A stretch of 64,000 bases of DNA from contig CATNEN010000026.1 of assembly GCA_950097015.1 (NCBI GenBank), forward strand, positions 1,116,001 to 1,180,000. Direction: 5' to 3'. The notes under the pieces are model-generated. The model worked only from the letters and a program-made list of their open reading frames with translations, was not told where the DNA came from and did not search any database. The position numbers and the translations under genes were made by a program. Of the stretch, positions 1 to 64,000 are shown one piece after another. The first letter of the stretch is position 1, and every line of letters starts with the position of its first letter. This DNA is from Macrostomum hystrix. Taxonomy: Eukaryota; Animalia; Platyhelminthes.

Positions 1-361
1 GGTTGTGGATGGGTGAATGGTGGAGCCAGGTTGTGGATGGGTGAATAGTGGAGCCAGGTTGTGGATGGGTGAATGGTGGAGCCAGGTTGTGGATGGGTGA
101 ATGGTGGAGCCAGGTTGTGGATGGGTGAATAGTGGAGCCAGGTTGTGGATGGGTGAATGGTGAAGCCAGGTTGTGGATGGGTGAACAGTGGAGCCAGGTT
201 GTGGATGGGTGAATGGTGGAGCCAGGTTGTGGATGGGTGAACAGTGGAGCCAGGTTGTGGATGGGTGAACAGTGGAGCCAGGTTGTGGATGGGTGAACAG
301 TGGAGCCAGGTTGTGGATGGGTGAATGGTGGAGCCAGGTTGTGGATGGGTGAATGGTGGAG
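1..361. repeat. 28-bp minisatellite (ggttgtggatgggtgaatggtggagcca), about 13 copies, truncated by window start
   Basis: Direct tandem periodicity of 28 nt with variants aatgg/aatag/aacag. Confidence 0.95.
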
Positions 362-1367
362 GCATGTTGCAGTTTAGCTAGCTATTGGATGCCCTTTTCG
401 TGTCACTGGTCTGAAAAATAAAAGCAACTCACTGACCAGTCAAACACTGGGTAAGCACAAACAGCAAGTCAGAGTCATCCAGTGCTCAAATATAACTTCA
501 CTGCACATACTTTTTTGTGGCCTTGTACCACTAAACTTTAGAGTAAGTAGAGAGAGAAAGCACAAAACCAAACAGCAGACACTTCAATGAGCAAGGCTGA
601 AGGGCAAAGGTTGGAGTTCAGTACTCAGTCTTGAGGCATACATCTGTGACTGAAGCTAGATTGCTAACCTGTTAACAGTCGATAAAACAACCTTAAAGAA
701 CGATATTACAAGCCCAGAGTTAGATAGCTAGCGACATTGGCACACTCGGTTGACTGCTTTTCCAATTGATAATTAGATTTCCCACCCTCCCTCGGTGCCC
801 AGTTACCCAAAACCAACTGCTTTAAACCTGATCGGACTCCGATAAATTTGTTTTTTTCGCCCTAGCATAGGGGAAAATGGTGCGACAGCGAGGTGGGGCT
901 GTAATAGTGCACGGTAAGTGTGTAGCTATAGGGAAGATTGGAATTGTATTACTTGGCTGGAGAGGAATGAACTGGCCAAGTATGACTGTTTAAGCTATGA
1001 GGATATAGACTTTTCAGTCAGCCCGCCCACACAGTGGCGGACAGCGTATACCCTAGCTAACAGTATTTTTCAAGCAAGGGATTTCGTCGGAGAAGTTGAG
1101 TAGAGAATTTTTTCAATCGCGGGCATTTCAGTTGCTTTCAGTTCTCTTTTCTTTCCTGTGTGAAATTTTAGGCAAAATTTTTCATTCAAAACAGCAACTT
1201 GAACAGAAACCCAATCTTCACTTCCTGATTGCTAAGACTCCGAGAATGCTTTAAACAACAGAGGCTTAATAACGAACCAGTTGGGACAGGATTCTAGATT
1301 AAATATTTCCCAAATCGATTCCGCAGTATCTATAGAGCGCAAAAATTGATAACTCTGATTTCCTTAC

Positions 1368-4300
1368 CATTTGGCCCTCGTCGATGCTGGAGCCGCGAAC
1401 AGACGAGCAGAAGTCATCGTCTACTTCCGAATAGCTCTCCCAGTGATTGCGCAAAAACTGGATGAGCTTGTCCCGCGAGGTGACGTAAGAGAACACAGTC
1501 TGCGAAGGTAGTGGTGATACGGCCAAACTCTTTAGAATGTAGCCATTCAAATCTTAAAGAACAGAGGGCTGAGTGGGAACAAGATAGGGGATGCAGCGAA
1601 TAGAGGAAAGAATGGAGAGGGTAAGGGGGAAGGGAAAAGAGGAAAGAGTGGGGAATGGAAAGATAGGAAGAGGGGATAGATGAGAAGAAGGAAAAGAGGG
1701 GAAGAGGGGGAGATTGGAAGAAGGGAAATAGGGGAAGAGGGGGAGATTGGAAGAAGGGAAATAGGGGAAGAGGGGGAAGATGGGAAGAAGGGAAATAGGG
1801 GAAGAGGGGGAAGATGGGAAGAAGGGAAATAGGGGAAGAGGGGGAAGATGGGAAGAAGGGAAATAGGGGAAGAGGGGGGAGATGGGAAGACGGGAAATAG
1901 GGGTAGAGGGGGGAAATATGAAGAAGGGAAACCGGGGTAGACGGGACAGATAGGAAAAAGGGAAAGAGGGGAGAGATGAGAAGAAGGGAAGAAAGGAAGA
2001 TAAGATAGATGGGAAGAAGGGAAGAAAGGAAGATAAGAGAGATGGGAAGAAGGGAAGAAAGGAAGATAAGAGAGATGGGAAGAAGGGAAGAAAGGAAGAT
2101 AAGATAGATGGGAAGAAGGGAAGAAAGGAAGATAAGAGAGATGGGAAGAAGGGAAGAAAGGAAGATAAGATAGATGGGAAGAAGGGAAGAAAGGAAGATA
2201 AGAGAGATGGGAAGAAGGGAAGAAAGGAAGATAAGAGAGATGGGAAGAAGGGAAGAAAGGAAGATAAGAGAGATGGGAAGAAGGGAAGAAAGGAAGATAA
2301 TAGAGATGGGAAGAAGGGAAGAAAGGAAGATAAAAGAGATGGGAAGAAGGGAAGAAAGGAAGATAAAAGAGATGGGAAGAAGGGAAGAAAGGAAGATAAG
2401 AGAGATGGGAAGAAGGGAAGAAAGGAAGATAAGAGAGATGGGAAGAAGGGAAGAAAGGAAGATAATAGAGATGGGAAGAAGGGAAGAAAGGAAGATAAGA
2501 GAGATGGGAGGGGAAAGAGGGGTAGAGGGGAGATGGGAAGAATGCTTTGAGACAGAGGGAGGCGGAGAGCGGGTATCAAACAAAGAGGGAAGAGCAGTGC
2601 TGGGAGAGGAAGGGGAGGTGAGTGAGAAAGAGAGCAAGGAAAGGAAAGTGATATATATAGACAGCTTGGTAATGGAAGATGAAAATGAATAGCTCTAGTT
2701 AATATCATCACACCACAAGAGATTCACCATAGTAACGAAAGCAGTTTTAGCATTAGGCAATCCTGAGATGGCACTCACCCTGTCCTCTTGGCGAGTGTGA
2801 ACCCCAATGCCGGTGGGAAAGAATGCGTAGACCTTCTCCTTGGTAAGCTTCACTATGTCAGCAAATCTAATCTTGATCTGCAAATTCAAATATTGAATAC
2901 TGATTTATAATTACAACTAGTTCGAGTCTATGATGAAGCTGAGAAGCAACATTTTTAGTTGTTCTTATGTAAATAATTAACTATTACCGAATTAGCTAGT
3001 AAATACAAATTGATGGACTTACATTTCTTTTAAGGCCAGGAATATTTGAATAGAAGCAAATGTGCCTATCTGTAACTAGCATTGTGCCCTGAATGAGGAT
3101 CTCGGCAACTAGGAAGCATGGAAATGCTGAAATGGCAAAAGCAAAATGATTATCTGATTAACAAATTTGATTAATAATAGGCCTACAATAGATTGTGTAG
3201 ATTGTTGTGAATTTGTATTTTTTATAAATCATTTGAATCCTAGATTTTAAAAATGTATCTCAAGCTAGAAAATGCATGTGTTTGTACACTCAGCAATTGT
3301 CAAAAGTTATACCCTCCAATCAAGATGAATTTTCTCACTTATTGTGAGTTATGAAACTTACCGCACAGCAACACTTATTGCCACTTAGGGGTGGCTTGGG
3401 TCTGCTTAATGGCATAAATTTGTATAACTTCAAAGGAAAAGTTCAGTCTAAGTAACACACATGAGTACAAAATGTTCTGGCAAATGACTAATTTACCATT
3501 TTCCAATGCTGCCTTTGGTGGTGTTGGCAACTGTATTCTTCACAATTATCAACTTTTTCTTCATTGTGACAGCTTAGTTTCTTAACTTAGGGGGACCAAA
3601 ATGAGACAAACTATTGTCTACTATAAAAGGGCTATTCACCCTCTCCTATCTCTCTGATGTCAAGGATGTTAGAAGGGAGGGATTATAAGAGGGGAAAAAA
3701 GGATGTGATGTGATGGACACAATTTGATGGATGCATACATGCCATAAGTTGCATCACACACCATAATTAAGAAAATTGTCATTTTGCTTGCAGGGTGGAA
3801 CAGACATGCAACAGACAGCAGTTATTGTGCAGTATATCTAAAGGCTACATATGGCTATTCATTTCTTGGTCTAAGTAGATGCCACCTTTAATCACTCCAG
3901 CCGATGCTAGTACCTATTTAACAGCTCGGTGTGCAAAAACAATCCACAGTTAAGTTTCTTGCAAAAGTACACAAATTTTTCGAGTGAGTTAGGCCTAAGA
4001 ATAAATTACCCTAAACTTCAAGGAGTGAGTCTGACACTAATCACTAGGCTACAACCCTTTATAATGTAGTGTTGTAATAACATAATAGCTAATATTGCAA
4101 CGACTATTAGGCCTATAAAAATAGCAAAAGAAAAAGATTTTTGCAACAAAATAGCTTCTTTCTTTTATTTGGTAGGGCCCATGCAAATTCGTTCATACAA
4201 ATTCAATAGTTGGTGTCTTAAAAATAGTTAAAAAGCAATTTGAATTATATAGCCTATACAGATTTATAAATACTTTAGAAAATAATGTCATAGGCCTTAC

Positions 4301-5009
4301 TAGTCTCACAAAAAATTATAGGCCTACAAAAGTTTTATCAAACTAGAAAGGTAGCTTATGCATGTAGAAGACCTAGCAAAGGAAATTAAAGCCTTACAAC
4401 ACAGTCAATATTGTTTACATAGTTAAAAAGTCGTAGTAAAATACAGAGTAGTCGGAATTAAAAATTATAACTTACACTTCAATATTTTCTCATTCAATGA
4501 CAGGCTAAACAGGTTGCATAATCGTTCATCTTTGAGCATTTTCCTGGTCACCAGCTCCCGCCTGCTAGAGGTTGGTTCGCCGACTCCGCCGCTGTCTTCT
4601 AGAAGTTCAATTACAGCATCATCATCTTCGAGGGTTTGCATAATCCTATATTGGCAATGCCCAGTTAAATGCTGACTGTACTTCAACAACTCGTTTTTAT
4701 AAGCGACAATAAGCCTAGGGTTGCTCGCCGTAAACTGATATCTGTCAGTCAGGTGACTTAAGAAGCGCTCGATTCTTTCCTATGCTAACCTCCCCCGCCT
4801 TCTTTAGTTTTAGTAAGACAGGCGTGGGACCATTTAGTTCCTTACTAACCTAATGGAATTGGTCTACTATAAAATAGTTTAGAAGGGGGTAAGGATTAGT
4901 CCACAAAATGTCGTCCGATGCGATGTGGCGTCTTTTAACTTTGGCCTTGGAACCCCTCCCAACCTCACCCGCTGGCGCAGCTCCGGTTGGCTAGCTGCCT
5001 CCGTTTCAT
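1368..5009 (-). CDS. GRAM (PH-like) domain protein, multi-exon, 3' end unresolved
   Basis: Phase-consistent exons 5009-4969 (tentative, MKRRQLANRSCAS), 4645-4476, 3126-3023, 2877-2779, 1499-1368, all with GT/AG ends. The joined peptide LCNLFSLSLNEKILKSFPCFLVAEILIQGTMLVTDRHICFYSNIPGLKRNIKIRFADIVKLTKEKVYAFFPTGIGVHTRQEDRTVFSYVTSRDKLIQFLRNHW follows the GRAM pattern as I recall it (ILxQGxxxxTxxxxCFYSNI...EK...PxxI...FxSxxSRD). A donor at 1367 implies more exons downstream that I could not place. Confidence 0.85.
1690..2510. repeat. Purine-only minisatellites (34-bp then 33-bp unit gatgggaagaagggaagaaaggaagataagaga) in the GRAM-gene intron
   Basis: Tandem periodicity. It explains the low-complexity ORFs 1414-2637, 1554-2711 and 2174-2692. 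Confidence 0.95.
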
Positions 5010-6930
5010 AAAGTGGCGTGATTTAGCCTCCCTTATCTGGAGCTATTTTTAGCTTTTCGGCCGAGGTTGCTTCGCGTTGCTAAGTTACAAGCAAAGGGTG
5101 GGGCTGATGACTGTAAGTGTACATGCTGTGCTATGCGCGCTGTTGGTGTCGAGAAAAACCGCATTCGTCCAACCCCCCCCTCGTGTGCAAAGCAAGTCAC
5201 GCCAGTCGTTTGTCCTATATCTAGGCTACAGAAAGGGTGTATGTAGTAAGTCGAATTTAGGATATTGCCAATAGCTTGTGCTAGGAAGTGCCACGAAGTG
5301 CTAGGCCGTAGCAGGGGCAGGCTCTTTTCGATCTAGTCTTATTAAAAGGTCTCATAATGTTAGCACTTGTACCTAGTTTCAATAGACTTTGACTAATACG
5401 AGTATGTTATCGGATTCTAATAAAGAGAGTTGAGTACTTTTTTATCGCATACAAGGCCGTAACAGGTCTGCCCCGGCCACTCATTGTGTGCTCATAGCAG
5501 TCTCATTCATGACTAAGCTTCTGGACCAAGCTATTTTTTTTAAATGCGAGACAAGCTTTGTGCGGTGCAAAAATAGATTAATTATAATTGAGGTTGAGGA
5601 CTGGGGTCAACACACGTCTCACAGCAAAGGCAGGTTTTGTTTAGAAGATTCTATTGCCTAGCTACGGAATTGCCTATCTAAAAAACGAATGCTAATAGAA
5701 ACTAGAGCTAACGGAGCATACTGTGCTGGTTATTGCAATAACTATATGTTCATTATTCGTGTAAATTATGCATGGGGTGTGTCTAATCACATGCTAAATT
5801 GTTTATAAGCCTCCCCAATTTAGCTTAGCTTTTAATACGAAAGAAAATAAAACACAAGCGTTCATGTCGCAATATTTTTTCTAATATAAAAAATTAACAG
5901 ATAAACTAACATAAATTGAGACTTTGAAATTGATTATCATCTTCTTAGATGAAGAGTTGCAAAAGTGCATATATTAAGTTTTAATGTTTGTTTAACACAA
6001 TTATTATGTCACTCTCATGTAGCTGTAATAAATGGCTGTAAAGATAAACAAATGTTAGCGCTGAACCTGGTCGAGTGGATATCAGTAAGCGCAAGGTTAA
6101 TAGAAGGAATTGCTACAATTTGGGTGGCTCGCTAAGTTAACGGACTGAACAGCAATATAGCCTTTCAGCTAACTTTTTGTTGCATATCTTCTGAAACAAT
6201 AATCAAGTTGCCACCAATCTAAGAACTTCACCTTTTCCAATAAGCATCAAATAATTCACACCTGTGTGCCGATCAGCATCAGTATTCAAATTCTATCAGC
6301 TTGTCCACTGCCATACCCCAATGCACAAACTCATACAAGGATATACAGTTGAAAAAATGAGTCGAGCTCACGAGACACTGCCGACGATAGCGAGTTTTTC
6401 GAGTCTGCCAAGTCCATGCAGTTAGGCAGACTTAGAGTCCGGTGCTTGATCTGCTTATGCGATGAGCGCAGTACGCTCCACAATTTGTCCATGGATCTGT
6501 TGCTCAATATATTGCTCAATATAAAGATGGGGTATGATCACACAGCGAAGTTGCTATCTGTTTGGAGCATACAGAGACAACAGAGAGACTATGCAAATTA
6601 GTTTTCTCGAGTCTACATTATTGAGGTCTATTTGTCATAGACAAAAAATAGACTGCGCAAAAATAGTGTGCACTTCTGCTAACATCTTAAAGTAAGTTTC
6701 CTGCCCCGTTGGGTCTCTTTTCTTTCTGAGTCATCACCTCATTCAGCGAAAAACTTATCATCCGAGACTTGTGTTTATGGTACCACTTTTCACCCTATGT
6801 AAGGCGCAGGAAATAATAATGTTCCTGGACTACTTACCAATGTAAGCAGTATGTTGAGTAAATAAAAGTGACTTTATATTTTTAATAATGCTTTTGTTAA
6901 GAATATAATTTTGTATATCTATCCGCTCAT

Positions 6931-9900
6931 TCATTCATCTACTGCGACTTCAGAAATATCCTTGCTTTCTTCAGCTTCCTTAGCGCTAATATCTAGGGGC
7001 ATGTCGTGCATTGTACCAGCATCGTCCATGCACAACGCGACCTGCATCGCCATGCGGTTAGCGCGCCAACAATCAGTTGTCAGACTGGAATTTCTCAGGA
7101 AATCCCGTATAAATGGGTCCCAGTATGAGCGCAACTCATCAGCAGACTCCAAAATCTGGACCACGCGAAGTGGGCCCAGGCTGAGCAGCACGGGCCGGCC
7201 GGTGCGCGGGCTCAGTCGCTGGCCGTAGTCGTTGATCTCGTATTCCTGATACAATCCAAAGATGTTGACAATAAACACGAGCCAGTCGAAGGTCCGGTCC
7301 GAGCGCAGTGTCACGGTAAAGAAAGAGACAAGGCTGGTCAGGAAGACCTTGAGACACGCCAGAAAACGACTCTGAGATGTTTAGGGATGGTTTGAATTTC
7401 GGGGTCGATTGGGGTTCTGGATGTTGAACCTCTGACTGGTAAACCTCTTACTGGTAAACCTCTGACTGGTAAACCTCTGACTGGTAAACCTCTGACTGGT
7501 AAACCTCTGACAGGTAAACCTCTGACAGGTAAACCTCTGACTGGTAAACCTCTGACTGGTAAACCTCTGACTAGTAAACCTCTGACTAGTAAACCTCTGA
7601 CTAGTAAACCTCTGACTGGTAAACTTCTGACTGGTACCCTTTGAAAAATAAAACTTTGCCTTTTAAACCACAACCTGGAATCCCTCAGTTAAATGCCTGC
7701 TGTTTATGCACTACATTTAACTTGTATTCCTCCATTTTTTTGTATTTCGTATATTTCGTAACCTGAAGTTAAATATAACCCAATGTTCCAAGTATTTAAT
7801 TTTTCCGTCTAGAATTTATAACCCGGTATAACAAGGGGGCTTAACTGCGCAGTCAGAACGCTCGTGACTATGTGCACTTCAAGCAAGTTAGCTCGTATAT
7901 AATTGTATGACTGCCTACTAGCCACGGAAATCAAGTGACAGTAAAATCTTTCACACTTTCACACTGGAAAACGGTAATGATTAAATGGTTACAGCTAAGT
8001 GGCTTATTATTACTATTAATAATCCGGGTCCTTTAAGTGGTTGTGGTTCGGAGAATAGATCAGGTCCTTGAGGGTGTTGTGGTTCAGGGAATATATTAGG
8101 TCCTCGAGTGTGTGTTTCGGAGAATAGATCAGGTCCTTGAGGGTGTTGTGGATCAGGGAATGTACCAGGTCCTTGAGTGTGTTGTTGTTCGGGGAATAGA
8201 TCAGGTCCTTGAGTGTGTTGTTGTTCGGGGAATAGATCAGGTCCTTGAGGGTGTTGTGGATCAGGGAATGTACCAGGTCCTTGAGTGTGTTGTTGTTCGG
8301 GGGAATAGATCAGGTCCTTGAGGGTGTTGTGGTTCAGGGAATGTACCAGGTCCTTGAGTGTGTTGTTGTTCGGGGAATAGATCAGGTCCTTGAGTGTGTT
8401 GTTGTTCGGGGAATAGATCAGGTCCTTGAGGGTGTTGTGGATCAGGGAATGTACCAGGTCCTTGAGTGTGTTGTTGTTCGGGGAATAGATCAGATCCTTG
8501 AGTGTGTTGTTGTTCGGGGAATAGATCAGGTCCTTGAGTGTGTTGTTGTTCGGGGAATAGATCAGGTCCTTGAGGGTGTTGTGGATCAGGGAATGTACCA
8601 GGTCCTTGAGTGTGTTGTTGTTCGGGGAATAGATCAGGTCCTTGAGTGTGTTGTTGTTCGGGGAATAGATCAGGTCCTTGAGGGTGTTGTGGATCAGGGA
8701 ATGTATACCAGGTCCTTGAGTGTGTTGTTGTTCGGGGAATAGATCAGGTCCTTGAGTGTGTTGTTGTTCGGGGAATAGATCAGGTCCTTGAGGGTGTTGT
8801 GGATCAGGGAATGTACCAGGTCCTTGAGTGTGTTGTTGTTCGGGGAATAGATCAGGTCCTTGAGGGTGTTGTGGTTCAGGGAATGTACCAGGTCCTTGAG
8901 TGTGTTGTTGTTCGGGGAATAGATCAGGTCCTTGAGTGTGTTGTTGTTCGGGGAATAGATCAGGTCCTTGAGGGTGTTGTGGTTCAGGGAATGTACCAGG
9001 TCCTTGAGTGTGTTGTTGTTCGGGGAATAGATCAGGTCCTTGAGTGTGTTGTTGTTCGGGGAATAGATCAGGTCCTTGAGTGTGTTGTTGTTCGGGGAAT
9101 AGATCAGGTCCTTGAGGGTGTTGTGGATCAGGGAATGTACCAGGTCCTTGAGTGTGTTGTTGTTCGGGGAATAGATCAGGTCCTTGAGGGTGTTGTGGTT
9201 CAGGGAATAGATTAGGTCCTCGAGTGTGTGTTTCGGAGAATAGATCAGGTCCTTGAGGGTGTTGTGGATCAGGGAATGTACCAGGTCCTTGAGTGTGTTG
9301 TTGTTCGGGGAATAGATCAGGTCCTTGAGTGTGTTGTTGTTCGGGGAATAGATCAGGTCCTTGAGGGTGTTGTGGATCAGGGAATGTACCAGGTCCTTGA
9401 GTGTGTTGTTGTTCGGGGAATAGATCAGGTCCTTGAGGGTGTTGTGGTTCAGGGAATGTACCAGGTCCTTGAGTGTGTTGTTGTTCGGGGAACGGACCAG
9501 GTCCTAGAGTGTGTTGTGGTTCAGGGAACGGACCAGGTCCTAGAGTCTTTTGATGGGATTATTTTGTAAAACTCACAGACAAGCTTTCCCTGTTGTGTTC
9601 AGCTAGCACTGAATCGTCATCAAGTTCTTTCACTTCCGTAGATTGTTCCTTCTTCTTCAGCTGATCCTTGCCTTGGAGCTGTCGGCGCATTCGCATCATC
9701 TGCTTATTGCGATGTCCCTGCCTCTCTATCTTGGCTTGGAGCAGCTTCTGTTTTTGCTGCTTGGTAATCTTGTTCGCCTTCTGATTGCGCTTATTCTGCG
9801 GAGACCGGCTGTTTGTGGGGTCTGGAGACTTTGACTTGTTCTTCTGCTTGGTCGCTTTTTTATCCGTGTTTTTCGTTTTATTTTGCTTTTCATATTTTTC

Positions 9901-9963
9901 CGGTTTCGTCTTCGTCTTGGCCTTTGAATTGGAGGATTGTTTCAAATCACTTTTTGGTGCCAT
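6931..9963 (-). CDS. Two-exon orphan protein (about 275 aa): Lys/Gln-rich basic N-terminus, hydrophobic central segments
   Basis: Exon 1 9963-9577 (ATG MAPKSDLK...ESLS, donor gtgagt, phase 0) joins in frame to exon 2 7371-6931 (acceptor ctcag, SRFLACLKVFLTSLVSFFTVTLRSDRTFDWLVFIVNIFG...stop). No family recognised. Confidence 0.7.
7428..7632. repeat. 15-bp minisatellite (ggtaaacctctgact), intronic
   Basis: Tandem periodicity; gives the VRGLP ORF artefact. Confidence 0.95.
8030..9548. repeat. 36-bp minisatellite with two interleaved unit variants, intronic
   Basis: Units of type caggtccttgagtgtgttgttgttcggggaatagat and caggtccttgagggtgttgtggatcagggaatgtac alternate in higher-order blocks. Confidence 0.95.
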
Positions 9964-11401
9964 GTCTGCCACTGGGGCTTGGTTGCAGTCGAAACGATTT
10001 TTTTTTCAAAATGTGGACTTTCTACGTTTATTATTTCCCTTTAATCTACACAGACTCTAGCGTAGGACATGTAGGAATGAACTTTTTTTGTAATCTGGGA
10101 CAAAGACAACACCGAGACGCAAAACAAAAGGTTGGGGGGCTCTTTAGAAAATCATTATTCTATGTCCATTCCTTAAGTATGCCTGGGTAGTTTCCTTGAA
10201 CTAAAAAATATAACTTTTCAACTTTACCTCAAATGTGCGTTAAAATTGTCTATAAAAATTACTTCCTTTACTTGTGGATAAATAAAACTCACTTCAATAT
10301 TTTTTATTGCACTCATTGGTAAGAGAATGAATGTCTATGGTAATAGTTTAAAGAAGTGAACTAGAATTTTTCTAAGTAAGTGAAATTCATCAGAGCAACA
10401 GATGTAACGTTATACTCGGTGGTTATACTGTTATCAATCAAAGCACAACAGCCTTGTCTTTCCTTCATCTGTAGAAATCTAGCCTCTTCCACAGATTCTA
10501 TATTCTTCCACAGGTAATATAGAATCTGTAGCCTCTTCTGTCACGTCAACAGTTCTCCATGAACTCGTCTTACTCCCTTGATTGTTGTATACAGAGTCCT
10601 GTTAAGCTGACGACTGATTGTCTGCGTTGCCACAAGATGTCCATAGACAGTCATTCACCATCCCGGAGCGCTATAACACAGTTTTGCATTCGCTGACAAC
10701 AACGTTTATTTTGTGATTTCTGACAGCTAGCTTTGAAAATGAATAATACTCGTAATACAGGAGCTTCTATACGAGACGGCTATCTTTTCGACACAAAATT
10801 AGATTCTGAAGTGCACCAGCTAGTAGACGAAAAGTTTTGATCGGATCATTCCGATCAGAAATGACTGAGAAAATCCCTATTACGACTGGAGTATGCGGTG
10901 TTGTATCTTTTGGTCGCCGTCGCAGTCAATATTTAGATTTACTCATGGCTTAACTCGAAGTTACGAATAAAGTGCTCGAATTCCAGCCAATATATTGAAA
11001 GGCATGAGCAGTATTGAGGATGCTGGAATCCCTAGCTATCCAGCTAAACAATGCTATTATGCAAATAATGCGTGTTCGCGACATCCGATTCCAAGGGGGT
11101 TAGCTACAGAACATTAACAAGCATCGCGAATGGAGACTGAGCTTGCAAACATGCTGACCCAGCTGTATGCAAAAACGGGAAATCGTAAAAAATAGCTAAG
11201 AAATAATATAGCAATTGCTCAATTGCTGGCACAGCGTATTCTCGTTGCTTGAATTGTCACTGGGCCGGCATTTGTTCAGTTGCTCGGCTTCTCCCAGAAG
11301 TTGTTGCAGCAGATCCGCGTGATGTCACAGGGAATCAGAGTCTTTTTGGGCTCTGCGGATGTCAACGAGAAATTAAAATTCAATTCGGAAACGCTTTAAA
11401 G

Positions 11402-11884
11402 CAGGGGTCGGCAAACTCCGGCCCGCGGGCCAAATGCGGCCCTCGAAGCTCCCAAATCCGGCCCGTTGCCCCTTCCAACACCTATAGTATCCTGTCTCAT
11501 CTCTCCCGTGTCTCATCTCTCCCGTGTCTCATCTCTCCCGTGTCTCATTTATCCCGTGTCTCATCTCTCCCGTGTCTCATCTATCCCGTGTCTCATCTCT
11601 CCCGTGTCTCATCTCTCCCGTGTCTCATCTCTCCCGTGTCTCATCTCTCCCGTGTCTCATTTATCCCGTGTCTCATCTCTCCCGTGTCTCATCTCTCCCG
11701 TGTCTCATCTCTCCCGTGTCTCATTTATCGCGTGTCTCATCTCTCCCGTGTCTCATTTATCCCGTGTCTCATCTCTCCCGTGTCTCATCTCTTCCTTATA
11801 TCATGTTTCTATAATCAAAGCGGCCCGCTGTCGTCTTTTAGATTCTCTCTTTGGCCCGCCAGCTAATAAGTTTGCCGACCCCTG
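11402..11884. mobile_element. Non-autonomous hAT-type DNA transposon (MITE) with internal 16-bp minisatellite
   Basis: Perfect 16-bp TIRs caggggtcggcaaact (11402-11417) and agtttgccgacccctg (11869-11884). Perfect 8-bp TSD ctttaaag (11394-11401 and 11885-11892). An 8-bp TSD with CAGGGG termini is typical of hAT/Charlie-like elements. Internal array cccgtgtctcatctct about 11490-11790. Confidence 0.93.
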
Positions 11885-12287
11885 CTTTAAAGGGTTGTGA
11901 TGACAAATAGCAACGCCCCCAGCAATGTCAGATGTACAAGTTTACATCAAAGCGTCCTTGACACCAGGCTCAGGTTTAGGGTTTGGCATCTGCAACTTAA
12001 GGAAAGACAGAAACATGGATCTACTTGGACCCGATTCGCTTTGATTTTTTAGCCCCGATCAACGGCTGACCGAGCTACCACCTGGTTGCACAATGTAACT
12101 ATATCGATTGCTAAGCGGATTGTCGGGCCAACAGATCTGAATTAATTTTTTGTTTTTGCTTGCCTATACCGGTTATTGAGGCCGAGTGTGTAAGTCAAGC
12201 TAAGTTTCCGTTCGATTCACTCTTCGTTCCCATTTTGGCTCACTCTTATTGTATATATTATAATGCTGCTATATGTGCTATATGACA

Positions 12288-12715
12288 TGCACACACTACA
12301 CACACACTACACACACACACTACACACACACACTACACACACACACTACACACACACACTACACACACACACTACACACACACACTACACACACACACTA
12401 CACACACACACTACACACACACACTACACACACACTACACACACACACACTACACACACACACTACACACACACTACACACACACACACTACACACACAC
12501 ACACTACACACACACACTACACACACACACACACTACACACACACAAACTACACACACACACACTACACACACACACACTATACACACACACTACACACA
12601 CACACACTACACACACACTACACACACGCACTACACACACACACACACTACACACACACACTACACACACACACTACACACACACACACACACTACACAC
12701 ACACTACACACACAC
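12288..12715. repeat. Compound (CA)n-CT microsatellite
   Basis: (ac)n runs punctuated by t; source of His/Thr and Val/Cys ORF artefacts. Confidence 0.97.
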
Positions 12716-15149
12716 TGTTAATTTCCAGACGTCCTGATTTTGCTTCCTCAGGTCGAAGTTCGCCTTTGCTGGGTAGGCTATTGTGCCCTCGTTTCTGAGT
12801 TTTTTGCATGCATTTAATGACAATCAAATTGTATTCGTGAAGCCTACCTTCTGTAATCAAGCCTGTTATTTAACTACAACGATGGCTAGCAACCACAGCA
12901 GAGAACTAGCGAATCATCGACCCCTCAACAGCACAGTGGAAATTCAATAATGCAATATACGATAATTCACATAAAGTGTAGCTACTTATGTTTTTATTTA
13001 TAATAGTTGGAAACTTTCTTGCACATCTGTTGTAGCTCGACATTTCACCACTCCAGCTACGTTTAAGATACGTTAAGTGCTGAAATACCTAGACATCTCT
13101 AGCTCAAGTGCTACAAGCTGACTGTGCCAAGAGTTCAGAACAGAAGTAGAAAACGGAACTTAATTGTTTTACTTTTAATGCATGCATCTTGACATTGTTT
13201 ATAGTCAATATTGAGTTTTAATAAGTGGGGGACATGGTCCCAAACCATGACATGCTGTCAAATTATGCGTCTGTGATCGTAGTTCCTTTTACTCGTAAAT
13301 TACAGTAACAATGCAAGTTTTGCAACAATGATGTCTTCTCTATTCCATGCACAGAAACTCCTAAATGCTTCTGTGCTCCAAAAGCCAATTAAACTTTATA
13401 AGTCATAGAGACAGGGCGCCGCCGCTGCCCATTCTTGACAGTGGCATTCTGATTTCTGATTTGAAAGCTTCATTCAGCAGGTATTCACTAGGCCCCTATA
13501 AGCCCAGGTCGTTTTATAATTAATTAAACTCCTTGCTTTGACATAAGATAAAGTAAAAAATCCTACGTCTACGAGCTGGCCTGTGAGACACAGAGAACAG
13601 ACCAAGAGTGGAATATGAATTTGCGCATAGTGTTAGGCAGAAGTAGAGAACGAAATCTATTCTCATTTTAAATGCAGCTGTAACAGATAAACAATATTCG
13701 GGAAAAAATATACAACTGAAGTTTCCAACAGGGTTAGAAATATTGAATTATTAAGTGTATCAAACATGGTCCGCTAAAAGATGAATTGACAGTGGTACTT
13801 TAGGGACTACTAGATACTCTGGTATTAACTAGTCCCTGGATACTCGCAAATTACATGGCACCTATGTTTTAAAAACCTCAGTAATTGAACTCCTAATTAA
13901 TTTTTTATTAAATACGTTAAAATATTTGAAGTATTTACCAAAATATTTTTTGACGCTTGATTGACAGAAAGGTACTGACTTGGGAGCTCGCACAGTGTAG
14001 ATGACAAGCTTCTTTTCGTGTGTCTCTCGGCCTGGGAGGACCATAAGGAAGCTGTACTTTTAGTCGATTTTAGTAGACACAATCGCAACATCATCTAATT
14101 AGCCTCCCAGACGCCCAGAAGAAGTCCTTGCTTCCGATAATCGATGCGATGTTGTATTTAAAGGTGTGTGAACTCTGTTTGATCAAGACCGAAGCAGCGC
14201 TTAAGTGACACGAGATTTGGAAAAGATCTTGACGCTATCGGATTGAAACTAGTATCCTTCCGGAGACACGGAATTCCATTTTAGGCGCGAGCCACTTCAG
14301 CGTTTCTGTAAGAAAGCTGGCGTGCACTTGGCGCCAGCTTCAACTCAGAAATCTGTCTGAACAAGATAGCAGAATTTCCTGGCACAATTTCCTCTGCAGC
14401 TCACAATCTATTCACGGCACCAAATTGAGTAGACACGAATGAAGTAGAGACGAATGTCGAGTGTTTCTGGTGAACTTTTGCGAACACAGACCGCTTTCTT
14501 TCGGCTAAGCCCAGCAAAATCTGCCAAAATCCATGCGTGGTTGATGGATGAAGCAAACTCTGAAGTCAGAAAAGGTTCCGTGCTGAAGATATATTTTCAG
14601 AGGATTATAATCCCAACCGGCTGAAGCTTTCAAATCGAGGCAGTGAAAAATGAAATCAGAATTTGCCACTGTCACGAAAATGCGCACAGCGGTGGCGCAC
14701 AGCAACTATGACTCATATTTTTTTGGCTTTCCATTTCATATAATGTGAAACGATTTATTGGGAACATACTCGTACCTTTTTGTATTTGTAATACCCAGCT
14801 TACAAAATTAAACTTAAGCAAAAGAACAGGGGAATTCTAAGCATTTGGTAGTTTCTGTGCATGGAATAGAGAAGGATTTGTTGCTGCGAGGTAGCAGTCT
14901 GGTCATCCAGGCGGCACAGTCACTAAATACCTGACAATCTATGCATTGAATTTATATATCAGTCAGTTAGGCTAATTCAATTACAGCTGTCACGGCTAAT
15001 GAATAGAGTGGTTGCCATTTGTTTTGCTCCACTGACGTGCCCGTAATACCAGCCACTCATACAATTCTCTAAGCATAGGAATCTTCTCTTACCAAGGGTC
15101 ATTAACTTATTCGCAAATAGTAACTGCCCAAACAAACCTCATGGGACTC

Positions 15150-15560
15150 TAACTCTATCTTACCCATGAGTTGAGCAAGCTGTGTACTGCTGTCCAGTCC
15201 ATGGACTGCAGGGGGTCTGCCTCACCCACCCAGCTCCTGTCTGAACAGGGAATCAAGCATCTGGCTCGAAGAACTTTTTTCCTGGAATGATAAACGCCAT
15301 TTTTCGCCCAGGGAAATTGGGCTTTCTCCGGAGGCGTCACTCCGGGGTGGGTCTCAGCCGCGATCTCACTCGCGAGCCATTGGTAGAAAGGATGGCCAAA
15401 GTCGGGTGTCCTCAGCCGCCTGGAAGCTCACAGGGGCGTCAAGCTACGGGGAAGTTCAGCTGCTCTCCTGGCCGTAGAGGTCGGCACCCACTGTACAGTC
15501 ACTGACGCGAGTAATGGTTGAATTTTTCGTCTCCAAGCGCCACAAGACGCCGCTTAAGAC
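15150..15560 (-). mobile_element. Dispersed-repeat fragment sharing its 3' segment with the SINE-like element at 51693
   Basis: The minus strand reads cagtccatggactggacagcagtacacagc versus cagtccatggactgaacagtcgtacgcagc at 51855. The upstream part is unrelated, so the boundaries are uncertain. Confidence 0.4.
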
Positions 15561-15781
15561 TCCGACCCACGTAATTTCACAATGGGATACAAAGTAAGTT
15601 TGCTAACGGGCCCATCGGAGCACATGACAAGTAAGCTAGTGCAAGCTTCAAACTTAAGGGGCATGTTTTTCTCGTTTCTCTTTATGCACACGACTGTATT
15701 GCATGAACACTTACAGCTGTTAGTGTCGCAGCTGTTGCATCTCGTGCTGTTCGACGCTGCACTCCTCCTCTTCCTGGTGAA

Positions 15782-15898
15782 ATGACGGCAGCAGAAGCAC
15801 TCCTAGTCTTTGCTTTCCTCTTGCTGGCTGCGAGCCACGCTGGTCCGTGCGAGACATGCTTGTCGGGCTTCTGCTGGAGGTGCGTTTACGGAAAATAA
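15782..15898 (+). CDS. Small secreted Cys-rich peptide precursor (38 aa), predicted C-terminally amidated
   Basis: Hand translation MTAAEALLVFAFLLLAASHA-GPCETCLSGFCWRCVYGK*. It has a hydrophobic signal ending in S-H-A, four Cys (CxxC-x4-CxxC), a terminal Gly-Lys, and AATAAA overlapping the stop (15894-15899). Below the ORF-track length cutoff. Confidence 0.6.
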   Translation: MTAAEALLVFAFLLLAASHAGPCETCLSGFCWRCVYGK

Positions 15899-15982
15899 AA
15901 TGAAGCTTTTACGCATTTTGGCGACTTTTGTTTGTGCTTTTCATTATGCTTTTTTAGTGCATTTGGCAGCCTTTTGATATGT

Positions 15983-17515
15983 TCATAACGAAAGTACTTT
16001 TAAGGACCTGTCATTTTTTTGTTCTATTCGATAAGGTCTGGTGGATTTATCTCGATTTACTGACATTTTAGCTAGCCTAAAATATAAGCGTAAAATCCAC
16101 ACGTACAGACAGCTTTTGTGTAAATAAGTAAAAATTTTCAAGTGAAGTAAAGGCCATGAGTACCTGGCTAGCGACACCTGATGGTTTCCAGCCATGTTGA
16201 TCGAGCCAGGCACAAGGTGCTGTGCCGCCGAGTCTTGCGTTCGTCTCCTTCGGCCAAGTACTGCAAACGTGTGCGATGATCGACGCCTGATGGCACGCAG
16301 GCGGCACGCGTACACAAGAGGGTTGAGCAGAGTGTAAGTTGCCATGACAACTTCAAAGTACTCGTTCATCATTTCGCTGTACATCATTACATCAGCAGCT
16401 GTGACGCCATTCTTTGCCTGTGACATCATATTGGTTGTCAGTAGAAGAGCAAAATAAGGCAGGAATAGCGCATAGAACATCAGCAAGAGGCCGATTGAGG
16501 TCGCCACGCCGCGAACATTTTGCCGAGCCGCCGTCGCCAGAGATGTCGGAGCCGCTCCAGGCGCTGATGCAGCCAGTCGACAGATGGTCAGCACAATGCG
16601 CACATAGCAGAATGTGACTGCACAGCAGGAGGTGATGAACACTAGTAAGAGGATCTGTAAGCTGTTGAAGTCGACAGCCAGGGAGCCGACGCAGCATAAG
16701 CGACTCATAATATCTGACTCAAATCGACAATAAATATAAATTGTAGGGAAGGAGTTTCCTGTGGGCTGCCATTTGCGAGACGGCAGCGTCGCTGTGACAA
16801 CAGCGTGGTAGAAAATCGGCAGAGCTGCCAGGGCCAGACAGGCCAACCAGCTGGCCAGTAGCAGACGGGGCAGGCAGCGGACAATGAAAGCCCTGCGGTA
16901 AGACAGCGCTCTGATGACGAACATGTACAGATCAATTGCTATCAGCGTCAGAGCCACTAGGGTCAGCGCGTGGGAGCTGTGGAGGCACTGCATCGTGATG
17001 TAGCTGAGGCAGCTATAACCAGCCATAGGCTTCGAGCTTCCATTGAAGGGGAACTTGAAATTCTGGTCTAGCAGGTGCAGTGTAGGTATGACTGGCAGCA
17101 AAGTTTGTGATGGCAAAAATGATGCCAATGGAGTTGGGGATGACAGCTGACTTGGCGGCGGTAGGGCAGGCAGCGTAGGAAATTCTATTGGACTGTATTT
17201 ATCGATGCCGCTGCTCAGGTTCAGATAAATTTCCTTTGGAACAAAGGGCAGAATGGGTGCCGAATGTTGCCTGTTGTGTGACCTCAACGCCAGATCCATC
17301 ACGACTAGAACTGCCGTAATGACGTCTGTCACGAGCAGATGCCGAATGAGAGCCAAATTGTAGACTCTGCCCGATCCGTTGACTGTGCTCGAAGCTGACG
17401 CGGCTCGCACATTGCGCAGCACAAAGAATATCCAGATGTTGATAATGACGCTCGCGCTGCAGACGGCAATGCCTAGCGGGCTCAGGATGGACGTCGCATT
17501 CGGGACTGTCCGCAT
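15983..17515 (-). CDS. Rhodopsin-family (class A) GPCR, apparently intronless
   Basis: Seven hydrophobic segments; TM2 LLVTD, TM3 end AIDLY (DRY variant) followed by ALSY, TM4 W...P, TM5 Y, TM6 FLPY, TM7 NPLVY, basic helix 8, N-terminal NAT sequon. The last roughly 55 aa are AT-rich and could be non-coding if a late intron exists. Confidence 0.9.
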   Translation of the reverse strand: MRTVPNATSILSPLGIAVCSASVIINIWIFFVLRNVRAASASSTVNGSGRVYNLALIRHLLVTDVITAVLVVMDLALRSHNRQHSAPILPFVPKEIYLNLSSGIDKYSPIEFPTLPALPPPSQLSSPTPLASFLPSQTLLPVIPTLHLLDQNFKFPFNGSSKPMAGYSCLSYITMQCLHSSHALTLVALTLIAIDLYMFVIRALSYRRAFIVRCLPRLLLASWLACLALAALPIFYHAVVTATLPSRKWQPTGNSFPTIYIYCRFESDIMSRLCCVGSLAVDFNSLQILLLVFITSCCAVTFCYVRIVLTICRLAASAPGAAPTSLATAARQNVRGVATSIGLLLMFYALFLPYFALLLTTNMMSQAKNGVTAADVMMYSEMMNEYFEVVMATYTLLNPLVYACRLRAIRRRSSHTFAVLGRRRRTQDSAAQHLVPGSINMAGNHQVSLARYSWPLLHLKIFTYLHKSCLYVWILRLYFRLAKMSVNRDKSTRPYRIEQKNDRSLKVLSL

Positions 17516-18199
17516 AGTGTTAATAGCCGACCTGTCGCGTAAAGGTAAGGATGGAGTTCACCTGTTGGTCATTTCACAAGCCCCAATGCTAGCTTTACCG
17601 ACAGAATCTTTACAGATTAAGCGCTCGAAAAATTTAGGGCCTTTTAAAGTTCCCATAGCTTCGACTTTGCGCAAAGAAAGTAGAGTTTGTAAATGCGATG
17701 GCCTGCTAGCACACTAATGGAACATAAACAGGTTGGTTAATTCCAATGTAGATTACATCTACGCTCGTAAGTGACTATCAATTAAGGACCTCAGCCATCA
17801 AAGCATCCTTAGTTTAATCGACTATAAAGTTAGACTTAAACGTGATATATCTATACACGCATGGTACAGTAGACTAATTAGTAGGGCTCTGCTAAATTTG
17901 AAATGTTGTCATCATTTCTGAACAGCCCCATCTAGTTAACAGAGGGCACAAAGGGATGCGCACGTTTTGGAGTGTCCAACTCAAATCACTGCGAAGCTTA
18001 AAGGTCGCTAGACTAACCTCTAATTATTTAAAAGCGATTCATTATAAAATTAAGGCATTGTCTAAACAGGTAGCAATGGAACGAAAACACAGGCGGACCA
18101 CTTACTTTAACGATGTTGACTGACTCCAGTCTTGTTTCCAAGGGTCTATTTGCAAATTGAAAGCGAATTTCTGCTTTGACTGTGCTGTCGTTGACTTTG

Positions 18200-18420
18200 A
18201 ATTAGCAAACCGGAAAGTAGGGTCTTCCTAACTTCCAGGATCGGGGACATATTTTTTTAAGGCAAACTTTTCTTTATACGGCTGCGCCGAGAGCGCGAGG
18301 TTGGTAACCAGCCCGCTGCGCTCGTCAATCGCAATTTTCATTGGTCACGTGACTCGTGGCCAATCCTACGCAATTCAGTGACTGCTCCGTGCAGCGGCAG
18401 CTGTTCTGACATTGTTGAAT
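18200..18420. promoter_or_regulatory. Promoter-like GC-rich island with palindromic GTCACGTGAC E-box flanked by opposed CCAAT boxes
   Basis: attggtcacgtgactcgtggccaat at about 18340-18364, ETS-like ccggaa near 18207, and a strong donor gtgagt downstream near 18607. Target gene is inferred. Confidence 0.5.
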
Positions 18421-18859
18421 TCAATGACAGTACCAATGCACTAATTTCTAGGTAGTTACATTTTGTAAGTATTGAAATACATGGCTTTTGATAAAAAAAG
18501 TACTTTCAACTAGTTGATGAGATGAGCTGGTTGCAAAATAAACGCACGCACCCATTAAATCTCATCGGTATGGTGACTTCAAGAAGATGCTCGACTCCGC
18601 CTTCGGTGAGTAAAAAAATGGCGTCACGAAAGCAAGCACTACATCATGTAATATGCTTCGATTGAAAAAAGGAAAAAAACTGAATAGGATTTCGGGGATT
18701 GCAGAAAATTTGCTTTGAGTCACGATCGCTCGAATGCTTTGGGTTTATTATAGCGCGACAATTTTTTTAGAAACGCTCCTGATGCCCAAAGATTTTATTT
18801 TCTCTTCCGATAGATATTTCTTAGTTAGTGTTTGGTGTGCTCTTGCGCATCGCTTGGAG

Positions 18860-19457
18860 CAGAGTTTGGCAATATATGGCACGCGGGCCAGATACCCCTT
18901 AATCTGGCTCTCGAATATATTCCAAAACTTACTCTGTCCTGTCTATTCACTCACCTGTCTCATCCCTATCAAATCTTATCGCTCCCTGACTCACCTTTTC
19001 TGTTTAATCTCTCCCCTGTCTCATCTCTCCCCTGTCTTATCTCTACCCTGTCTCATCTCTCCCCTGTCTCATCTCTACCCTGTCTCATCTCTCCCCTGTC
19101 TCATCTCTCCCCTGTCTCATCTCTCCCCTGTCTCATCTCCCCCCTGTCTCATCTCTCCCGTGTCTCATCTCTCCCATGTCTCATCTCTCCCGTGTCTCAT
19201 CTCTCCCCTGTCTCATCTCTCCCCTGTCCCATATCTCTCTGTCTAATCTCTCTCATGTCTCATCTCTCCCGTCTCATACTTACCCTGTCTTATCTATCTC
19301 CGGTCTCACCTGTCTCCTGTCTTACCTCCCCAATTTCTCATCTTTCTCCCGTCTTTTGTCTAAGATCTTATCTTACAATAAGGTCGGTCAGTTATCGTCT
19401 CTTTATTTCTATCTTTTGACAGAGAAGGTACATGTAATGCAAGGTTGCCGGCTCCTT
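18860..19457. mobile_element. Older, degenerate copy of the hAT MITE family with its own 16-bp minisatellite
   Basis: The left end cagagtttggcaatatatggcacgcgggccagat aligns to 11402. The right part tcgtctctttatttctatctttt...ggttgccggctcc aligns to 11830-11884. Internal array tctcatctctcccctg about 19015-19330. No clean TSD. Confidence 0.7.
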
Positions 19458-22254
19458 CATGGCTTGAGACACGTGTATGTCTATTCATTTAGTACATTTT
19501 TTTAAATCAAGCAGTTAAATGGAGTTTATGGGGTACATTTCATACCTGCTCATGGCAAATACTTGTTGTGAATATCATAGTGCAGCACGTATATACTTCG
19601 AGTGAAATGGTCGATTAGGAATAATACTCAAGGTATTCAAAGTTAACTGTGACTGTGAGTTACGAGTACATGAAGACGCTTATGCCGTTGCAATATCAGC
19701 CATATATTTTTCAACTGCGTAGATATGTCACTTTTATTCTACATATCAAATTTAGGTTATCTAAAAGACACAAAAATTCTAATCATTATGCATGGTGCAT
19801 CGTTTTACCTGATCGTAATTGCGATGTTGGCAAAATAGAAAATTAAATTAAAAATTAAGCATGCATGTCGTTGAGCTATTTCATCGTAGCTTGAACTTCT
19901 AATTCTCATTCGAGATATTTAAATTCAATTTCAGCTGCGAACCTGCACGGTACAATGACAAATTAGCTATTTCATTTCAGTAGCTAAATTTATTCGTCCA
20001 TCGGACACTCATCACCGCTTCTGATCCGTTTCCGTATCTGACACGGATTTTATTTGACTTGTTGAATGCTGTGCTGCTTTACTCGTAATATATACTTTGG
20101 CAGAGAATCCTGAAAGCAATTAGCTGGATTAACAGTCCAGAATATATTTGCCGTTGCAGTAAAGTACACGCATATCAGTATGTACGGGCCATCTGCCCGA
20201 TAGAGCGTTAAATCGCATATCAGAAGTAGCTGGAAAAGCAATCTATACTTTGCATCGGAAACCTGAAGCCAGAAACCCGAAAGCTGTAAATTTTGTCGCA
20301 GACTTCCTTTTATCCACATTTTCTAGGCCGAGCGCTTTTTATATATAACTCATCGGTTGGTTAGTTCTGTATGAGCAATAAGTGTGCTGTTTAAAGCAGT
20401 GCGATTTGGTATGAATGAAGAAACTATCTTGGCTGTAGATATGTTAAAAAAATGTAAGTAATATGCATGCGAATTATAATAGATGTTACATTCATCACAT
20501 GGGTGTCAGTATAGATTTGTCTCATGAATGTCGATAAAAAGTAAACAGATTTGACTTCGCTGCTCCTCTACCGTATTACAAACGTTATCACAGCTGCACC
20601 ATCTAACTACGAGCTAACTAACGTAACATTCAAGAGAGTAAAATTCGCTAAATTCTCGCGTAAAGTTTATATATAAAAAGCCTTTTGAGTATACATGTCC
20701 AAAGGCTCAGCTTTTTTCTAGCGGACTTTTCTATGTTAGGGGAATGTTTAAGACACTGCAGCATCAGCTGCGATGTAATACAAAAGTAAACTTGTAGAGC
20801 ATCATGTACGTTATGCTCTTGCCTCTTATTATACATGGCGTAAAACGGCTGGCATATGTTTCCGATAGAATAAATTTTCGTTATCAGATGCCATTTAAAA
20901 AATTTGTTGCCGCTGATAAGCTGCCGTTACAGCGATAATCTGTTTAATTATACGTACTGAATAAGACGAGAGGCAAGTATATTATTGAAGTTATAATCCG
21001 GTGACAATCCACCAGCATATTTAGCGTTAACATAGAATTTGCTTTATGAATAGAGTAAAGATGATTATTTATAAAGATTTATTTTTTTGCTGATAGTTCT
21101 GTAATGCATGCTTTAAAGGATCGCTTGGTTTAACTATTTCGTTTATCTATTTCTTGCGCACTTATTTAACTTGCACCCCTTCACGGAAATCGCTCAAAGC
21201 CTCAGTTGTATGTTGATTAACACTTTCCATGAACTATGAAATCTTGATATATTTTGTTACCTTCTAGCATTCCTTAATACACAAACTAGGTAACCAACTA
21301 CGTAATAATGCAAAAGTTAGTTAACACACCTCTCGTGAATTATTCATTTTTCACCTAGTAGCATTGAAACTGAGTCATCGTTGCATTGCATTGTATTCCA
21401 TTAAATGTGTGATCATTTTAACCATCCATCCTGATAATTAGCTTAGATTCCTTCAGTTAGGTTCTATTCCTGTATTTTAAGCTTTATTACTATTATTTTA
21501 AAAATATATATAAAAGAAAAAAGTCAGCACCCATAGATGTCGTGCGCGTTTTATTAATAATAAAATTACTAATAAAACTTGTAGGCACGCTTTGTAAGTT
21601 CATTGTGGTTTAATTATAAGTGAACTATCCACTATTTTCAATAATTCAACTGTTCAATACCCAGCTATCTAAAAATTATTGCTACAATGTCTACAATACA
21701 AGTAAAATTGATTTAATTTTTAAACCTAATATTATTTCCATTTTACTTTTTGCATCAAAACTTACTGCCAGTCAGAGATGTAGCCAACAAACTCTATTCA
21801 AAACAAACCAAAAGCATATTTATGTAGGTAGCCAAATGCTTTGTATAAAAGTAAGCCTATGACATATTTATTATTTAAAATAATAGTATATTTATAAAAT
21901 ATTTTGCATTTCTCATTAAGATGACATATTAACCAGCTTTTATGTATCTAAAGTAGTTTGCTGATGGCAATACTTTAGCTAATTTATTTCATATTGTGAT
22001 ATAAAAAGTAATAGCTAATTAGGTAAAAAAGCTGCATTTATATCAAATAATTAGCTATATAAAATAGAACAATTATGCCTATATATTGATATTGAAAGTA
22101 TAATCTTACTAATAAAGAAAATGCAACTTAGTTATTATTGAATCTTAGAATGCAGCATATATTTTCAAGCTCTTGGCTAAAATTATATGTATTGACAAGC
22201 TATTAGGACACAAACAAGCAAAAATTTAAAATGATTGTTCTTTTTTCTTCAGTC

Positions 22255-22510
22255 ATCTGCACACACAACCAGATACCATACAAAGGCTCATACACAGGTA
22301 TGTACATCTGTCCTGACTTTCTCATCATCAGGCAGTCTACACTCACTGTGCCTTGGAGGTTGGCCCTCGAGGGTGTAAATTGTACAACAAGCCCCCAAGC
22401 TTTCTCTCCACGGCTGTGTCCCCAAATGAATGTGGCCACACCATGGAATCGAGCTCAGGGGCCTTAGTGCGGGAGGCACACATGTTTAACGCTCTGCCAC
22501 TCACCCCCAC
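22255..22510 (-). mobile_element. tRNA-derived SINE-like family A, copy 1
   Basis: The minus strand begins ggtgagtggcagagcgtt (A-box-like)...gagctcgattcc (B-box-like). The body aligns with 52670-52955, including ctgcctgaYgatgagaaagtc. Confidence 0.7.
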
Positions 22511-22605
22511 CCATATATTAAATTGTTACAAGCATTTTCTGGTGTAATCAAGGCTGGGCATGGCACTCTCTCAGTCCATGGACTGAACAGCCGTATGCAG
22601 ACTTC
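22505..22605 (+). mobile_element. 5'-truncated SINE-like family B fragment
   Basis: Aligns to 51786-51885 and contains the palindrome cagtccatggactg at 22572-22585. Confidence 0.6.
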
Positions 22606-23087
22606 AGATGCTTAATTGGGGCAGGTGTAATCAACAATTATCATTGTTGTCACCTGCCCAACTTACCTAGTAGCAATCATGCCAGTGAAAATTATATGAA
22701 GTTCTAAATAGTTTTATTTGTATGAAATGCACTTAAATATTTCGATATTGTTTTACCAATCGATTTGCTGTTAATTTATCCAAAAAAAATCTTAATAAAT
22801 TGGCACCTATTGAGCACGTGTTTTTGATAATTGATCGATAGATCGATAGATCAATGAAACCTAGCCTAGTTGGGCCAGATGTACAGCTACTGGCACACAC
22901 GCTGCTAGTGCGCGGCTATTCCAAAGGCTGTGTACAGCTGTTCTGTCTGTGGACTGGGTTTTGCTGCAACACCCACCCAAATTTCTTCCCCAACTCTAAT
23001 CGATTTTTTAATAAAATCCTTCAGTTAGCTTTTTTAAGTGACTCCTGAGCACTTACTGAGCACTTTCTCACTCTTGCAGCCCTGCAA

Positions 23088-23606
23088 ATGCTGCACACTG
23101 GCGCAATTTCCGCAGCCTGCTCTGCGCTCATCCTTGCCACCATGCTGGCCAACTGCGTCAGGCCAATCGCGGGCGAAGCGTCTTGCATAATCTGCGACAA
23201 CTATTTCGAATTGAACGATCGCAACCTCAAGGATCCCTCCATGGCTGGCAGATTCTGTAACACCAGCATTTACCTGACTGGTTACAGGCACACAAAGTGC
23301 AAGAACAAAGACCTCAACGGATGCATGAAGATGACTACAAAATCTTGGCGTTATCACATCGATCGTCAGGGCGTTGGCATGAAACCCGCAGCGACCCTCA
23401 TTGCCACCGTGATCACTAGGGACTGCGCGGAGATCCCGCCAGCAATGGGCATCGGCTGCCACCAGATGTACGGCGCTGGCACCACCAAGGAGATCTGCTA
23501 CTGCGTCGGCAACGCCTGCAATGCGTCCGGCCGCTCCGCTGCGTTTAGCTTAGCTGGCATGGCCGCTTGTATTGCCATCGCATTGCTAACTGGACTATTT
23601 ATTTAG
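23088..23606 (+). CDS. Ly6/uPAR three-finger protein, quiver/sleepless-like, predicted GPI-anchored
   Basis: Signal peptide, 10 Cys (CIIC...C...C...C...C...C...CYC-x4-CN), small residues (NASG) then a hydrophobic C-terminal tail. An acceptor cttgcag ends 8 nt before the ATG, implying a 5'UTR intron or trans-splicing. Confidence 0.88.
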   Translation: MLHTGAISAACSALILATMLANCVRPIAGEASCIICDNYFELNDRNLKDPSMAGRFCNTSIYLTGYRHTKCKNKDLNGCMKMTTKSWRYHIDRQGVGMKPAATLIATVITRDCAEIPPAMGIGCHQMYGAGTTKEICYCVGNACNASGRSAAFSLAGMAACIAIALLTGLFI

Positions 23607-24441
23607 ACTATCGCTGTTAATGCTGGGGCGAGGGACTTCCGGAGCTAGCATCTGTATTAGTGCACGTGTTACAGATGTTATATTTAGAAGTCCCAACTAT
23701 TGTAGACGGTGTTACTTAAAAATGCGATTTTTAATTTAAACTAATTAACCTACTTCTAATTTCCTGTGTGTTAGTGTACGATAGTAACACAGATTTCAAA
23801 TAAGCTTTTACTATTATTATACCAGTTTTACAATTCAATTGGTTTTCATTTAAACTAACATTCCAGTTTATGTCATTTGAACCAGCCGGCAGGCAATCTC
23901 AAAGTTTTTGTTTGTACTTTTAGCTATTGCTCCTAAGAATCTCCCAGCGATGTTTTACTGTACGTCTGCCAATACAGTGCATACCTGTACATAGATTGCG
24001 TTGCTATGCAAAGACACTCTTCAAGCTAACATTCCCATTACCTAACCAAATCCGTTATTTAATTGAAGTCAGTTTGAGTTTTTAACACTTTTTAACGAAT
24101 CTCTTATTTAACCGAAAAATTTACAGCCAAACCATATCAATTGTTTATTGACCTGTGTTATTTCATTTTACTTAGTTCAGTGTTGTAATTCACCTCAAAT
24201 TTGTTGTATACCTTCCACTATGTCCATGGACTTTTTTGTTACTTATTGTTTTAAGTGAATGACGAACTAATTAACTTTACTGTACTGATTATTTGTTTAT
24301 AGCTGATTTGAGTGACTTTAAGTCACTGACTTACCTGACTTATATACAAAATTTCATGTTGAAAATTTTATCCAGAAAAGGGGCACTTTTAATTTGCAAT
24401 TTTTGATTTAACTTGGCGCGATTCTATTGTAACTCGGCTTG

Positions 24442-25146
24442 TCAGGTGTGATCTGACACAGGCATTCAGACTGTCAGGTGTGATCTGACACAGGCATTCA
24501 GACTGTCAGGTGTGATCTGACACGGGTATTCAGACTGTCAGGTGTGATCTGACACAGGCATTCAGACTGTCAGGTGTGATCTGACACAGGCATTCAGACT
24601 GTCAGGTGTGATCTGACACAGGCATTCAGACTGTCAGGTGTGATCTGACACAGGCATTCAGACTGTCAGGTGTGATCTGACACAGGCATTCAGACTGTCA
24701 GGTGTGATCTGACACAGGCATTCAGACTGTCAGGTGTGATCTGACACAGGCATTCTGACTGTCAGGTGTGATCTGACACAGGCATTCTGACTGTCAGGTG
24801 TGATCTGACACAGGCATTCAGACTGTCAGGTGTAATCTGACACAGGTATTCAGACTGTCAGGTGTGATCTGACACAGGCATTCTGACTGTCAGGTGTGAT
24901 CTGACACAGGCATTCTGACTATCAGGTGTGATCTGACACAGGCATTCAGACTGTCAGGTGTGATCTGACACAGGCATACAGACTGTCAGGTGTGATCTGA
25001 CACAGGGCATTCAGACTGTCAGGTGTGATCTGACACAGGGCATTCAGACTGTCAGGTGTGATCTGACACAGGCATTCAGACTGTCAGGTGTGATCTGACA
25101 CAGGCATTCAGACTGTCAGGTGTGATCTGACACAGGCATTCTGACT
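24442..25146. repeat. 32-bp minisatellite (tgtcaggtgtgatctgacacaggcattcagac), about 22 copies
   Basis: Period 32 with internal inverted repeat tgtcag/ctgaca. Contiguous units without spacers, so not CRISPR. Confidence 0.95.
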
Positions 25147-25959
25147 GCCATGTATGACCAATGAGCAAGATGTGGTTTTTTCTGACCATTCATTTTTACC
25201 GCATCTCAGTTGGTCTTAGATTTTTATTACTCAAACCTAATCACAGACCCAATCCGACAAGTTTGAGTAATTTTCAGCTAATTCTTGCTGCAATTAAAGA
25301 AGCAATTTTTTCAAGCTACTAAAACCAGTTGAACAAATTTTCTGAAAATGTGAAATATTTTTTAGCTAGCGTAAAATATATTAGCATAGGTTTTTATTGT
25401 CTTCAGGATCCGTTCAAAAAGTAACTGACCTTTTTGCTTTCGCTCGCTTCGTATTGAAAAATACTAAATGTTCTCAGTGTCTTTTAACAAGTTTATTTTG
25501 CCTTTGTGGCTAAAAAATATCTATTTAAACAAAACATTTATTCTGAAAATCTTATAGCTCGTGATAATAGCAAGTAAGCATGATTGAAACATGGTTAAAG
25601 TAAGTGATGCAAATCGATTACCGCATTTTATGTAGATAAATAAATTATCTAAGCGCTCATACTACTGTTAGTAGCTGTAATATTATTAGTACAGATAGAA
25701 AATGCAGCAGCAGGCAAACAGGCACTATGGACTCTTTTTGGTAAATCATTTTGGAATATGAAAATATTTATCTGCATACAATGTGCGCGCACGTGAGTGT
25801 AAGTTTATATTGCTATCAGATGAGAATGCGGCAGTTGATGGCTAGCTAGCTGCAGGTATAAGACAGAGAGCTTTATAAGAATTGTTATTCTGGTATCATG
25901 ATTGGGTAATCGACTAATGAGAACTACGACTATGCATCCAGGTCATGAGAAAGAGCAAT

Positions 25960-26375
25960 AGGGTAATGGGAATTGGGTAATCGGTTAATGAGAATTGGAT
26001 GATCGGGTAATGAGAATTGGATGATCGGGTAATGAAATTGGGTAATTGGGTAATGAGAATTGGGTAATCGGGTAATGAGAATTTGGTAATCGGATAATGA
26101 GAATTTGGTAATTGGGTAATGAGAATTTGGTAATTGGGTAATGAGAATTCGGTAATTGGGTAATGAGAATTTGGTAATTGGGTAATGAGAATTTGGTAAT
26201 TGGGTAATGAGAATTTGGTAATTGGGTAATGAGAATTTGGTAATTGGGTAATGAGAATTTGGTAATTGGGTAATGAGAATTCGGTAATCGGGTAATGAAA
26301 ATTTGGTAATCGGGTAATGAAAATTTGGTAATCGGGTAATGAGAATTGGGTAATCGGGTAATGAGAATTGGGTAA
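25960..26375. repeat. 22-bp minisatellite (gggtaatgagaatttggtaatt) just 3' of the Rab gene stop
   Basis: Period 22; ORF 25914-26477 is an artefact. Confidence 0.93.
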
Positions 26376-26445
26376 TCTACTCACCCAGAGAGTATCATAC
26401 CCTGCTTCAATGGTCCCGCCTGCACCCTGTCCAATCGCAGTCGGG

Positions 26446-29400
26446 CTACAATGAGCAACAGCCTTTCTTCTTTTCAATATCGGCGCTTATCTTGATGGCG
26501 TTCCTCAGCTGCTTGTCTTCACGCTCGCGAAGAAGCCTGCGGAATGGAATTAAATATTTGAACACTGTTAGTTGTCTAACAGTTGGCCTCATTGTCTAAC
26601 AGGTAGCCTGATTGTCTAACAGTTGGCCTCATTGTCTAACAGGTAGCCTCATTGTCTAACAGGTAGCCTCATTGTCTAACAGGTAGCCTCATTGTCTAAC
26701 AGGTAGCCTCATTGTCTAACAGGTAGCCTCATTGTCTAACAGGTAGCCTCATTGTCTAACAGGTAGTCTCATTGTCTAACAGGTAGTCTCATTGTCTAAC
26801 AGGTAGCCTCATTGTCTAACAGGTAGCCTCATTGTCTAACAGGTAGCCTCATTGTCTAACAGGTAGCCTCATTGTCTAACAGGTAGCCTCATTGTCTAAC
26901 AGGTAGCCTCATTGTCTAACAGGTAGCCTCATTGTCTAACAGGTAGCCTCATTGTCTAACAGGTAGCCTCATTGTCTAACAGGTAGCCTCATTGTCTAAC
27001 AGGTAGTCTCATTGTCTAACAGGTAGTCTCATTGTCTAACAGGTAGCCTCATTGTCTAACAGGTAGCCTCATTGTCTAACAGGTAGCCTCATTGTCTAAC
27101 AGGTAGCCTCATTGTCTAACAGGTAGCCTCATTGTCTAACAGGTAGCCTCATTGTCTAACAGGTAGCCTCATTGTCTAACAGGTAGCTTTTGTTGTCTAA
27201 GAATAAATAACTAAGAGGTATCTTCATCAGTCGAAATTCATTGTCTCGGATGCTAATAGAAGTGAAAGTCGAACACTTGCATGGCGAATTTGACGAAGGC
27301 CTCGCTAACGGAGGCGCCGCTCTTGGCGCTGACCTCGAAGAACAAGGCCGGCGCATCTCCGGAGTCGTTGCACTCGTCGACTAACCGCTGGGCCGCATCG
27401 GCGTCCACCACCCTGGCAGCTGGTGCTGCGCCCTTCACCTTCTTTGTCTGCGTCAGCAGGTCCACCTTGTTGCCTAGCAGCAGCTTCACTGCACTGTCGC
27501 CGTCGCCCTCCTGGACGCAGTCGAGCCACTCGCGCAGGTGCAGATAGCTCTGGGCGTTGGTGACGTCATAGACAATCACGATGCCGTCAGCTTTGCGAAA
27601 GTACTGCTTGGTAATGCTGCGGAATCTGCACGAATGCACCGGAGATCACTCTCTGCACTGACCATAGACAGAATAGAGCGATGCTACACACTCCATCATC
27701 TGCATTGACCATAGACAGAATAGAGCGATGCTACACACTCCATCATCTGCATTGACCATAGACAGAATAGAGCGATGCTACACACTCCATCATCTGCATT
27801 GACCATAGACAGAATAGAGCGATGCTACACACTCCATCATCTGCATTGACCATAGACAGAATAGAGCGATGCTACACATTCCATCATCTGCATTGACACA
27901 CTCGTAAGCAACACACAAGTAGTTCAAACAATGCGGTCCGCATGAGCAGCAGACAATTGGCGACGGTGTTTGATTAGAAAGCATGAGACAGAGCACATAC
28001 TCGTAGAACAGGGGTTTGCCTGTGTATCAAATCGGGTTAGTGACGCCAGATTTCTCTTGACAGTCTTTGCAAGGCCTCGAACTAGTTCTTGAAAAGTTGG
28101 TTTCGGCGGCCATTGAAACCGAGTGCTCGACTTGTTTGCTCAATTGACCGGAAACACGTGCTCAAAAATTCCTAATAAATTTGGAGCAGCCAGCAGTGCA
28201 AGTTGGACAATTCAACGACTAACAGTCAAACTCAGACTCTCAGCCTCATCAAGAGACAGCTCTGACCCGACTCAATCATGAAGTGGCAGCTCGCTCTCGG
28301 ACTCCTGCTGTGCGCCGCCCTGGCCGCCGCCAGCCCCAGCCAGCAGTCGGATGAGGCGGACACCCTGGCCGCCCTGGAGGCCCTGTCCAACATCGAGGGT
28401 CTGTCGGACGAGGGAGCCGTGCACCTGGCCAAGAAGGGCATCCGCATCAGGAAGGTCATCCGCGTCATCAGGACCATCAAGGATGTCGCCGGTGCCATCG
28501 CCAAGTGAATACCAGACCGCCGACCTGACACTGAACTGACGAAACCACAATCGACTAAACTAGGCTCCCTACAATCTATTAACAAAAACAATATCAGTAC
28601 AAAGAGCTCTATGCGCACAATTAGCACCTGAGCTTATGTCAAGCTCAGGCGTCAGTGAAATAAAAAGCCTCAACTTTTTCTCCATATTAATTGATTCGGA
28701 TTCGCTTATTATTTTTCATTCGAATCGTGTAATGCGGCGATGATTTTCTGAGATATGAATTGATGAGGCTCAGGCCACTGAAGGCCAGCTGCTCACCTCT
28801 CCTGACCCGCCGTGTCCCACAGCTGCAGCGCAATCACCTGGCCCTCCAGCTCCATCGCCTTCACCTGGAAGTCGATGCCAATTGTGGCTGCGAATGTCGA
28901 CTTGAAGGCGTTCTGGCACAGTCGGTGAATCACTGAACTCTTGCCGACGCCCGAGTCGCCGATGAACACCACCTTGAAGACGCGCTCTGGTGCTCGTGTC
29001 ACCGCCTTCATGGTGGTGGCAGCAATAGAAGCCATTGTACTCGGCGTGTTCGAATAGCGGTAGTTAAAAAAATCATACAAGCTCTTACAAAACAAGCGGC
29101 CTCTGAAACTGACTCATGTCCGAGGAATTCATCGTCGTCTTCGTCTCCGGCGCCTTCAGGTGACTCGCGAACTTCGTGCGGCCTTTAGTAGCGCAGTTTG
29201 AAGGGTGAAAAAATGTTTAACGGTAGAAAAACTAGTTTTTAATCCCTGGGGAAGACCACTGGGGTATTTCAAATACCCCCTGCCTACTTCACGATAGCTC
29301 AGAAACCGAATGATCGATGATCTTGTCGAAGCTCCTGGTGACAAGGACAACTAATATCTGTATAAACCTATGTGGCGATTCCATATTGGTTAAATTATGA

Positions 29401-32400
29401 ATAAATTAACAATTTAATCAACCCAAAAAGCCACCATTCGGGACTCTGGACTCACTCAGCGCCAGGTGACAGCGGCAGTGGCTCGAGATGCAGCGGCTCC
29501 AGCGGCAGCAGTGACAGCGGCTTCGACGGCTCGTCCGTCTGAACCTCAATCTCGCACAGCACTGGAGGAGGGGTTGGCAACGCAGGCGACGGTTGCGGCA
29601 TCGTCGGGGCGATCATCAGAGTCGGGGTCGGGCTGGGACACGGTGTCACCATTGTGGCGATCTCGGCGGTCTCCCGTGCTGACTCTGTTGCCCCCGCGGC
29701 GAAGGCTGTCGCAGCCACGGTGGCGCAGATTAGTTCCTCTTGGACCTCCGCCTCCTCTTCGAGCTCCTCGATTGAACCGTCGAATTCGATGTCGTCTATG
29801 GGCAGAAATTTTGCGCCGGACATGTCGTCGAATTCGCAGCCGTCGTCCGGTCCGCCCATGATGTCTGCCAGGGTTTCGCCGCTGCGGGAAAAATGGGCGG
29901 TCGATAATGTGCTGATGATCATGTGGCGTGATCTCTAGGGCTTCTTTGAAAGTTCACTCAGGGTTCCCTAAGGGTTCATCCAAGGATTTCCAGATCCTTG
30001 ATCATTTCCAGATCATTAAACAATCAACGATTGTTTAATGTTTATCCTCTACTCTCCTGGATTCCCCAAGCGATCCTAGAATTCCTCAAGGATTCCCTTG
30101 GGGATTCTCCGAAATTCCCTTAAAATTCTACAGAATTCCCCCCAGGAATCTCCCGAGTTCCCTCAGGATTCCCCTTAATTCCCTAACGATTCTCCGGCAT
30201 TCCTTCGGGATTCTCCAGTAATTCCCTTAGGATTCTCTGGAGTTCCCTTAGGATTCTCTAGAGTTCCCTTAGGATTCTCAGGAGTTTCGTTTGGATTCTC
30301 CGGAATTCCCTAAGGATTCTCCGGAATTCCCTTAGGATTTTCCAGAATCCCCCCAGGAATATCCCGAGTTGCAATCTACCAGTGGATTTCTGATTTCCCC
30401 GAAGGAACTCCGGAATTACCCAAGGGATTCGCCAGTTGTTTCAGAGTACCTTAATATCCCAAATGTATTCCCTCAGGACTCTTCAGCTCCGCTGACTCAC
30501 CCGGCAACCACAGCCGCTGACGCCAGCAAGCACTGCAGCGATTCCTGTCTGTTGAAGTCACGCAGTCCGTCTGTCTGTCCCTCGCCACCCGGCTCTCTAA
30601 AGTGCACGATCTCGCCGAAACCGGCGCCAGCTCTGCCCAGCCCGCCCGCAATGTCGCTCTCGTCCTTCAGACGCCGATTGTCGTTGCGTAGGGACTCCAG
30701 CTGGCGGACAAGATTCTCCCGCTCCAGCGCGATGCCCTCAGTCAGGCGCATCGCCGACTGGACGCGTCGCCTTCGGTCCTCCTTGAACTTGCGCTGCAGC
30801 TCCTCCACGTAGCTCTTGGACTCATCTAGGGCTTCGCGAGAGTCAGCGAGCTCGGCCTCCAGGGCGTCGCGCTCTTTGCCGAGCCGTTCGTTCTCTTGGG
30901 CCGACTCAGAATGCGCGTGGTTGAGCTCCACCAGCCGCTTCTCCAACTGCGGGTTGCGGGGCATGATTTGTCAGCTACGGGATTGCGAATGCAACAATAA
31001 GAAACTAAGTAACGAATGCATTTTGTAACAAAATAGTTAACTGATAGGTTGAAGTGCAAACTGTTTCATTATTAACGAATTCAAATGTCAAAGTTTGATT
31101 CAGTCAAGATTGGATTATTTATTGTTCGACTGACTAAACAAAATGTATTATTAACGGATTAAAAAATTTCCGTATTTAATCTTAAACAAACTTGATTATT
31201 AACGGATTCGAATTTAAACAAATTAAACTTTAACGGATTGGATTATTACCGGATCGTATTATTACCGGATTGGATTATTATTGAAATAAATTTTTAATGG
31301 ATTGGATTATCACCGGATTAAATTTTAGACGTCTTGCTTTTTAAAGGATTGGATCATTAACGGATTGGATAATTAACGGATTGGATTATTAACGGATTGG
31401 ATTATTAACGTATTCGATTATTAACGGATTGGATTATTAACGAATTGGATCATTAACGGATTGGATAATTAACGGATTGGAATATTAACGGATTGGAATA
31501 TTAACGGATTGGATTATTAACGGATTGGATTATTAACGGATTGGATCATTAACGGATTGGATAATTAACGGATTGGATTATTAACTGATTGGATTACTTA
31601 CGGATTGGATTATTAACGGATTGGATCATTAACGGATTGGATCATTAACGGATTGGATAATTAACGGATTGGAATATTAACGGATTGGATTATTAACGGA
31701 TTGGATTATTAACGGATTGGATAATTAACGGATTTGATCATTAACGGATTGGATAATTAACGGATTGGATTATTAACTGATTGGATTACTTACGGATTGG
31801 ATTATTAACGGATTGGATCATTAACGGATTGGATCATTAATGGATTGGATAATTAACGTATTGGAATATTAACGGATTGGATTATTAACGGATTGGATTA
31901 TTAACGGATCGGATTATTAACGGATCGGATTTAGAACGGATTGAATTATTGATTGGATTGGATTTCTAACGGATTGGATTATTACCGGATTAAACTCTAG
32001 ACGTCTTGTTTTTTAGCGGATTGAATCATTAACGGATTAGATAATTAACGGATTGGATTTATAACGGATTGAATTATTGATTGGATTGGATTACTAACGG
32101 ATTGGATTATTAACGGATTGGATCATTAACGGATTGGATCATTAACGGATTAGATTATTAACCGATTTAATTATTAACGGATTGGATTACTAACGGATTG
32201 GATTATGAACGTATTGGATTATTAACGGATTGGATTATTAACGGATTAGATTATTAACGGATTGGATTATTAACGGATCGGGTTATTAACGGATTGGGTT
32301 ATTAATTCGATTAGATTATCAATCTAGCGGGTTGGATTATCAATCTAACGGATTGGATTATCAATCTAACGGATTGGATTATCAATCTAACGGATTGGGT

Positions 32401-35400
32401 TATTATCGGAGTTGAAAAGCAACGTATTCTAATTAAGTAGATGGCTTAATTAACGAATTAAATTAGCAGCACAGAACTGAAACAATTAGTTGTTTACCCT
32501 CTCGTGGTTCTTCATCAGTTCGTGACACAGTTTTTCCTTCTCCATGATCTCCCTGTTCATCTCCTCTCGCAGCTGCCTCTCTCTCCCCCGCTCCTCGGCC
32601 AGAACCCTGGCTCGCTCGGCCCTGATCTGCGACTCCATCTCTTCGTACAGCCGGCGCATCTCCTCTTCGTGCGCTGTCAGTTTACTGAATTTTATTTGAT
32701 TTTCTAACAATTTTATTTGAGAATAAACAAAAAATGCTATCCTTCTACTCACGAATTGAGTTAGGAATTAGACTTACGTTCGCATAGTTCTCTCCAGATT
32801 TCTGTAACTATTGTGACTCTTCATGATCTCGTCCGTCATCTTGCTAACTAGGCACTCGAGGCAGGGCACAAGGTCCGGCTGCTCCACCTGGAGACGGGCC
32901 CACAGGTCGCGAAGGCTTTCCTCACTGAAATTCGTTCAGTTGAATTGTGAATCTATAGCGTCAGTTCAGGCGAATAACCATGGATGTAAGTGGTTGCTAT
33001 GACCGAATAATCATGGATGTTAGTGGTTGCTACGACCGAATAACCATGTATGTTAGTGGTTGCTACGACCGAATAACCATGTATGTTAGTGGTTGCTACG
33101 ACCGAATAACCATGTATGTTAGTGGTTGCTATGACCGAATAATCATGGATGTAAGTGGTTGCTATGACCTAATAACCATGTATGTTAGTGGTTGCTATGA
33201 CCGAATAATCATGGATGTAAGTGGTTGCTATGACCGAATAATCATGGATGTTAGTGGTTGCTATGACCGAATAATCATGGATTTAAGTGGTTGCTACGAC
33301 TGAATAACCATGGATGTAAGTGGTTGCTACGACCGAATAATCATGGATGTAAGTGGTTGCTACGACTGAATAACCATGGATTTAAGTGGTTGCTACGACC
33401 GAATAATCATTGATGTTAGTGGTTGCTATGACCGAATAATCATGGATGTTAGTGGTTGCTATGACCGAATAATCATGGATTTAAGTGGTTGCTACGACTG
33501 AATAACCATGGATGTAAGTGGTTGCTACGACTGAATAATCATGGATGTAAGTGGTTGCTACGACTGAATAACCATGGATTTAAGTGGTTGCTACGACCGA
33601 ATAATCATTGATGTTAGTGGTTGCTACGACCGAATAATCATGGATGTTAGTGGTTGGTACGACCGAATAATCATGGATGTAAGTGGTTGCTACGACCGAA
33701 TAATCATGGATGTAAGTGGTTGCTACGACCGAATAATCATTGATGTTAGTGGTTGGTACGACCGAATAATCATGGATGTTAGTGGTTGGTACGACCGAAT
33801 AATCATGGATGTAAGTGGTTGGTACGACCGAATAATCATGGATGTTAGTGGTTGCTATGACCGAATAATCAGGAAGGTAAATGATTGGTGAATAATTAAT
33901 AAACTTATTGACTGAAAAATCGTAGTGCTAGTAGATTTTTTATAGCTTCTAAACAAGCAAAAATGTTTTCATTTACAATTTACCTGGCTTTTTTCCTAAA
34001 GAAACAGAAAATGAAAAATAATTTTGCATTTCAGCATACTCAACTCATCAATTTGAATGAAATAATTTCTTAGTTTAATTATAGAAGGCTTGTGGGTTTC
34101 AATTTACGTCTATAGGGAGGGGCCAGCCCCAGCAAGGCGCAGAGAGACTGTCACTGCCTAATGATAAGAAAGTCATGCAGATGTACACACATGTCCTCAG
34201 GAGTCAGCGGAATGGGCAGAATTGTCGAATCCTCAGGATAATCCTCAGGATAATCCACAGGAGAATCCACTGGAGAATCCTCAGGGCAGAATCCACAAGA
34301 GAATCCACAGGAGAATTCACATGAAGAATCCACAGGAGAATCCTCAGAAGAACCCACAGAAGAATCCTCAGAAGAATCCACAGGGAAAATCCACATGAGA
34401 ATCCACAGGAGAATCCACAGGAGAATCCGCAGGAGAATCCACAGGAGAATTCACATGAAGAATCCACAGGAGAATCGTCAGAAGAACCCACAGAAGAATC
34501 CTCAGAAGAATCCACAGGGAAAATCCACATGAGAATCCACAGGAGAATCTTCAGAAGAATCCACAGGAGAATCCTCAGGAGAATCCACAGGAGAATCCAC
34601 AGGAGAATCCTCAGAAGAATCCACAGGAGAATCCACAGGAGAATCCACAGGAGAATCCACAGGAGAATCCACATGAGAATCCACAGAAGAATCCACAGAA
34701 GAATCCACAGAAGAATCCACAGAAGAATCCACAGAAGAATCCACAGAAGCCGGTCTAACAGTGGATGTGAGAGATTCCAAGAAAGCAGGCGAGCCGGCGG
34801 AGGCACTCACTCCTGGAAGACACCGGACGACACCAGTTTACTCAAGGTCTGATGAAAATGTTGGTCGTCATCAACGCAGTATTCGTCACAATTGCCGCCA
34901 GCGCCGCCGCTGTGACAGGACTCGGTGCCGGGAGTCGATGACGCAGCTGCGATGCCAGCGAAGGTACCTGCAGTTTTTTACCACACAAAACTGACATTCT
35001 AGATTTGTTCTCGTGACCTATTTAATTAGTTAATATTAATCTAAAGTTTACAGTAATTTTATATTTACAGTTATTTACATTTTTTACATTTACGGTTTTA
35101 CAGTAATCTACAGTTTTACAGTAATCTACAGTTTTACAGTAATCTACAGTTTTACAGTAATCTACAGTTTTACAGTAATCTACAGTTTTACAGTAATCTA
35201 CAGTTTTACAGTAATCTACAGTTTTACAGTAATCTACAGTTTTACAGTAATCTACAGTTTTACAGTAATCTACAGTTTTACAGTAATCTACAGTTTTACA
35301 GTAATCTACAGTTTTACAGTAATCTACAGTTTTACAGTAATCTACAGTTTTACTGTATTCTTCAGTTTTACACTAGTCTACAGTTTACAGTAGTCTACAG

Positions 35401-35698
35401 ATGATAATAACCTTTACAGACAAACGGGAAACAACAACATAGACAGTCATTTAGCAAAAATCCTCTCCCCCAACTCACCGAACCCATCTGTGAATTCCTG
35501 AAGTGTCAGCTTGCCGTTTCTGTCCACATCAAGCTTGTCGAACACATCTTCCACCTGTTCGGCGGTGAGTGACAGCAGGCTGCAAAGCTGCCGCATGTCG
35601 GTGCGGACAATGTGACCCTTGCCGGCGCTGTCGCAGATGCTGAACAGCTCGGCGGCTTTGGCTGCAAGCAGAGCCCTCAGCTCCGAGTCCGCTGACAT
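26446..35698 (-). CDS. RASEF: Large Rab GTPase with N-terminal EF-hands and coiled coil (RASEF/Rab45 - CRACR2A/Rab46 - Rab44 group)
   Basis: Exons 35698-35479 (EF-hands, DKLDVDRNGKLTLQEF), 34967-34811, 32924-32778 (LRDLWARL), 32684-32498 (EEMRRLYEEMESQI), 30946-30501, 29881-29456, 29182-29089, about 29039-28797 (GDSGVGKS, TIGIDF, WDTAGQER; acceptor uncertain), 27625-27281 (FRSITKQYFRKADG, GNKVD, EVSAK) and 26536-26446 (ends KKKGCCSL*, prenylation motif). Phases are consistent except at the exon 7/8 junction. Orthology within the three-member group is not resolvable here. Confidence 0.9.
26570..27197. repeat. Near-perfect 20-bp minisatellite (cattgtctaacaggtagcct), about 31 copies, last Rab intron
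   Basis: Exact period 20. Confidence 0.97.
27655..27897. repeat. 47-bp minisatellite, about 5 copies, intronic
   Basis: Unit accatagacagaatagagcgatgctacacactccatcatctgcattg. Confidence 0.95.
28278..28508 (+). CDS. Antimicrobial-peptide-like prepropeptide (76 aa) nested antisense in a Rab-gene intron
   Basis: Signal MKWQLALGLLLCAALAAA, acidic propiece, dibasic KK, then mature GIRIRKVIRVIRTIKDVAGAIAK. Third codon positions are nearly all G/C. AATAAA at 28659-28664. Confidence 0.85.
   Translation: MKWQLALGLLLCAALAAASPSQQSDEADTLAALEALSNIEGLSDEGAVHLAKKGIRIRKVIRVIRTIKDVAGAIAK
29960..30450. repeat. Degenerate ~20-bp repeat (gaattcccttaggattctcc), intronic
   Basis: Recurrent attccc/ggattctc motifs. 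Confidence 0.75.
31190..32400. repeat. 16-bp minisatellite (ttaacggattggatta), intronic
   Basis: Period 16 with variants. Confidence 0.95.
32978..33870. repeat. 33-bp minisatellite (atggatgtaagtggttgctacgaccgaataatc), intronic
   Basis: Period 33; source of MDVSGCYDRII ORFs. Confidence 0.95.
34083..34225 (+). mobile_element. 5'-truncated SINE-like family A copy
   Basis: ctgcctaatgataagaaagtc...gtacacac...ctcaggagtcagcggaatgggcaga aligns with the sense strand of 52670-52955 and 22255-22510. Confidence 0.7.
34225..34748. repeat. 12-bp minisatellite (gaatccacagga)
   Basis: Period 12, directly abutting the SINE fragment. Confidence 0.93.
35095..35395. repeat. 18-bp minisatellite (cagttttacagtaatcta), intronic
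   Basis: Period 18. Confidence 0.95.
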
Positions 35699-36379
35699 GT
35701 CTTTTGCAACCTTCCGCGGTCTTCTGAAGTCTACTAACAGAGTGCCTTGGCTATATCTGGTCAGCTCAAAGTCTAAAATAATATTTCTCAACCCCCGCCA
35801 GTCTGTTCTCGACTTCCCAAACCAGTTGCAAAGCCCTTTCCGCCAATAGATAAATTCGTGATAAACAGCTTGGTTGCTTCAGGCCATTGTGCAGTTCGCG
35901 TGAGCACTAAGCAACAGCGGAGTATAGCTTTGCTCTTTGCCGTGTCGGAGTTGGGGTTGGCTGGGCTCTTACTGAGAGAGCAGAAAATCGATATCCGATT
36001 GGCAGTGGCAGAGTGAGCTCTCTGGTGGCTCTCCGACTCTATTGGAAGCCCATATTCAGTTTCAGAGGCCTGAAAGCATGGGCTGCTCCTTTGTCCTAGC
36101 TTGCTAGGAGATCTACAACTTCCCCGATTAACAGTCGCCCACACGTTTGGCAAACATCAAGCACTAATCCAATTGATAATACAGCCAACTACGTGACCCC
36201 GCTGAGCTAATATTTTTGTTTTTTCAGCCGTTTCTGAATGTCATTGTAGTAGCCACACACATGCCCAAATCACTGTCAGTTTAAACTTGACAAAGTTCAA
36301 TATGTTATAATTGAACTGGAGTCATGTGACCAGTTTTTAATATAAAATGGTTTCCTGCCGACTGAAGGTTAGTTATTTT

Positions 36380-36980
36380 TGCTGGAAGGATTGCTGAATT
36401 CTGTGCTGGAAGGATTGCTGAATTGTGTGCTGGAAGGATTGCTGAATTGTGTGCTGGTAGGATTGTTGAATTGTGTGCTGGAAGGATTGCTGAATTGTGT
36501 GCTGGAAGGATTGCTGAATTGTGTGCTGGAAGGATTGCTGAATTCTGTGCTGGAAGGATTGCTGAATTGTGTGCTGGAAGGATTGCTGAATTGTGTGCTG
36601 GAAGGATTGCTGAATTGTGTGCTGGAAGGATTGCTGAATTGTGTGCTGGAAGGATTGCTGAATTGTGTGCTGGAAGGATTGCTGAATTGTGTGCTGGAAG
36701 GATTGCTGAATTGTGTGCTGGAAGGATTGCTGAATTGTGTGCTGGAAGGATTGCTGAATTGTGTGCTGGAAGGATTGCTGAATTGTGTGCTGGAAGGATT
36801 GCTGAATTGTGTGCTGGAAGGATTGCTGAATTGTGTGCTGGAAGGATTGCTGAATTCTGTGCTGGAAGGATTGCTGAATTGTGTGCTGGAATGATTGCTG
36901 AATTGTGTGCTGGAAGGATTGCTGAATTGTGTGCTGGTAGGATTGCTGAATTGTGTGCTGGAAGGATTGCTGAATTCTGT
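36380..36980. repeat. 24-bp minisatellite (tgctggaaggattgctgaattgtg), about 25 copies
   Basis: Period 24; ORFs on both strands are artefacts. Confidence 0.96.
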
Positions 36981-37294
36981 ACTTGTTTAGCTGCCGAGAA
37001 ATGAACGATATATTTTAATGCAAGCAGAGACACGAAAAAAGTGTAATAAATATATTATTTTTTTTTCTATAGAAATGCCAAGGTTACTGCTTGCGAACAA
37101 AAGGCTTTAATCCAGGATTAAAAATAATCTCCTAAAAATTATTGTCTGGATTAGTAAAAAAAGAACAGAACGAAGTGTTGAAGATTACAAATAAGGTACA
37201 TATTATGCTAGCAAAAATATGGCTAGAGCATTTCACGCTCACACAAAAGACTAAACAGGGGGCAGTATATGCGCATGGGGTGTAGTGCCTGTGT

Positions 37295-37935
37295 AGTGAG
37301 GTGGATGCGGAGTGAGGTGGATGCGGAGTGAGGTGGATGCGAATTGGGGTTAATGCGGAGTGGGGTTGATGCGGAGTGGGGTTGATGCGGAGTGGGGTTG
37401 ATGCGGAGTGAGATGGATGCGGAGTGGGGTGGGTAGAGTGAGGTCGATGTGGAGTGAGGTGGATGCGAAGTGGGGTGGATGCGGAGTGGGTTAGTCTGAC
37501 GCTGAGGCGGGTGCATGAAGTGTGAGGCGGTTGCATGAAGTGTGAGGCGGGTGCATGAAGTGTGAGGCGGGTGCATGAAGTGTGAGGCGGGTGGATGAAG
37601 TGTGAGGCGGGTGGGTGCATGAAGTGTGAAGCGGGTGCATGAAGTGTGAGGCGGGTGATGAAGTGTGAAGCGCATGCATGAAGTGTGAAGCGGGTGCATG
37701 AAGTGGAGGCAGTTGCATGAAATGTGAGGTGGGTGATGAGGTGTGAAGCGGGTGCATGAAGTGTGAGCCGGGTGCATGAAGTGTGAGGCAGTTGCATGAA
37801 GTGTGAAGCGGGTGCATGAAGTGTGAGGCGGGTGCATGAAGTGTGAGGCGGGTGCATGAAGTGTGAAGCGGGTGCATGAAGTGTGAGGCGGGTGATAAAG
37901 TGTGAGGCGGGTGCAGAGAGAGGTGATTGCGGAGT
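37295..37935. repeat. G/T-rich degenerate minisatellites (gcggagtgaggtggat; gcgggtgcatgaagtgtgag)
   Basis: Two related units; similar arrays at about 38695-38875 and 40285-40485. Confidence 0.9.
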
Positions 37936-39042
37936 GAGGTGGCTCCGGATTCACTTTAGTGTCAACCTCGAAGAATAATTTTTCCAAAAGGCTTAAATTA
38001 ATCATGACAAAAAATTGCAGCGGTGAATCAGCCAATATTTTAATGCCTTCTTAGTTGTAGAAGAAAGAAGAAAAGAAGCGCTGGCAGCAAAATGATCAAT
38101 ATTTCCTGCCCTTGTTGAGCAGTCACCAGCTCTTGGCAGCGTTTAAGCACAATAGAATCCAGACTAATGACTCTAGACGCAAGCTTTGACGCCCTTATTT
38201 TTCTGTCCTCTTGTCGCGCAGAGCCCAGTCTATCGGAACTGTTTTGTTACAAAAGACAAAATGACCTCGGACAGAGAAAACAGGTCCTTTTTGAAGTGCC
38301 AGTTCTTTTCTCGAAAACAGAAGTGCAGCACTGGTGGCGTTTTGATGTTGGTCACAAATAGTATATCAACCACTTTCAGAGACACATTTTACTACTTGCA
38401 GTAAGCTTGACAGCAGATGAAAAACGGAGGCGAATACCGAATAAAGCTTTCCTGCTTAGCTTAAAGCTTAAGCTAAAAATGCGTGCTAATATATATGAGA
38501 AGGCTTTTTCGCTTTCGATCTTGTCGTTGGTAACACAACCTTTTTATTAAAATAGGCAAATAAATAACTTTGCCTTTTCAATTTACCGCTTGTACGAGTA
38601 CTTAAGACGGATTTCTAATACAATGTAAGTCTGACAAGCTAGGAACAAAAAAATGCTAAAATTTCAGATTTCTCAGATCAGAGGAGAGAGAATGTTGAGT
38701 GAGGTGTGAGGTGGGTGAATGGGCGGAGTTAGGCTGGTGCATGCCTTTACTGAAGTGGGTGCTTGCTTGGAGTGAGGTGGGTGAATGCTTGGAGTGAGGT
38801 GGTGCATGCGTCGGGTGAGGTGGGTGCATGCCTGGAGTGAGGTGGGTGCATGCGTGGAGCGAGGTGGGGGTGCTGAGTAAGGTGCAGAACATACATTACA
38901 TTATGCGGAGTAAGTTGGACGCGTGTGGGTGGGTTGGTGACTTGTCTAGTGCCGAACTATTTTGATTGTTCGCAGGCTCGTATAAGTGAGTGCTCGTGAC
39001 AAGCGTTGTTTTTACACGCCGAACTAAATATAGTTTTCTTTC

Positions 39043-39768
39043 TTAAATGGCTTCCCTCCTCCGCCTATTAATATCCTGCAAAGCGATCCACTCGGGTCGA
39101 ACCGCCAGATAAGTGGAGTCATTTTCTTCGTTCTCCCTCGTCGTCGGCTCTGGTAGGGGCGGAAACGATGGAGGTACCGGTGGTGGTTGCACAGCGTTAT
39201 CTTCCGGCAAAGCCTCCGCTTCAACAGTCAGCGGCGCCGCCACCAAATTGCGCAGCACAATGCTGGCAAAGCCTACTAACAGTAGGCAGGTGAGGCCGTT
39301 GAAGAATGCTGCGCTGAGCAGCAGGATGCGCATGTGGCCGGCTAGCTCGCCAGGACAGCCGGACCAGGCCAGGCAGGCTTTGAAATCCGTGTCCAGGTAG
39401 CGACCAATCAGGGACCGGAATCTGGTCTTCTCCATGCCCCTGAGACGGTGCAGCAGAGCCGAGCTGGTTGCTGGGCCAAACAGTAGCGGCACGGCAAACA
39501 GGGCCCAGGACATAATGCTGCTGGCCGCCACGAGGATGGCGAGACCGAGAGCCAGTCTGGGCTGCGTCGCGAACGTCGAACGAACCAGCAACGGCATCGC
39601 CATGGCGCTGCAGAAGAACAAGATTCCGCCGCTGGCGTAAAACAGTCGGTGCAAGTGCAGGTTCAACTGTTGGGACAGGACTGCCACTGGCTGGGTGGAT
39701 GCCAACTGCATCAGGAGGGTGCTAAGAGCCATGACTAGCATAGATGGTAGTATCGTGTGACAAGGCAT
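39043..39768 (-). CDS. Orphan four-transmembrane protein (tetraspan-like topology), single exon
   Basis: First ATG at 39768 (the track start 39831 is TTG). Three hydrophobic segments, a ~50-aa loop with two Cys (KACLAWSGC), a fourth hydrophobic segment and a Pro/acidic tail. No tetraspanin CCG motif. Confidence 0.7.
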   Translation of the reverse strand: MPCHTILPSMLVMALSTLLMQLASTQPVAVLSQQLNLHLHRLFYASGGILFFCSAMAMPLLVRSTFATQPRLALGLAILVAASSIMSWALFAVPLLFGPATSSALLHRLRGMEKTRFRSLIGRYLDTDFKACLAWSGCPGELAGHMRILLLSAAFFNGLTCLLLVGFASIVLRNLVAAPLTVEAEALPEDNAVQPPPVPPSFPPLPEPTTRENEENDSTYLAVRPEWIALQDINRRRREAI

Positions 39769-40284
39769 GGCTGCTGCTGCTGCTGCTGCAACTTTTTTTA
39801 CCCTCAAAAGTTCAAGTTGATGGTGCTTCAAAAATGTAATAGACCATGTTTAGCCATAGACTAATGCCTTTGACTTGTCTTAAGACTAAAGACTTAAGAA
39901 TATACGAGTAGAAATAACTGAAGTCTTAAGACTATAAAAGCAAATTTAAAGTTCATTGTGTCTTGTCTTGTATGTCATTTCAACAAGGCTTCTATAATTC
40001 AGATCAAATTCTATCTCCGCTTGCTCATCTCAATGCCCAGAAGAGAAAATTTCTGTTTAAAGACAGTTTGATTGCATCTCGTCCACTGTCTGTGCTTTCT
40101 GCAGTTTGGGATCAGTGGGCTTGGCAAAGAAAATCTGCTAGGGAAATTGGGAGAGAGTTCGACAGTTAAGAAGGAAAATCAAAGGGATAATTGCGTATTC
40201 TGTCCAAAGCCGATCGGAATCATGTGGATTTCCTCATCAGATGCACTCCAAGCCGATTTTTCTGGATAAAGTTATTGCGTAGTG

Positions 40285-40485
40285 GAGTTGGGTGTAGGAG
40301 TCAGGTGGGTGTAGGAGTGAGGTGTGTGTAGGAGTGAGATGGGTGTAAGAGTGAGATGGGTGTAGGAGTGAGGTGGGTGTAGGAGTGAGGTGGGTGTAGG
40401 AGTGAGGTAGGTGTAGGAGTGAGGTGGGTGTAGGAGTGAGGTGGGTGTAGGAGTGAGGTGGGTGTAGGAGAGAGGTGGGTGTTGG
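40285..40485. repeat. 17-bp minisatellite (gggtgtaggagtgaggt)
   Basis: Tandem periodicity. Confidence 0.9.
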
Positions 40486-40733
40486 AGTGTCGCGACAGTA
40501 GATCTTAACGTCCTGCAAATTAATACGCTTGCTTACTTAAGACATAGCTAGTTATTCGTAAATAGTCCAGGTATGTCAATAGTACACTATATGGCATTAG
40601 AAGGAGCTGTAAAGTATTGAATTGGAATTTTAATCGGCTGCGAATGGGGTAAACACATAGCCACAGTGGGATTTATAGCATGAGACGTTGGAATCCCAAC
40701 AGGTCGCATTAATGACCCTCAGCAAGTCCTCAG

Positions 40734-41297
40734 TCAGGGCACGCAGAACATGAGCAAGGAGGCCACAGTGAGCATGGTGCTGAGCAAGCCGACGAGATTC
40801 AACGCGAAAGCCACCTGTCCGTATCGCACGGCTTTCGCCATTCGCCGTTCGACCTCCAGACCGTCGGCATCGCTGTCGCCGTCTCTGGCGCGGTCGACTT
40901 CGGCGCACAAACGCGCGGATCGAACCGAAAAGTACACGGCGGCGGCGCCAAATGGCAGGCTGAAGAACAGGGCGGTCAGTGCAGACATGCCCAGGTAAGT
41001 TATCCCCTGCTGCTGCTGCCTAGGCAGCTTTGGAATCTTCTGATCTCTTTGATGTTGCCGACAGTTGCCGCTGCGGCCGCCGCCGTGAATGTTCAGCAAA
41101 GCAGCCGGCTCCTTGTCTGCAGCCAAATCAGCGCGTCCCGGATTAGCAAGCACTGTCGATGTCAAAGTCGGGCTGTATGACAGATCGGGCCTTGGAGGCG
41201 CCGGGTACAATGGAGGCGGTGGCGGCGGCGGCGGTGCAGGACAGGGCGCCGGCTCTGGAGCCATGTCCACAGACTGCATGTTGAAGTGTACCCTCAT
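40734..41297 (-). CDS. CD225/dispanin family protein (IFITM/PRRT-like), single exon
   Basis: Pro-rich N-terminus, then YLGMSALTALFFSLPFGAAAVYFSVRS...AKAVRYGQVAFALNLVGLL, matching the dispanin pattern (xPxGxxAxxxSxxS...AxxxxxxAxxLN) with a C-terminal TM. Confidence 0.8.
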   Translation of the reverse strand: MRVHFNMQSVDMAPEPAPCPAPPPPPPPPLYPAPPRPDLSYSPTLTSTVLANPGRADLAADKEPAALLNIHGGGRSGNCRQHQRDQKIPKLPRQQQQGITYLGMSALTALFFSLPFGAAAVYFSVRSARLCAEVDRARDGDSDADGLEVERRMAKAVRYGQVAFALNLVGLLSTMLTVASLLMFCVP

Positions 41298-41904
41298 GAC
41301 GGTCTCATAATTCTTCTTCTGTGTCCTGTGTAACTAATTCTAGCGACAACTATCCCGTAGCTAAAATTGGGATTTTATTCGATTTCGCCAGATCGATTCC
41401 TATTGGACATTGCTCCTCGCTACTTCCGAAAGCAGAAAACTTTGCTTCTAGTCCTCCACCCAACCTGCCAATTTTGCCGGGCCTTCCTGCCGGATTTGCA
41501 CTGCCAGTCACTTCTTCTCCTAGTGTTACTCTCAGTCCACAATTCGATAGGCGGCCGCAGCTGCCCCAGATGGCGTTGGAATCACAAATAATCATTATAA
41601 TAATCAAAATAGTAGGCCTATTCTAGTCCTACGATCGGATTTTGTATTTCCCTCTCTGTCTCTCTCGTATAGTTTGTTTTGCAAGCAGAAATTTCTACGC
41701 AGATGCAATTAAAGTTAATCCCTGTCGACCGGAAAGGTCTGTGACGAAATTAATGTACTAATAGTAGCCTTTCCTATTGGTACCTTTGCTTTACGAGCGT
41801 ATAAAGCCTTCCTCAGCATTCCTACTCCGCGGACTTTGGGAATACATGAGCCAGTAGATTAGTTACAACTATGAACTATTTAGATCCCAATTACTGACTA
41901 ATCT

Positions 41905-42312
41905 CTAACCTCTCCCCTCCTGTCCTCTCCTGTCCTCTCCTCTTCTCTCCTCTCCTCTTCTCTCCTCTCCTCTACTCTCCTCTCCTCTCCTCTCCTCTCC
42001 TGTCCTCTTCTCTCCTCTCCTCTACTCTCCTCTCCTCTCCTGTCCTCTCCTCTCCTCTCCTTTCCTCTCCTCTCCTCTCTTCTCCTGTCCTCTCCTGTCC
42101 TCTCCTCTCCTCTCCTCTCCTCTCCTCTCCTCTCCTCTCCTCTCCTGTCCTCTCCTCTCCTCTCCTCTCCTCTCCTCTCCTCTCCTCTCCTCTCCTTTCC
42201 TCTCCTCTCCTCTCCTCTCCTGTCCTCTCCTGTCCTCTCCTCTCCTCTCCTCTCCTCTCCTCTTCTCTCCTCTCCTGTCTCCTCTCCTGTCCTGTCCTCT
42301 CCTCTCCTCTCT
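41905..42312. repeat. (TCTCC)n pyrimidine microsatellite
   Basis: Period 5; source of the ERRGE ORFs. Confidence 0.97.
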
Positions 42313-43124
42313 CCGTTTCCTTCTGCCTCTGCATCTCTGCTTCCCTCTCCCACTCAGTGTTTTTCTCATTGTCTCTCCGTCTCTCCGTCTATTTTCCTCT
42401 TTAAAGATCTCGAAAACTTAGTTTTAATCTCTGATCAATAATCTGCGAAGACCAAGCGACTAGGCCTAATTAGAGTAGTATATTGTTAGCACATTGTCGT
42501 ATTAAAAAAATGACAAATAATTCCAAGGCAAAGCTGGCATGTTCTCCGATTCACATGATAATTATCTAATTATTTATTGCAAGGAAGCAAATAAGAATGT
42601 GTCTACACTTGAGTAGCCACTCGATTGCAAAATAGCTATGAGTAAATCAAGTATCTAATTTCAGCTAAAGCAAGCTAGAATTCGTGCTTAATAACACAGG
42701 ACAAGCTGGACAATAACTATTGCCGACTGATTCCAAAAGACTGAGAAGCATTAAAAACAGATGGCTACGCATTCAATGAATGACAGAACATTTTTCCTGC
42801 CGTGATTGTCATCAAGTGACTAGGTGAGATGTGAGATGAGACAGTGTGAATAATGATGCCATTGTGAGATAGGACATTGTGAGCTCGAGAAAACGCATCG
42901 ACAGGAAGCTTAAAAATTGTTTAAATTTGAAACACAAGAGATAATTGGGCAACGCTTAATCGTCATTCAAACTGCTGGTGTACCTTGTAGACAGGAGGGT
43001 TAAAGCCAATATGTAAAGCAAGTCAAAACACTGAATAGTAAAATGATTCATTTTGCAAGCCTTAGTTCCCGCAAAAGGCATGCGTAATTGCTATCACACT
43101 TTTAAACAGTTCGTACGAATCATC

Positions 43125-43490
43125 AGTTGTCGGCACAGATCAAAGAAATCATTTGCTGTCGGCACAGATCAAAGAAATCATGTGCTGTCGGCACAGATCA
43201 AAGAAATCATTTGCTGTCGGCACAGATCAAAGAAATCATGTGCTGTCGGCACAGATCAAAGAAATCATTTGCTGTCGGCACATATCAAAGAAATCATGTG
43301 CTGTCGGCACAGATCAAAGAAATCATTTGCTGTCGGCACATATCAAAGAAATCATGTGCTGTCGGCACAGATCAAAGAAATCATCTGCTGTCGGCACAGA
43401 TCAATGAATTCATCTGCTGTCGGCACAGATCAAACAAATCGTCAATTTGTCGGCACAGATCAAAAGAATCTTCTGTGTCGGCACAGATAA
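43125..43490. repeat. 29-bp minisatellite (tgctgtcggcacagatcaaagaaatcatt) starting just after the ARHGAP39 stop
   Basis: Period 29; probably within the 3'UTR. Confidence 0.93.
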
Positions 43491-43500
43491 GAAACTGTAG

Positions 43501-45853
43501 CTACTCAGCAGCTGGAGTAGTTGGGTCAGATGAGTCGAGTTCTTCGTCAATCTCCGGCAGTTCGCCCTTGATGTCCAGGATGCCATCAACGCCGCCGGTC
43601 GCTGGTCTCTGGTTGACTTCTCTGACGTGCCCGCCAGTTCCGCAGCGCAGAAGCAGCAGGGCTCGCACAAAGTCGGCCTCTCGCCTGGCGCAGTCGAAGG
43701 CCACCCGCGGGTCGGCGCTGGGACACCTCAGCAGGCTTGGCGCCAGCACCACGGCCAGCCCAGTAGCGTCCATCTTCGTGGCCCGCGCGGCGACCGGGTC
43801 GGCGAAGAACTGCTGCAGGAACTGCAGCAGGTGGTCCACCACCAGCCTGGATGCGAAGATGCGAAAATTCAGCTTTGTTCAATGAAAGTATGCGAAAATG
43901 TTTATATTTCTACTCTAAGTAGTGCATTCGGGAGTATCGATGAAGAATTTATTGCACCAATTATTATTGATCGCAGGAGGACCTGTTCAGCGGAGGCAGC
44001 TGCTGCAGCAGGCCGGCGGCCTCGATGGATTCGCCAGCTTGAAGCGCTTTGGCGTAGAGCGAGTGCGGAATCAGCGGCTCGGGCAGCTCGCGGTACCACA
44101 GTTTCAATAGGCTGGCAGCGACGCAGGCGTCAGTCAGCTGACTGCGACAGCCGGCGGGGTCCCAGAGCTCCAGCTGGGTGCGGGCCCGATTCACAGAGTC
44201 CGTGTCACCGGGGGCTCGGAAAATGCCCTCCGTGCTACGACCGTCGAGACGTTCCACTTCGCCAGCTAGAAATGCTGGAACCCAAGGAAGGCGCGGGTCC
44301 ATAGACTGGCCCGATGAAGGTGGGAAAAACAGCTGATTGCCTGCCAGCTGCTGCTGCTGCTGCTGCGCCAACAGCTCTGCCAGGCTACTGCCGAACACGC
44401 CGGGACTGAAGATCGTCTTCTGCAGTGAGCAATAAGCTCTTTGTATCATGAATTTAGCTGTAGCTTATTACCTAACCTACCTGTGTGTCATTACCTAATC
44501 TAGCTGTGTCTCTTTACATAATATACATGTGTCTCATTACCTAACCTACCTGTGTCTCATTACCTAACCTACCTGTGTCTCATTACCTAGCCTACCTATG
44601 TCTCATTAACTAACCTACACACTGTGTCTCGTTGCCTAATCTACCTTAGTCTACCAGGTGTCCCTGATCAGCCCGCAGCGTTACCTTGGCAACCAGCAGC
44701 TCGTCAATGCTAGGCATCTCGCGACCCCGCCGCGCTCCGATGGCCATGACTCGCTGAAGTCGGCGAAGACAAGCCGAAGCGCACTGCCTCTGCCAGCTGG
44801 TGGCGGCCTCCTCCGAACCTGGCTGCTGCCGCTGCTGCTGCTGCTGCTGCGTGTGACGCAACAGGAATCCCTCCAAGTAGGGTGCGAACTCTGCACTCGG
44901 CGGAAAGAATTGCAGACAAACAGCCAGCAGCTCCCAGCCCAGCTGCAGGCTGGCTTGCGAGGGGTTTCCCGTGAGCTGCTTGCACAGCTGCATCAGCTGC
45001 TCATCCCGCATCACCGGAAGCTGCAGGCCGCGAATCACCAGCTGTTTGGCCAGCTGCGGCTGCGACTGACTCACCCGACGGTCTCCCATGTAGCCGCGCA
45101 CCGCCTTGAAGCTGGCGGCCGATTCTCTCTTAGCCGTCAATGTCGATGAGGACAGAAGCGACGATGTCGACGATGTCTTCGCCCCGGCTGACGACGAACA
45201 ATTGAGCGACGACCAGGAGGCCGAGGCAGAGGTGGACGCCAGCAGCGGCTTGGCTAGGCCGTCGCGCGACCAGGTGAGCAGGCGGGCCGGGTTTCTGGTG
45301 CGACGGAACAGGGACAGGGCCCAGCCGGGTGGCGGCGGCGACTGCTGCGGCTGCTGCTGCTGATATGTACTTGCCGGTTGGAACATTGTGTTCTGTAAGC
45401 AGATTTATGGGCTTTGGCAGCACTTTGGCACAGTAGCATTTTCGTGGCCCCATTCTTAACCATTCTCTGACCCTTAAGCACACCCAGGCACACAAATGCT
45501 GTACTCAGGCACATTCTCACACAGGTGTGTACATCAGTGTACTCTGACACCATGAGCCAACAGCAAGCCTAACTCACCAGCAATGTCGCAGGAGTGGCTG
45601 ACGCCGCAACAGCCGATGTCGAGGCGGAAGTGGTTGTATCAACCGTGGTTCCGTCTGAGCTAACAGACAGCGTGCTCTGCGACCAGCGACTTCCACCGAT
45701 GCCCGACGTTGCAGACATCGGCGACGGCGACGGCGACGGCGACGGCGGCGGCGGCGGAAGTGACGGTGGCGGCGGCAGCGGCACGGGTTTCTGATGCGAC
45801 CTCGTCGGGCATATCGGATTGGTTCTTGGAAAAGGACGTGGCGTTCGCACTGA

Positions 45854-45935
<82 letters not shown>

Positions 45936-48900
45936 ACGGTTGAGTAGCCCTGCTCAGTGCCATTGCTGCCTTGCGGGCCGCATCTTAACGATAGGGCGAC
46001 TGAAGGCGCTGCCGAAGCAGCAGCAGCAGCAGCAGCAGGACTCGGGGCCGGCGACCAGGAACTCTGGACCGAATGTCGAGGGTAGCGCTGGAAGAAAATA
46101 GAGAAATGCGAATTCACTGTCGAATGTCCAACGCCTGGTTCTTTGTAGCTTTCATCCACTTCCAGTCTCTTTTCTCCATCTCTGCCCTCACTTTCTCCCT
46201 TCATTTCTCCCTTCATTTCTGCCTTCATTTCTGCCTTCATTTCTGCCTTCATTTCTGCCTTCATTTCTGCCTTCATTTCTCCCTTCATTTCTCCCTTCAT
46301 TTCTCCCTTCATTTCTGCCTTCATTTCTCCCTTCATTTCTGCCTTCATTTCTGCCTTCATTTCTGCCTTCATTTCTGCCTTCATTTCTGCCTTCATTTCT
46401 GCCTTCATTTCTGCCTTCATTTCTGCCTTCATTTCTGCCTTCATTTCTCCCTTCATTTCTGCCTTCATTTCTGCCTTCATTTCTGCCTTCATTTCTCCGT
46501 TCATTTCTCCCTTCATTTCCGCCTTCATTTCTGCCTTCATTTCTGCCTTCATTTCTGCCTTCATTTCTGCCTTCATTTCTGCCTTCATTTCTGCCTTCAT
46601 TTCTGCCTTCATTTCTGCCTTCATTTCTCCCTTCATTTCTGCCTTCATTTCTGCCTTCATTTCTCCCTTCATTTCTCCCTTCATTTCTCCCTTCATTTCC
46701 GCCTTCATTTCTGACTCAACTAAGCACTCCTAGAACTTTGGATCTCATTATAAATTATTCGTGTTCCCAGACAATCTTTAAGGTTAAAAGGATATTTAAA
46801 AAATTAGCAGCCGAAATGAAGATGCCGATGGGAATAATAGGGATAAAAGTGCACCAGTCTGAAAGTGTCTCCTCCCAGTCTCTCTGCTAACCCAGATCCC
46901 ACCCGAGCCGAGGTCGAGCGATCCGAAATTCTAATTTCTGTGCGTCCCACCCACCACTTTGCAGACGAAACGTAAAATGCACTTTTCGTGCTGTTTTCTT
47001 TCTTATCTTTCTTCGAATTGCTGCTCCGCTCGCAGAAGAAATATACGGTATTATATACATGTCTAATAACTGGGACAAATCTTCAGTAGGCAGCAGTTTA
47101 ATTCGCACCTGGCGGAAAATAATGCTTTGGAGTGCAAGCCTAATCGATAATGGAGAAATTTCTTGGAAGAAATTTAATTTTATATTCGGATAAAGCTGTT
47201 TCAGCTAAAATGCATAAAAAAGAACCCACGTACGATTCCTTTTACAATTCCTTCTTCGATTCCTTCTACGATTCCTTCTTCGATTCCATCTACGATTCCT
47301 TCTTCGATTCCATCTACGATTCCTTCTTCGATTCCATCTACGATTCCTTCTTCGATTCCATCTACGATTCCATCTTCGATTCCTTCTTTAATTCCTTCCA
47401 CGACTCCTTCTACGATTCTTTCTGCGATTCCTTCTTTGATTCCTTCTTCGATTCCTTCTACGATTCCTTCTTCGATTCCATCTACGATTCCTTCTTCGAT
47501 TCCATCTACGATTCCTTCTTCGATTCCATCTACGATTCCTTCTTCGATTCCATCTACGATTCCTTCTTCGATTCCTTCTACGATTCCTTCTTCGATTCCA
47601 TCTACGATTCCTTCTTCGATTCCATCTACGATTCCATCTTCGATTCCTTCTTTAATTCCTTCCACGACTCCTTCTACGATTCTTTCTGCGATTCCTTCTA
47701 CGATTCCTTCTACAATTCTTTCTACGATTCCTTCTACGATTCCTTCCACGATTTTTTCCGAGATTCTAGCTACAATTCTTTTGCTTCTGTAGCCTAAAAT
47801 GGAATGGAAAATGGGAAAATGCCATTCAAAGTTCCTTTGACAGGCCCGCATCTGAACGGCATAGATGAATGACCGAATGTGAAGTGGGTGAGGGAGAGAG
47901 TTTCAGAATGAAGTGTACGATGGAAGCGATCGAGTAGGTAGTGGCAATGGGCGGGTCTAGACTCCAGGGAATAGCTCTGCCGCTTACAATAGTTGGGGAT
48001 GCAAAAAGAAAATGTAGCTCCCAGAATACTGCCAATTCATGGTCATGCACTGCGGAGCAATGGCTGGCGGGTGGGCCCAGTTCCCAGGACAACCCCCAGA
48101 GGAAACATTAAAAGATGGAGATGGAGCCCGAGTTGCTCCTTTTCGGCACCCCCGCAACATCCGCGTTCTTTATCTGCCGCCTTTATAGCACTTTTCATTC
48201 ACAGTGCGACATCTGGCTCCGCAAGTAGTGGCTGAGATATGTTTAATGAGATTCCACTTCAGCTGCGATTCTTTCCTATGATTCCATCCTCCAAGCCTAG
48301 CTGCGATTCCATCCTCCGAGTCTAGCTGCGATTCCATCCTCCGAGTCTAGCTGCGATTCCATCCTCCCAGTCTAGCTGCGATTCCTTTCTATGATTTCAT
48401 CCTCCGAGTCTAGCTGCGATTCCATCCTCCCAGTCTAGCTGCGACTCCTTTCTATGATTTCATCCTCCGAGTCTAGCTGCGATTCCTTTCTATGATTTCA
48501 TCCTCCGAGTCTAGCTGCGATTCCATCCTCCCAGTCTAGCTGCGATTCCTTTCTATGATTTCATCCTCCGAGTCTAGCTGCGATTCCATCCTCCCAGTCT
48601 AGCTGCGACTCCTTTCTATGATTTCATCCTCCGAGTCTAGCTGCGATTCCTGTCTCCGAGCCTAGCTACGATTCCTTCCTCCGAGGCTTGCTACGATTCC
48701 TTACTTCAAGTCTAGCTGCGATTCCATCCTCTGAGTCTAGCTGCGATTCCATCCTCCTAGTCTAGCTGCGATTCCTTTCTATGATTCCATCCTCTGAGTC
48801 TAGCTGCGATTCCTCTCTCCGAGCCTAGCTACGATTCTTTCCTCCGAGCCTAGCTACAATTTGTTCCTCCGAGTCTTGCTACGATTCCTGTCTCCGAGTC

Positions 48901-51885
48901 TTGCTACGATTCCTTACTCCAAGTCTAGCTGCGATTCATCCTCCGAGTCCAGCTACGATTCCATCCTCCTAGTCTAGCTGCGATTCCTTACTCCAAGTCT
49001 AGCTGCAATTCCATCCTTAAATCTAGCTGCGATTCCATCCTCTGAGTCGAGTCTAGCTACGATTCCATCCTCTGAGTCGAGTCTAGCTGCGATTCCATCC
49101 TCTGAGTCGAGTCTAGCTACGATTCCATCCTCCTAGTCTAGCTACGATTCCGTCCTCCTAGTCTAGCTGCGATTCCATCCTGCGAGTCTAGCTGCGATAT
49201 CTTCCTCCGAGTCTTGCAGCGATTCCTATCTTTGGTTCTTGCTTTTTTACCTTCTTACCTTATCTTACCATTTCTTCTAGCTACGATTCCTTTTTCTGAT
49301 TTCTAATGGAATTAATCTAAGTTTTTCAAGAAATTTTCCCTTGAAAACTGTTACGTAATCAGTCATTAAAGCAGCCCTTTACGTTTAGACCCCTAAAAAT
49401 CCAGTTTAGCGATGAAAATCAGATTAAAAAGAACCTGCTGTCACTCCCGCAGCAGGTGTGACGAAGGAATAACATTTCTTGCTTATTTAACGTGTCTGAA
49501 ACACTTTGTTTTCTTTCAGCATGGTATTTGGACGGGACACAATATTTCAAGTTAGCTCGGGTTTATCCAAGCTTGGAAAACGAGCACTCTGAAACACGAG
49601 CACTCTGGAACACGAGCACTCGGGAACACAAGCACTCTTAGAACACGAGCAGTCTGGAACACGAGCACTCTTAAAAAACGAGCACTCTGGAACATCAACA
49701 CTCTGGAACATCAGCACTCTGGAGCACGAGCACTCTGGAATACGAGCACTCTTAGAACACGAGCACTCTGGAACACGAGCACTCTGGAACACGAGCACTC
49801 TTAAAAAACGAGCACTCTGGAACATCAGCACTCTGGAGCACGAGCACTCTGGAATACGAGCACTCTTAGAACACGAGCACTCTGGAACACGAGCACTCTG
49901 GAACACGAGCACTCTGGAACACGAGCACTCTGGAACACGAGCACTCTTAAAAAACGAGCACTCTGGAACATCAGCACTCTGGAACATCAGCACTCTGGAA
50001 CATCAGCACTCTGGAACATCAGCACTCTGGAGCACGAGCACTCTGGAACACGAGCACTCTTAGAACACGAGCACTCTTAGAACACGAGCACTCTTAGAAC
50101 ACGAGCACTCTTAGAACACGAGCACTCTGGAACACGAGCACTCTTAGAACACGAGCACTCTGGAACACGAGCACTCTTAAAAAACGAGCACTTTGGAACA
50201 TCAGCACTCTGGAACATCAGCACTCTGGAACATCAGCACTCTGGAACATCACCACTCTGGAACATCAGCACTCTGGAACATCAGCACTCTGGAACATCAG
50301 CACTCTGGAACATCAGCACTCTGGAGCACGAGCACTCTGGAACATCAGCACTCTGGAACATCAGCACTCTGGAACATCAGCACTCTGGAGCACGAGCACT
50401 CTGGAACATCAGCACTCTGGAACATCACCACTCTGGAACATCAGCACTCTGGAACATCAGCACTCTGGAACATCAGCACTCTGGAACATCAGCACTCTGG
50501 AACATCACCACTCTGGAACATCACCACTCTGGAACATCAGCACTCTGGAACATCAGCACTCTGGAGCACGAGCACTCTGGAACACGAGCACTCTTAGAAC
50601 ACGAGCACTCTTAGAACACGAGCACTCTGGAACACGAGCACTCTTAGAACACGAGCACTCTTAGAACACGAGCACTCTGGAACACGAGCACTCTTAGAAC
50701 ACGAGCACTCTGGAACACGAGCACTCTTAAAAAACGAGCACTTTGGAACATCAGCACTCTGGAACATCACCACTCTGGAACATCAGCACTCTGGAACATC
50801 AGCACTCTGGAACATCAGCACTCTGGAACATCAGCACTCTGAAACATCAGCACTCTGGAGCACGAGCACTCTGGAACACGAGCACTCTTAGAACACGAGC
50901 ACTCTTAGAACACGAGCACTCTGGAACACGAGCACTCTTAGAACACGAGCACTCTGGAACACGAGCACTCTTAAAAAACGAGCACTTTGGAACATCAGCA
51001 CTCTGGAACATCACCACTCTGGAACATCAGCACTCTGGAACATCAGCACTCTGGAACATCAGCACTCTGGAACATCACCACTCTGGAACATCAGCACTCT
51101 GGAACATCAGCACTCTGGAACATCAGCACTCTGGAACATCACCACTCTGGAACATCACCACTCTGGAACACGGCAGATCAAAAGCGCGGTCCTGTTTTAG
51201 TATGTTAATCAGTTTGCTGAGCTAAAACAAATTTAACTATTGGTCACAATTAAATTCAGCACAGTCACCACAATAACAGGCCTCTTCAACAAGCTAGTGC
51301 AACAGTCAAGTGGGTAATATTGATTGCGTAATTCATTCAGCCGGTTGGCTGCGAGGCATTGTGCGGATACTGCTGCCATCTCGGCCCTTTAAATAGAGAA
51401 GAGCGAAGGAACACTTGAGGACAAGGCGGAGTGGGGGGTGGCTGGAGCAAACTTGCCTGACCATTTTCTTCTTCACAATCATTTTTTCTAACTTACTACT
51501 CTGGCACAGCAATAACCGGTTATGTAATAGTCCCACAGTTGAGTTGCCTATAAGGATAATAAAATACCTATTGAGAAACTGTAGTAGGCTCCTTGTTGGG
51601 TTGAAACGAAGATGGACAGAATGTATTAATCATAACTCTGGCAGCCCAGATTTCTCATTAGCTAAGTTCAGGATTTGTAAAATTGTTAAATTGTGGGGGT
51701 TTGAGCGAAGGACACACGACTTTAAGGTCGGAGGTTCGATTCTTCAACAATTGGAACAATTTGTACCCTCTAGTATTGTTTCATTTCACCCAGCGGTTAA
51801 ATAGGTACGAGCATCAGCATTGGATAATTGAGGGTGGGTGTGGCATCGTTACACCAGTCCATGGACTGAACAGTCGTACGCAGCC

Positions 51886-51960
<75 letters not shown>

Positions 51961-54900
51961 TTGAGTCTTGAAGCTCTCACATATCGATAGAAAATGAATT
52001 AGTTTCGGGTTAAGCAGGCAGGCTTAAATCTCAAAAATGAAGCAAAACCGAGGTCACGAAGCTAACGCTGATTTCAGCTGAGTTCTTAGAAATCGTTGGT
52101 TTAAACCCCGGATCGGGTTGAATTGATTGCATCTAGCTCGAGTATCTGACGGAATCCCTCGGAAAGTCACGGATTGAAAGTACAAAGTGAAAGCAGCTCC
52201 TCACCCGGTTACCAATAGCCCTTGGAGATGTAACTTTCTACAACCTGAATGTAATATTAAGATTGCATAATCGTATTTTTTCATAGGGACTTGGCCAATG
52301 TACCGCCCGCTGATAATGACCAGAACATTGAAATAGTAAAGAAATCATGCAGCTCGAGCTATTTTGCGGTGTTGCCGCCCTCATAGATGGCAGGGTCGGA
52401 GCTGGCTGGATCGAGTGGGCTGGGGTGCTGCCAGCCCGATGCGTCATCCCGATACCGATGGATGTTAAAGCAGCCAGGCCTAGTCAAAAACAAGCCTGCC
52501 TTTCATATCCCTTCATATTCACTGGCCCAGTTAGCCAAGAATTGGGAAACGTGCGAGGTCAGGCGGTCTGGGCGAGAGTGAAGAATTAAAGAAAAAGTTC
52601 TACTTTTTGCTGTGCATAAATGCGTCTTTTATAATGATCTTTTTCGTTAATATGGAATTATATAATTAGTTCGAGTAAGTGCAGGAAGGCACTAAGTCTG
52701 CCCGTTCCGCTGACTCCTGAGCACACACGCACACAGATACCGTACGCAGGCATATGCTCAAATAGGTGTGTACGTCTGCCACGACTTTCTCATCGTCAGG
52801 CAGTGTCTTTGGGTGGTTGGCCGTCAATGGCGTAAACAATGCCCCACAACAAAACTTCTAACCGCGACTGCGCCCCCAAATGAATATTGGCCTCGCCGTG
52901 GAATCGTGCTCAGGGACCTTAGTGCTAACGCAAACGCTTTGCCACTCACTCCTTCTAACTATCATCGAATGTCCTCTTAATTCGTCGAATTTCTGGATTT
53001 TTTCCAAACCTGAACAATGTAAATTACTGTAAGCTAGCCTAGATACGAATTGGCGGTTATTACATGGCCCTACTTCATCTCCCCGTACCCCCAGCACACA
53101 GAATCAGCCCGCAATAGTAAGCCCCGGTGTTTCCCGTAGGCGGTCGAAGAAGCGTCAGAAAGAACTGAAAAGCTTTTTAACTATGCGGATAGCCAGGTAG
53201 CAGCTGAGGCGGCTAGAGGTTTAAATTGGTCCGCAGTATACGCTGTGCCTCCTGACCCAAGACACACACAGGCCCAGTGAGGCCGGAGAATTTCAAACGC
53301 TACAACAGGGGGGCAGGCTAGATATCCGTACAGGTATCAGGAATGGGATTACTTCCCTCTTTCCCTGTCTAATTTTTCCCCCGATTACACTACACAGTGC
53401 GGGTCATCGAGGTAGTCTTTGGCTGTGGTGGTTGTGCGCACAGCTACAGTTACAGACAGCGGGTTGTGCGTAAAAAACACGAGTTGTCAAAGACGCACTG
53501 CCCACATAAAGTCACAATAGGCAACGCGTAACTTCACGCAACAACTAAATTCACAGATGTGGGGGTAGAAAACATTTTCATCTAGTTATGCACTGGGACA
53601 GCTGGGTGTCTCAGCTTGTTCACCAACAAATTGAACGACAGAATAGACTGAATTCATTCAGCTTGAGCTTCCGTTTTTCATTGTTATTTTGCAATTGTGA
53701 TTCTAACATACGAGCTTCAACTCCTGCTGCGATTCTAGCTGTAGCTCCTGATGCGATTCTAGCTGTAGCTCCTGCTGCGATTCTAGCTTCAACTCCTGCT
53801 GCGATTCTAGCTACAACTCCTGCTGCGATTCTAGCTACAACTCCTGCTGCGATTCTAGCTACAACTCCTGCTGCGATTCTAGCTACAACTCCTGCTGCGA
53901 TTCTAGCTACAACTCCTGCTGCGATTCTAGCTACAACTCCTGCTGCGATTCTAGCTACAACTCCTGCTGCGATTCTAGCTACAACTCCTGCTGCGATTCT
54001 AGCTACAACTCCTGCTGCGATTCTAGCTACAACTCCTGCTGCGATTCTAGCTACAACTCCTGCTGCGATTCTAGCTACAACTCCTGCTGCGATTCTAGCT
54101 ACAACTCCTGCTGCGATTCTAGCTGTAGCTCCTGCTGCGATTCTAGCTACAACTCCTGCTGCGATTCTAGCTACAACTCCTGCTGCGATTCTAGCTACAA
54201 CTCCTGCTGCGATTCTAGCTACAACTCCTGCTGCGATTCTAGCTACAACTCCTGCTGCGATTCTAGCTACAACTCCTGCTGCGATTCTAGCTACAACTCC
54301 TGCTGCGATTCTAGCTACAACTCCTGCTGCGATTCTAGCTACAACTCCTGCTGCGATTCTAGCTACAACTCCTGCTGCGATTCTAGCTACAACTCCTGCT
54401 GCGATTCTAGCTACAACTCCTGCTGCGATTCTAGCTACAACTCCTGCTGCGATTCTAGCTACAACTCCTGCTGCGATTCTAGCTGTAGCTCCTGCTGCGA
54501 TTCTAGCTACAACTCCTGCTGCGATTCTAGCTACAACTCCTGCTGCGATTCTAGCTACAACTCCTGCTGCGATTCTAGCTACAACTCCTGCTGCGATTCT
54601 AGCTACAACTCCTGCTGCGATTCTAGCTACAACTCCTGCTGCGATTCTAGCTACAACTCCTGCTGCGATTCTAGCTACAACTCCTGCTGCGATTCTAGCT
54701 ACAACTCCTGCTGCGATTCTAGCTACAACTCCTGCTGCGATTCTAGCTACAACTCCTGCTGCGATTCTAGCTACGACTCCTGCTGCGATTCTAGCTACAA
54801 CTCCTGCTGCGATTCTAGCTACAACTCCTGCTGCGATTCTAGCTACAACTCCTGCTGCGATTCTAGCTACAACTCCTGCTGCGATTCTAGCTACAACTCC

Positions 54901-57900
54901 TGCTGCGATTCTAGCTACAACTCCTGCTGCGATTCTAGCTACAACTCCTGCTGCGATTCTAGCTACAACTCCTGCTGCGATTCTAGCTACAACTCCTGCT
55001 GCGATTCTAGCTACAACTCCTGCTGCGATTCTAGCTACAACTCCTGCTGCGATTCTAGCTACAACTCCTGCTGCGATTCTAGCTACAACTCCTGCTGCGA
55101 TTCTAGCTACAACTCCTGCTGCGATTCTAGCTACAACTCCTGCTGCGATTCTAGCTACAACTCCTGCTGCGATTCTAGCTACAACTCCTGCTGCGATTCT
55201 AGCTACAACTCCTGCTGCGATTCTAGCTACAACTCCTGCTGCGATTCTAGCTACAACTCCTGCTGCGATTCTAGCTACAACTCCTGCTGCGATTCTAGCT
55301 ACAACTCCTGCTGCGATTCTAGCTACAACTCCTGCTGCGATTCTAGCTACAACTCCTGCTGCGATTCTAGCTACAACTCCTGCTGCGATTCTAGCTACAA
55401 CTCCTGCTGCGATTCTAGCTACAACTCCTGCTGCGATTCTAGCTACAACTCCTGCTGCGATTCTAGCTACAACTCCTGCTGCGATTCTAGCTACAACTCC
55501 TGCTGCGATTCTAGCTACAACTCCTGCTGCGATTCTAGCTACAACTCCTGCTGCGATTCTAGCTACAACTCCTGCTGCGATTCTAGCTACAACTCCTGCT
55601 GCGATTCTAGCTACAACTCCTGCTGCGATTCTAGCTACAACTCCTGCTGCGATTCTAGCTACAACTCCTGCTGCGATTCTAGCTACAACTCCTGCTGCGA
55701 TTCTAGCTACAACTCCTGCTGCGATTCTAGCTACAACTCCTGCTGCGATTCTAGCTACAACTCCTGCTGCGATTCTAGCTACAACTCCTGCTGCGATTCT
55801 AGCTACAACTCCTGCTGCGATTCTAGCTACAACTCCTGCTGCGATTCTAGCTACAACTCCTGCTGCGATTCTAGCTACAACTCCTGCTGCGATTCTAGCT
55901 ACAACTCCTGCTGCGATTCTAGCTACAACTCCTGCTGCGATTCTAGCTACAACTCCTGCTGCGATTCTAGCTACAACTCCTGCTGCGATTCTAGCTACAA
56001 CTCCTGCTGCGATTCTAGCTACGACTCCTGCTGCGATTCTAGCTACAACTCCTGCTGCGATTCTAGCTACAACTCCTGCTGCGATTCTAGCTACAACTCC
56101 TGCTGCGATTCTAGCTACAACTCCTGCTGCGATTCTAGCTACAACTCCTGCTGCGATTCTAGCTACAACTCCTGCTGCGATTCTAGCTACAACTCCTGCT
56201 GCGATTCTAGCTACAACTCCTGCTGCGATTCTAGCTACAACTCCTGCTGCGATTCTAGCTACAACTCCTGCTGCGATTCTAGCTACAACTCCTGCTGCGA
56301 TTCTAGCTACGACTCCTGCTGCGATTCTAGCTACAACTCCTGCTGCGATTCTAGCTACAACTCCTGCTGCGATTCTAGCTACAACTCCTGCTGCGATTCT
56401 AGCTACAACTCCTGCTGCGATTCTAGCTACAACTCCTGCTGCGATTCTAGCTACAACTCCTGCTGCGATTCTAGCTACAACTCCTGCTGCGATTCTAGCT
56501 ACAACTCCTGCTGCGATTCTAGCTACAACTCCTGCTGCGATTCTAGCTGTAGCTCCTGCTGCGATTCTAGCTACAACTCCTGCTGCGATTCTAGCTACAA
56601 CTCCTGCTGCGATTCTAGCTACAACTCCTGCTGCGATTCTAGCTACAACTCCTGCTGCGATTCTAGCTACAACTCCTGCTGCGATTCTAGCTACAACTCC
56701 TGCTGCGATTCTAGCTACAACTCCTGCTGCGATTCTAGCTACAACTCCTGCTGCGATTCTAGCTACAACTCCTGCTGCGATTCTAGCTACAACTCCTGCT
56801 GCGATTCTAGCTACAACTCCTGCTGCGATTCTAGCTACAACTCCTGCTGCGATTCTAGCTGTAGCTCCTGCTGCGATTCTAGCTACAACTCCTGCTGCGA
56901 TTCTAGCTACAACTCCTGCTGCGATTCTAGCTACTTTTTTCTACTTGATTCTACTTGACTTTCTGATTTCATGTGCGGTTCTGGTTTGCGGGTTGCGGGT
57001 TCGAGTCTCGGGCTGACTAATATTCTGCCACTTCATCCTCTATGCTCAGGTTCCTATAATTTTCATAAATAACAATAAAATTACATTATGGGTTAGCCAT
57101 TTGGGATAGACAACTCAACAAATTCTCTGCCATTTTCTCTATCTGTTTATATGGGATATTGTTTATTTTCTCCCACGAAGTCACACCTCTTTGCTCTGAT
57201 GGCAATTAATGTGCCCTTAGGCGCTGACTCTGCAGCAATAAACTCACTCGCGTTGGTACAAGTGCTGTTGCACTTTTGGCACATACGCTTGTAATCTAAT
57301 TGGCCTCTCCCGCGGCCGCTACGATCTGGCTGCTAGCTGGCCCACTTGGCAATGTTCCAAAAAGCCAATATTGAGCAATGAAAAAGTCAGGCAAACAGAT
57401 GCGGCAGTGCTGAAACAGAGCTGGAGATTGCTGAATGCTAGACAGGAATGACGCATGCTGGGTATCAATTTATAGCCCAACCACTATTACCAGCGCTGGA
57501 AAAAAACATCCCTTTTATTTCTCCCAGCGCTTTTCAGACTCATCGAGGATTCGAATACAGGCATGCACTGTTGGAGCGAAGCAGCTCGACCGGCCAGACT
57601 CCCCTGACTAAGCTGGTCTAGCTGATAAGAAGGCCTATCATCAGCTGAACAAATTCTGAGCTAATCTTGCTGCAGATACCCACATTCTGCGAATCGCTTT
57701 TTAGCCAGCTGTTTTGTACGAGTAGTTTTAAATTGTTTTACTCAGCTCAGCAAAATGCACTAGCTATCTATACTCAAGCAAGTTCGATTTAAATTTTTTA
57801 AATTCTAAATGTACATTCAGAACGTATATACACTCATGCGTCGGGGTAGGGTTGTGCTTTCTACATGTACATTCAGAACGTATGTACACTCGTGCGTCGG

Positions 57901-58707
57901 GGTAGGGTTGTGTTTTCTAAATGTACAATAACGGAGCAGAGAGGAGGCGAGAGGACACGTGCACAGAGGGTTAGAAAATTCAAAACCGAATTTACAGGCG
58001 AATAGATAGCTGTTACGTCATAAGGTAAATATTTTAACTGACAGCTATTAAAAGTCCAAACAAAACCTATGTCTAACATTAGTGTTCATGTTAGTTTTGT
58101 TAGTTTAAGCAAATAATCACCAGCTACTGGTAATTTCAATCCAGGGGCTTAAACCGATCCTTAATGCTATCTGACATACATTTTTAAAACTTACATGCCA
58201 CGTGGCGTAGTTTGGTGGCTGAAAGTTATAAAGTAACGAAAACTTCTGTATGGATGCAAATTAAATTCAGAACAAACTGTTGCTTACTCTTAGACCCCTC
58301 ACTTGGCCATAGAAAAACGCCATAGACTATATGATCCCTTCAATGTCCTCCGAAAGAGAAGTTCCGCTTGTTGATTGGTTCATGTTTATTCGAGTATGTA
58401 CGAGCTAACTATTGCACTTACCTGCTGCGTTATATAATTTCCATGAGCAGACACTTCAGCGGAAACGACCCATCCGCCTGGACTGCCGCCGTCGGCGTCA
58501 CCACATCCAACCTTCTGTTGCCGACGCTGCGCCGTCCCAATTGAAATGGGCGCCGTCGGAATCGACGTAGATGCTGATGCCAAATCGCGGACGCTGCTCT
58601 GCCGGCTGGGCCAGCAGCTGGCGTCCGAGCCGCGACGAGAGCAACTGTTGGCTGCTCCTCTAGGAGAGAAGTTGGCAACACCTGAGAGGTGCTGCTGGTG
58701 GTATGGC

Positions 58708-58757
<50 letters not shown>

Positions 58758-60193
58758 ATACTGCTTCTGATTTTGCTTAGGGATGGTGCGATTGAAGGTT
58801 TAGTTAATACGTGTTCAATTATTTCATATAAATTTCACTGGGACTTTAAATTTGGGAGCCTAACCACAGGAAACTCTCTCAATTCAAGTGGGCAAGAGAG
58901 ACAAATTAATTTCTGTTCCGCAAGTTCTAGTGTTTCTCCAGAAACTGTTTTGCTATGTCGCGGGTGTATTCATATGGTTTCCAATTCTTGAGGCAAGAAA
59001 ACGATTTTCTCTTCTGGCTTTTCTTCGAGCCTGAATAGTTTAATGAAGTTAAGCGAGATTATCGGGACTTTTAGTCAGCGATTTAGACTTAAACAAACTG
59101 GGAGAGACTGGGGCATGAGAATAACAGGCCAGAGTGTGAGCTGGCTGCGGAGAGCTAGCAAAATACCATTTACTGAAGAGAGATTAGGCGAATGGATTTG
59201 GCAATAACTAGCTCAAGTGTGCTCAGCTGAGTGGACGCCCTGAGATGCCAATAGCTGCCGAGGGCTGAGCCTCATGATCTGGGCCACCAGCTTTGTTTAG
59301 CTGCGTAAAAATGCACAAAAAACTTATAAATTGAGCTGGTGAGCCACGGCTGCCACAGCTGCGATGGCACTTGACTGCCACTTTTAGCAGGACCACACAA
59401 GATTTCCGCGGCAGTAGAGACCTCAAATTAACTTATGCCCTATGTTGACTCCCAGTGTGCACTATCTGTCGAGTTTACTCTAACAAAGTTTCTGCTAAAT
59501 CAACTATATTAAAACGGATGAACGGATGTACACGGAAATTTCCTAGATCCTAGATTTGGTTCTGAATGAAGAGTTGCGAATTAATACGAAGTATTCCATT
59601 CATTAAGCTCAGGTATAAAAGCGATAGTCATTACATTATTACAGCATCTGCTTTTAAGGAAAGTTAAATAAATCTCCCAGACATGCATCATACCTGTACC
59701 CTAGCCAGAGGGATTACGTCAGCATACTGAGGTCGTTGCCACATAGTTGCTCCGCTCATATAATTGTAATAGTATGGCCGACCAGTGGCATGATCATAAA
59801 ATTCCCACCATTGATTGCTATCCAAAGGCTTAACTCGGCTTCCGTCTGGTGGCAGCCTGACACAGTCGCCAGTCTCCAGGTTCACATACATAGATGTACG
59901 AGAGCGTGTATCGCATATTTCCACCCAATCGTAGCTGCAGAGACAAAAAGCAAATTTATCGTACATCGTTTTTGTGTTTTCAATAGGTTCTAACGATTAG
60001 AATGAATACTAAAAATAAAAAACTGGTGCAGAGATTTTTCAAATTCGAGATATATAATAGTATAATAGTACTAAATACTCGAGACGATATAATCTTAAAT
60101 AATTGTTATCTTAATCTTTTTGAATCACACAAAGCCTAGAAATAGCAGAATAAGTGATATGCGCAAAAATACTTACACGGAACAATGATTCAT
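43501..60193 (-). CDS. ARHGAP39: Rho GTPase-activating protein 39 (Vilse/CrossGAP): WW-WW, MyTH4, RhoGAP
   Basis: Phase-consistent exons 60193-60177 (tentative MNHCS), 59934-59694 (DWVEI...MYVNLETGDC...NQWWEFYD...YYYN...WQRP...IPLARVQ), 58766-58422, 46087-45578, 45359-44685 (MyTH4: RDE...QLCKQLTGNP...GWELLAVCLQFFPPS), 44419-43983 (EGIFRAPGD, arginine finger; LLKLWYRELPEPLIP) and 43846-43501 (TKMDATGLAVVLAPSLLRC). Confidence 0.92.
44462..44645. repeat. ~23-bp degenerate minisatellite (tgtgtctcattacctaacctacc) filling a short intron
   Basis: About 7 imperfect copies. Confidence 0.85.
45440..45545 (-). mobile_element. Eroded SINE-like family A 3' fragment in an ARHGAP39 intron
   Basis: gcccattc...ctgaccc..aagcacac...caggcacattctcacacaggtgtgtacatc resembles 52700-52780. 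Confidence 0.45.
46190..46712. repeat. 12-bp minisatellite (ttcatttctgcc), intronic
   Basis: Period 12; the MKAE part of ORF 45569-46708 is an artefact. Confidence 0.96.
47230..47770. repeat. 12/24-bp minisatellite (ttcgattccatctacgattccttc)
   Basis: Tandem periodicity with a duplicated higher-order block. Confidence 0.95.
48265..49225. repeat. ~25-bp minisatellite (ctagctgcgattccatcctccgagt)
   Basis: Imperfect tandem units. Confidence 0.92.
49578..51172. repeat. 16-17-bp minisatellite (ctctggaacatcagca / ctcttagaacacgagca)
   Basis: About 95 copies in higher-order blocks. Confidence 0.96.
51693..51960 (+). mobile_element. tRNA-derived SINE-like family B with (CAGA)n tail
   Basis: tRNA-like head with B-box ggttcgattc (51733-51742), central ttcacccagcggttaaataggtac, 3' palindrome cagtccatggactg (51855-51868) and a simple-repeat tail (caga)n about 51887-51960. 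Confidence 0.75.
52670..52955 (-). mobile_element. tRNA-derived SINE-like family A, most complete copy
   Basis: The minus strand reads gagtgagtggcaaagcgtt (A-box-like)...gagcacgattcc (B-box-like)...ctgcctgacgatgagaaagtc...ctcaggagtcagcggaacgggcaga. Three other copies lie in the window. Confidence 0.72.
53716..56935. repeat. Highly homogeneous 24-bp satellite (ctcctgctgcgattctagctacaa), about 134 copies, 3.2 kb, inside the 12-kb ARHGAP39 intron
   Basis: Exact period 24 with rare variants gctgtagct and gctacgact. Confidence 0.98.
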
Positions 60194-61333
60194 TATAGGA
60201 GAGTATCCGTATCAAAATAAACAAAGAATCTAGATAAACACATTTTTTTCGATGTTCGAGGTTAGATCCGAACAAACTGCATTTTTTGACAATGCTGATA
60301 GAATTGCTTGACTTTTTGTACCGCATAGTTCTTAAAATCGTACGCTTAGTTTTTTCGTAATCGAATTAACAAATTCAGAATATTATCACAAAATTGATAT
60401 AAAAACTAAAAGTTTTCTGTTTTCACAATAAAACCTGTTAGATTTTAACTTTTTGCATTAAGTTTTATTGATTTTAAATTTATAAAATGTAGCGATCTTT
60501 TTTCAACTTCTGACATTCATTTCATTTTATTGTCCATGCATGCAGACATGCTTTTCAACGAATATCACGTTCGCGTCAAGCTTAAACTTTCCTTATAATG
60601 GTAATGTCGAATATTTTAATATGATATATAAAATTTACGCTTTTATATTTTTAAAGTATACTTTATTATACTTTGATTCAATGTGCGATTTCGGTAAATT
60701 GTATGCATGTTGAGTTCGACTGCTGTTTAGATTTCGAGGATTGATTTTTCTTTTTTTTTTATCAGTCATTAATATCGATACCTATTCTTCAGATTTTGTT
60801 TCTATTTGATTTTTTATTTGCTCAAATAAGACTAGTACAACCATAACAACAACAACTTGTCTAAACTGCTAGTTTTAAGTTGCTACTATACAGTGACTAA
60901 AGTAAACTAGTTTTAAGTTAGCTTATTTTAATATACTCTCTAATCTTTAATCACTACATGACTGACAAAGTATTTCAACAATAAAACGCACACAAACAAT
61001 TATTTTTTAAATTTATCTGTGCATGCTTAGTATTAGAAAAAAACTTTTTATAAAATTTAACTTTAATTGAAAAAGACAAACTTTGCACATAATATATATT
61101 GCTTCTTAGTTTATTTTATTACTCGCAGAAGCAATCGCCGAAGCAGCATTTCCCAATTTCCCAATGCAAATGCTACATAAAAACATAATCATTGTAATCC
61201 GAAGCTTAAAACATAAAAAATAGATTTTTTCTTGATCTAAACTACATAACTAGTTTCAGAAACTTCATCGGCAGTGACAGTTTTGCAAGCAGGCGACTGG
61301 ATCGTCTTCCAAAACTCACCAGAGTGATTCACC

Positions 61334-64000
61334 ATGATTGAAATAGACGATAGCAATGCAGTGCAAATTCGCCGATGTGACGCCAGCTTCGATCAGTGCA
61401 TCGAGGACCTGAAGCCATTTATTCTATGCCTAGCAACGCGCCAGGAGAAGCAGCTCTGCAGCGACTGGGTGCGCCGTCTGTGCGAGGTGAGCGCCGACAG
61501 CCTGGCTGAAAAGCAGCGGCGCAAAGCCTACGCCGATAGCCTGTTCGCCATGCTGCGCGAGGGCCGCCTGACTGCGCCGTTCAACGCCGGCCCGCCCGAG
61601 TCTCCTGGTCTGCCATCGACAATGCCGCCGAGTGTAGCCTCGTCGGCCGCAGCAGCTGCTGCAAGTGCAGCTGCCTCAGAATATTTCTGGCAAGCTTCGC
61701 CCGGCTCCGTATCGTCTGGTACCAATCAAACAGTGACGACATCCTCGCATGCCATGAAATTTCCGGAAAATCTGACGTCACCTCAACTAATTACGTCATC
61801 ATCAACAATGACGTCATCACAGACGCCATCGACTCGCTGGACAAGCAACGGCATCGATTATAACGATGTTGGGCGGGTCAAGACCTCTACACAGCAGGCA
61901 CCTTCATCGGGCGACTCGTCAGCGTTGACATCAGCAACGGCCGCCTTGGAGCGTGCTCGTGCTGAGGCTGCTGACTATCGATCGCGCCTGTCGACCTGTC
62001 AGCGCCGCTGTGACGAGCTGTCGGACGAGCTGGCCGAACTGGCCGAACGTCGCGAATGCGAGTCTACTGAGGCGTCCGCCTCGGCCGAGTTGCGCATTCG
62101 CGAGGCTCAGCTGCTCGGCGAACGGCGCGTTCAGCAGTTGGAGTCGGAGCGGGACGCTCTAGTTGCTAAGCAACGCCAGCAGCTTCAGTCGGTTATAGAC
62201 GAGACGCGGCAGAGTCTTCAGGAGGCGGAGACGCGGCACAGTGAGCAGGTATTTTTCATCAAACTTATCAGTCTATAACAGTAGGTGGGAAACGAGGTTC
62301 ACGAAGTGCGTCTGCACTGCTTTGATTAATATCATTCTTGCCACACACAGGTCGCGGAACTGCAGCGATCGCTGGCTCAGCTACGCGAAGACTTGGCCGG
62401 AACAAGCGAAGCAGCCGCCGAAGCAGCAGCCGCAGCGACAAAAGAACGCCGTTCACTGGAGGCTCGACTTGAACGCTCGGAATCTGAGCGTGAGAGACTA
62501 GAAACTGAGTATCAGCAGTGCCTAGCAGAGCACGAGTCTGAGTTAGGCGCACTGCGCTCAAAACACGAGGCCGCTCTTGCGTTCGCTCGACATGAGGCCC
62601 GCCTCGAGGCCGAGCGAAGCGCCGAACTGCTGACTGATCAGCGCGACCAGCTGGCCGAACTGAGGCGCGCTCTATCGGCGTCCGAGTCAGCGCGCCTTCG
62701 CGAAGCGCGCGAAGCCGAATCGCGACTCGAGTCGGAGCGCGCCGCCGAACGAGAACGCGCCGAAGCGCGCAGCGTTGAAGCAAATCGGCGCACGACAGAT
62801 GAGTTGACGCGACGAGCCGAAGCAATCCGACGGCTCGAGGAGGCCCTTGCCGAGTCGGAGCGCCGAGTTGAACGGGCGAACGCGGAGGCGGCTCAGTCTG
62901 CTGAGTCAGCTGCGGCGGAGATGCGTCGCCAATGCGAGCGTCAGCTGGGCGACCTGCGACGCCGGGCGGAAGCGGCTGACGCTGATTTGGAATCGGCTGG
63001 GCAGCTGCGCGAGCGTCAGGCGCAGGAGTTCAAGGCCCGCCTGGAAGCGGCACGTGCCGAGGCTGACGAGCGTCTTCGACAGTCGGAGGCCGATTCGAAG
63101 CGACGTGCAGCTGAGGCCCGGTCTGAGTGGGACCGGACGGCGCGACGAATGCGGGAGGAGGCTCAGGCAGCGGCCAACGCGGCAAAGGAGCGACTCGCAG
63201 CGGCTGAGGCTGCAGCAGCGAAGCGCTCGGAGGAGGCAGCCGAAGAGGCGGCTGGCCTTCGCCGGGAGGTGAAGCGGCTTAAAGCGGAGCTATTGTCCGA
63301 GCGTCAGGCCCGTCAGCAGCAGCTGCTGGAGCTGGGTCTGCTTAGGCAGGAAGAGACCGCCCGGCTGCAGCGACAGATGGAGCAGCAGGTGGGCAAATAG
63401 AAGCTTTAGCTTAGTTTGGTATTTACCAGTGTGCAATTCTATTCACACACGGTGTATAGAAGCCGCGGATGTAAAATGTTAAATATGCAGCTAAATACCG
63501 CTTGTTCAAAGACCAATAAAGCGTTGAGATAAAATTAAATGCTCAAAATTCGAAGTAACACTTACGGTCAAAGTAACATTTAAGGTCAAAGTAACATTTA
63601 AGGTCAAAAAAAATTCTTGACGAAAAACCCTTATACATTGTAGGCAGCTGATGCTCGCGTCGAAGCTGAAGCCGAGCGCGTCCGTCTGGCTCGCGAAGCC
63701 TCTGAGTCAGCGGAGCGCGCTCTGCGCGCCACAGACGCCCGTCTGGCCGAGCTGGAGGCCGATTGGCGTCGGCGAGTCGAACAGGCGGCTGCCGGACTGT
63801 CCGAAGCGCGCGCCGAGGCCGACGAATTGCGAGCCGAACGTCGCCGCCTACTTGCGGCGCTGGCCAGCGGCACCGAGGCGGCCGAGAACGCGCTGGCCGC
63901 TGAGCGGAGCCGCTGCGAGCAGCGCCGCCGTCGACTGGCCGAGAAACTCAGCATCAGGCTGGAGACGGAGCGTCAGGCGCGTCGCCTCGCTGAGGAACGG
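61334..64000 (+). CDS. CEP112: Centrosomal protein 112-like (DUF4485 N-terminus plus long coiled coil), partial
   Basis: The N-terminus FDQCIEDLKPFIL...EKQLCSDWVRRLCE...RRKAYADSLFAMLREGRLTAPF matches the CEP112 N-terminus as I recall it. Exons 61334-62248, 62351-63388 and 63644-end, all phase 0 GT-AG. Head-to-head with ARHGAP39. Confidence 0.88.

Follow-up and report, generated by a model that had tools for sequence, protein, structure and literature searches.

The window, that is, the whole 64,000-nucleotide stretch of Macrostomum hystrix DNA analysed here, contains a short peptide gene lying antisense within an intron of an EF-hand/coiled-coil/Rab gene (Table 1). The original prediction had placed the peptide gene inside a 1.17-kb Rab intron splitting WDTAGQER from FRS, and this arrangement was confirmed by the splice sites at the intron borders (AG/GTGAGC and TGCAG/A) and by the two halves of the Pfam Ras domain encoded on either side. 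The assignment of the host to the RASEF/CRACR2A-type Rabs also held, since an EF-hand, coiled-coil-like ORFs and the split Ras domain were all found; the host would be a large Rab with an N-terminal EF-hand, a central coiled coil and a C-terminal Rab domain, the joining of its upstream exons being predicted.

Table 1. Positions of the peptide gene, its upstream elements and the host gene in the window.
Feature	Position	Strand	Remarks
Family-specific upstream element CGGAAACACGTGC	28149..28161	+	Holds GGAA and a CACGTG E-box / ACGTG core
TATA-like box TAATAAAT	28173..28180	+	Putative function
ATAAAT	28175-28180	+	Starts 13 nt past the element; same spacing in paralogues
5'UTR	28238..28277	+	RNA contigs start at 28233-28241; segments conserved among paralogues
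Peptide ORF	28278..28508	+	76 aa; exactly as originally predicted
Signal peptide, residues 1-18	28278..28331	+	K2, hydrophobic core, A-A-A preceding S19
Acidic propiece, residues 19-51	28332..28430	+	Contains the family LEALSN motif
KK (K52-K53), presumed prohormone-convertase site	28431..28436	+	Conserved/variable border; putative cleavage
Predicted mature 23-mer	28437..28505	+	Net charge +6
3'UTR	28509..28690	+	Hairpin and AATAAA; transcript end at 28680-28690
Perfect 9-bp hairpin in 3'UTR	28627-28649	+	
AATAAA	28659-28664	+	RNA contigs stop ~20-26 nt downstream
Last coding Rab exon, FRSITKQYF... to stop	27256..27625	-	Pfam Ras, E 8e-20, profile positions 60-160
Host intron, EF-hand/coiled-coil/Rab gene	27626..28796	-	1,171 bp; splice sites read from the sequence
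47-bp x 5.2 tandem repeat in host intron	27652-27897		
Host Rab exon, P-loop to WDTAGQER	28797..29035	-	Pfam Ras, E 4.6e-21, profile positions 1-60
Coiled-coil-like ORFs of host gene	30500-30964 and 32489-32752		
EF-hand_7	35450-35791	-	E 3e-10

Within the intron, RNA contigs were restricted to approximately 28238-28690 and were unspliced, with depths of 600-33,000 across the ORF, while elsewhere in the intron the depth was zero. A sequencing adapter adjoins position ~28238 in two studies, and the 5'UTR segments CTCAGACTC and CAGC(C/T)TCATCA are common to the window gene and its paralogues in the upstream alignment. Toward the 3' end, an exact 272-nt RNA contig extends across 28419-28690 at a depth of 142 (run X14), and contigs of runs X1 and X10 terminate at 28680 and 28684, shortly after the AATAAA that the gene had been predicted to own. 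The 3'UTR unique to the window copy is itself covered by RNA contigs. All runs were available as Logan contigs, which carry no direction; the strand of the peptide RNA was therefore deduced from four features, namely ORF, AATAAA, substitution pattern and family. The reading frame is more than a chance ORF because paralogues match it at E 1e-11 and its transcript is abundant. The GC3 of the ORF is 0.896, compared with 0.78-0.80 in two Rab exons, and the claim of a real, highly expressed gene is sustained by RNA depths far above those of the intron and the Rab exons. Overall, the window gene is real and is transcribed independently and very highly, apparently from the plus strand. Two ORFs overlapping the gene on the minus strand (131 and 92 aa) were rejected, as they have neither an ATG nor relatives and the pattern of substitutions agrees with the plus frame.

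The encoded precursor has exactly the layout first proposed for it, with a signal peptide, an acidic propiece carrying seven Asp/Glu, a KK site and a 23-mer. Residues 19-51 contain no Lys or Arg and have a net charge of -7, and a residue count of the 23-mer returned the expected seven basic and one acidic residues, without Cys. An amidation signal is absent from this copy, and the part coding for the 23-mer includes an 18-nt internal duplication (28433-28467; KGIRIR / KVIRVIR). The peptide had also been called amphipathic; its helical amphipathicity is moderate, since muH at 100 degrees is 0.51, a value reached by 6.5% of shuffles, and the peak lies at 110-120 degrees. AlphaFold2 predicted a helix over residues 47-75 with a pLDDT of ~66-78. 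In agreement with the view that the peptide belongs to no named family, a Pfam profile search with the window protein returned no family at E<=1. The window protein was not on record in an exact-protein look-up, and PDB sequence searches with the precursor, the 23-mer and a Pro/Arg-rich tail of the family gave no meaningful match.

The window gene is no lone gene but a member of a large multigene family restricted to Macrostomum. A single-sequence search of 5.8 billion proteins gave nine matches (E 1.3e-11 to 7e-5), to which 11 clusters at 50% identity and 22 at 90% were added; combined, these bring the Macrostomum 'MKWQLALGLLLC' prepropeptide family to at least 33 distinct precursors, all from M. 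lignano save one. Its members are filed in GenBank as 'hypothetical protein' (BOX15_Mlig...) and the family is unnamed. The window protein shares with them a near-identical signal, the L-E-A-L-S-N core and a KK directly before a variable tail, and its gene is likewise a single exon preceded by the upstream module CGGAAAMACGTGC, 13 nt and ATAAAT. The window gene's own subfamily was not found in protein sets and is wholly unannotated. Literature searches with sequences, gene IDs, and Macrostomum combined with AMP or neuropeptide retrieved no description of the family, and its gene IDs were not found in the supplements of the M. lignano ageing and genome papers. Weak Lock_Gag1-like Pfam matches occur in paralogues (best E 3.4e-6, reaching the cut-off only in a member with a duplicated propiece), which we treated as spurious low-complexity matches to an acidic helix.

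The search for paralogues combining a conserved signal and propiece with a variable mature region, suggested as a check on the original prediction, recovered precisely that pattern. Over ten paralogues (alignment A1), 15 of the first 18 residues, namely residues 1-15 of the signal peptide, are invariant, as are L33, E34, L36, S37, N38, K52 and K53, and K53 is conserved at >=90% in a further alignment (A2). In the signal region pN is 0.03-0.10 against a pS of 0.20-0.47; in the propiece pN approximates pS; and in the mature part, which is unalignable between subfamilies, pN rises to 0.46-0.70. Between recent duplicates, most differences fall in the mature part. The tails are hypervariable, ranging from 6 to 33 aa and being mostly Arg-rich, and a C-terminal Gly amidation signal is present in 26 of the 33 precursors, some of which would end in RF-, RL- or RI-amide. 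Propiece charge is inversely correlated with mature charge over the family (r = -0.63). The payloads include short beta-type (V/I-R)n amides, His-rich 6-7-mers, a Pro/Arg-rich 33-mer, Trp/Arg-rich 24-32-mers and helical 18-24-mers; the strictly alternating 8-10-mers show beta-type moments of 1.05-1.33 at 170 degrees. Some members are non-cationic or untypically short for antimicrobial peptides (AVYKPNYYKD, a His-rich 7-mer and a 6-mer with a C-terminal Pro-amide), and the cassette may therefore also carry payloads with other roles.

Copy number was reflected in a genomic DNA run, where depth falls from ~3,000 over the signal to ~74 over the 3'UTR (73.7 corresponding to single copy). About 40 genomic family copies are present, and RNA depth is extreme. 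Exact words of the prepro region occur at ~11-fold the flanking depth, breaking at 28446, where paralogue contigs diverge in both DNA and RNA, with RNA carrying the same prepro into other tails; the 23-mer subfamily with an identical prepro has ~11 copies. Paralogues lie in clusters or adjoin unrelated genes, such as CRAL_TRIO and bestrophin genes. A check of the flanks for repeats indicative of transposition disclosed only a marginal 27-nt inverted repeat.

When the upstream 160 nt of 12 family genes were aligned, a shared promoter module emerged. The element CGGAAACACGTGC matches once in the 64-kb window (0.09 expected) and was found 13 times at seven paralogue loci, each time on the strand of the gene and 105-130 nt 5' of a family ATG, with a variant, AGGAAAAACGTGG, at paralogue locus L008. 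The complete module, CGGAAAMACGTGC followed by 13 nt and ATAAAT, precedes all 14 genes examined (the window gene and 13 paralogues). A scan for bacterial-type promoters and terminators, irrelevant in this setting, found nothing.

These observations bear directly on the suggestion that antisense nesting couples the peptide gene to the Rab gene, through co-regulation or through mutual exclusion by transcriptional interference. The nested geometry is real, and a strongly transcribed antisense unit in an intron could in principle disturb the gene around it, but the peptide gene has the family's own promoter, and none of the 13 paralogues at seven loci lies in a Rab gene. Moreover, the peptide transcript reached depths of 140 to 33,000 in runs where the host exons showed depths of 0-5, so bulk co-expression is not seen, and the occurrence of paralogues in clusters beside unrelated genes leaves both nesting and co-regulation unsupported as features of the family. 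Functional coupling, as originally put forward, is not supported, and we regard it as very improbable; the position inside the Rab gene looks incidental and appears to matter little.

An antimicrobial or membrane-active role is, in our judgement, the best reading of the sequence evidence, with a probability of roughly 0.6. The combination of a conserved signal and propiece with a variable mature region is the strongest argument for a defence peptide, and a constant signal/acidic cassette and promoter attached to very different cationic peptides is a pattern typical of antimicrobial peptides. Bombinin, brevinin, dermaseptin, temporin and pleurocidin precursors form the nearest language-model clusters (0.72-0.81), which serve as a lead only. 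According to the model we favour, the GGAAAMACGTG element and the TATA-like box would drive plus-strand transcription independently of the host Rab, and the 18-residue signal would direct the precursor to the secretory pathway and be cleaved. The anionic propiece may neutralise the cationic tail during transport and storage until a convertase cuts after KK, a site less common for these enzymes than KR or RR, which, like the moderate helical moment, counts somewhat against the proposal. In most paralogues, excluding the window copy, trimming of basic residues would be followed by Gly-dependent amidation. The freed 23-mer, cationic and rich in Ile/Val, would then form an amphipathic helix and act as a host-defence peptide on anionic membranes, whether microbial or of other targets, and the family as a whole would vary its payload while holding the secretion cassette constant.

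The same partition and fast evolution are known from venom, reproductive and pheromone peptides, and the family might consist of secreted effectors with a non-immune extracellular role, such as seminal-fluid or prostate peptides under sexual conflict, components of glands, mucus, rhabdites or adhesive secretions, cytolysins, or aids to the digestion of prey such as diatoms. Reproductive and gland products, too, would fit the very high expression, the restriction to one lineage, the tandem clusters and the rapid payload evolution. Alternating V-R / F-H peptides are capable of self-assembly, which would suit a gland, mucus, rhabdite or adhesive component; the beta-type moments of the 8-10-mers also speak for a non-immune role, and the His-rich 6-7-mers are poor classical antimicrobial peptides. 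The great majority of payloads, however, are cationic and rich in Arg, with anionic propieces that match them in charge, and all eleven AMP predictors agree on the tail of the nearest paralogue (PMC10414684); we consider a non-immune role unlikely.

A precursor of neuropeptides, hormones or pheromones, its short amidated peptides serving as receptor ligands, seems more doubtful still. Its layout of signal, spacer, dibasic site and peptide agrees with such genes, as do the frequent amidation signals and the RF-, RL- and RI-amide ends, and the likeness extends to invertebrate neuropeptide precursors of the flatworm FLP/NPF type in signal peptide, dibasic processing and Gly amidation signal. In those genes, however, the peptide is kept and the spacer varies, often around multiple peptide copies, whereas here the relation is reversed: the signal is nearly invariant, the mature part evolves at the pN given above and varies in length as well as sequence, and each precursor holds a single peptide. 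The ~40 genomic copies, the extreme RNA depth and the non-amidated, 23-residue, +6 product of the window copy likewise speak against receptor ligands.

Two paralogues, Mlig024774g1 and Mlig024774g2, had already surfaced in a published screen as Group 142 of its S5 file (Irvine et al., 2023; PMC10414684). There they were called by 100% of 11 AMP predictors and were positive in SignalP 4.1, with signals differing by one residue, and this Macrostomum group was then discarded under the label 'Same genome'. It was never described or recognised as a large family, and its antimicrobial role stands as a prediction. Free-living flatworms are described in reviews as almost unexplored for antimicrobial peptides, and the classical lophotrochozoan families are absent from flatworms (PMC12466427; PMC10414684). 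The genes reported here would represent a large lineage-specific effector family with a simple common promoter in Macrostomum lignano, and a whole subfamily of them was missed by standard annotation. They are also a clean natural case, from outside the vertebrates, molluscs and venomous animals, of evolution in the mode 'constant secretion cassette, hypervariable payload'. Because M. lignano is already amenable to RNAi and transgenesis and has a single-nucleus atlas, questions of cell type, regulation and function can be addressed directly.

Among known systems, the original comparison with 'cecropin/dermaseptin-type' precursors stands for its second half, the architecture being like that of dermaseptins, and is inexact for the first, since cecropins have at most a very short propiece against 33 acidic residues here, and no Pfam match links the two. 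The tested flatworm peptides fAMP-LP-5/-17 and mesco-2 are also linear, cationic and derived from small secreted precursors (PMC10414684; PMC11546468), but they are cestode peptides with no relationship in sequence. The myticalins of Mytilus resemble the family in being taxonomically restricted, multigene, linear cationic peptides found by sequence mining, with conserved flanks around a hypervariable cationic region and some Pro/Arg-rich members (PMC5577615). They differ in the order of signal, mature peptide and C-terminal anionic propeptide, whereas the flatworm propiece precedes the peptide; there is no homology, and flatworms were reported to be without myticalins (Irvine et al., 2023; PMC10414684). 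The nearest set in language-model space (atlas score 0.78-0.80) is the FSAP or dermaseptin-brevinin-temporin superfamily (PF03032), which shares the order of signal, acidic propiece, dibasic site and C-terminal peptide, a highly conserved prepro with hypervariable payload, a large clustered gene family and frequent amidation, this being the established pattern of frog skin peptides (PMC7106915; PMC6245896). The likeness is one of analogy and not homology, as the window protein has no PF03032 match (E<=1), the flatworm genes are intronless and have KK in place of KR, and their payloads include the strictly alternating (V/I-R)n 8-10-mers and His-rich 6-7-mers. It is possible, and we propose it tentatively, that the family is an independently arisen flatworm counterpart of the frog skin-peptide superfamily, in which ~40 genes share one cassette and one promoter module, perhaps read by ETS and/or bHLH factors, and deliver several mechanistic classes of payload, from helical and beta-strand membrane peptides to a Pro/Arg-rich peptide and His-rich peptides; if true, the family would amount to a complete innate-immune effector regulon under common control, in a model animal ready for transgenesis.

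The layout foreseen in the original prediction is present in the ORF of the window gene. The signal peptide is of typical form (K2, a hydrophobic core and small residues at -3/-1 before S19) and is followed by a propiece of 33 residues, with seven Asp/Glu and no Lys/Arg, and directly by K52-K53 and a Cys-free 23-mer with 7 basic residues and 1 acidic residue. The G/C-rich third positions and the gene's own AATAAA were likewise found, GC3 being 0.896 in the ORF vs 0.78-0.80 in the flanking Rab exons. The amphipathicity ascribed to the 23-mer held only in part: a helix is predicted over residues 47-75 (pLDDT 66-78), with a moderate helical moment in the 23-mer (0.51 at 100 degrees, reached by 6.5% of shuffles; peak 0.66 at 110 degrees). 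An 18-nt tandem duplication within the tail (KGIRIR / KVIRVIR) suggests that it may have lengthened from a short alternating ancestor. The 3'UTR also holds a hairpin, which may act on mRNA stability or at the 3' end, and the 5'UTR block CTCAGCCTCATCAA has an inverted-repeat partner ~60 nt beyond the poly(A) site; this repeat may have arisen by chance, ~0.1 such pairs being roughly expected, or be what is left of an inverted family copy.

Features of the window gene, its host Rab gene and their surroundings (window positions)
Feature	Positions	Strand	Remarks
Promoter element CGGAAAMACGTGC	28149-28161		Single occurrence in the 64-kb window; 0.09 expected
ORF	28278-28508	+	76 residues
3'UTR hairpin	28627-28649		Perfect 9 bp, CCTGAGCTT / 5-nt loop / AAGCTCAGG; AATAAA 10 nt downstream
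AATAAA poly(A) signal	28659-28664		
Inverted repeat, 27 nt	28239-28265, 28747-28773		74% complementary, core 13/14
Rab exon	28797-29035	-	Pfam Ras positions 1-60, ends WDTAGQER
Host intron	27626-28796	-	Borders AG/GTGAGC and TGCAG/A
Rab exon	27256-27625	-	Pfam Ras positions 60-160, starts FRS
Minisatellites round last Rab exon	26005-27187, 27652-27897		Three, neat: 22 bp x 17, 20 bp x 31, 47 bp x 5.2
High-copy repeat, host gene region	29250-29350		Word depth ~82,000 vs single-copy 74 in run X16; roughly a thousand copies
Coding-looking tandem repeats	32980-33891, 34204-34852		

Contigs of public sequencing runs cover only ~28233-28690. Over the ORF the summed depth of words was 600-900 in run X1, rising to as much as 33,000 in X10; it was zero in the remaining intron and 0-5 in the Rab exons. 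The exact 272-nt contig of run X14 (28419-28690, depth 142), together with the contig 3' ends in X1 (28680) and X10 (28684), indicates that the window copy's own unique 3'UTR is transcribed, the RNA ending 16-26 nt past AATAAA. A sequencing adapter abuts ~28238 in two independent studies, which suggests a transcript 5' end at this point, and the transcript is unspliced, since no joint interrupts it. Run contigs are direction-less, and we infer plus-strand transcription from four lines (ORF, poly(A) signal, family membership and codon substitutions), the plus-frame signal region having pN 0.03-0.10 vs pS 0.20-0.47. The window gene is thus real and highly expressed, as predicted, and it is autonomous. 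Near-identical pieces of its transcript (28233-28426) also occur in sediment, wastewater and 'outdoor' metatranscriptomes and metagenomes (X5-X9, X20, X21; the X5 piece has 194 nt and 1 mismatch), reflecting either Macrostomum living in the samples or carry-over of an extremely abundant laboratory transcript.

A search of 5.8 billion proteins matched nine 'hypothetical proteins' of Macrostomum lignano (E 1.3e-11 to 7e-5), each with the first 15 residues of the window protein, an acidic propiece and then KK. Once 1.84 billion representatives had been searched with a profile, and a second search run on a word index, the census stood at 33 distinct precursors; one comes from a contig of a sequencing run, the rest from GenBank entries of M. 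lignano. The window subfamily is unannotated, given that the protein look-up found no record of the exact protein and no protein-search match exceeded 63% identity to it. Among the public paralogue models, annotation artefacts were seen in P0002, P0004, P0031, P0021 and P0027; in UniRef a 73-aa paralogue bears the label 'SERPIN domain-containing protein', the propiece is duplicated in one model, another fuses two genes, and several have spurious N-terminal extensions through the 5'UTR.

Tails downstream of KK differ enormously from one another, and include 8-10-mers with strict hydrophobic/Arg alternation and a terminal Gly, His-rich 6-7-mers, a Pro/Arg-rich tail of 33 residues (P0012), Trp/Arg-rich 24-32-mers (P0019, P0031, P0032), a 24-mer with two Cys (P0013) and 18-24-mers similar to the window peptide (P0034, P0019). 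An amidation signal (C-terminal G, GK or GR) is present in 26 of the 33 precursors and absent from the window copy; higher tail charge accompanies a more negative propiece (r = -0.63, with kinship ignored).

The constant signal/propiece and variable mature part anticipated for paralogues were found. DNA similarity between paralogues and the window gene is limited to -5 through the KK codons (~76%). Nei-Gojobori counts, based on small samples and uncertain mature alignments, indicate strong constraint on the signal, pN ~ pS in the propiece and a mature pN of 0.46-0.70, and the recent tandem pair at locus L001 shows hardly any differences outside the mature part. In X16, a genomic-DNA-like run with a flat depth of 74 over intron and exons, the exact 28302-28445 words reach 786-860 (~11-fold up), the 3'UTR returns to 73.7, and contigs break at 28446, three codons inside the mature peptide. 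Summed over all look-alikes of at least 85%, depth falls from ~3,000 at the signal to 74, so that roughly 40 family copies are indicated, ~11 of them with identical prepro. RNA contigs carry the window prepro on into other tails (among them GIR-LIRAVRTAAT..., ...DVANAIAN and ...AIAGR), the last ending a more abundant RNA variant.

The antisense nesting in the intron splitting WDTAGQER/FRS was as described, Pfam Ras being split over two minus-strand exons, and the RASEF/CRACR2A-type label is reasonable given the coiled-coil-like ORFs and EF-hand pair (E 3e-10) further upstream on that strand. The proposed co-regulation with the Rab gene found no support. In an alignment of the 160 nt 5' of 12 family genes, an invariant CGGAAAMACGTGC is followed by 13 nt, ATAAAT and conserved 5'UTR blocks. 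Across ~137 kb of paralogue loci this element was counted exactly 13 times, always in the orientation of a family gene whose ATG lies 105-130 nt 3' of it, and AGGAAAAACGTGG plus the TATA persist in a diverged member from a different sample. A factor binding its GGAA plus ACGTG/CACGTG core is conjectural; the shared module upstream nevertheless indicates that the window gene has its own regulation. Moreover, none of the paralogue loci examined lies inside a Rab gene: L007 (NIVC01000619.1, 1-20183) holds five complete genes and one truncated match in 20 kb in alternating orientation, L006 a head-to-head pair and L001 its tandem pair, while others stand singly beside CRAL_TRIO or bestrophin genes. 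Bulk depths gave no co-expression, host exons remaining low where peptide RNA is abundant. Interference may occur in individual cells, but functional coupling to the host is very unlikely, and the nesting looks incidental.

A host-defence or membrane-active role is the favored reading (probability about 0.6), considering the architecture, charge-matched propiece, amidation signals, payload hypervariability, clustering, extreme expression and predicted helix. The nearest language-model clusters are bombinin, brevinin, dermaseptin, temporin and pleurocidin precursors, at 0.72-0.81, below the 0.9 level and thus only a lead. Independent support is provided by the S5 file of Irvine et al. (2023; PMC10414684), in which paralogues BOX15_Mlig024774g1/g2 are SignalP-positive and an 18-mer tail, resembling the C-terminal half of the window peptide, is 100% positive across 11 AMP predictors; that group was dropped because it was present in one genome only. 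Against over-confidence, the helical moment is moderate and several payloads are not AMP-like, and the same evolutionary signature is found in reproductive, venom or pheromone families. Another secreted effector role is conceivable though improbable, and signaling less probable still. At L007, five genes encode an identical His-rich 7-mer amide precursor; an unusually short, non-cationic payload present in many copies may point away from membrane lysis and towards some other task, perhaps the binding of metal.

The literature search found no description of this family. Its AMP-type prepropeptides form a new family that evolved independently. It works like the frog FSAP/dermaseptin superfamily, yet is not a member, differing in its intronless genes, its KK site and the lack of a Pfam match, the last in agreement with the original statement that no named family was recognised. 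It also differs from myticalins in domain order, and neither its sequences nor its lineage match those of the tested flatworm AMP-like peptides.
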